Shown: positions 1-8,544 of the stretch, piece by piece
How the letters are laid out: the number at the start of each line of letters is the position of its first letter
How positions within the stretch are numbered: the first letter of the stretch is position 1
Source of the DNA: a virus
Lineage: Duplodnaviria; Heunggongvirae; Uroviricota; Caudoviricetes
Reading direction: 5' to 3' (one strand)
IMG/VR virus record: IMGVR_UViG_648276648_000007
Location: 1 to 8,544 of that record
Length of the DNA stretch: 8,544 nucleotides
Notes under the pieces: generated by a model
Told to the model about the DNA's origin: nothing
Databases searched by the model: none
What the model saw: the letters and a program-made list of their open reading frames with translations, nothing else
Program-made: the position numbers and the translations under genes

Positions 1-429
1 CATAACAAACCCATTAAATTCACAATTATTCATGGCGTATCCGCCAGCTGAGGAATAAGTAGTTATCACAACTCGTGAGGCTAATTCATCGGTACTGCCT
101 CCAGATCGGCGAAAGACTATAGGATACCACTTACCGCTTACTGCATTTGCAGGCGCTGAAAAAGTGTATTTTCGCATCCCTTTTTTATTGTCTATTTCGC
201 TTTTGCTGTAAACGTCCAGATCTTTAGGAGTCAACGTAATGTCAGCCGAACCATCGAACCTGACGCCATTAATGTTTATGGCTGTTTTTAATTTCGTCGC
301 GGTGTCGGCGTTCCCTGTCAGCGCCCCGGTGATCCCGCCGTTGAAAGTCTGGCGCGCACTCCATGTGTTAGCCGTGCTCAACAGGGGGATCTTTTCACCG
401 CTGGTACCGAGTTCTCTTAAACCAAGGTT
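1..429 (-). CDS. Phage tail-fibre C-terminal variable cassette (Sv'-type), partial; 143 codons from the crossover site to the window edge, no start codon of its own
   Basis: Minus-strand translation from 429 down to 1 has no stop and reads NLGLRELGTSGEKIPLLSTANTWSARQTFNGGITGALTGNADTATKLKTAININGVRFDGSADITLTPKDLDVYSKSEIDNKKG..., a pattern I recognise from P1 S / Mu S / P2 H-type tail fibres. It begins at the inversion site beside the invertase. Absent from the ORF track because it has no ATG and leaves the window. Confidence 0.8.
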
Positions 430-437
430 TAGGATTG
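412..437. other. Site-specific inversion crossover site (cix/gix-like): 12-bp imperfect inverted repeats around a 2-bp core
   Basis: TTCTCTTAAACC-AA-GGTTTAGGATTG. The inner 6 bp of each arm (TAAACC / GGTTTA) are a perfect inverted repeat, 8 of 12 arm positions match, and the centre is an AA dinucleotide, as in Gin/Cin/Hin/Pin sites. It lies at the junction of the tail-fibre cassette and the invertase gene. Confidence 0.65.
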
Positions 438-989
438 AAATGATGACGCAGGAAACTTTTTATAAAGCGTGGAAACAGCAACATCATAGATGATTGCAAC
501 CTGCTTACGGGGGATGCCATTCTCCAGCAATCGACGCATTTGCTGCCATGTTTCTTCTTGGTATTTAGGCCGACGGCCTCCTATTCGACCTTCTGCGCGA
601 GCTGCATCAAGTCCAGCGCGTGTACGTTCAACGATAAGCTCACGTTCCATTTCTGCCAGCGCCCCCATTACGTGAAAGAAAAAGCGCCCCATTGGTGTAC
701 TGGTGTCGATGGAGTCAGTGAGACTCCGGAAGTTAATTCCTCTGTCACGCAGCTCCTCCACCAGCACAACCAAGTGACGCATGCTGCGCCCAAGACGATC
801 TAACTTCCATACGACCAGGGTGTCACCTCTGGAAAGCATACGCAAAACCTTTCTTAGCCCAGGGCGTTCAGCCTTTTTGCCGCTCGCCTTATCCTCAAAA
901 ATTAGCTCACATCCTGCGCTTTCAAGGGCATTTCGTTGTAAAGCAGTGTTTTGTTCATTTGTTGATACGCGTACATAGCCTATTAGCAT
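429..989 (-). CDS. cin: Serine recombinase, DNA invertase of the Cin/Gin/Pin/Hin family (186 aa)
   Basis: The ORF translation begins MLIGYVRVSTNEQNTALQRNAL and contains VVWKLDRLGRSMRHL, GINFRSLTDSIDTSTPMGRFFFHVMGALAEMERELI and C-terminal IPRKQVAIIYDVAVSTLYKKF, near-identical in pattern to Cin/Gin/Pin/Hin. Catalytic Ser is S9 in YVRVST. The symbol cin is chosen from the P1-like neighbourhood; pin or gin orthology cannot be excluded without alignment. Confidence 0.95.
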   Translation of the reverse strand: MLIGYVRVSTNEQNTALQRNALESAGCELIFEDKASGKKAERPGLRKVLRMLSRGDTLVVWKLDRLGRSMRHLVVLVEELRDRGINFRSLTDSIDTSTPMGRFFFHVMGALAEMERELIVERTRAGLDAARAEGRIGGRRPKYQEETWQQMRRLLENGIPRKQVAIIYDVAVSTLYKKFPASSFQS

Positions 990-1116
990 ATTTTCTGCTC
1001 ACTATCGTTATTTATAGCAAGCTGCGGATTTTAATTAACAAAAACCAGTATGTGTGGAAATCACAAAGTACATACCGTTTCCCAATGATATTTAATTCAC
1101 TATTAAGGAAATAGTT
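990..1116. promoter_or_regulatory. Divergent intergenic promoter region between the invertase gene (leftward) and the lyd/dar-type operon (rightward)
   Basis: 127 bp AT-rich spacer between two divergently oriented start codons; AGGA sits 7 nt upstream of the ATG at 1117. Exact -10/-35 elements were not assigned. Confidence 0.4.
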
Positions 1117-1398
1117 ATGTGTGATTTCACAATAATGCTCCTCTCCATCCTTGGCGGGGTGCATTCGTTTCTGAATGGGGTTCGTGAAAAACGTTACGAA
1201 GCGTCATGCAGGCAATTGATGGCCGAGTGTATTGCTGCCGTACTTGCAGGCTTTATAGGCATGTATTTCGCGGAATATAAGGGTATGGATGAAAGTCTTC
1301 AGAATTGCGTGACTATTATTTGCAGCATCAATAACAGGCTCATTCTTGAAAAGTTACAAAGGATTATCGATTCGCACCTCAATAGAAATGCCTCTTAA
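1117..1398 (+). CDS. Small two-TM membrane protein, holin-like (LydC-like position), 93 aa
   Basis: Two hydrophobic segments (IMLLSILGGVHSFL and IAAVLAGFIGMYF) followed by a charged C-terminal tail; AGGA RBS 7 nt upstream; same architecture as the next ORF. Confidence 0.6.
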   Translation: MCDFTIMLLSILGGVHSFLNGVREKRYEASCRQLMAECIAAVLAGFIGMYFAEYKGMDESLQNCVTIICSINNRLILEKLQRIIDSHLNRNAS

Positions 1399-1465
1399 GC
1401 AACAAATGACCGGTTGAGAAGTTACTTTGCATACCATTACCTCCTGACAACGTAGGAGGGAACTT

Positions 1466-1795
1466 GTGCTTGACACACAGGAATTAGCTCCAGTTGCTAT
1501 TGCGCTCCTGCTTTCAGTAATTGGTGGGATAGGCACGTTCCTGATGGATGTCCGAGACGGTCGCCAGTCTGGCAATTTGTTAGGATTGGTTACGGAGATC
1601 TTTGTTGCAGTGACAGCTGGCGCGGTGGCGTACCTATTGGGGCAACACGAGGGCTGGGAGTTATCAATTACGTACTTAATGGTAACGATAGCCAGCAATA
1701 ACGGTCATGAGGTGATTTCAGGGATGAAACGAGTGAATATCGATAGCATTCTGAATGTTCTTACAAGTTTGGTGAAAAAGGGAGGCGGGAAATGA
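1466..1795 (+). CDS. lydA: Two-TM holin-like protein (LydA-type), 109 aa, GTG start
   Basis: Strong RBS AGGAGG at 1454-1459, 6 nt before GTG at 1466. Two TM segments (LAPVAIALLLSVIGGIGTFLMDV and IFVAVTAGAVAYLLG) separated by a short charged loop. The symbol rests on position next to cin and on size, as I recall the P1 order cin-lydC-lydA-lydB. Confidence 0.6.
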   Translation: MLDTQELAPVAIALLLSVIGGIGTFLMDVRDGRQSGNLLGLVTEIFVAVTAGAVAYLLGQHEGWELSITYLMVTIASNNGHEVISGMKRVNIDSILNVLTSLVKKGGGK

Positions 1796-2235
1796 TTGGC
1801 TGGGGTGTATGCGTTCTTGCGTTAGCCTTAGCCGATCGCTATTTGCTAAAACGCAAGGACATCACGCACTTAGAACTTGGTGATGTGGAAATTAAACCGG
1901 GTTTCATCCGGGTGCCGTTCAAATACCGGTCTAAATTCCCGTTTTTGCGCGGCGCAACGGTCAGATATTGGATCCGCGATGTTCAGAAGCCGACGACAGT
2001 GATTGAAGGCGAACAACGTTGTCTGACGTCGGCTGAACAGGGCGAAAACAGTGAATGGTTGTACATACCCACTGAATATATGGGTAAAGGAGAGCGACTG
2101 TGGCATTTCAACGTCATGGTTACGCATGGCGACTCGTTCATTAACCCGTTGTATCGGATTTTCCCTGTTACTCAGCAAATCCGCAGAAGTTACGTAATAA
2201 ATCTCGCACAGGATGTGTCAGATGACGAAAAATAA
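1792..2235 (+). CDS. lydB: 147-aa protein with N-terminal hydrophobic anchor or signal sequence, candidate antiholin (LydB-like)
   Basis: ATG at 1792 overlaps the stop of the previous gene (ATGA coupling); GGAGG RBS at 1781-1785; N-terminus MIGWGVCVLALALA is hydrophobic. Assignment is by synteny and size only. Confidence 0.5.
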   Translation: MIGWGVCVLALALADRYLLKRKDITHLELGDVEIKPGFIRVPFKYRSKFPFLRGATVRYWIRDVQKPTTVIEGEQRCLTSAEQGENSEWLYIPTEYMGKGERLWHFNVMVTHGDSFINPLYRIFPVTQQIRRSYVINLAQDVSDDEK

Positions 2236-2824
2236 GTATGCAACGGTCGATTTTGACCAGGTTAATGAAAAGGGGCTGAAATCCCTTATCGCGGCGATCA
2301 ATAAAACCGGGGTTACGGTAATTGAGGTTGACTCCAGCAACCGCGCAACAACGAAAGATGGCGTTAAAGTTAAAACCGCAAAGCTGGTTCTTAACGACGG
2401 ACAAATTCTTGCCATACAGGTAAACGATACTGGCGATATATCGTCTGTGAAGCTGAATGGAAAAGCTATTCCTAACGCTCAGTCGCCGGATATCAAGACG
2501 CTTGGTACCGTCATGGGGCAAGCGGCCAGCAAAAACTCCGCAAAATTCCAGAAATCACTGATCGCCAAAGCGAAACGTGTTGCCAATCCGGTAGACAAGA
2601 AACCGGCAGTAAAATCCAACTTTCAGCGCCTGCAAGAGGCAAAACAGCGGAATGCTCAGGTGGTTGCCGCTTATAAGTCCGCGCAGAATTCGGTGTCTTT
2701 CAATCAACAGCAGATCACTGATTTGCGGGCGAAGCTGGATACGGAGACGGGCCGACTCAATAACGAAAAGGCACGGAATGGCGAACTCAAACGTCGTCTT
2801 AAGCAACTGAAAGCAGGAAATTAA
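2213..2824 (+). CDS. hdf: Hdf-like protein (homolog of DarA fragment), about 200 aa
   Basis: Overlaps the end of the upstream gene. Carries the block ...LNDGQILAIQV...KNSAKFQK followed by a Lys/Gln-rich coiled-coil tail, which recurs in the next, larger gene. An alternative start at ATG 2222 has better spacing to AGGA at 2209-2212. Confidence 0.7.
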   Translation: MCQMTKNKYATVDFDQVNEKGLKSLIAAINKTGVTVIEVDSSNRATTKDGVKVKTAKLVLNDGQILAIQVNDTGDISSVKLNGKAIPNAQSPDIKTLGTVMGQAASKNSAKFQKSLIAKAKRVANPVDKKPAVKSNFQRLQEAKQRNAQVVAAYKSAQNSVSFNQQQITDLRAKLDTETGRLNNEKARNGELKRRLKQLKAGN

Positions 2825-2825
2825 C

Positions 2826-4745
2826 ATGGAACAGTTCAATATCAATAAAGGGGTGACGATCAAGCCTGGGCTTGACGTACTTCCCCCGCCAGTGACTGAT
2901 GATGAATATCGCGCATTAATGGCCGGAGAGGACCGCTATCTGATGACGGAATCCAACACCCTGGAGGAAATCGAGGCTACGTTCTTCTATGACACGCCGA
3001 TCCACTGGTGTGCTACGGATTTACTGGAGGCGATTAGTTCTACTCGTTTGCAGTTACACCGGACCATGCAGGCATTTGTCCGGGCATTGAACCAGAAGCT
3101 GAATGGTACCGGAATCTCTGCGGGGAGTGATAAAACGGGGGATGTGGCCCAGAGCGGCGCGCGAGCGATCGGCGGCGCTGAAATTGGCCGGGCACGTAAC
3201 GTTAACGGGCTGCCGGTCCTGCCAGCCATTATCCCGCTCAGTGATGGTCAGACTATCAGCATTCTGTTTCATAGCCCGACAGCGGAAAACCGGATCACCA
3301 ATAGCGATACGCTGGTTGCTTTCCAGTTCTTACTGAATAAAAAAGACGTTACTCACACCGTTGCTCCGATGAGTGGACGTGATATGACGCTGGCGCAGGT
3401 CACCATGAAACTTGCCAACCTTGCAGAGAAAAACTCGGCAAAATTCCAGCGTGCGCAGAAGAAGAAAAAAGCCCTGGTTGATGAAATAACCCAACTACAG
3501 GCTGACAGTGACCAGAAAGAGGATGCCATGAGCGACCTCGCGGATCAGGTGGCAGCGGTAGAAGGCCAGAAGGCAGATCTGGAGCAGAAAATTAACGCAG
3601 TTGCTTCGGAAGCGGATTCTCTTTATCAAGAAAATGAGCGTTTGCAGGCGGAGATTGATCAGCTCAATCGCACTGGTGGGCGCGATACCATTGCTCCAGC
3701 GGGGATGACTGGTGGGCACTCTCTCGCGCTGACGGATCGCCTTGCCAGTATCAAAAATCGTATGCATATGGACGGGGAAGCGACGCTCAGTAATGGTGCA
3801 TTAATGAAGCAATTCATTGGGGACGGCGAAGGGTATATCCAGTTAACCGATCCGGATGGCAGCGTGTACATGATCAAGGCTAAATCCATACAGGGTGTGG
3901 ACATGACAGATGCGATCGGCAAGCTGTTTAAAGCCTATAAAGCGGGTAATGTATCGGAATATCTGGTCCAACCAGAAGAACCTAAACCGGAAAACGTCGA
4001 ACCTGAACCAGTGGAGGATACCGGCAGCTCTTCGCCTGAACCAGAAGTCTCTGTAGGCGCATATCGATATGCCCTGCAAATGCGTCCGGCGGCCCCTGGC
4101 GCGATACCTGAAGGTAACAAAGCAATTCTGCCGCGCCCTGATAAAGGTGACCCGTATTATGAATACGCGCGCTACGGCATTGTTACTTACGATACCCCGC
4201 TTTCTGATCAGCAAATGAGTGAGTACGACCTGAAGTTATTGCCTCGCGAGGATTCTTTCGACTTCCTGGCGAAGACACTTACTAATGGTCCGTTTGGCAA
4301 ATATGCACAAAAAGCTCTGGAGCTGGCCACCAGCTCACCAGACGAGTTCCGCGTAATGCTGAAAACTCAGTTTCAAAAAACTTTCCCCAATATTGCGTTT
4401 CCGGGGGGCGCTGGCACCGAGAAAATGGTGCAGAGCATGATCAATGCATTGCAGGCCGAAGTCGGTGAGATTACTCAGCCAGAACCGGCCCCGGCACAGC
4501 CTGATGAAACGGTTAGCGAAGCAGATGCAGAGGCTAATAAAGCCATTGAATATCTCAATAGCGTGATGGATATGCAAAGCACTGACATGGCGGAGATCCG
4601 TAATGCCCGGGGTAATGCCCGGGAAGCGATTGCAGCCCTTCAGGCTGCCGGGCGTTTTGAGGAAAACGAAGAGCTGGTTAATGGCGCTGCTCGCCACCTG
4701 GCTGATCTGCTGGTAGCAATCCAGAAAGCGGGGGTAGTGGCATGA
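2826..4745 (+). CDS. darA: DarA-like capsid-associated anti-restriction protein, 639 aa
   Basis: Starts 1 nt after the hdf-like stop with AGGA 7 nt upstream. Multi-domain: N-terminal region, the Hdf-shared block around KNSAKFQR (nt 3429-3449), a long coiled coil (about nt 3450-3670) and two Pro/Glu-rich linkers. Size and position match what I recall for P1 DarA. Confidence 0.7.
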   Translation: MEQFNINKGVTIKPGLDVLPPPVTDDEYRALMAGEDRYLMTESNTLEEIEATFFYDTPIHWCATDLLEAISSTRLQLHRTMQAFVRALNQKLNGTGISAGSDKTGDVAQSGARAIGGAEIGRARNVNGLPVLPAIIPLSDGQTISILFHSPTAENRITNSDTLVAFQFLLNKKDVTHTVAPMSGRDMTLAQVTMKLANLAEKNSAKFQRAQKKKKALVDEITQLQADSDQKEDAMSDLADQVAAVEGQKADLEQKINAVASEADSLYQENERLQAEIDQLNRTGGRDTIAPAGMTGGHSLALTDRLASIKNRMHMDGEATLSNGALMKQFIGDGEGYIQLTDPDGSVYMIKAKSIQGVDMTDAIGKLFKAYKAGNVSEYLVQPEEPKPENVEPEPVEDTGSSSPEPEVSVGAYRYALQMRPAAPGAIPEGNKAILPRPDKGDPYYEYARYGIVTYDTPLSDQQMSEYDLKLLPREDSFDFLAKTLTNGPFGKYAQKALELATSSPDEFRVMLKTQFQKTFPNIAFPGGAGTEKMVQSMINALQAEVGEITQPEPAPAQPDETVSEADAEANKAIEYLNSVMDMQSTDMAEIRNARGNAREAIAALQAAGRFEENEELVNGAARHLADLLVAIQKAGVVA

Positions 4746-5107
4746 CACTATCAGCTATTGAGTTAATGGATCTCAGCGATAAGTTGGATGCTCTGATGTC
4801 CAAAGCGGCGACCGCGAGTGGCATGGAGTTGCTGGATATCAGCGATGAAATTGACCAGATCATGCAACAGATGGGGTACGGCGCATCCGGCAGCGGTAGT
4901 GGCGAGGAAAAACAACCTTCGGTGCATGATGGTGTGCCAAAACTGGTTGCTGATTTCCTGGCTGATAAATTCGTCGATCAGAGCACCGATGCATTTATCG
5001 GTACGTTGCAGGACTTAAGTCAATATGTTGGCACATACATCGACCTGGACCAGGTTAAACAGCACACGGCGGCATGGATAGCCGCCAACATTAAAGAGGC
5101 GGTATAA
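4742..5107 (+). CDS. ddrA: Small acidic protein, DdrA-like, 121 aa
   Basis: ATGA start/stop overlap with the darA-like gene; Asp/Glu-rich with a GASGSGSGEE linker; size and position match my recollection of P1 ddrA. Confidence 0.6.
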   Translation: MTLSAIELMDLSDKLDALMSKAATASGMELLDISDEIDQIMQQMGYGASGSGSGEEKQPSVHDGVPKLVADFLADKFVDQSTDAFIGTLQDLSQYVGTYIDLDQVKQHTAAWIAANIKEAV

Positions 5108-5119
5108 GGCGTAACAGGG

Positions 5120-6808
5120 ATGAGTTTAAACGATCAGATAGTTATGGCCACCAGCAGCGGATACAACGGTGTTGCGCCATATACCAGCTTGCTATTACAT
5201 CGGGCATCCGGCATCAAAGACATTATTCATCTGATCAGGCTGCTTTCCCGAACAGATCCCCAGGATGAACAGCTTGTACAAGTGCTTGCGCATTTTGTTC
5301 GAATGCCTGTTGCCGACGTGAATAAATGGTGCCGATTATTCGGTATCAGCAATTCGTTACTTCGCGGCTTGTTAAATCACGCATCCTCCCTTGGGCGCGA
5401 TGGCTTTGACGAGATAGCGCAGGCGATAAAAAACGGAGATATGCCACCAGCTATTGACTGGTTTTCCATTCGCCCAACCAGGGTGAAAGCATTCCTTAGC
5501 GCGGCGCATTCGGCATCACCATTGGCAGAAATGGTTCAGAGGTTGTCGCTCATATTCACAGACCATACCGCGTTGGGTGATCTGACTCTGGACGAGATGA
5601 AAGAAGCCTCCATTCAGTGGGCCGATCAACAAAATGAGGTTAACTCAGACTTCTTGCCAGCATTCAGGAAGGCCGTTATTAAAGCGGATGATGCCCGTGG
5701 AATTCTGAAGGCATTTAAGGCATTGCAAAGTCGGGTTAATAAACATGTCGGTGATATCGATGGGGTAACGGCGGAAGGCAGGGATATCCTTAAAGAGCAC
5801 GGCATAACGCCAGAGTTTATTGATGAGATCAGGACTGATATGCAGCGTGAGGTCGTATCGTCCCTGCAAATTGTAGCCAGAGCGTTGGCGGATGCTAATC
5901 CGAAGAGTGCGGCCATTGTTAACCGGGTTATTGGTGATATTGAAGCATCGGAGGGCATGGGGGCGCTGAAACTCTTCCTTTCGCGAGCGTTTAATCCTAA
6001 CGGCAATATTCTCCCTGGCATTATTGGTGAGGCTAAAAGGTATGTCAGTGAAGAAGAACTTGAGCAGCTTGACCAACTACTTAAGCGATTCTCATATAAC
6101 CCGCAGACACGCTGGCAAATGAATCAGCGAAGAATGGGTTCGGTCCACGAGAAAGTGTTATCTGCCATGAACAGTGCGATCGCAAACTCATCCGTATCTG
6201 AAGAAAAAGCTCTTGAGTGGGCCGACTCTTTTATCACGGAAGAAGTGGAAGAAGCCCGCGCTGGACAGAATGGTGGGATAGACCTGCGCAAGGAACTTGC
6301 TGATATTTATCGCCTGACCGGCGGTAAAATTTCGACCTTATCAAAGGTGGTTCACCACCAGGGAAGGGCATATGCAAATCTTAATGGTGTTGTTGCTGTC
6401 AATTTGAACGATGAAAATGCAAGTGCACTGTGGCACGAGCTGGGTCATCATCTTGAGTACAGTAACCCTGGTTTGTTAGAGAAAGCCCGGTCATTCCTGA
6501 AGGCCAATGTTGAAGGGGATAAGCCATCTTTCGTTAATATCGGTGGGCGTGGCAAGCCTGAATGGTGCTTCAGATCTCGATTGAGTAATATTTATATGGC
6601 GAAGGTATACCCGCCAGCCTCAGTAAGTAACACCGGGAAAATTCGGCAGAAATCACCGACTATTTCCAAAACGTCAGCAACGGAAGTATTCTCTATGGCT
6701 CTTCAGTTGTATCATGACAAAGAGGCCGCTGCCGCATCACTGATGAATGGTGACGGATTGCTGGAACTGTTATTAGGTGTGGCAAAGGAGCTAAATAATG
6801 CAGATTAA
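5120..6808 (+). CDS. Uncharacterised 562-aa protein with a single HExxH zincin-type motif (HELGH, residues 439-443); occupies the ddrB position
   Basis: Long clean ORF in the operon's codon context; WHELGHHLEY is encoded at nt 6431-6460; the rest is largely helical and charged. I cannot confirm similarity to P1 DdrB from memory, and I recall DdrB as considerably larger. Confidence 0.85.
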   Translation: MSLNDQIVMATSSGYNGVAPYTSLLLHRASGIKDIIHLIRLLSRTDPQDEQLVQVLAHFVRMPVADVNKWCRLFGISNSLLRGLLNHASSLGRDGFDEIAQAIKNGDMPPAIDWFSIRPTRVKAFLSAAHSASPLAEMVQRLSLIFTDHTALGDLTLDEMKEASIQWADQQNEVNSDFLPAFRKAVIKADDARGILKAFKALQSRVNKHVGDIDGVTAEGRDILKEHGITPEFIDEIRTDMQREVVSSLQIVARALADANPKSAAIVNRVIGDIEASEGMGALKLFLSRAFNPNGNILPGIIGEAKRYVSEEELEQLDQLLKRFSYNPQTRWQMNQRRMGSVHEKVLSAMNSAIANSSVSEEKALEWADSFITEEVEEARAGQNGGIDLRKELADIYRLTGGKISTLSKVVHHQGRAYANLNGVVAVNLNDENASALWHELGHHLEYSNPGLLEKARSFLKANVEGDKPSFVNIGGRGKPEWCFRSRLSNIYMAKVYPPASVSNTGKIRQKSPTISKTSATEVFSMALQLYHDKEAAAASLMNGDGLLELLLGVAKELNNAD

Positions 6809-7109
6809 AATCGCAGCGCCATTAGGCGGAGATGCCATTATCGAATTTGATGATAATGAAGAAGTTTCCGGGCGTTTAAGCATTATCTCCGGTGACATTA
6901 CCGAGGACATGATCGCTGAAGCCATAGCTGGGGCAAATCCCAATAGCTATATGGGATTCGTTAACACCCTTGATGCTCCCGCAAGTGATGTTCTCCGAAC
7001 GCTGCATCTTTACGCTGGCTGGTTTGTTGATTGGCCAGCAGTAGATGGTGGCGATGATGACGACGACGATGATGATTTTGGTGATCATGTAGACCAGATC
7101 GTATATTAA
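6798..7109 (+). CDS. Small, very acidic protein, 103 aa, with a C-terminal run of eight Asp
   Basis: AGGAG RBS at 6786-6790, 7 nt before the ATG; overlaps the end of the 562-aa gene by 11 nt; eight consecutive Asp codons at 7053-7076; roughly 25 acidic against 3 Lys/Arg residues. Confidence 0.8.
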   Translation: MQIKIAAPLGGDAIIEFDDNEEVSGRLSIISGDITEDMIAEAIAGANPNSYMGFVNTLDAPASDVLRTLHLYAGWFVDWPAVDGGDDDDDDDDFGDHVDQIVY

Positions 7110-7175
7110 CTCCCTGATTGTGCAAAAATAATCTGTTCTGATATGTTAATTGTGTACTTAAAGTAAACGCGTAGT

Positions 7176-7203
7176 GGCTTGCTTTAGGTTATGGAAGCAA
7201 GCC
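7176..7203 (+). terminator. Perfect 9-bp stem / 10-nt loop hairpin 67 nt downstream of the operon's last stop codon; possible terminator
   Basis: GGCTTGCTT-taggttatgg-AAGCAAGCC. It is not followed by a clean T-run, so intrinsic terminator function is uncertain. Confidence 0.3.
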
Positions 7204-7722
7204 GTTACCTAATATGTTAGATCAAAAAAAATTAATTTTTGCGTTTCGCTCACCACATATTGAACACTTTAGTCGATCTTTTAATTCTTCCAGAGTCAAT
7301 CCTGAAGCTACATATTGTTTAATATCTCTTCTTTATTGCATATTCAGAGGGTAAAGATATACACATACTAAAATGAATTAGCTTAGCTCGTTATTAATCA
7401 GGATTCGATGAGACCGCTCCATTTTAGGGAATAACATTTATAACTAAAACACATCGTCTTTAACTCTCACAATATAGATTCAATTTAATACCCAATCGGC
7501 AGTAATTAATTTGATTCTAATTTTTAAGTAGATTTCAAGTCTACATCCATTAAAGCCCTGTTAATTAACAGGCTATCTATTTTTGACAGTTATTATTTTT
7601 GTGATAATTTAATTGTTTGTCTTTTGTGCTTATTTTTGATTGTTTTTTGATCTATTTTGTCAATTTTTATTCTGTGAATTGAGTTTTTTCTAATAGTCCA
7701 TTGGGTTTTCAAGGCTATTATT

Positions 7723-7738
7723 TGTGATTTTGATCACA
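7723..7738. promoter_or_regulatory. Consensus CRP (cAMP receptor protein) binding site
   Basis: TGTGA-TTTTGA-TCACA matches the TGTGA-N6-TCACA consensus exactly, with arms extendable to 7 bp (TTTGTGA / TCACAAA, 7721-7740). It lies about 120 bp upstream of the porin ATG, near a candidate -35 TTGAAA (7767-7772) and -10 ATAAAC (7789-7794). Confidence 0.5.
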
Positions 7739-7850
7739 AAAATACCTTGATTTTTATTTGCAAAACTTGAAACACGAATCCAAAAAAGATAAACATTTGT
7801 CCGCAGTGACTTCTTTTCTACTGAAAAGTTCAATCTAAAGGGCAAAAAAA

Positions 7851-8192
7851 ATGAAAAAAATCACAGTGGCACTCTCTGCGGTTGCAGCATCTGTCCTGAT
7901 GGCAATGTCTGCGCAAGCAGCTGAAATCTACAACAAAGACGGTAATAAACTGGATCTGTACGGCAAAGTTAACGCAGAACATTACTTCTCTTCTTCAGCT
8001 AGTGATGACGGAGATAAGACTTATGCTCGTCTGGGATTCAAAGGTGAAACTCAGATTAATGACCAGTTAACCGGTTTTGGTCAGTGGGAGTACGAATTTA
8101 AAGGTAACCGTACTGAATCTGAGGGCTCTGATAAAGATAAAACTCGTCTTGCATTTGCTGGCCTCCGTTTTGCTGATTATGGTTCAATCGAC
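7851..8192 (+). pseudogene. nmpC: General porin of the NmpC/OmpD/Lc (OmpC/OmpF superfamily) type; 5' fragment of 114 codons, interrupted by IS26
   Basis: Signal peptide [23 protein letters not shown], then the classic mature porin N-terminus [17 protein letters not shown]...[26 protein letters not shown]...[17 protein letters not shown]. The frame then runs 8 codons into IS26 (GTVANSRW) and stops. The symbol is tentative: the signal peptide most resembles NmpC/Lc as I remember them. Confidence 0.85.
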
Positions 8193-8206
8193 GGCACTGT
8201 TGCAAA
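8193..8206. repeat. IS26 14-bp terminal inverted repeat (IRL)
   Basis: GGCACTGTTGCAAA at the exact point where the porin reading frame is broken. Confidence 0.9.
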
Positions 8207-8255
8207 TAGTCGGTGGTGATAAACTTATCATCCCCTTTTGCTGATGGAGCTGCAC

Positions 8256-8544
8256 ATGAACCCATTCAAAGGCCGGCATTTTCAGCGTGACATCATTCTG
8301 TGGGCCGTACGCTGGTACTGCAAATACGGCATCAGTTACCGTGAGCTGCAGGAGATGCTGGCTGAACGCGGAGTGAATGTCGATCACTCCACGATTTACC
8401 GCTGGGTTCAGCGTTATGCGCCTGAAATGGAAAAACGGCTGCGCTGGTACTGGCGTAACCCTTCCGATCTTTGCCCGTGGCACATGGATGAAACCTACGT
8501 GAAGGTCAATGGCCGCTGGGCGTATCTGTACCGGCCGTCGACAG
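8256..8544 (+). CDS. tnpA: IS26 transposase Tnp26 (DDE, IS6 family), N-terminal 96 codons, truncated by the window edge
   Basis: Translation MNPFKGRHFQRDIILWAVRWYCKYGISYRELQEMLAERGVNVDHSTIYRWVQRYAPEMEKRLRWYWRNPSDLCPWHMDETYVKVNGRWAYLYR matches Tnp26. The last codons read PST rather than the AVDS I recall (see findings). Confidence 0.9.
   Translation, partial: MNPFKGRHFQRDIILWAVRWYCKYGISYRELQEMLAERGVNVDHSTIYRWVQRYAPEMEKRLRWYWRNPSDLCPWHMDETYVKVNGRWAYLYRPST

Follow-up and report, generated by a model that had tools for sequence, protein, structure and literature searches.

Positions 1–437 of the window (the whole 8,544-nt stretch of DNA analysed here) are very probably the end, next to cin, of an invertible C segment of the P1 type, carried by a P1-like (Punavirus, IncY) phage-plasmid. 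The switch itself, composed of cin, cixL and the C segment, is already known from phage P1, where the cin/cix system has been characterised since the early 1980s, and it is the content of the cassette that is non-reference. In P1, the C segment, the sites cixL and cixR, the invertase Cin and the alternative S and S' fibres have been described; Cin dimers at cixL and cixR assemble with the enhancer and exchange strands at a 2-bp core, expression is limited to whichever module adjoins Sc, the constant part, and the late promoter, and the two fibres lead to different host ranges (bioRxiv 10.1101/2022.07.24.501295; PMC6906374). Below, we describe the crossover site, the invertase gene and the tail-fibre cassette found in the window, then the remainder of the segment in near-identical plasmids, and finally the mosaic origin of the cassette.

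Results

Placement of the window on a P1-like phage-plasmid

By megablast, the window matches P1-like IncY phage-plasmids, chiefly from Escherichia and in fewer cases from Salmonella. Positions 1–1100 are 100% identical to four plasmid records (both CP063732.1 and NZ_CP030784.2 show this identity), and a whole-window megablast returned two plasmid records, CP063732.1 and NZ_CP122864.1, in which positions 1–8192 are matched at 100% identity. Phage P1 is 96.6% identical to positions 237–1100, and the genes to the right of cixL follow the order known from P1, namely cin-lydC-lydA-lydB-hdf-darA-ddrA. The left flank of the switch, beyond position 1, was taken from near-identical records and not from the window's own molecule; the main one is the locus of CP063732.1 (L001), in which base 1 of the window corresponds to position 9001. 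Annotations of P1 were transferred from the corresponding locus of NC_005856 (L002) by subtracting 6764 from its coordinates.

Further to the right, identity with the nearest plasmids ends exactly at position 8193, which is the left end of an IS26 element (terminal repeat GGCACTGTTGCAAA; transposase ATG at 8255) that fills the window from there to its end (8193–8544) and interrupts an OmpC/PhoE-like porin gene (start at 7851) after about 114 codons. The combination of this IS26 junction with the same tail-fibre cassette was found in no record when plasmids and complete E. coli genomes were searched by megablast. The ddrB region (5120–7109) also differs from that of P1, in that a 562-aa open reading frame, for which NCBIfam gave no match, is followed by an overlapping 103-aa open reading frame with a poly-Asp tail. 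In NZ_CP030784.2, gldA is inserted after ddrA.

The crossover site cixL and the invertase gene cin

The 26-bp Cin crossover site, cixL, lies at 412–437 and reads TTCTCTTAAACC-AA-GGTTTAGGATTG, base for base the annotated cixL of P1. Its half-sites occupy 412–423 and 426–437, with the core dinucleotide AA at 424–425, and the site forms an imperfect dyad whose 12-bp halves agree at 8 of 12 positions. In its surroundings, positions 396–450, the sequence is CACCGCTGGTACCGAG TTCTCTTAAACC AA GGTTTAGGATTG AAATGATGACGCA, and identity with P1 is complete over 38 nt (the 26 bp and 6 nt on each side). The site is present in a single copy in the window, and none would be expected by chance (200 dinucleotide-preserving shuffles, up to 3 mismatches allowed). 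The P1 record NC_005856 labels a 'recombination site cixL' and a 'crossover site within cixL, between nt 32224/32225; left C-segment boundary', in addition to a Cin binding region and a cin coding sequence ending four bases past the crossover; transferred to the window, these annotations place cixL at 415–434, the crossover at 424/425 and cin at 429–989. The point of strand exchange thus lies between 424 and 425, at the very dinucleotide that the first-pass annotation had proposed as the core of the site. A plus-strand ATG open reading frame of 84 aa (239–493) spans cixL; being antisense to both the tail-fibre frame and the 3' end of cin, and annotated in no record that we examined, it is most likely spurious.

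The gene to the right of the core is cin, which encodes a serine DNA invertase of 186 aa on the minus strand (429–989). The protein contains the Pfam domains Resolvase (E 5.7e-51) and HTH_7 (E 2.6e-18) and is identical to P1 Cin at 184 of 186 residues (99%), and among solved structures it is closest to 3uj3 (E 2.9e-88), a chain bearing the name DNA-invertase, which we take to be Mu Gin. As had been read from the sequence beforehand, the stop codon of the invertase (TAA, 429–431) and its last two sense codons (432–437) all fall inside the right arm of cixL (426–437), a placement supported both by the coordinates of the open reading frame and by the P1 annotation. This overlap arises because cin directly abuts the segment, and since the stop codon sits in the outer half-site, outside the exchange point, inversion never alters Cin and the overlap is neutral to it.

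Host Fis acts at a recombinational enhancer in P1 and in the invertases of the Din family. In P1, the 'enhancer of Cin-mediated C-segment inversion' is annotated as 72 bp (L002 7664–7735), which correspond to 900–971 in the 5' part of cin in the window and are conserved there at 70 of 72 positions, so that this stretch is a probable functional enhancer of Cin inversion. The putative sigma-70 promoters P1cin and P2cin, which are predictions in P1 as well (L002 7792–7824 and 7849–7875), map to the region 1028–1111 on the minus strand, and the window is identical to P1 across these columns. Our own scan of positions 1–1200 for promoters and terminators returned nothing bearing on the switch above the expectation from shuffled sequence, and on the minus strand it showed nothing resembling a terminator from the cin stop down to position 282.

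The tail-fibre cassette in the window

The 5' part of a variable tail-fibre cassette, its first ~141 codons, occupies positions 1–424 on the minus strand as an open frame identical to CP063732.1 (L001 9001–9424). It reads leftwards past the edge of the window, and in the identical records the full cassette comprises 632 codons. The translation (...ISILNLGLRELGTSGEKIPLLSTANTWSARQTFNGG...) is tail-fibre-like. The frame had been described as lacking a start codon and as beginning at the core of the crossover site. The former holds, as no in-frame ATG occurs before position 177, whereas the open frame does not begin at the core but extends another 35 nt, being open from 459 to base 1; these extra 35 nt are the antisense of the cin 3' end. 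An in-frame TAA at 460–462 closes the frame upstream, so that no ATG-initiated gene further upstream runs into it. It is the identity with the expressed fibre that starts at the core: in the expressed S, ...AVIQY is followed by LGLRELGTSGEK, and in the silent copy ...ISILN is followed by the same LGLRELGTSGEK.

The sole start-type codon before position 177 is a TTG at 381, which lacks a clear Shine-Dalgarno sequence. The NCBI annotation of CP063732.1 and of NZ_CP030784.2 nevertheless calls a coding sequence from this TTG, and automatic annotation of the identical records thus carries a free-standing 617-aa coding sequence (L001 7528–9381). We regard this as probably an artefact to which invertible cassettes give rise in annotation. 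Lacking both a constant N-terminus and an ATG and ribosome-binding site of its own, the cin-proximal cassette would be silent in the orientation seen in the window, as judged from the behaviour of the P1 segment.

The partner site and the layout of the segment

A second crossover site, to the left of position 1, had been predicted from the window, and in CP063732.1 we indeed find cixR at L001 4862–4887 (TTATCCAATACC TT GGTTTAAGAGAA; in full TTATCCAATACCTTGGTTTAAGAGAA), identical to the annotated cixR of P1. It agrees with the reverse complement of cixL at 22 of 26 positions, and the two sites are inverted relative to each other with their exchange points 4,550 bp apart. An exact P1 cixR is present in L001, L003 and L004. 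When the 19.1-kb locus was scanned with the conserved cix core (AAACCNNGGTTT, at most 1 mismatch; ~0.9 matches expected by chance), cixR and cixL were the only matches within the segment, and two further matches lie outside it, in lydB/hdf and in ddrB. The segment is bounded by an inverted repeat of 199 nt, 97% complementary, which a repeat search located at L001 4864–5062 and 9237–9435. Its right arm is at 237–435 of the window and encodes the first ~65 aa common to both cassettes.

The expressed cassette, which had likewise been expected upstream of the window, is part of an ATG-initiated tail-fibre gene S of 1,046 aa in CP063732.1, and cixR falls in codon 528 of this gene. The encoded protein has Phage_fiber_2 repeats and a gp37_C domain. 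Beyond S come two Caudo_TAP chaperone genes in opposed orientation and then the cassette that enters the window, such that each of the two cassettes has a chaperone gene of its own. The U/U'-type assembly genes and the constant fibre part, for which a leftward extension had been proposed as a check, are thus both in place in this record. NZ_CP030784.2 shows the same layout, including a cixR that matches P1 exactly.

Inversion in silico and in sequenced plasmids

Strand exchange was carried out in silico between 4874/4875 and 9424/9425 of L001. The resulting inversion places the cassette of the window in frame behind the 527 constant codons, giving a fibre of 1,159 aa, as expected from the proposed fusion to a constant N-terminus, and leaves the cin open reading frame unchanged. 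The inverted state had also been predicted to exist, and it is found in other sequenced plasmids. In NZ_CP074369.1, the segment has the opposite orientation to that in CP063732.1, matching its reverse complement over 4,550 bp with 2 mismatches and lying between colinear flanks (1 mismatch in 1,500 bp on the left), and the annotated fibre, 1,159 aa long, is identical to the predicted inversion product. A search of the plasmid collection with the predicted 824-bp junction of Sc and this cassette gave 12 records at a coverage of at least 80%, with 100% identity in one (NZ_CP074369.1) and 99.9% in another, and the junction of cin and the cassette, i.e., the orientation of the window, gave 20 plasmid records at the same coverage. 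Both states of the switch thus occur in nature at comparable frequency. These are comparisons between different plasmids, and the opposite orientations across isolates reflect past inversion in the lineage, as an active invertase predicts.

Mosaic content of the cassette

The match of the fibre part to P1 is confined to the portion within the inverted repeat, from position 237 rightwards; to the left, positions 1–236 (minus strand) are specific to this cassette, mosaic in character and without a P1 match. Positions 1–213 show 93.9% nucleotide identity to a hypothetical gene of Escherichia phage vB_EcoS_HdSG1, the mid-part of the cassette is similar to fibres from a number of Escherichia and Yersinia phages, and the last 167 aa of the 632-aa cassette share 91% identity with the tip of the tail fibre in P2-like phages (P2-H-like). 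Beyond the repeat (L001 7528–9236), the silent cassette shows no relationship to P1 Sv for the greater part of its length, nor to Sv' past the first 65 aa. The cassette is the product of ordinary mosaic exchange of tail-fibre modules, and it is found in dozens of deposited plasmids. Its P2-like tip suggests a P2-like receptor specificity, and we consider it somewhat probable that the mosaic cassette equips these P1-like plasmids with a third receptor specificity, P2-like and absent from reference P1.

Discussion

How the switch is expected to operate

From knowledge of P1 we infer catalysis by Cin, its dependence on Fis and the enhancer, the silence of the cassette and a change of host range upon inversion. 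Cin, expressed from a gene that reads towards the segment, would bind the two inverted 26-bp sites, cixL at the border of cin and cixR about 4.55 kb further left, inside the tail-fibre gene S. Aided by the enhancer within cin and by host Fis, it would exchange strands at the 2-bp core and thereby flip the segment. The segment consists of two opposed modules, each made up of a variable fibre C-terminus and its own assembly chaperone, and only the module beside Sc and the late promoter would be translated. The module that enters the window adjoins cin, without a constant N-terminus, an ATG or a ribosome-binding site, and would therefore represent the silent host-range alternative.

Comparison with related inversion systems

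Both sites are base-identical to those of P1. As in P1, the exchange falls at the same dinucleotide and cixL includes the cin stop, and the flanking genes are R and S on one side and lydC, lydA, lydB, hdf, darA and ddrA on the other. The differences are found within the segment, which measures 4,550 bp here and 4,256 bp in P1, and in the inverted repeat, which has 199 nt (65 shared aa) here as opposed to ~650 nt (218 shared aa) in P1; the repeat is short because one cassette was replaced close to the crossover site. In the orientation of the window, Sc is joined to a cassette that shares 94% identity with P1 Sv' and is accompanied by a chaperone sharing 84% with U'. The silent cassette, on the other hand, holds the position of P1 Sv/U and not that of Sv'/U', and its chaperone is 77% identical to P1 U, from which it follows that the window corresponds to the C(−) state of P1. 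The initial proposal of a P1/Mu-type segment is therefore accurate for the architecture, the sites and Cin, all of which match P1, but needs amending for the cassette, which is not the P1 Sv' and occupies the Sv/U position.

The G segment of phage Mu (gin, gixL/gixR, Sc/Sv/U/U'/Sv') is similar in that the invertase gene abuts the segment, the sites have 26 bp with a 2-bp core, the constant N-terminus of the fibre is encoded outside the segment and two opposed Sv+U modules are found within it; moreover, parts of the C segment are noted in the P1 annotation to be 92–94% identical to Mu at the nucleotide level. Mu, however, is a transposable phage whereas the window belongs to a phage-plasmid, and the sites and the invertase of the window are the P1 alleles. 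Like Cin, Salmonella Hin/hix and Pin of e14 are members of the Din family, whose serine invertases use 26-bp sites and depend on an enhancer and on Fis. Hin differs in flipping a promoter and not coding cassettes, and the flagellin genes are absent here. In the Min system of p15B, six crossover sites serve to shuffle many cassette pieces, whereas the cix-core scan of the L001 segment revealed two sites only. Min is otherwise comparable, as it combines a related invertase with related tail-fibre cassettes on a P1-related plasmid (P1 annotation; PMC6906374).

Alternative readings

This kinship raises the question of whether the cassette of the window could be one of many alternatives in a multi-site shufflon of the p15B Min type, given that Min is a close relative of Cin, that some P1-like plasmids have Min-like invertases (PMC6906374) and that the P1 annotation notes homology to p15B around cin. 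The invertase at hand is 99% identical to Cin, though, and no more than two fibre C-termini and two chaperones are encoded between cixR and cixL; with only these two sites in the segment by the core scan, we rejected this reading, to which we assign a practically negligible probability. A different concern is that the locus might be a frozen relic of a P1-type switch whose partner site or constant part has been lost, for example by an IS26 rearrangement, leaving the cassette as a dead fragment. An IS26 end is indeed present in the window, where it interrupts the porin gene, IS26-mediated deletion of cin and the C segment has been described in P1-like plasmids (PMC6906374), and the left part of the switch is known from near-identical records only. 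Yet cin, cixL and the enhancer are undamaged and hardly differ from those of P1, the cassette frame is uninterrupted over the 424 bases present and over 632 codons in the identical records, and both records that are identical over 1–8192 match right up to the IS26 junction, with a complete switch in CP063732.1, the one that we examined. A relic is thus improbable.

The cassette might also be thought of as a stand-alone gene that starts at the TTG at 381 and is transcribed by read-through from the cin promoters, yielding a fibre fragment without the constant N-terminus. PGAP-type coding sequences starting from TTG in CP063732.1 and NZ_CP030784.2 would fit this view, as would the shared orientation of cin and the cassette with no minus-strand terminator-like site between them. 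The absence of an ATG and of a clear Shine-Dalgarno sequence before the TTG speaks against it, however, as does the fact that the same sequence is internal to the 1,159-aa fibre in the inverted state; the product would moreover miss the 527-aa constant part, and the P1 annotation gives the cin-proximal variable part as expressed only in the other orientation. We consider such a gene extremely unlikely. Partial expression of the cassette, in which read-through from cin and initiation at TTG 381 would supply lysogens with a free fibre fragment bearing the P2-H-like tip, is very unlikely too; if it did occur, the free receptor-binding fragment might serve as a decoy or play a part in superinfection exclusion. 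We therefore retain the reading of the left end of the window as the cin-proximal part of an invertible C segment of the P1 type.

Implications

A first reading of the switch made without database searches proved accurate, and the window can now be placed on a P1-like phage-plasmid with a host-range switch that appears intact. The case is also a reminder that automatic annotation miscalls a silent cassette as a stand-alone gene. One of the two fibre tips of this switch is a P2-like mosaic rather than the K-12-type Sv of P1. The identity of the tips bears on predicting which hosts such phage-plasmids reach by infection and transduction, and plasmids of this kind often carry resistance genes beside IS26.

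Follow-up and report, generated by a model that had tools for sequence, protein, structure and literature searches.

The 8,544-nucleotide stretch of phage DNA analysed here (hereafter the window) raises the question of whether the tightly packed genes that follow a DNA invertase at positions 1117-7109 are the lysis and anti-restriction genes of phage P1, and of what has become of the distal part of the set. Sequence comparison makes it very probable that this region corresponds to P1 lydC and the P1 'dar' late operon, adjoining the cin invertase gene, and the element that hosts it is, with equal confidence, judged to be a P1-like phage-plasmid. The locus is already known, and it is an ordinary P1 operon apart from a ddrB gene that lacks its front half. 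The P1 dar operon has reportedly been under study since 1987, with a genetic dissection in 2017 and a DarA-Hdf structure in 2026.

Identity and layout of the locus

BLAST over the whole locus gave 97.5-98.7% DNA identity to P1, P7 and JL22. The nine proteins from Cin to Hxr were 96.7-100% identical to their P1 counterparts over the aligned residues, a level that marks the ORFs of the locus as true genes and not chance frames. The genes lydA-lydB-hdf-darA-ddrA-ddrB-hxr follow one another on one strand, 3' of cin and lydC, as they do in the annotated genomes of P1, P7 and JL22, and the P1 records (lydC to hxr in NC_005856; AJ000741, 'Bacteriophage P1 darA operon') share the same genes, order and overlaps with the window. 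The first-pass annotation had recognised P1 cin, lydC, lydA, lydB, hdf, darA and ddrA from gene order and size, and the protein identities bear this out; the 203-aa and 639-aa products on which that recognition hinged are 98.0% and 97.3% identical to Hdf and DarA, respectively. One might still suppose that the likeness to P1 is superficial, limited to sizes and order in the genes of an unrelated element. We found no evidence for this and regard it as vanishingly improbable, since it is refuted by nucleotide identity of about 98% over 7 kb together with the protein identities.

A Shine-Dalgarno-like motif lies 5' of every start in the locus. The genes meet in ATGA at 1792-1795 and 4742-4745, overlap at 2213-2235 and 6798-6808 and are separated by a 1-nt gap at 2825, exactly as had been described beforehand, and the ORF map likewise agreed with the earlier ORF positions; ddrA and ddrB are separated by a 12-nt gap, with no overlap. 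Rfam and tRNA scans found no RNA genes. The proposal of a single eight-gene transcription unit is not upheld. The late promoter LPdar stands between lydC and lydA, and PMC9025707 treats lydC as a monocistronic early operon of its own, so that lydC is set apart from the seven late genes lydA to hxr.

Invertible segment, lysis genes and late promoter

The upstream part of the window contains the following features:

1-424, minus strand: end of the invertible C segment and start of the alternative tail-fibre variable part Sv' (P1 annotation, offset 1264)
415-434, minus strand: cixL, the Cin recombination site, crossover at 424/425 (P1 annotation 1679-1698; TCTTAAACCAAGGTTTAGGA present)
429-989, minus strand: cin, DNA invertase, 186 aa (98.9% identical to P1 Cin; annotated in P1, P7 and JL22)
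1117-1398, plus strand: lydC, accessory holin, 93 aa (97.8% identical to P1 LydC; Pfam Phage_holin_3_3 match)
1419-1437, plus strand: LPdar late promoter (annotated in NC_005856 and AJ000741)
1466-1795, plus strand: lydA, main holin, 109 aa, GTG start (100% identical to P1 LydA; PF16083 and PHROG holin)
1792-2235, plus strand: lydB, antagonist of the LydA holin, 147 aa (98.6% identical to P1 LydB)

Both cin and cixL have the position and orientation that they have in P1. The minus-strand Sv' frame stays open up to the window edge and continues beyond it; at bases 1-236 the Sv' tail-fibre segment differs from that of P1, and these bases match neither P1 nor JL22 and are 100% identical to plasmid CP063732.1. 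Region 985-1125, the cin-lydC spacer 5' of lydC, is identical to P1, whereas that of P7 differs, so the spacer of the window is P1-type. The C1 operator consensus, predicted 5' of lydC in P7, had no match at up to three mismatches. Positions 1399-1471, which hold the 67-nt lydC-lydA gap with LPdar, are base-for-base those of P1, with a -22 box (AAGTTACTT) at 1419-1427 and a -10 box (TACCAT) at 1432-1437.

The lysis roles given above are those of PMC9025707. LydA scored 30.1 bits against PF16083 (cut-off 28.4) and LydB 344 bits against the Pfam family LydB (PF16084), so that the expected pair is in place, a Phage_holin_3_3 holin gene running into a LydB-family gene at the ATGA overlap at 1792-1795. 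The description of the 147-aa LydB as an anchored protein is doubtful, since PMC9025707 gives LydB without a predicted transmembrane domain.

Head proteins, terminator and the mechanism expected from P1

Downstream of the lysis genes, and setting ddrB aside for the moment, the features are:

2213-2824, plus strand: hdf, internal head protein and DarA partner, 203 aa (98.0% identical to P1 Hdf)
2826-4745, plus strand: darA, internal head protein, defence against restriction, 639 aa (97.3% identical to P1 DarA)
4742-5107, plus strand: ddrA, 121 aa (96.7% identical to P1 DdrA; PHROG 'DdrA-like anti-restriction protein')
6798-7109, plus strand: hxr, 103 aa, acidic poly-Asp tail (97.1% identical to P1 Hxr)
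7171-7208, plus strand: hairpin with a conserved 15-bp stem, inside the darA-operon terminator of AJ000741 (8032-8105)

Hdf matches Pfam DarA_N and the PHROG 'Hdf-like antirestriction'; an alternative ATG at 2222, the start used in P7 and JL22, would give a protein of 200 aa. DarA carries the Pfam domains DarA_N (144.5 bits) and DarA_C (63.8 bits), scores 1095.8 bits against the NCBIfam equivalog NF052326 anti_RE_DarA (cut-off 350) and matches end to end the P1 DarA structure, PDB 9ukm_I ('Defense against restriction protein A'). Hxr had no Pfam or NCBIfam match. The hairpin, found by alignment with AJ000741 and by folding (-20.2 kcal/mol, z = -2.84), lies in an annotated operon terminator that a consensus terminator scan did not flag because no T-run follows the stem.

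Given the near-identity to P1 (97-98%), transcription, packaging and anti-restriction may be expected to follow the P1 scheme. LydC would act as an accessory holin made from its own early promoter, and LPdar would drive one late transcript through lydA, lydB, hdf, darA, ddrA, ddrB and hxr that ends near the 7171-7208 hairpin. [quoted passage not shown] In P1, 55 DarA-Hdf pairs line the inner capsid and touch the DNA; heads that have been emptied no longer contain them, and the order of incorporation is Hdf and DarA, then DdrA, DdrB, DarB and Ulx (PMC12810830). The P1 virion proteome includes DdrB, DdrA, DarA and Hdf (PMC9024508), and Dar protection works in cis against type I systems (PMC12707154). 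Two genes required for EcoB/EcoK protection, darB and ulx, are situated beyond the 8.5-kb window. A plasmid with the same short ddrB allele, NZ_CP148408.1, encodes a 2255-aa N-6 DNA methylase of the size of DarB and then a 146-aa ORF, adjoining the portal gene.

Flanks and state of the element

Beyond the hairpin, the window ends with two further features:

7851-8192, plus strand: 5' part of a porin gene (nmpC/ompD/ompC-like, P7/JL22-type), cut after codon 114
8193-8544, plus strand: IS26 end (terminal inverted repeat GGCACTGTTGCAAA from 8193)

The porin gene stands outside the dar operon. Past about 7330 P1 has isaB and IS1, whereas the window follows P7 and JL22 with the porin gene. Two plasmids, pVPS18EC0505-3 (CP063732.1, IncY, from veal) and NZ_CP122864.1 (from a pig ETEC), are 100% identical to window positions 1-8192, short ddrB included; their porin gene is intact, whereas that of the window is cut by IS26 at 8193. 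The plasmids with this full identity are about 95-100 kb long and non-mobilizable, and one of them is typed as IncY (CP063732.1). In a related short-allele plasmid, P1 head, tail, portal and lysozyme genes surround the locus.

Since IS26 lies 2 kb downstream, the element has been rearranged, and it is conceivable that it is a defective plasmid remnant which no longer makes virions and carries the dar and lysis genes as cargo without expressing them. The truncation of the porin gene at 8193 would fit such a remnant, as would a database search in which the exact porin::IS26 junction occurred in none of the 5000 matches listed. We nevertheless consider this unlikely. Every one of the nine genes, cin through hxr, is intact and near-identical to its equivalent in viable phages, and the sequences around the promoter and the terminator are conserved as well. 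P1 itself lacks the porin gene, which is accessory, and IS26-bearing P1-like phage-plasmids, JL22 among them, have been catalogued as phages. A P1-like phage-plasmid remains our preferred reading of the element.

A ddrB allele without its ParB-like half

The distal part of the operon had been noted as diverging from P1. The difference is real, but it is a deletion in ddrB and not sequence divergence:

5120-6808, plus strand: ddrB short allele, 562 aa (BLAST breakpoints, base-by-base comparison, PHROG 2299)
5156-5162, plus strand: deletion junction, 1299 bp in frame relative to P1, P7 and JL22

The short DdrB consists of the first 12 residues, two residues (SG) and the equivalent of P1 DdrB from residue 448 onward, so that 433 codons (about P1 residues 13-447) of the 995-aa P1 protein are missing. 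The deletion takes the ParB-like domain together with some 280 more residues, and with them the antisense iddB ORF; the Pfam ddrB-ParB domain, which scores 135 bits in P1 DdrB, is absent, and the window does not encode a full-length two-module DdrB of 995 aa such as that of P1. The C-terminal module is kept, with HELGH (HExxH) at residue 439 and a match to positions 442-995 (of 995) of the PHROG 2299 profile. No direct repeats were found flanking the deletion endpoints in P1, and slippage between repeats is therefore unsupported.

P1 DdrB is the prototype of the polyvalent proteins, combining a ParB-like domain with a C-terminal zincin-like metallopeptidase (Iyer et al. 2017, PMC5512222). Of these two domains the window protein has only the C-terminal one, with no ParB effector attached; it would thus be a predicted self-processing peptidase without its predicted cargo. 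Searches for a peptidase family in the C-module gave none in Pfam (E up to 10) or NCBIfam, and only a weak LPD5 match (17.6 bits, below the cut-off), so that the label 'metallopeptidase' depends on the HELGH motif and the prediction of Iyer et al. In an exhaustive representative search, about 220 residues around HELGH were found again as the C-terminal part of proteins of 724-1378 aa that contain ParB. A ParB-less homologue of 500 aa (P0010, 34% identity) may be a stand-alone C-module, but equally may be a truncated gene call. A PDB sequence search with the short DdrB returned nothing at E up to 1, and a single-sequence AlphaFold2 model (mean pLDDT 42, pTM 0.24) was unusable.

Working variant or remnant

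At least 36 of 483 P1-like plasmids (21 + 15; about 7%) share this ddrB junction. The seven short alleles examined, which between them represent E. coli, E. fergusonii and E. albertii, all have it in identical form, with frames and HELGH intact in 7/7. We put the odds at about even that the short DdrB is still functional as opposed to an inert remnant. One plausible reading, which we hold with somewhat less than even confidence, is that the short form of this two-module polyvalent head protein is maintained as a 'C-module-only' variant. This reading is favoured by a deletion that stays precisely in frame and leaves the native start, the ribosome-binding site and the hxr overlap in place, and by the seven diverged copies, which carry up to 60 substitutions across three Escherichia species with no stop or frameshift.

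The position of the breakpoint also argues against decay. Escherichia phage D6 (NC_050154) has the same plan of cin, lydA, lydB, hdf, darA and ddrA, then a ddrB-like gene, although it has no lydC or hxr at that position and identity is only about 60%. Its DdrB is the opposite half, a 454-aa protein with the N-module only, whose end falls within one or two residues of the point where the window protein restarts. DdrB is found as N+C in P1, P7 and JK004, as N only in D6 and as C only in about 7% of P1-like plasmids, and the variants break at one boundary, a Gly/Ser-rich linker at about P1 residue 446-448.

The opposing explanation, that the operon is that of P1 but the short ddrB is a dead remnant, comes close to an even chance. 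The phage would then behave as a ddrB mutant, with lysis, head-size control and DarA-dependent functions kept and EcoB/EcoK-type protection weakened, because DdrB is listed as aiding the addition of DarB to the capsid. Several observations are in line with this. NCBI PGAP flags the short ddrB as a pseudogene ('incomplete; missing N-terminus'), the PLSDB gene tables for another 6 plasmids do not list the gene, and one short allele (L011) is broken by a 1254-bp insertion. In long alleles the deleted part is more strongly conserved (dN/dS 0.04-0.09) than the retained part (0.16-0.21), and the packaged effector is predicted to be the N-terminal ParB fragment (Iyer et al., PMC5512222). Moreover, P1 does not need ddrB for viability (PMC10695390), and in most D6-type elements the gene is 'missing' (bioRxiv 10.1101/2025.09.12.675607).

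Pairwise dN/dS among the short alleles was 0.11-0.22 in 20 of 21 pairs, the remaining pair having only three substitutions. These values are confounded because short alleles do not cluster apart from long ones, and the variation was possibly imported from long alleles; the window allele differs at 9 sites from the long JL22 allele and at 17-55 sites from the other short alleles. With short and long alleles intermixed by recombination, dN/dS was rejected as a decisive test of short-DdrB function.

Conclusion

To conclude, the identification in itself matters little, as the operon is well studied and this copy is about 98% identical, but it makes a P1-like phage-plasmid the very probable source of the window. 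Elements of this class spread resistance genes, and here IS26 adjoins the locus. Annotation pipelines treat the short ddrB inconsistently, either as a pseudogene or as a 425-aa fragment. The only research value here lies in this ParB-less allele, which recurs in three Escherichia species and could be used as a ready-made natural mutant to assign functions to the two halves of DdrB. If the reading as a C-module-only variant is true, the two halves of DdrB act independently and the short allele is a natural separation-of-function mutant, which would show which half supports DarB loading and which is the injected effector.

A P1-type lyd/dar locus

Megablast against phage records aligns 83-93% of the window to the Escherichia phages JL22, P7 and P1, and identity over those lengths is 97.5-98.7%. 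In the JL22, P7 and P1 records the annotated order is cin, lydC, lydA, lydB, hdf (odaE), darA, ddrA (odaC), ddrB (prt) and hxr (odaA), and the title of record AJ000741 is "Bacteriophage P1 darA operon". The gene map of the first-pass annotation is reproduced by the ORF list, which gives plus-strand frames of 93, 109, 147, 203, 639, 121, 562 and 103 aa in 1117-7109.

Features of the window
429-989, minus strand: cin
5120-6808, plus strand: short ddrB
7851-8192: truncated porin of the P7/JL22 type (nmpC/ompD/ompC-like), cut after codon 114 by IS26
8193-8544: IS26, with its terminal repeat GGCACTGTTGCAAA starting at 8193

The 203-aa and 639-aa proteins are 98.0% and 97.3% identical to Hdf and DarA of P1, and the other products, too, are close to their P1 counterparts (Cin 98.9%, LydC 97.8%, LydA 100%, LydB 98.6%, DdrA 96.7%, Hxr 97.1%, and DdrB 97.3% over 562 aligned residues). 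Pfam detects Phage_holin_3_3 in both holins, the LydB family at 344 bits, DarA_N in Hdf, and DarA_N with DarA_C in DarA, while PHROGs matches are to Hdf-like, DdrA-like and "released from the phage upon host infection" families. DarA also scores 1095.8 bits against the NCBIfam equivalog anti_RE_DarA (cut-off 350) and is matched end to end by PDB chain 9ukm_I (P1 DarA). Since sequence identity to P1, P7 and JL22 and these independent profile and PDB matches agree, the earlier reading of the locus as lyd/dar is correct. The locus, about 98% identical to P1, belongs to a system that is already known and has been studied in depth.

In P1, the principal holin is LydA, which LydB antagonises; LydC is an accessory holin with an effect on when lysis occurs, and no transmembrane domain is predicted for LydB (PMC9025707). 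The N-terminus of LydB in the window (1792-2235), MIGWGVCVLALALA, is hydrophobic yet short; the protein had been termed "anchored". Hdf and DarA enter the head first and the other head-packaged proteins need both, as PMC12810830 relates from Piya et al. 2017. Cryo-EM of P1 has resolved 55 pairs of DarA and Hdf inside the capsid; they sit at the penton-hexon junctions of its inner surface, touch DNA and are missing in emptied heads. Protection in P1 acts in cis only, for packaged DNA (PMC12707154). Given their near-identity, the window proteins would act as in P1, with lysis by Lyd and cis protection by packaged Dar. Hxr (6798-7109), which the P1 annotation lists as a possible Xre-like repressor, finishes with nine consecutive Asp at its C-terminus and had no match in Pfam and NCBIfam searches; the repressor label looks weakly founded.

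Transcriptional organization

The gene junctions proposed from the first reading were recovered: ATGA occurs at 1792-1795 and 4742-4745, neighbouring genes overlap at 2213-2235 and at 6798-6808, and one nucleotide lies between 2824 and 2826. All starts in 1117-7109 are preceded by Shine-Dalgarno-like motifs, and two junctions are uncoupled: 67 nt separate the 93-aa gene from the 109-aa gene, and 12 nt lie ahead of the 562-aa gene. In the P1 and AJ000741 annotations the gap from lydC to lydA carries the late promoter LPdar; P1 and the window have the same sequence over 1399-1471, so that the LPdar -22 box falls at 1419-1427 and its -10 box at 1432-1437. The C1 operator consensus is absent, and the cin-lydC spacer is the same as in P1 and differs from that of P7. 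The terminator annotated in AJ000741 lies 30-103 nt past hxr, and the hairpin within it is kept in the window (7171-7208, 15-bp stem, -20.2 kcal/mol, z = -2.84). Together, the promoter between lydC and lydA and the hairpin downstream of hxr argue for a layout of lydC by itself followed by a seven-gene late operon. The single transcription unit first proposed would thus hold for those seven genes and not for lydC, which LPdar sets apart.

Surroundings of the locus

In the related short-allele plasmid NZ_CP148408.1, one flank carries tail-fibre genes and the C segment, and the other a porin, ssb, lysozyme, a head-processing protease, portal and a 2255-aa N-6 DNA methylase (DarB-sized); this arrangement is the P1 layout. 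Two plasmids, CP063732.1 (typed IncY) and NZ_CP122864.1, have 100% identity over window 1-8192 and, unlike the window, an uncut porin. The exact porin::IS26 junction was found in no record among the matches listed, in a search saturated by IS26. Window 1-236, identical to CP063732.1, is the tail-fibre Sv' variable segment within the invertible C segment; it is unlike those of P1, P7 and JL22, which suggests a different host-range cassette. In two P1-like plasmids of E. albertii, NZ_CP043269.1 (L010) and NZ_CP034164.1 (L011), gldA (glycerol / 1,2-propanediol dehydrogenase) is inserted within the late dar operon, between ddrA and short ddrB on the opposite strand (L010 1210-2313, L011 452-1555).

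A deletion removing the ParB half of DdrB

The distal part of the locus had been said to diverge from the reference; the difference is real, and its nature is a deletion. The BLAST alignment to P1 breaks at window 5156/5162, equivalent to P1 locus 6420/7725, and base-by-base comparison revealed a 1299-bp in-frame deletion within ddrB, with no direct repeats flanking the breakpoints in P1. In the short DdrB, M1-S12 is followed by S-G and then by the sequence from the equivalent of P1 Y448 onward, and the end of its gene overlaps hxr by 11 nt as in P1. The ddrB-ParB Pfam domain, found in P1 DdrB at residues 36-167 (135 bits) and missing from the window protein, falls in the deleted stretch, as does the antisense ORF iddB. 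The retained part matches positions 442-995 of 995 in PHROG 2299 and keeps HELGH at residue 439.

In tblastn searches with P1 DdrB, Cronobacter phage JK004 had a homologue of the whole protein (59.5% identity), phage D6 matched only at residues ~2-475, and many phages, among them those of Acinetobacter, Aeromonas and Pseudoalteromonas, matched only at ~13-450. The 454-aa D6 protein ends "...FEPTSVG", aligned to P1 "...FESVSGGS", at most one or two residues from the start of the part retained in the window (YNGVAPY...). Moreover, in an exhaustive representative search, the last ~220 residues around HELGH recurred in ParB-less proteins as well as in ParB-containing proteins of 724-1378 aa, in the latter at the C-terminus. 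These breakpoints and the recurrence of the C-terminal module indicate that the deletion takes out exactly one module at a natural boundary. According to Iyer et al., the C-terminal metallopeptidase of P1 DdrB cleaves the protein before packaging, and the packaged part is predicted to be the ParB fragment; the recurrence of the HELGH region fits their "polyvalent protein" picture (PMC5512222). The D6 gene, orf25 (5992-7356 of the D6 record), encodes the N-terminal (ParB) module alone, which probably explains why, in a survey (bioRxiv 10.1101/2025.09.12.675607), most D6-type elements are reported to have ddrB "missing".

Spread and status of the short allele

The short allele is not a one-off. 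A junction-specific 81-nt probe matched 21 PLSDB plasmids and a second probe, from a more diverged E. albertii copy, 15 further plasmids, so that at least 36 of the 483 plasmids bearing the ddrA-ddrB region carry it; among complete E. coli genomes it was present in 9 of 480 carriers. Its annotation is inconsistent across records (window 5120-6808; 20198-21859 in record L004 and 8531-9808 in record L013): PGAP labels it a pseudogene with a missing N-terminus, in CP063732.1 the annotated "ddrB domain protein" begins at an internal start and has just 425 aa, and the PLSDB gene tables omit it. The 562-aa frame is intact, with the native start codon and ribosome-binding site kept.

In a comparison of seven short alleles (E. 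coli, E. fergusonii and E. albertii), all share the same junction and keep HELGH, and over up to 60 substitutions every frame is free of internal stops and of frameshifts. Pairwise dN/dS was 0.11-0.22 in 20 of the 21 pairs, the remaining pair differing by three substitutions only; for long alleles it was 0.16-0.21 in the part that short alleles retain and 0.04-0.09 in the deleted part. The short alleles do not cluster together, the window allele differing at 9 sites from the long JL22 allele and at 17-55 from other short alleles. Through recombination, long alleles could therefore pass "selected" variation to short ones, and damage could even be repaired. In the E. albertii plasmid NZ_CP034164.1, short ddrB is interrupted by a 1254-bp insertion (L011 2880-4133), probably an insertion sequence, whose flanks overlap by 3 nt (query 1019-1021). 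A working variant and an inert remnant are roughly equally likely for the short DdrB. The ddrB allele without ParB is a minor side finding, which might be followed up.

Follow-up and report, generated by a model that had tools for sequence, protein, structure and literature searches.

Why do two adjacent and strongly diverged phage genes share a stretch of 21 nucleotides that differs at a single position? The question arises from a preliminary description of an 8,544-nt stretch of DNA from a Caudoviricetes record (IMGVR_UViG_648276648_000007; hereafter the window), in which a 203-aa open reading frame is followed by one of 639 aa. Both frames lie where that description placed them (Table 1), and the near-identity of 20/21 nucleotides is real: the two stretches are codon-aligned and both encode KNSAKFQ. 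The same description offered two explanations, strong constraint on the peptide and local gene conversion, which are weighed below.

Table 1. Features of the hdf-darA locus (positions are those of the window).
Feature	Position	Strand	Remarks
hdf CDS	2213..2824	+	203-aa ORF; 98% identical to P1 Hdf at protein level
DarA_N domain of Hdf, residues 13-109	2249..2539	+	Pfam PF18788
hdf core, KNSAKFQ, Hdf 107-113	2531..2551	+	AAAAACTCCGCAAAATTCCAG; inside predicted helix 94-124
Hdf C-terminal alpha-helix domain, residues 135-203	2615..2821	+	AF2 helix; aligns to DarA 222-282
darA CDS	2826..4745	+	639-aa ORF; annotated darA in P1
DarA_N domain of DarA, residues 66-204	3021..3437	+	Pfam PF18788
darA core, KNSAKFQ, DarA 202-208	3429..3449	+	AAAAACTCGGCAAAATTCCAG; putative donor
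DarA long alpha-helix / coiled-coil, residues ~205-285	3438..3680	+	pairs with Hdf helix; aligns to Hdf 141-201
DarA_C domain, residues 411-472	4056..4241	+	Pfam PF18789, E 2e-17; without counterpart in Hdf

The window comes from a P1/P7-like phage-plasmid, of which it covers the cin-lydCAB-hdf-darA-ddrA-ddrB region; its genes run cin-lydC-lydA-lydB-hdf-darA-ddrA-ddrB-hxr, and P1, P7 and JL22 match it at 97–99% identity across 80–93% of its length. The shorter frame is hdf (a name that we take to stand for ‘homolog of DarA fragment’), annotated as such in P1 and JL22 and as odaE in P7; its product matches PHROG 1620, ‘Hdf-like antirestriction’ (E 2.8e-79), and PDB chain 9ukm_H (E 1.9e-120). 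DarA matches chain 9ukm_I, ‘Defense against restriction protein A’, over residues 1–639 (E 0). Synteny 3′ of lydA-lydB and close identity to P1 place the genes in the Dar operon of punaviruses (hdf-darA-ddrA-ddrB). Bacteriophage P1 itself (NC_005856; hdf is P1_gp025 and darA P1_gp024) has the same gene order at 97.6% nucleotide identity, and the 21-nt cores, the domain content and the solved chains (PDB 9UKM, 9VZ0) are the same. Substitutions relative to P1 are few, an example being Hdf residue 106 (S in the window, R in P1). The window also carries an in-frame deleted allele of the neighbouring ddrB and, at its right end, a porin gene interrupted by IS26, in which it resembles JL22 and P7 and not P1. 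Translation of hdf probably begins with the ATG at 2222, for a product of 200 aa rather than the 203 aa annotated in P1: an AGGA (2210–2213) lies 8 nt 5′ of this codon, and most Hdf homologues in the databases are 200 aa long with the N-terminus MTKNKY.

The paralogy of Hdf with an internal part of DarA is already known: it is stated in the gene name, in Pfam and in the 2026 cryo-EM paper, and the DarA-N domain was defined from DarA and Hdf (Iyer, Burroughs, Anand, de Souza and Aravind, 2017). Our analyses support it. Both proteins exceed the Pfam DarA_N gathering score of 27 bits and span profile positions 2–122 of 122 (Hdf, E 1.9e-21, 76.6 bits; DarA, E 1.8e-42, 144.5 bits), and hhalign of the Hdf family against the DarA family gave probabilities of 97.1% (E 5.3e-11) and 98.2% (P 4.4e-14). 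The well-aligned region pairs Hdf 42–201 with DarA 120–282; the counterpart first proposed, DarA residues ~135–280, is roughly right, if too short at the N-terminus, where the Pfam domain begins at residue 66. Nor does the homology depend on the shared heptapeptide, the outcome that the preliminary description had named as refuting it. With the motif removed the profile signal stays, both for the N-domain alone (hhalign, P=1.1e-5) and for the C-terminal helix alone (P=1.6e-7). Smith-Waterman alignment of Hdf with DarA after deletion of the motif gave z ∼3 (4/500 shuffles), against z ∼1 for the C-terminal helices taken separately; because such pairwise statistics are too weak by themselves, we relied on profiles and structure. 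A DarA-only HMM ending before the motif scarcely told Hdf N-domains (8–11 bits) apart from shuffled decoys, which scored up to 8.7 bits, and was not used.

Structure prediction of Hdf points to a shared fold. In the AF2 model (pLDDT 82.7) the N-terminal part has the alpha+beta arrangement of DarA_N – a helix (23–30), strands at 36–41, 46–48, 51–60, 65–71 and 75–81, and a further helix (94–124) that holds KNSAKFQ – followed by a C-terminal helix (136–200). Solved DarA chains were the only significant PDB matches by Foldseek (9vz0_I, E 6e-6; 9ukm_I, E 1e-5; probability 1.00), the next match having E 0.04. The long helices differ in orientation, which keeps the global TM-score to these chains down to ∼0.4. 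The signature of Iyer et al. (2017), a conserved Asp and an Asn-x-basic motif, is present in both proteins as DGQ in each and as LNGK in Hdf versus LNKK in DarA; Hdf D62, N82 and K84 and DarA D140 and N171 are invariant or aligned across lineages. KNSAKFQ is not among these signature motifs: it is found at the C-terminal margin of DarA_N, and its conservation is confined to DarA orthologues. Beyond DarA_N and the long helix (residues 199–283 give weak matches to coiled-coil families), DarA carries a penton-binding domain, the C-terminal DarA_C and, at its N-terminus, a propeptide that is cleaved off. Taken together, it is virtually certain both that these genes are hdf and darA of a P1/P7-like phage-plasmid and that they are paralogues.

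The two products also work together. Cryo-EM entries 9UKM and 9VZ0 (2026) show 55 DarA-Hdf pairs within the capsid, the helices of the two proteins forming a parallel heterodimeric bundle anchored to the inside of the capsid where pentons and hexons meet; DarA_N of DarA is the ‘hexon binding domain’ of the solved structure, in which Hdf residues 135–203 were modelled (PMC12810830). The pair contacts DNA, is required for loading the other Dar anti-restriction proteins and contributes to head-size determination (PMC12810830). Packaging into the virion, pairing under the capsid and protection against type I restriction are described in PMC12810830 and PMC9024508, and DarA and Hdf function is also covered in bioRxiv 10.1101/2025.11.26.689930. 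The proteins of the window are 98–100% identical to those studied there.

Against this background of ancient divergence the core stands out. The hdf copy lies 898 bp upstream of the darA copy; six of the seven codons are identical and the single difference (TCG/TCC) is synonymous. The flanks have diverged, as the preliminary description noted: nucleotide identity is 36.8% across the other 181 aligned codons, and even the codons bordering the core differ (upstream, AGC versus GAG; downstream, AAA versus CGT). When codon columns were shuffled, 19 of 100,000 permutations yielded any seven-codon window with at least 20 matches (p ∼2e-4). Searching the window for the 21-mer with at most three mismatches returned these two sites and no third copy, where none is expected by chance.

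To place the core in an evolutionary context we compared 24 hdf-darA pairs from ∼13 lineages; every one of the 24 intact loci, which come from Enterobacterales, Aeromonas, Vibrio and Shewanella, has hdf directly 5′ of darA. The identical core was found only in P1 proper. Within genomes, the hdf and darA cores differ by 1 nt in three P1-type sequences; they differ at 8–17 of 21 nt in the other 19 pairs of the main comparison, which share 0–4 of the seven residues, and P33 and P42, pairs that joined the comparison afterwards, have best windows of 13/21 and 14/21 matches. Restriction of the 20/21-nt core to the P1 lineage, as judged from these pairs, appears to be new; the paralogy itself is known.

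Could shared ancestry and chance suffice, the core being the most conserved piece of DarA_N, in which the P1 pair happened to keep or hit upon the same codons? F112 of Hdf and F207 of DarA are invariant, both families often have N and K, and in the JK004 and L027 pairs, too, the best-matching windows fall at the core position (13/21). However, 20/21 is far beyond the empirical maximum of 15/21 that 21 non-P1 pairs gave across ∼3,700 seven-codon windows, in addition to the shuffling result given above, and synonymous sites elsewhere in the paralogues are near random, with 37% identity and the same codon in 14 of 35 columns of identical residues. Retention of codons since the ancient duplication is ruled out, since DarA orthologues differ at synonymous sites within the core (AAT/AAC, AGC/ACT/TCG, GCA/GCC/GCT, CAG/CAA). 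We regard chance with shared ancestry as improbable.

The first of the two explanations originally offered, constraint, holds for DarA and fails for Hdf. DarA E201, N203, K206 and F207 are invariant, and E-[KRN]-N-[ST]-x-K-F is kept in all DarA orthologues examined. In the corresponding Hdf motif F112 alone is invariant, other lineages having NNSVKFR, SNSLKFQ, RGATSFQ, AGQARWE and the like. P1 isolates themselves include the Hdf variants KNAAKFQ and KSSAKFQ, and five types of variant of the hdf core occur in the P1 populations of IMG/VR; because Hdf varies at the core even among P1 isolates, plain constraint does not account for the match. The darA core is also variable in IMG/VR (TTC to TTT in four contigs, GCA to TCA in one), and at the TCC/TCG site hdf has TCC in 80 of 80 contigs and darA TCG in 70 of 70.

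These population data bear equally on the idea that the 21-mer is an element at the nucleotide level, for instance a protein- or RNA-binding site or a recombination site lying within both genes. The nucleotide identity itself, and nothing further, speaks for such an element; it would be missing from every non-P1 lineage despite the same operon, both of its copies vary within P1 populations, the window holds no additional copy, and no hdf-darA deletion fusion from recombination across the repeat was found in IMG/VR. We consider it highly improbable.

The second explanation, local gene conversion, fares better and has moderate support. Diverged paralogues or quasi-repeats are known to undergo gene conversion over short tracts, or templated mutagenesis, and in known cases, as here, a patch of near-identity is specific to a lineage and donor and recipient can be told from orthologues. 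The orthologues suggest darA as the donor. In L027, the nearest sister lineage, DarA has KNSAKFQ (AAA AAT TCT GCA AAA TTC CAG) and Hdf has SNSLKFQ (AGT AAT TCG TTG AAG TTC CAA); judged from these sequences, the KNSAKFQ of DarA predates the split of P1 from its closest relative. P1 Hdf shows the DarA state at K1, A4 and Q7 and, synonymously, at K5, where it has AAA and six close Hdf orthologues have AAG. Across the core, P1 hdf differs from P1 darA at one site and from orthologous hdf at 7–10, while darA differs from orthologous darA at 2–5.

We thus lean towards short-patch conversion from darA to hdf as the best reading of the core. A single templated event, by micro gene conversion or template switching, would have copied ∼21 nt of darA over the matching codons of hdf in an ancestor of the P1 group, and one synonymous change (TCG/TCC) would have been fixed afterwards. 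The contrast between the tract (20/21) and the background of the same alignment (36.8%) is as expected of conversion. Codon choice is suggestive, not decisive: given the same peptide, the probability of at least six of seven identical codons is 0.028 from codon usage, and the same codon is used at 6/7 core positions versus 14/35 other columns with identical residues (Fisher p = 0.034).

Several observations temper this reading. The P1 paralogues are grouped together by a single parsimony-informative site (AAC versus AAT). A strict test for a burst of P1-unique sites in the hdf core found two such sites, one of which matches darA, and was not significant; the absence of a P1-specific burst lowers our confidence in conversion. 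Divergence of the hdf core from its orthologues (33–48%) shows no excess over the rest of the gene (31–36%). RecA-dependent conversion tracts are typically far longer than 21 nt; here no more than 21 nt would have been copied, an unusually short tract. Flanking homology suited to homologous recombination is lacking (∼37% identity), so that a templated event would have been based on microhomology rather than on classical conversion. The P1 core further differs from typical conversion in its borderline synonymous signal (p ∼0.03) and in the lack of repeated events: a search of IMG/VR for ongoing homogenization of hdf and darA found none, and the population variants move away from identity. Finally, the branch from P1 to its relatives (at least 21% amino-acid divergence; Hdf identity is at least 97% within P1 and at most 79% to the next lineages) is unbroken by any lineage sampled, and for this reason change in a single step and stepwise change look alike.

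Stepwise change is what convergence would entail: selection in the P1 lineage would have given the Hdf helix the heptapeptide of DarA, for example because both helices touch the same capsid, DNA or partner surface, with codons matched through preference and chance. Close Hdf orthologues already read x-N-[ST]-x-K-F-x, hence only ∼3 changes (K, A and Q) would be needed, and Q7 is also present in Hdf of the sister lineage, of D6 and of Citrobacter. AAA, TTC and CAG are the commoner synonymous choices among the genes of the window, the strict derived-site test was not significant, and the two proteins are physical partners. Yet none of the ∼12 other lineages has an Hdf that has come so close to its DarA (at most 4/7 residues shared), Hdf in P1 populations tolerates N-to-S and S-to-A within the motif, and the six matching codons (p = 0.028) include the non-preferred AAC and GCA, the latter at 28% usage. 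Convergence strikes us as a possible but rather unlikely account.

Our explanation of the locus as a whole, which we hold with good confidence, is that hdf and darA are ancient adjacent paralogues whose core in the P1 lineage probably arose by short-patch copying from darA to hdf. Its most specific form – a microhomology-templated patch of ∼21 nt in the P1 ancestor, possibly retained as an adjustment to docking of the pair on capsid or DNA – we put at even chances.

The paralogy claim adds nothing new, and the lineage-specific identity of 21 nt is a small evolutionary curiosity. Hdf 107–113 and DarA 202–208 nonetheless offer a cheap target for mutagenesis of the role of this helix turn in the DarA-Hdf capsid anchor. 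If the conversion reading is true, the core would be a natural case of ultra-short ectopic conversion, the two genes involved encoding the partners of a heterodimer, with one turn of helix made identical; and if the patch was templated, strongly diverged tandem paralogues in phages can still swap patches of a few codons.

P1, P7, JL22 and phi456 match the window at 97–99% identity over 80–93% of its length (Megablast against phage genomes). ORFs were assigned names from the P1 and JL22 annotations, and because these annotations map onto the window ORFs, the hdf and darA genes considered here are, judged by sequence, those of a P1-like phage-plasmid.

Genes assigned in the window, with positions and basis of assignment
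Feature	Position	Strand	Basis or remark
cin	429–989	minus	P1/JL22 annotation
lydC	1117–1398		P1/JL22 annotation
lydA	1466–1795		P1/JL22 annotation
lydB	1792–2235		P1/JL22 annotation
hdf	2213–2824		P1/JL22 annotation
darA	2826–4745		P1/JL22 annotation
ddrA	4742–5107		P1/JL22 annotation
ddrB	5120–6808		P1/JL22 annotation
hxr	6798–7109		P1/JL22 annotation
OmpD/OmpC-like porin gene, cut by IS26	7851–8544		right end of window

Several features of the map deserve mention. As annotated, hdf begins at ATG 2213, immediately next to the AGG of AGGA at 2210–2213; ATG 2222 has an 8-nt spacer from it and leaves a 14-nt overlap with lydB, equal to that in phage JK004. Most Hdf proteins in the databases have 200 aa and begin MTKNKY, and translation probably starts at 2222. 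The ddrB gene is an in-frame internal deletion allele (562 aa versus 995 aa in P1): five bases (5157–5161) stand in place of positions 5421–6724 of the P1 locus, so that the gene is 1299 nt (433 codons, about residues 13–445) shorter overall. Of 465 matching P1-like plasmids, 32 carry the identical junction at full coverage. The 103-aa ORF that ends in a poly-Asp run and overlaps the end of ddrB is not a fragment of ddrB; it corresponds to the P1 gene hxr, whose product is a putative Xre-like repressor. The porin gene, found in JL22 and P7 but absent from P1, is truncated after ∼114 codons, the IS26 end beginning at ∼8193.

The name hdf reportedly stands for ‘homolog of DarA fragment’, and the preliminary description had proposed that Hdf is a paralogue of part of DarA, at about residues 135–280. 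Pairwise comparison is marginal (BLASTP E 0.001 with 29% identity across 105 residues; Smith–Waterman z-score ∼3 with the motif KNSAKFQ deleted). The paralogy is nonetheless upheld by profile, profile–profile and structure comparisons. Pfam DarA_N matches both proteins as a complete profile well above threshold (Hdf 13–109, E 1.9e-21; DarA 66–204, E 1.8e-42), and the alignment of the two families gives 97.1% probability (E 5.3e-11) or, with larger alignments, 98.2% (P 4.4e-14). With the motif excluded, the N-domain alone (P 1.1e-5) and the C-terminal helix alone (P 1.6e-7) both align in the register of the full alignment; homology therefore extends beyond the seven residues. The AlphaFold2 model of Hdf (pLDDT 82.7) comprises a helix, several beta-strands, a helix (94–124), a loop and a helix (136–200), and its only significant matches in the whole PDB are the DarA chains 9vz0_I (E 6e-6) and 9ukm_I (E 1e-5), both with probability 1.00; the next match has E 0.04. 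The profile–profile alignment spans Hdf 42–201 and DarA 120–282, so the DarA segment first proposed was approximately right, but the alignment begins earlier and the domain reaches back to Hdf 13 and DarA 66.

Hdf is thus a paralogue of part of DarA, a reading that is correct but long known. The DarA-N domain was defined from these two proteins (Iyer et al.), and PDB entries 9UKM and 9VZ0 include both. The inner face of the capsid carries 55 DarA–Hdf pairs at penton–hexon junctions, each joined by a parallel bundle of the two helices; the pairs touch DNA and are lost upon ejection, and a virion from which either gene is deleted lacks every other Dar protein (PMC12810830). A second cryo-EM preprint agrees (bioRxiv 10.1101/2025.11.26.689930).

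The nearly identical core of the two genes is as first described: 2531–2551 and 3429–3449 match at 20 of 21 positions within diverged surroundings (36.8% nucleotide identity over the other 181 aligned codons). Both copies are in frame and encode KNSAKFQ (Hdf 107–113, DarA 202–208), the sole mismatch being a synonymous serine codon, TCC/TCG. A 20/21 match in any seven-codon window was reached in 19 of 100,000 codon-column shuffles, and chance is an improbable source of the identity. No further copy of the 21-mer was found in the window at up to three mismatches, where none is expected by chance either; that the core is a functional element at the nucleotide level seems very improbable.

The core was compared across pairs from Cronobacter phage JK004, phage D6, plasmids of Citrobacter, E. 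fergusonii, E. coli, Aeromonas, Vibrio and Salmonella, genome contigs of Pantoea, Chimaeribacter, Rosenbergiella, Shewanella and others, and two metagenomic lineages. In every intact locus collected hdf lies immediately upstream of darA, and the duplication is therefore older than the spread of P1-like elements over Enterobacterales, Aeromonas, Vibrio and Shewanella. DarA orthologues all retain E-[KRN]-N-[ST]-x-K-F, with E201, N203, K206 and F207 invariant. Hdf cores read NNSVKFR, SNSLKFQ, NNSQKFR, RNTAKFT, QNSQKFT, RGATSFQ, KGSTAFQ, RNQSKFD, AGQARWE and others, F112 being the only invariant core residue. Within a genome the hdf and darA cores differ by 1 nt in three P1-type sequences and by 8–17 nt in 19 other pairs (0–4 of seven residues in common); two pairs added late (P33 and P42) reach at most 13/21 and 14/21 matches in any window. 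Since the best match in ∼3,700 seven-codon windows of the 21 non-P1 pairs is 15/21, core identity is a peculiarity of the P1 lineage, not a family constraint. Strong constraint on the peptide, one of two explanations offered initially, is wrong for Hdf, whose core varies among orthologues and among P1 isolates: in 52 IMG/VR contigs anchored by flanks it reads KNAAKFQ in three and KSSAKFQ in two, with synonymous variants in two more, and Hdf tolerates core changes within P1 populations.

Three further observations concern the wider family. Codon 3 of the darA core (window 3435–3437; loci L003, L012–L014, L017–L021 and L027) is mostly an AGY serine across lineages; JK004, Salmonella, Chimaeribacter and P0042 have ACN (Thr) there, and P1, L027 and Rosenbergiella have TCN, apparently a serine codon-class switch whose threonine intermediate is still visible in sister lineages. 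At 800–3406 of the Xenorhabdus szentirmaii locus (L022) hdf and the 5′ part of darA have given way to an IS transposase; the residual 285-aa darA ORF retains ERNSAKFQR, and the locus looks like a decaying P1-like element. A stand-alone 160-aa ORF of Burkholderia vietnamiensis pBVIE05 (L011, 3408–3890), weakly similar to Hdf (36% over residues 34–113) and on a betaproteobacterial plasmid without lydAB context, suggests that DarA_N proteins exist outside P1-like elements.

The closest sister lineage of P1 (L027, Hdf 74% identical) bears on direction. Since its DarA core is already KNSAKFQ (AAA AAT TCT GCA AAA TTC CAG) and its Hdf core is SNSLKFQ (AGT AAT TCG TTG AAG TTC CAA), the DarA peptide is ancestral and the P1 Hdf state derived towards it. 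The derived state extends to K5 of the P1 Hdf core, which is AAA as in darA, a synonymous difference from the AAG found in each of six close Hdf orthologues. Local gene conversion, the second explanation offered initially, is plausible and somewhat supported at synonymous sites. The same codon is used at 6 of 7 core positions versus 14 of 35 other aligned identical residues (Fisher p = 0.034), and for two copies of one peptide, under the codon usage of the window genes, the probability of at least six of seven identical codons is 0.028. Selection-driven convergence combined with codon preference might also yield such a core, but we consider it less likely. Against conversion, the flanks of the core lack homology and the tract could be no longer than 21 nt; the core of hdf is 33–48% diverged from its orthologues, no more than the rest of the gene (31–36%); and of two core nucleotides unique to P1 hdf among close orthologues, one equals darA. 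The TCC/TCG difference is fixed (hdf TCC in 80/80 contigs, darA TCG in 70/70), and IMG/VR contigs yielded neither population variants moving towards core identity nor an hdf–darA fusion across the repeat. Conversion is not proven, and no sign of ongoing homogenisation was found in IMG/VR. Weighing the synonymous sites against the missing flanking homology and the other points, we lean slightly towards an ancient, single event in which a microhomology-templated short patch would have been copied from darA into hdf. The locus is well characterised, and the lineage-specific identity of the core is one minor footnote to its evolution.

Follow-up and report, generated by a model that had tools for sequence, protein, structure and literature searches.

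The ddrB gene at positions 5120..6808 (plus strand) of the 8,544-nucleotide stretch of viral DNA analysed here (the window) is a natural in-frame allele without the 433-residue N-terminal part that bears the ParB-like domain, and it is directly followed by hxr. As judged from alignment and gene order, these two genes form the distal end of the darA operon in a P1-like phage-plasmid, the P1 Dar system being the classic example of capsid-delivered anti-restriction. The genes are known, and the ParB-less ddrB is a modest new variant of domain architecture. That the explanation holds as a whole, namely P1 ddrB and hxr with a short ddrB that is intact and selected, a zincin module that is still packaged and Hxr as its coupled acidic partner, we regard as likely.

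The original prediction had taken the pair for an undescribed two-gene module whose products did not fit the ddrB/hxr slot in which they sit. The two open reading frames had been correctly delimited (5120..6808, 562 aa, and 6798..7109, 103 aa, both on the plus strand and overlapping by 11 nt in the list of open reading frames). However, a full comparison with P1 DdrB and Hxr identifies both as known genes, the very outcome that had been named in advance as refuting the prediction; the pair is 98% identical in nucleotides to P1 ddrB and hxr and arranged in the same order. In addition, window positions 237–5156 align to positions 277–5196 of the P1 stretch compared (NC_005856; 97.8% identity), and the order cin-lydC-lydA-lydB-hdf-darA-ddrA-ddrB-hxr is collinear with P1. 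Here cin lies at 429–989 on the minus strand and, on the plus strand, lydC at 1117–1398, lydA at 1466–1795, lydB at 1792–2235, hdf at 2213–2824, darA at 2826–4745 and ddrA at 4742–5107. Pfam matches to LydB, holin, DarA_N and DarA_C were obtained for the upstream genes, and the ddrA product matches phrog_1855. According to these comparisons, 429..5107 is the canonical P1 darA operon upstream of ddrB, and the 562-aa gene occupies the position of the P1 DdrB group (phrog_2299), directly after ddrA and before hxr. For the porin-IS26 junction of the window, no contiguous copy was found among the best 5000 plasmid-record matches.

As had been noted from the sequence, P1 DdrB is much larger than the 562-aa protein (61.8 kDa from the open reading frame), with 995 aa in NC_005856. 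The short allele shares with P1 DdrB (P1_gp022, YP_006491.1) the slot after ddrA, the first 12 codons, the HExxH domain and the overlapping hxr. Its residues 15–562 align with P1 residues 448–995 (537 of 548 identical), and it matches phrog_2299 at profile positions 442–995 of 995 only. In contrast to P1, it is without residues 13–447, which comprise the ParB domain (36–167), the helical region that follows and a Gly-rich linker, so that the predicted product is 62 kDa here and 109 kDa in P1; the antisense open reading frame iddB, which lies inside the missing segment, is absent as well. Similarly, no match to PF18763 (DdrB-ParB) was obtained in the 562-aa protein at E<=0.1, whereas P1 residues 36–167 match this model at 2e-39. 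The full-length phrog_2299 architecture with its N-terminal DdrB-ParB domain is thus not present, and the protein is, by profile comparison, not a member of the DdrB-like ParB superfamily domain family (PF18763), which is of the ParB/Srx type and has a conserved Arg pocket.

The retained start and the junction lie at 5120..5161 (plus strand), a segment that also contains the breakpoint when compared with the long allele. Codons 1–12 (MSLNDQIVMATS; 10 of 12 identical to P1) are followed by the Ser-Gly codons at 5156–5161, giving a short allele composed of the native ribosome-binding site with 12 codons, Ser-Gly, and then the sequence corresponding to P1 residues 448–995. The same junction, ACCAGCAGCGG(A/C)TAC, is common to E. 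coli E148 and E. albertii RM9974. A simple deletion from the present-day P1 sequence was considered and rejected: the junction codons AGC GGA are not an exact match to either flank in P1, and there are 5 differences from P1 within the first 37 nt. These mismatches suggest that the event is old or that the allele derives from another parent.

Downstream of the junction, the AlphaFold2 (AF2) model of the 562-aa protein (pLDDT 78.5) has an all-helical middle region (residues 18–330; 5171..6109, plus strand). Profile positions 1–320 are aligned only by P1-like proteins, and this region thus appears, at the level of sequence profiles, to be found only in P1-like DdrB proteins. Searches of Pfam, NCBIfam and PHROGs with the 562-aa protein gave no informative family beyond phrog_2299 and a weak, sub-threshold match to LPD5 at residues 302–343 (Pfam). 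Compared with the metallopeptidases (MPTases) of polyvalent proteins (Iyer, Burroughs, Anand, de Souza, Aravind 2017; ArdC, N4 vRNAP, TraC1), DdrB has in common the C-terminal HExxH zincin, for which a role in releasing or processing the effector modules of phage-delivered multidomain proteins has been proposed (Iyer et al. 2017). Polyvalent proteins carry at least two effector domains; in short DdrB the MPTase alone is recognisable, helical residues 18–330 being without an assignable domain, and without a recognised ParB effector head its polyvalent character is no longer obvious.

The zincin MPTase domain itself spans residues 336–562 (6125..6805, plus strand) and was found to have a zincin fold of the gluzincin type (LF/PPEP/MtfA-like). 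Its zinc-binding and catalytic motif HELGHH (residues 439–444, with H439, E440 and H443; 6434..6451, plus strand) is the sole HExxH in the protein, as originally reported. These three residues are invariant in 77 homologues (E<=1e-10) and in a 36-sequence alignment; since the most distant of the 77 share 16–27% identity with the window protein, the motif is more than a chance occurrence. The original interpretation is therefore borne out as regards a zincin-like protein, by both motif conservation and fold, but not as regards a new effector module. Its proposal that a Glu 6–11 residues downstream of the motif supplies the third ligand is probably wrong: E446 is indeed conserved, but the Glu residues at gluzincin spacing are E481 and E522. 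Both lie in the segment that holds the candidate third ligand and catalytic residues according to conservation in the 77 sequences (6560..6685, plus strand). Y492 and E522 are likewise invariant there, as is R416 elsewhere in the same alignment, and E481 (6560–6562) and Y497 are conserved in at least 90% of the sequences, E522 (6683–6685) opening the TEVFSM helix (523–529 in the AF2 model). On this pattern, E522 and E481 are the candidates for the third zinc ligand.

No curated peptidase family was matched significantly: profile searches of Pfam, NCBIfam and the PDB yielded sub-threshold matches only, and the same held when zincin-domain sequences were scanned singly against Pfam; no current Pfam model detects the MPTase clade of DdrB. 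PDB profile searches with the full-length protein and with the domain only returned coiled-coil and designed-helix noise and one match at E 0.2, which falls around the HExxH of a botulinum-like toxin. In comparison with the gluzincin fold of anthrax lethal factor, PPEP and MtfA (MEROPS M34-like), the DdrB zincin shows an identity of only 12–15% and no significant sequence-profile match, and the Tyr-x6-Glu arrangement that is a feature of LF and PPEP is not evident. In some homologues, fusion to a Mu F or Mu portal domain suggests a role associated with the head.

The junction of the short allele is spanned in 32 of 472 P1-like plasmids (about 7%), from E. coli, E. fergusonii and E. albertii, and the sequences group into three classes with identities of 100%, about 96% and 91.7%. 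Among 480 E. coli genomes with a match, 9 span it, and none of the phage-collection records searched does so. One short-allele plasmid keeps a full-length darB. Moreover, DdrB natively has no ParB domain in two distant P1-like lineages, one in Klebsiella with a protein of 558 aa (35% identity, same operon) and a second with one of 530 aa; other lineages carry long DdrB forms with the ParB domain.

This distribution bears on how the short gene has been annotated. PGAP (NCBI) labels it a pseudogene in NZ_CP122864.1 ('incomplete; missing N-terminus'), most P1-like elements of E. coli carry the long form, and ddrB, like hxr, is dispensable for plaque formation (PMC10695390), all of which would fit a decaying remnant of a recent, accidental internal deletion without function. 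The integrity of the gene, its substitution pattern, its spread and the native short forms nevertheless argue against this label. The deletion is in frame and the native start is kept; three diverged alleles, differing by dS 0.03–0.10, each encode an intact protein of 562 aa and show dN/dS of 0.16–0.21; the junction is common to plasmids of three Escherichia species; and the distant lineages have a ParB-less DdrB of the same extent. We thus consider decay very unlikely, and these sequence comparisons show the short allele to be intact and under purifying selection.

A ParB-less, selectively maintained DdrB amounts to a ready-made natural domain-deletion experiment, and it indicates that the helical-plus-zincin part, together with Hxr, is an independently useful unit to which the ParB head is an optional effector. 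What is published concerns the long protein. Before packaging, processing reduces P1 DdrB to 76 kDa, and the protein is predicted to have an MPTase domain (PMC5512222); in P1 virions it was detected at a coverage of 59.5%, its listed role being 'aids DarB addition to capsid' (PMC9024508), the supplement of this proteome giving no peptide positions for DdrB; and it has been described as a virion head protein with a defined packaging order and a dependence on Hdf/DarA (PMC12810830). These DdrB phenotypes are taken second-hand from the three papers, and packaging, processing and DarB loading of the short form are extrapolated from the long P1 protein. In the mechanism that we propose, short DdrB would still enter the capsid through the Hdf/DarA-dependent pathway and would retain its supporting part in DarB-dependent protection from type I restriction, while the zincin domain, whose fold is LF/PPEP/MtfA-like, would be the protease that processes either DdrB itself or Dar cargo packaged with it. 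[quoted passage not shown]

The second gene, hxr (6798..7109, plus strand), overlaps the ddrB stop by 11 nt, is translationally coupled to ddrB and encodes a protein of 103 aa with a pI of about 4.05. It is a full-length orthologue of P1 Hxr (P1_gp021, YP_006490.1, 102 aa), in the same position and with the same ddrB overlap, and matches phrog_2292 over its full length (E 3.9e-60, positions 1–103 of 105). The charge near −20 that had been reported for it was confirmed (D+E 24, K+R 3, net −21), as was the run of eight Asp (residues 86–93; 7053–7076). In the AF2 model, about 80 residues form a globular alpha/beta core (beta-beta-beta-alpha-alpha-beta), which is followed by a disordered acidic tail (residues 83–103; 7044..7106, plus strand) that includes the Asp8 run and a hydrophobic IVY end, with pLDDT <50 at residues 85–87 and 90–103. 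A motif in the core is conserved among Hxr homologues, and tail acidity together with a V(N/Y)-type end is kept in most of them. Across lineages the homologues are all acidic (net −10 to −21); in six lineages a gene of 96–104 aa overlaps or abuts the ddrB stop, and Hxr accompanies DdrB in all of its architectures. Beyond phrog_2292, no family was found in Pfam, NCBIfam or PHROGs, and no fold match was obtained. The main text on the P1 virion proteome (PMC9024508) makes no mention of Hxr; with only three Lys/Arg, the protein could easily escape tryptic mass spectrometry.

From gene linkage alone, we tentatively propose the retained part of DdrB as the most likely target or partner of Hxr, which may serve as a chaperone or may restrain the protease before packaging. 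Two other roles were weighed against this one. The P1 record notes 28% identity over residues 23–80 to a Bacillus Xre repressor, and the label has since been propagated as 'putative repressor' to many derivative records; but neither domain nor fold analysis supports an Xre homologue, there being no HTH or other Pfam/NCBIfam match at E<=0.1, the modelled topology being beta3-alpha2-beta and not that of a five-helix HTH, and a protein of pI 4.05 with no more than three basic residues being poorly suited to DNA binding. An Xre-type transcriptional repressor is therefore hardly credible. Hxr could alternatively be an anti-defence effector independent of DdrB, acting either by mimicking DNA through its acidity, as Ocr and ArdA do, or as a decoy for defence proteins that bind DNA, as its size, the strong acidity noted above, the conservation of this acidity across lineages, and its encoding by a mobile element within an anti-restriction operon would suggest. 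The resemblance to Ocr and ArdA that had been proposed for it does not, however, extend to sequence or fold, no similarity to a known DNA mimic being found; the charge is concentrated in the disordered tail, and the gene has late-operon timing. We hold this role to be improbable.

A broader proposal would make Hxr the founder of an orphan-fold acidic family, either as the obligate partner of the DdrB zincin (inhibitor, chaperone or packaging adaptor) or as an anti-defence decoy in its own right, which we consider rather unlikely. If true, Hxr would have been mislabelled as an Xre-like repressor for twenty years, the helical-plus-zincin module with Hxr would be the conserved functional core of that part of Dar, and the ParB head would be an exchangeable effector, repeatedly gained or lost as host defences change. 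With the short allele called a pseudogene and Hxr a repressor, two annotation problems propagate in databases. Compared with P1 Hxr, the window protein carries one more Asp in its tail (D8 versus DEDDDDD) and a few substitutions.

The window corresponds in full to the cin/darA-operon region of a P1-like phage-plasmid, in which cin (429-989, minus strand) is accompanied by lydC, lydA, lydB, hdf, darA and ddrA on the plus strand, followed by ddrB and hxr and, 3' of hxr, by an AT-rich spacer and a porin gene interrupted by IS26. The mechanical ORF list places the short ddrB allele at 5120-6808 (plus strand, 562 aa) and hxr at 6798-7109 (plus strand, 103 aa), with the 11-nt overlap described originally; adjacent purine-rich stretches lie upstream of both ATGs. 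Using megablast against the phage collection, we found that 5120-7109 matches 19 records at 98-99.6% identity, including P1, P7, SJ46, RCS47, JL22 and phi456. The matched features are ddrB and hxr wherever records name genes, and are elsewhere listed as hypothetical proteins. Judged by this identity and by the gene names under the matches, the pair is ddrB-hxr itself and not a substitute for it. The original prediction of an undescribed injected effector module is unsupported as such, both genes being already known, and a match to a known gene such as P1 DdrB is what that prediction had itself named as its refutation.

The expectation that P1 DdrB is larger than the window protein held, as ddrB of P1 (NC_005856) comprises 2988 nt and encodes 995 aa. 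Pairwise BLAST of the window against the P1 locus L001 returned two collinear blocks (237-5156 = 277-5196 and 5162-7330 = 6501-8665), and by protein alignment the window DdrB consists of MSLNDQIVMATS, SG and P1 residues 448-995, with 537 of 548 residues identical over the common part and a net in-frame loss of 433 residues. The DdrB-like ParB domain PF18763 (P1 residues 36-167, E 2e-39) falls in the absent part, and a Pfam search of the window DdrB gave no match to it. Since the breakpoint position is a Gly-rich linker of P1 DdrB (…GGLFESVSGGS/YNGV…, slash at the breakpoint) and residues 1-17 of the short DdrB are predicted to be disordered, the cut sits at a linker separating structured regions. 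A fresh deletion of P1-type sequence was rejected as the origin of this arrangement, because the junction codons differ from each of the P1 flanks and the first 37 nt of ddrB (5120-5156) carry 5 differences to P1 (about 86% identity, compared with about 98% in both flanks). The sequence rather suggests an old event, or another parental allele, with the flanks recombined later.

A 161-nt query across the junction of the short allele, the point where the retained ddrB start meets P1 residues 448-995, was searched against 472 P1-like plasmid records, 32 of which gave a contiguous match. These fall into three identity classes with one common junction sequence: four records identical to the window (100%), 17 plasmids of E. 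coli, E. fergusonii and E. albertii (about 96%) and 11 E. albertii plasmids (91.7%). The junction was also present in 9 of 480 carriers among complete E. coli genomes, and absent from all 19 phage-collection matches, each of which begins at query position 43, past the junction. The P1 antisense ORF iddB ('internal to ddrB'; L001 5714-6112) lies wholly inside the missing segment, and the tolerance of its loss by 32 plasmids argues against an important iddB function.

The diverged copies of the window, pE148-2 and p2RM9974 all retain an intact ORF of 562 codons (3/3), with pairwise dS of 0.03-0.10. Their dN/dS of 0.16-0.21 indicates that the short allele is under purifying selection, and an intact, selectively maintained ParB-less ddrB in Escherichia P1-like plasmids appears undescribed in the literature searched. 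Full-length darB (6768 nt) is kept in a plasmid with the identical short allele. PGAP labels the short allele of NZ_CP122864.1 (91816-93477 = window 5147-6808) a pseudogene ('incomplete; missing N-terminus'), with a start placed 27 nt inside the intact ORF, and because of this label PLSDB lists no gene there; we consider the label wrong, and the short allele is probably mis-annotated systematically. A group of E. albertii P1-like plasmids has gldA (glycerol dehydrogenase; 1610-2713 of the p2RM9974 locus L006) inserted as cargo within the dar operon, where it separates ddrA from short ddrB and is encoded on the opposite strand. Outside the window, near darB/ulx, the short-ddrB plasmid NZ_CP122864.1 also has a SIR2-family gene (7529-8833), possibly carried by the phage-plasmid as defence cargo; its neighbours are a Tn3 transposase and a ref gene that is truncated.

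The HELGHH sequence (6434-6451) was recovered as the single HExxH of the protein (residues 439-444), and the catalytic motif is conserved: R416, H439, E440, H443, Y492 and E522 are invariant in a 77-sequence alignment, and conservation reaches at least 90% for E446, E481, Y497 and S525. The metallopeptidase idea is not new: it appears in the P1 annotation, and Iyer et al. 2017 identified in DdrB an 'MPTase' to which this domain corresponds (PMC5512222). Sequence-profile searches of Pfam, NCBIfam and PDB left the zincin domain unclassified, and no current Pfam model covers the DdrB peptidase clade. In the AF2 model of short DdrB (mean pLDDT 78.5), residues 20-330 are all-helical and residues 340-560 form an alpha/beta domain, most blocks of which have a pLDDT of 80 to 97. 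Fold comparison of this domain returned the Pro-Pro endopeptidases PPEP-3 ('ATLF-like' domain; 8.2) and PPEP-2 (7.7), Certhrax (7.2), Anthrax lethal factor (7.1) and MtfA (6.9). These matches support a predicted lethal-factor/PPEP/MtfA-like gluzincin fold, and an LF/PPEP-like assignment of the DdrB domain appears undescribed in the literature searched. In such folds a helical Glu, located tens of residues past HExxH, serves as third ligand. The candidate third zinc ligand is E522, which opens the helix TEVFSMALQ, or alternatively E481; both are likelier than the Glu 6-11 residues past the motif proposed originally.

An exhaustive profile search returned 496 DdrB homologues (E<=1e-3), of which only P1-like proteins align to profile positions 1-320, the remainder matching about 320-557, the peptidase domain. 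Among 77 homologues (E<=1e-10), we detected ddrB-ParB in 14, inorganic pyrophosphatase in 2, Mu F in 2 and Mu portal in 1. As the peptidase is fused to varied domains, including Mu F and Mu portal, its sequence relationships mark it as a module that moves among phage head-associated proteins. About 60 of these 77 homologues (proteins P0085-P0160) have N-terminal regions without a Pfam domain. In contigs of four further P1-like lineages, DdrB of 1014, 977 and 724 aa (L009, L011 and L012) carries ParB and that of 530 aa (L010) lacks it, each ddrB being followed by a small gene of 96-104 aa. A word-based protein search additionally yielded 558-aa proteins (34-35% identity over 97% of the query; Klebsiella pneumoniae for the one whose source is named) whose start coincides with the boundary seen in the short allele, in the order lydA-lydB-hdf-darA-ddrA-ddrB(558)-small gene, then ssb and lyz. 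By sequence, P1-like lineages thus divide into those with and those without the ParB head; native ParB-less DdrB in two other lineages appears undescribed in the literature searched.

In Hxr, 24 residues are acidic and 3 are basic (net -21, pI about 4.05), in agreement with the predicted charge near -20, and the eight Asp noted at 7053-7076 are indeed present (residues 86-93), a run confined to the Escherichia lineage. All homologues recovered come from P1-like elements, the host genera being Escherichia, Klebsiella, Cronobacter, Enterobacter and Raoultella. Across six lineages hxr is coupled to ddrB, overlapping its stop by 4-17 nt or starting one base after it, with any DdrB architecture, and Hxr is acidic in all six (net -10 to -21). 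Closer homologues share PNSxxG..VLR..GW.V.WP..EG, then an acidic tail ending I/V-V-N/Y. The AF2 model (pLDDT 75.6) comprises a beta-beta-beta-alpha-alpha-beta core and a tail disordered from about residue 85. An Xre-like assignment was rejected; Hxr is instead a conserved acidic putative partner with a predicted orphan fold, a description that appears new to the literature searched.

Long P1 DdrB is a head protein whose incorporation needs Hdf and DarA; DdrB in turn aids DarB incorporation and is part of the Dar arm linked to EcoB and EcoK (PMC12810830, PMC9024508, PMC5512222); its processed form is about 76 kDa (PMC5512222). Both ddrB and hxr are dispensable for plaques on a permissive host (PMC10695390). 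By analogy with the long form, short DdrB would still have what it takes to be loaded into the capsid, to support DarB and to be processed proteolytically, lacking the ParB effector head only. The main weakness of this model is that capsid loading of the short form is extrapolated from long P1 DdrB, and would hold only if the capsid-targeting determinant lies in the retained half. A candidate processing site is the predicted disordered loop 326-332 (about 759-765 in P1 numbering) that links the helical region to the zincin domain; a cut there would yield an N-terminal fragment of some 84 kDa, compared with 76 kDa from gels. Hxr would be produced in fixed proportion to the DdrB C-terminus, and the leading, if uncertain, reading of the gene linkage is that it works on DdrB, either chaperoning it or restraining the protease ahead of packaging.

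Downstream of hxr, P1 homology stops at 7330 within the AT-rich spacer (7110-7850, GC 0.29-0.36), which contains one terminator-like hairpin (7557-7572, plus strand). Next comes an OmpC/OmpD-like porin gene (7851-8219; Pfam Porin_1, 7e-38), of which the initial 122 codons remain before an IS26 copy (8190-8544, to the window end) cuts it off; the top-ranking plasmid records all lacked this exact porin-IS26 junction. NZ_CP122864.1, a plasmid identical in other respects, has the porin intact; the porin is also present in P7, JL22 and phi456, and P1 carries isaB and IS1 at this position.

Follow-up and report, generated by a model that had tools for sequence, protein, structure and literature searches.

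Anatomy of the AT-Rich Tract Between hxr and an IS26-Interrupted Porin Gene in a P1/P7-like Phage-Plasmid

Introduction

The locus described here raises the question of what an abrupt fall in GC content directly behind a phage late operon represents. The window, defined here as the whole stretch of 8,544 nucleotides that was analysed (positions 1 to 8,544 of IMG/VR record IMGVR_UViG_648276648_000007), passes from the darA operon into an AT-rich tract, a porin gene, and the left end of an IS26 element. A sequence-only reading had suggested a mosaic junction at position 7110 and, for the porin, a moron or an IS26-associated acquisition, with a prophage/chromosome boundary as the alternative.

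Source and Gene Layout of the Window

BLAST searches against phage, plasmid, and E. coli collections identify a P1/P7-type phage-plasmid (Punavirus) as the source type of the window. Typed relatives have replicon calls of IncY or IncHI1B. The gene order was assigned through homology to annotated relatives, and the coordinates of all features are listed in Table 1.

Table 1. Features of the window, with the basis of each assignment.
Feature	Position	Strand	Basis
cin-like recombinase	429-989	-	homology to annotated relatives
holin/lydA/lydB	1117-2235	+	homology to annotated relatives
hdf (odaE)	~2213-2824	+	homology to annotated relatives
darA	2826-4745	+	homology to annotated relatives
ddrA	4742-5107	+	homology to annotated relatives
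shortened ddrB	5120-6808	+	homology to annotated relatives
hxr (P7 odaA), last gene of the darA late operon	6798-7109	+	ORF list; P1, P7, and JL22 annotations
741 bp without a credible ORF	7110-7850		ORF scan
spacer between hxr and former isaB, common to P1	7110-7221		alignment to P1
stem-loop	7171-7208		folding, conservation
isaB 3'-end relic (last ~35 codons and stop)	7222-7330	-	translation, P1 homology
isaB-isaA intergenic spacer remnant	7331-7364		alignment to L091
AT-rich porin upstream region, GC ~0.28	7365-7850	+	homology, composition
perfect CRP-type palindrome TGTGATTTTGATCACA	7723-7738		~120 bp upstream of the porin ATG
porin gene, first 114 codons	7851-8192	+	homology, profile search
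IS26 left end	8193-8544, beyond the window edge	+	terminal repeat, homology

The ddrB ORF contains a 1299-bp in-frame deletion when compared to P1, P7, and JL22. The junction is at window positions 5156-5162, where 5 bp stand in place of positions 3159-4462 of JL22 (L003), and the product is 562 aa in length instead of 995 aa. Since 21 of the 477 plasmids that match have the same junction (hosts E. coli, E. albertii, and E. fergusonii), the deletion is an allele that is inherited and does not stem from faulty assembly. The C-terminus of Hxr is an acidic run (DGGDDDDDDDDFGDH), and the protein has no match to any NCBIfam model. Its usual label, "possible repressor, Xre homologue", goes back to a weak similarity in the P1 annotation.

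A scan of the window returned no tRNA or tmRNA. No RNA family was identified by Rfam anywhere in the window at E<=1, which leaves no micF- or IpeX-like sRNA near the porin. The C1 operator consensus, with up to three mismatches, is absent from the window.

Base Composition After hxr

GC content is 0.486 over positions 1-7109 versus 0.298 over the 741 bp between 7110 and 7850; the minimum for 741-bp segments within 1-7109 is 0.420. The maximum-likelihood GC change point, searched between 5000 and 7850, is position 7101 (near-ties at 7068-7123, log-likelihood gain of 39.8), and it coincides with the hxr stop codon at 7109/7110. No ORF longer than 51 aa exists in 7110-7850. Two ORFs of 39 aa and 51 aa in the AT-rich tract, one of which is gp17 in JL22, had no support and are considered spurious. 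The sharp drop after the operon and the non-coding tract of about 740 bp described in the sequence-only reading are both borne out by these values.

By part, GC content is 0.366 in the spacer, 0.28-0.29 in the porin upstream region, 0.43-0.44 in the porin ORF, and 0.49 in the operon and ssb. The step is independent of the porin, because pYZLc23-1_142k (L091), which contains neither the porin nor an IS, falls likewise after hxr (from 0.475 to 0.33-0.38) and P1 isaB is itself AT-rich (0.365). Coding DNA ends at the step, and an AT-rich accessory interval of long standing begins there.

The hxr-ssb Interval

The hxr stop codon is the left edge of the hxr-ssb interval, or RD-2. In the sections of Venturini et al. 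(2019, PMC6906374) on hot spots of P1-like phage-plasmids, RD-2 is one of five common hot spots and comprises isaA-IS1-isaB at P1 positions 21,540-24,243. Hot spots are placed there mainly at the boundaries of average-G+C and AT-rich loci, and plasmid pSvP1 is described as carrying a P7 nmpC interrupted by IS10. RD-2 as given in those sections and the locus in the window are the same hxr-ssb interval. In a CRISPRi screen, ssb, isaA, IS1, isaB, hxr, and ddrB were non-essential in P1 (PMC10695390), which fits the tolerance of the interval to remodelling.

The contents of the interval differ between relatives. It holds isaB-IS1-isaA in P1, isaB-isaA in pYZLc23-1, isaA and another ORF in SJ46, an IS and isaA followed by IS26 and other cargo in RCS47, a dGTPase-like gene in 673R5, and three hypothetical ORFs in Ro157c2YLVW. 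The porin is absent from these six and present in P7, JL22, and approximately 100 plasmids.

Homology of RCS47, SJ46, and 673R5 to the window is lost at 7107-7109, at the hxr stop codon. Relative to other P1-like lineages, position 7110 is a genuine mosaic boundary, as had been proposed. The porin is not joined there, however: its junction is at 7364/7365, approximately 250 bp further to the right, and P1 is homologous as far as 7330.

The AT-rich tract can be sorted into four pieces of different history, namely a terminator spacer, an isaB stub, a 34-bp scrap of the isaB-isaA spacer, and a porin regulatory region of approximately 490 bp. Each is described below.

Spacer and Stem-Loop

The spacer downstream of hxr contains the hairpin reported in the sequence-only reading at 7176-7203. 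It is composed of GGCTTGCTT (7176-7184) and AAGCAAGCC (7195-7203), a perfect 9-bp stem with a 10-nucleotide loop. Folded as RNA, the complete stem-loop has 15 pairs and a dG of -19.9 kcal/mol, with a z-score of -4.2 against shuffled sequences. A 33-nucleotide block containing it is invariant in six sequences with flanks that differ by approximately 10%, and no covariation was seen in the block.

The "terminator" feature of the P1 darA operon record AJ000741 (positions 8032-8105; L006 1937-2010) maps by alignment to approximately 7139-7213 of the window and includes the invariant stem-loop. The stem is stable and contains G+C, as is the case for intrinsic terminators. A U-tract directly 3' of the stem is absent on both strands (plus strand GUUACCUAAUAUG, minus strand ACUACGCGUUUAC), and the stem-loop was not called in the terminator scan. 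As the stem is without a following U-tract, the P1/P7-type hairpin is not a canonical intrinsic terminator. In place of this hairpin, RCS47/SJ46-type relatives have a bidirectional intrinsic terminator of textbook form, AAATCCCGCCAATCGGCGGGATTTTTTT, immediately behind the hxr stop codon (RCS47 L005 5410-5445; -24 kcal/mol).

Judging from the annotation, position, and conservation, there is about an even chance that the stem-loop ends the darA late-operon transcript or stabilises its 3' end. The convergent isaB transcript of isaB-bearing ancestors would have used it too.

Plasmid p13C1065T-3 (L090 3991-4131, aligned to window 7100-7240) has substitutions of the window/P7 type to the left of the hairpin and of the P1 type to the right. 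It is a recombinant with a crossover inside the invariant 33-nucleotide block.

isaB Relic and Spacer Remnant

Translation of the minus strand of 7222-7330 ends in RRDIKQYVASGLTLEELKDRLKCSICGERNAKINFF followed by a stop codon, and this is the C-terminus of P1 IsaB. Homology to P1 stops with this relic, and the remainder of isaB is deleted in the lineage of P7, JL22, and the window.

The segment that follows was identified by alignment to the IS1-free P1-type plasmid pYZLc23-1_142k. It is identical to L091 3832-3861 in 27 out of 30 positions, with a score of 45 compared to a maximum of 31 in 300 shuffles. It holds the 9-bp IS1 target, which is CAGAGGGTA in the window and CAGAGGGCA in P1.

In P1, IS1 (L002 6249-7034) entered by simple insertion and duplicated 9 bp of target, CAGAGGGCA. 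Plasmid pYZLc23-1_142k contains the exact empty site (L091 3842-3850), with 99.6-99.9% identity on both sides. Because of this empty site, isaB-isaA is the pre-IS1 arrangement, despite the name "IS1-associated" given to these genes.

Porin Upstream Region

The upstream region can be divided into a distal and a proximal part. The distal 298 bp (7365-7662) were identified only in P7-type or P1-like phage-plasmids (approximately 104 plasmids, 84-100% identity). No donor of this part was found, and none of 80 porin loci from other Enterobacteriaceae has it in the flanking DNA. Positions 7663-7850, the proximal part, are also common to chromosomal porin copies; the Santai chromosome is homologous from 7663. 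The last 140 or so nucleotides before the porin ATG, including the CRP-type site, are nearly invariant in six diverged copies, and approximately 7530-7720 varies by about 15%.

A low GC content is shared by the DNA ahead of related porins. The 300 bp upstream have a GC content of 0.27-0.33 in 12 of the 13 porins compared (two in P1-type phages, ten in other Enterobacteriaceae). The thirteenth, the Santai chromosomal copy, has a value of 0.40, and its upstream region is cut by a TnpB pseudogene.

The CRP-type palindrome is the only match in the window, where 0.01 are expected, and is invariant in the six diverged phage-plasmid copies. In the chromosomal porin copy, the site is degenerate and partly conserved (TTTGATTATGATCACG). 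A consensus scan called no sigma-70 promoter on the plus strand upstream of the porin, and the promoter-proximal block of 140 nucleotides contains TTGAAA...GATAAA-like hexamers. OmpD and Lc porins are under catabolite control. Positions 7365-7850 are probably the control region of the porin, with CRP as a predicted activator.

Two further sequences were noted in this region. A block of approximately 65 nucleotides at 7428-7495 (GGGAATAACAT.TATAACTAAAACACATCGTCTTTAA.TCTCACAATATAGATTCA.TTTAATACC) is almost invariant in six copies, while the neighbouring AT-rich DNA varies by about 15%. It contains no ORF and has no Rfam match, and could serve in regulation or encode a small transcript. At 7557-7572, a perfect 16-bp palindrome (CCTGTTAATTAACAGG) is followed by a T-rich run and is the sole terminator-like call in 6700-8300. 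It was rejected as a terminator candidate; the outer pairs are not kept in P7 or pSCLS1.

Porin Gene and Porin Unit

The porin ORF is cut at 8192/8193, and what remains is the 5' third, including the signal peptide. The protein belongs to the OmpC/NmpC/OmpD family and is the nmpC already annotated in phage P7. The intact relative is 370 aa in length and scores 530 bits against NCBIfam NF007841 (porin OmpC subfamily, cut-off 484), which places it among the general porins of the OmpC/OmpF/PhoE type. The fragment in the window scores 156 bits and covers only positions 5-110 of the profile. The best genome matches have 82% (E. coli) and 81% (E. albertii) protein identity.

Together with its upstream region and its own terminator, the ORF makes up a discrete block, or porin unit, of approximately 1.7 kb. 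The terminator, GGGCGCTTTGTTGCGCCC followed by T7, is located 157 nucleotides past the porin stop codon in JL22, and it is outside the window because IS26 truncates the gene.

The porin unit is present or absent at one position in close relatives, has its own terminator, and deviates in base composition, as morons do. These features support a moron-type lysogenic-conversion cassette with a predicted promoter of its own. The earlier suggestion of a moron agrees with the accessory state of the gene, which P1 and many relatives lack.

The P7 nmpC locus (AF503408 / NC_050152) is between odaA (= hxr) and ssb. It is like the window in position, gene order, and AT-rich upstream region, with 95.5% identity over window 6700-8192. 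Unlike in P7, the porin in the window is cut by IS26 after codon 114 and ddrB carries the in-frame deletion described above.

Junctions of the Porin Unit

Two plasmids, E. fergusonii pRHB31-C17_2 and E. coli pHNBY4G-2, contain (left to right) hxr, full-length isaB, the AT-rich region, and the porin. Both follow the isaB-isaA type collinearly, at 96% identity, as far as the position that corresponds to window 7364, and diverge beyond it. The left end of the unit is placed at this point because these plasmids leave the isaB-isaA type there. L095 likewise ceases to match the isaB-isaA type at this position. When compared to the plasmids with full-length isaB and the porin, the lineage of the window, P7, and JL22 has a 609-bp deletion at 7330/7331; lost with it were 497 bp at the 5' end of isaB and the DNA upstream of the gene.

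To the right of the porin, JL22 has a homologue of the isaB-isaA spacer with approximately 72% identity. It resumes exactly at the insertion point, between AATTACAC and TTCATG..., and its terminator hairpin has a compensatory stem change (GGGTGC/GCACCC versus GGGCGC/GCGCCC). The isaA ORF is absent from the porin-bearing forms examined, and homology between P1 and P7 is back at the ssb stop codon.

These junctions can be read as an insertion or as a loss. In the second case, the unit would be ancestral to the P1/P7 group and lost in P1-type genomes, and the break would be an old feature and not the scar of an acquisition. Copies of the upstream region have identities as low as 84% in this lineage; the unit is therefore not a recent one. 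It lies between imperfectly similar 8-bp sequences (ATATACAC ... AATTTAAC), of which a single copy (AATTACAC) exists in the porin-less form, an arrangement that fits deletion and insertion equally. Against a loss, the porin-bearing and porin-less forms differ far more to the right of the unit than to the left, and the missing isaA adds to a picture that resembles the import of a diverged block. The unit is also carried by only about 100 of roughly 480-630 P1-like plasmids, and, porins being bacterial genes, it was acquired at some time in any case. A loss in P1-type genomes is regarded as quite improbable.

An insertion is preferred. The porin unit would have entered the former isaB-isaA spacer as a discrete block, with isaA gone, and the 609-bp deletion would later have removed most of isaB in the lineage of the window, P7, and JL22.

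Chromosomal Copies of the Porin

A copy of the porin exists in a few E. coli chromosomes; window 7663-8192 matches it at 88.5% identity, and the full cassette, as compared in JL22, at 93%. Its neighbours are a TnpB pseudogene and ISEc16, one on either side.

Porins of this family are normally chromosomal, and together with the 93%-identical copies this could make position 7110 an attachment (att) boundary between prophage and chromosome, with the porin as a host gene. Circular phage and plasmid records of 90-100 kb, however, continue past the porin into ssb, lyz, and pro of the P1 backbone. Positions 7331-7700 were located in 98 places, 96 of which are on plasmids, and the two chromosomal places with 7365-7662 are presumably integrated copies. 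The chromosomal porin copies are flanked by IS debris and are common to the window only from 7663 onward. The boundary lacks host core genes; the window contains no tRNA, no integrase is annotated beside the porin in relatives, and a search of 7100-7860 for att-like or IS-like repeats, a check proposed with the sequence-only reading, returned only short matches at chance level. A prophage/chromosome boundary at 7110 is therefore considered vanishingly improbable.

The chromosomal copies, as in E. coli O157:H16 Santai (L004 6948-8469), are truncated on the left by the TnpB pseudogene. Their right flank holds the diverged homologue of the isaB-isaA spacer and terminator of P1 that also flanks the porin in P7-type phage-plasmids (JL22 L003 8367-8488). 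A phage-plasmid, or a donor common to both, is suggested by this as the origin of the chromosomal copies, and export from a P7-like phage-plasmid is therefore possible. A wider proposal combines two readings: that the 33-nucleotide stem-loop block and the isaB-isaA spacer are recurrent crossover points ("boundary sequences") for the exchange of RD-2 cassettes, and that the porin of some E. coli chromosomes was exported from a P7-like phage-plasmid and not the reverse. Taken jointly, the two are thought unlikely to hold.

IS26 Insertion

The IS26 terminal repeat, GGCACTGTTGCAAA, is at 8193-8206, and the transposase ATG is at 8256. The element interrupts the porin ORF at codon 114, and the resulting stub is fused to eight IS26-derived codons. 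The porin is inactivated by IS26 in this molecule.

Two plasmid records, CP063732.1 and NZ_CP122864.1, each align to window 1-8192 in one piece at 100% identity and continue into an intact porin, ssb, and lyz without IS26. IS26 is not known to excise precisely. Neither PLSDB (approximately 72,000 plasmids) nor a set of 5,426 complete E. coli genomes contains the porin::IS26 junction, which is a late event private to this molecule.

IS26 is the IS that most often adjoins cargo in P1-type phage-plasmids (PMC9600943). That frequency, and its position beside the porin in the window, would be in keeping with a delivery of the porin by IS26, either as an IS26-bounded translocatable unit or through an IS26-mediated cointegrate. 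Such a unit would have IS26 on both flanks and be absent from IS-free relatives. Here the window contains a single IS26 end, and this end is inside the gene. In P7, JL22, phi456, and more than 90 plasmids, the porin region is contiguous with the operon and free of any IS, and the complete porin is followed by ssb; this is the arrangement that the sequence-only reading had itself named as contrary to its proposal. Together with the two identical plasmids and the uniqueness of the junction, these relatives make a delivery by IS26 extremely unlikely, and the proposed IS26-associated acquisition is not upheld. Insertion of IS26 into codon 114 is instead the last step at this locus.

Discussion

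A probability of roughly 0.85 is given to the following reading. The window belongs to a P1/P7-like phage-plasmid, and its GC step is the end of hxr and the start of RD-2. The AT-rich tract is a composite, and the porin unit is a moron-type block in the former isaB-isaA spacer, with the 609-bp deletion and then IS26 as later events.

Lysogenic-conversion porins include Lc of PA-2 and NmpC of DLP12. Like these and like phage morons in general, the porin unit comprises a self-contained regulatory region, ORF, and terminator, deviates in composition, exists in only some members of its phage group, and encodes a general porin. Unlike Lc and NmpC, it is carried by a P1-type phage-plasmid and not by a lambdoid prophage.

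The feature itself is already known, as a described hot spot with a described gene. The fine dissection adds detail and no new kind of element. Compared to RD-2 as the hot-spot sections of PMC6906374 describe it, the added details are the isaB stub, the scrap with the IS1 target, the intermediates with full-length isaB and the porin, and the diverged right flank.

The import of the finding is small beyond correct annotation. As this case shows, an abrupt change of GC in a phage-plasmid can represent the border of an accessory hot spot of long standing instead of a scar left by the closest IS. In this molecule, the gene inactivated by IS26 within RD-2 is a porin with a possible function in lysogenic conversion or receptor modification. 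The locus provides a worked example of stepwise remodelling, which would have run from isaB-isaA to isaB-porin, then to isaB stub-porin, and finally to porin::IS26.

Follow-up and report, generated by a model that had tools for sequence, protein, structure and literature searches.

The window analysed in this study, a stretch of 8,544 nucleotides taken as a whole, corresponds to one entire contig of the draft genome of Escherichia coli M718 (L004:2151-10694) with N runs on both sides, and carries a segment of P1/P7 phage-plasmid backbone followed by the porin gene nmpC, which runs directly into the left part of an IS26 copy. The first 390 bases of the window recur without change at the end of the contig before it in the scaffold (L004:976-1365), and thus the left N gap represents an unmerged contig overlap, situated beside the repeat that borders the invertible C segment on the cin side. 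The features of the window are listed below.

429 to 7109 (no strand given): P1/P7 backbone, recognised by gene matches and showing the porin gene to be part of a phage-plasmid; it consists of the following eight entries
429 to 989, minus strand: cin recombinase
1117 to 1398 and 1466 to 1795: two holins
1792 to 2235: LydB
2213 to 2824: DarA_N protein
2826 to 4745: DarA
4742 to 5107: ddrA-like gene
5120 to 6808: ddrB, 562-aa in-frame deletion allele
6798 to 7109: hxr/odaA
7110 to 7850, plus strand: AT-rich intergenic region upstream of nmpC, intact and 100% identical to that of plasmids with the intact gene
7851 to 8219, plus strand: chimeric stub ORF of 122 aa (nmpC codons 1-114, then 8 IS26-derived codons and TGA)
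7851 to 7919, plus strand: signal peptide of 23 codons, followed by AEIYNK (69-nt sig_peptide of P7 nmpC; OmpC, OmpK36 and OmpF chains align from residue 24)
7920 to 8192, plus strand: first 91 mature residues of a P7-type NmpC porin (Pfam Porin_1 positions 1-85 of 337; comparison with the intact 370-aa protein)
8185 to 8192 (no strand given): CAATCGAC, the 8 bp next to the left end of IS26, equal to positions 34886-34893 of the reference plasmid
8193 to 8544, plus strand: left 352 bp of IS26, with the transposase gene tnp26 from 8256, within which the contig ends

Among about 15 billion proteins, the exact 122-aa sequence has only three records, all derived from M718: scaffold GL884141.1 (94,906 bp; GCA_000176575.2), OU349840.1, and a Logan contig of SRR024329. 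Over the stretch fetched, OU349840.1 is the same sequence as GL884141.1, N-gap lengths aside. The stub is deposited in GenBank as EGI18599.1 under the title "outer membrane porin protein NmpC [Escherichia coli M718]".

Of the Punavirus hallmark modules, the window contains cin, lydA/B, the darA operon and hxr, and either the scaffold or relatives supply further ones (ant, kilA, repL, ssb, lyz and pro). Many E. coli plasmids of 93-100 kb share this DNA, which in them continues into an intact 370-aa porin gene and then into ssb, lyz and pro, and these intact-porin plasmids are 100% identical to the window over positions 7500-8192. Phage P7 (AF503408) carries nmpC at the same hxr-ssb locus with the gene order conserved and 95.3% identity of the locus DNA; the protein of the intact relative is identical to P7 NmpC at 356 of 371 aligned positions, and the stub differs from it at 4 of 114 residues. 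Phage P1 carries IS1 and isaB at this locus instead of the porin gene. Judged from these gene matches, the element is a P1/P7-like plasmid prophage of E. coli M718 and its porin gene is the orthologue of P7 nmpC. The ddrB allele in the window is 433 codons shorter than the 995-aa form and has lost the PF18763 ddrB-ParB match; it recurs in an unrelated ENA contig (L011) and thus represents a circulating variant, not an assembly error.

Outside the P1-like plasmids, the nearest relatives of this porin bear the names Lc, NmpC (of the DLP12 prophage) or OmpD and are about 77-78% identical in the C-terminal 256 residues. The solved structures nearest to the intact relative are Omp36, OmpC and OmpK36, followed by PhoE and OmpF, all aligned from residue 24 on (up to residue 370 for the OmpC, OmpK36 and OmpF chains). 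By these relationships, the gene is classified as an accessory general porin gene borne on a phage-plasmid and not as that of a host major porin. The sequence-only reading had regarded the insertion as the inactivation of an outer-membrane porin of a kind that commonly serves as phage receptor and antibiotic entry route; since the gene is the accessory nmpC of a P1/P7-type phage-plasmid, the claim that such a receptor or route is lost is unsupported.

The stub is identical to the intact 370-aa plasmid porin over residues 1-114, and Pfam Porin_1 matches its residues 29-114 with E = 7e-38 and a score of 131.3 bits (cut-off 23.7), over positions 1-85 of the 337 in the profile. The mature chains of the solved OmpC and OmpF structures align from residue 24 of the porin, which fits a signal peptide of 23 residues, and 69 nt are annotated as such in the P7 nmpC record, in agreement with the earlier claim that the stub keeps its signal peptide. 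The same reading was right that the product holds no barrel: only 91 of approximately 347 mature residues are left, as against the approximately 340 mature residues of a complete barrel in a trimeric pore. The stub stops just short of the conserved YGRNYG...PEFGG stretch of the intact porin, which we take to be the start of the constriction loop L3 as in OmpF and OmpC. Ninety-one residues plus the 8-residue IS tail cannot build a 16-strand barrel, leaving the plasmid-borne porin null, and the stub is presumably exported and then degraded.

A scan of the plus strand for the sigma-70 consensus over the approximately 740 bp upstream of nmpC found none. On the minus strand, a hybrid promoter-like match (8205 to 8176) combines TTGCAA of the IS26 terminal repeat with CATAAT of the porin DNA over an 18-nt spacer, facing outward from IS26 and antisense to the stub; the scan gave 2 matches in total against 4.5 expected by chance, and the hybrid match is no evidence of function.

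At the junction, the reading frame that starts with ATG at 7851 leaves the porin gene at the last base of codon 114 (GAC; position 8192), enters the 14-bp terminal inverted repeat of IS26, GGCACTGTTGCAAA, at 8193-8206, and is translated as G-T-V-A-N-S-R-W up to the TGA stop at 8217-8219. The sequence-only description of this frame, entering IS26 after codon 114 and ending 8 codons on to give 122 aa, proved correct in every coordinate. The alignment of uninterrupted relatives to the window ends exactly at 8192. In addition, an independent k-mer assembly of SRR024329 (the Logan contig) is identical to the window over 4815-8221, reaches 29 bases into IS26, and shows no branch at 8192, ending only inside the IS26 repeat. 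Since two different assemblers gave the same sequence, the nmpC-IS26 junction is not the chimera of one assembler, and the lack of a branch argues against a co-existing intact nmpC allele. The interrupted gene is nmpC, the interrupting element is IS26, and the two meet at 8192/8193.

The portion of IS26 in the window (8193-8544) agrees with the canonical 820-bp element at 352 of 353 positions, one G being gone from the GGG run at 8533-8534, probably as a 454 homopolymer error. In both long records, the contig stops at the last base of the window and is followed by an N run (375 N in L004 versus 100 N in L005) and then by a second contig that starts inside IS26, so that the middle of the element, approximately 140 bp, falls in the N gap. 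The right 331 bp of IS26 (L004:11071-11401) are identical to the canonical element save for one missing C and a GG to AA change, and the right-end repeat has its last base at 11401; the second contig reads ...TTTGCAACAGTGCC at the IS26 end and then GTTAATGCCAATCC.... The missing C, a 1-nt loss in a CCC run, resembles a 454 error. The GG to AA change at IS26 positions 614-615 gives Tnp26 G184N, the IS26-v1 variant, for which the passage of PMC9019673 that cites Pong et al. 2019 gives a raised activity and cointegration frequency.

For a simple insertion, the sequence-only reading had expected CAATCGAC to be duplicated at the far end of IS26. The 8 bp beyond the right end in the M718 scaffold are GTTAATGC, and this check was negative: with CAATCGAC on the left and GTTAATGC on the right, no matching 8-bp direct duplication is present across the scaffold N gap, and the doubt voiced there about a simple insertion was justified. 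The copies of IS26 that result from replicative or recombinational rearrangement are usually without target duplication (PMC4471558), and thus its loss is no argument against the identity of the element. Direct comparison with an uninterrupted relative showed that GTTAATGC corresponds to icd codons 2-4, the IS26 end lying directly 3' of the icd ATG, and beyond it the scaffold continues with ant, kilA and repL. On the complete plasmid NZ_CP041922.1, the left flank matches 25639 to 34893 in the forward direction, and the right flank matches 8557 to 5446 and 3600 to 1 in the reverse direction. The order of genes on this reference, repL-kilA-ant-icd and then tail genes-C segment-cin-lyd-dar-hxr-nmpC-ssb, is the canonical order of P1/P7, as in the RD table of PMC6906374. 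At the scaffold level, with the join across the N gap, the two flanks of IS26 therefore lie far apart on one replicon, and one of the two is inverted relative to this order. A simple deletion is ruled out by the inverted far flank, and a cointegrate would bring in another replicon, the far flank being of the same one; neither of the two alternatives named in the earlier reading, deletion or cointegrate junction, is thus the best fit.

The reversal of the right flank on the same replicon fits one end of an inversion of reference positions 8558-34893. We consider it likely, with a probability of roughly 0.7, that the IS26 copy that cuts nmpC of this P1/P7-like plasmid prophage is one of two inverse copies bounding an inversion of approximately 26 kb. 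The inverted segment would extend from icd codon 2 through the tail genes, the C segment, cin and the lyd-dar genes to nmpC codon 114. Such a product could arise by a single intramolecular replicative transposition of IS26 in the inverting orientation, or by two separate IS26 insertions followed by recombination between the copies; the two routes give the same product and are indistinguishable from the sequence. By the first of these routes IS26 is known to produce inversions in one step, leaving two inverted copies with exchanged 8-bp flanks (PMC4471558), and the P1-like plasmid pTZ20_1P is a published case of inversions bounded by IS26 (PMC6906374). The second IS26 copy would join the c4 side to CAATCGAC and the 3' part of nmpC, with ...ACTATGGTTAATGC abutting IS26 and IS26 abutting CAATCGACTACGG... 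as the expected reciprocal junctions; more fully, ...CGTAACTATGGTTAATGC should lie beside one IS26 end, and the other end should be followed by CAATCGACTACGGTCGTAAC... (nmpC codon 115 onward) and ssb. Counted out from the mapped stretch, the 94,906-bp scaffold would have its two ends at roughly 8558 and 34894 on the reference, the expected place of the second IS26 copy, left unbridged. One of the two IS26 copies is seen, with two of the four junctions, and the reverse-complement pair of octamers is half observed. The reading as an inversion takes the scaffold link across the IS26 gap to be right, the join being that of the scaffolder over an N run and not continuous sequence.

For the reciprocal junction, ORFs composed of the IS26 end, CAATCGAC and the 3' part of nmpC were absent from the collection of 15 billion proteins. 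None of 13 exact-sequence lookups of predicted remnant ORFs returned a record from M718, the two recorded remnants with an internal start codon (240 and 224 aa) belonging to other strains, and a homology search with the predicted read-through ORF gave full-length clusters only. An exact lookup is defeated by a single error, and the M718 assembly carries 2 homopolymer errors in 675 bases of IS26; the missing remnant ORF is thus weak evidence, and hints only faintly at a simple-insertion isomer or a loss of the nmpC 3' part. The nmpC-IS26 junction was not found in PLSDB or in any of the complete RefSeq E. coli genomes, and neither the right-flank junction nor a synthetic reciprocal junction was found in the complete E. 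coli genomes, the high coverage counts in the latter search being due to the IS26 part of the query only. The sole apparent full-coverage match, pKTa005_3, and likewise pG5 unnamed1, were rejected as they carry intact, more divergent copies of the porin gene with other IS6-family elements upstream. More divergent copies of the porin gene (approximately 92-94% nucleotide identity; L002:9001-11930 and L003:8947-10884) lie directly 3' of a different IS6-family transposase gene, on a 64-kb plasmid (with no P1-like genes in the stretch fetched) and on a 148-kb plasmid, suggesting that the porin gene also travels with IS6-family elements.

The same observations may be accounted for in other ways. 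Two independent simple insertions of IS26, one in nmpC and one at the start of icd, each with its own duplication, would give the observed junctions if the scaffold were mis-joined or showed a minor isomer; the nmpC copy would then have CAATCGAC on both sides, and either the wrong contig ends were paired by the scaffolder or both isomers coexist in the culture through recombination of the inverted copies. The join does span an N gap inside an 820-bp repeat, and the product of recombination between two such copies would be identical in sequence to that of a one-step inversion, the isomers being able to interconvert by the mechanism in PMC4471558; we nevertheless hold this to be rather unlikely, because the gap of 375 N, if it is a paired-read estimate, would give the join read support, and the predicted ORFs of IS26, CAATCGAC and nmpC 3' were not found by lookup. 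It is very unlikely that the 3' part of nmpC has been lost, by an inversion and a subsequent deletion next to it, mediated by IS26, or by another rearrangement. No remnant ORF of M718 was found, yet the stub is present in three M718-derived records, and IS26 does make adjacent deletions (PMC4471558); against this, a plain deletion cannot invert the right flank, the scaffold of 94.9 kb is close to the complete relatives of 93-100 kb and leaves little room for a large loss, and a single sequencing error is enough to defeat the exact lookup.

That the join is an assembly chimera, or a cointegrate junction of two different replicons, we regard as extremely improbable, even though the last bases of the window belong to a multi-copy repeat, IS26 is able to form cointegrates, and the right-hand IS26 contig carries G184N, reported to raise cointegration frequency: two different assemblers gave the same junction sequence, and both flanks come from the same P1/P7 backbone.

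The inversion, which remains our preferred reading, would have a second consequence at its other end. In the P1 immI region, c4 and the operon promoter sit upstream of icd-ant. The right end of IS26 in M718 lies directly after the icd ATG (L004:11394-11620) and parts the icd-ant1/2 operon from its start codon, ribosome site, c4 and promoter, and the antirepressor should thereby be silenced. The icd breakpoint could block prophage induction through immI, and it may matter more to the element than the nmpC breakpoint. A separate plasmid, pYZ_2_2_2 (L022, NZ_JBVNBM010000003.1), carries two inverted IS26 copies, each beside one half of icd, and represents an independent IS26 event in the immI operon of a further P1-like plasmid.

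Interruption of prophage porin genes by insertion sequences is known in E. coli K-12, in which nmpC of DLP12 is silenced by IS5 near the 3' end of the gene, and Lc is the porin of the lambdoid phage PA-2. Both are general porins of prophages of the same clade as the M718 nmpC, and the K-12 copy is also knocked out by an insertion sequence; in contrast, these two belong to lambdoid chromosomal prophages and M718 nmpC to a P1/P7 plasmid prophage. In carbapenem-resistant Enterobacterales, insertion sequences disrupt the chromosomal ompC, ompF and ompK36, major porin genes, with measured effects on MIC. In M718, an insertion sequence likewise truncates a gene of the Porin_1 family, but the gene is an accessory copy on a plasmid prophage. 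The closest published case is the P1-like plasmid pSvP1, for which Venturini et al. 2019 described "P7 nmpC interrupted by IS10" (PMC6906374); there too an insertion sequence has inactivated this gene, at the same locus of a phage-plasmid of the same kind. In pSvP1, however, IS10 lies at another position and is flanked by a 9-bp direct repeat, indicating a simple insertion, whereas in M718 the element is IS26 with no matching 8-bp repeat and with the far flank inverted. In this respect M718 resembles the inversions described by He et al. 2015 (PMC4471558) and those of pTZ20_1P (PMC6906374), in which IS26 lacks a direct duplication and joins distant flanks of one replicon, one of them inverted. 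The nmpC locus is the variation hot-spot RD-2 among P1-like plasmids, occupied by isaA-IS1-isaB in P1 (PMC6906374). A literature search on the porin in phage-plasmid papers gave nothing relevant beyond Venturini et al. 2019.

Other, independent lesions of this P7-type porin gene were noted in P1-like contigs, in a sample biased by being collected via truncated ORFs: the nonsense changes W79* (L010) and Y45* (L011), a 527-bp deletion that removes the promoter and 5' end in four contigs (L012, L013, L016 and L017), a 784-bp deletion (L018), a mini-element of approximately 170 bp of the IS903 type with a 9-bp duplication (L009:9812-9981), an IS1 end at nt 146 of the gene (L015:1-64), and an unidentified junction at nt 98 (L014:1-22). 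Strong selection for porin loss is not indicated, as 112 of the 114 PLSDB plasmids carrying nmpC have it as one continuous stretch. The idea that a single inversion both kills the porin and parts icd-ant, locking the element into plasmid life, and that the many nmpC lesions reflect selection to shed the porin, for instance under antibiotic or phage pressure, we consider quite doubtful.

Both the IS-interrupted P7 nmpC and the IS26 inversions in P1-like plasmids have already been published, and the M718 locus brings neither a new kind of element nor a new mechanism; its significance beyond annotation is little. For annotation, EGI18599.1, titled as "NmpC", is the product of an IS26-truncated pseudogene and is not to be counted as a porin. 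A porin match on a contig need not be the major porin of the host; the M718 stub is phage-plasmid cargo, and it is therefore unsafe to infer from it a reduced permeability or a resistance to phage. The locus stands as one more case of IS26 reshaping P1/P7-like phage-plasmids, and its breakpoints at nmpC codon 114 and at icd codon 2 may serve to test whether such an inversion disables prophage induction.
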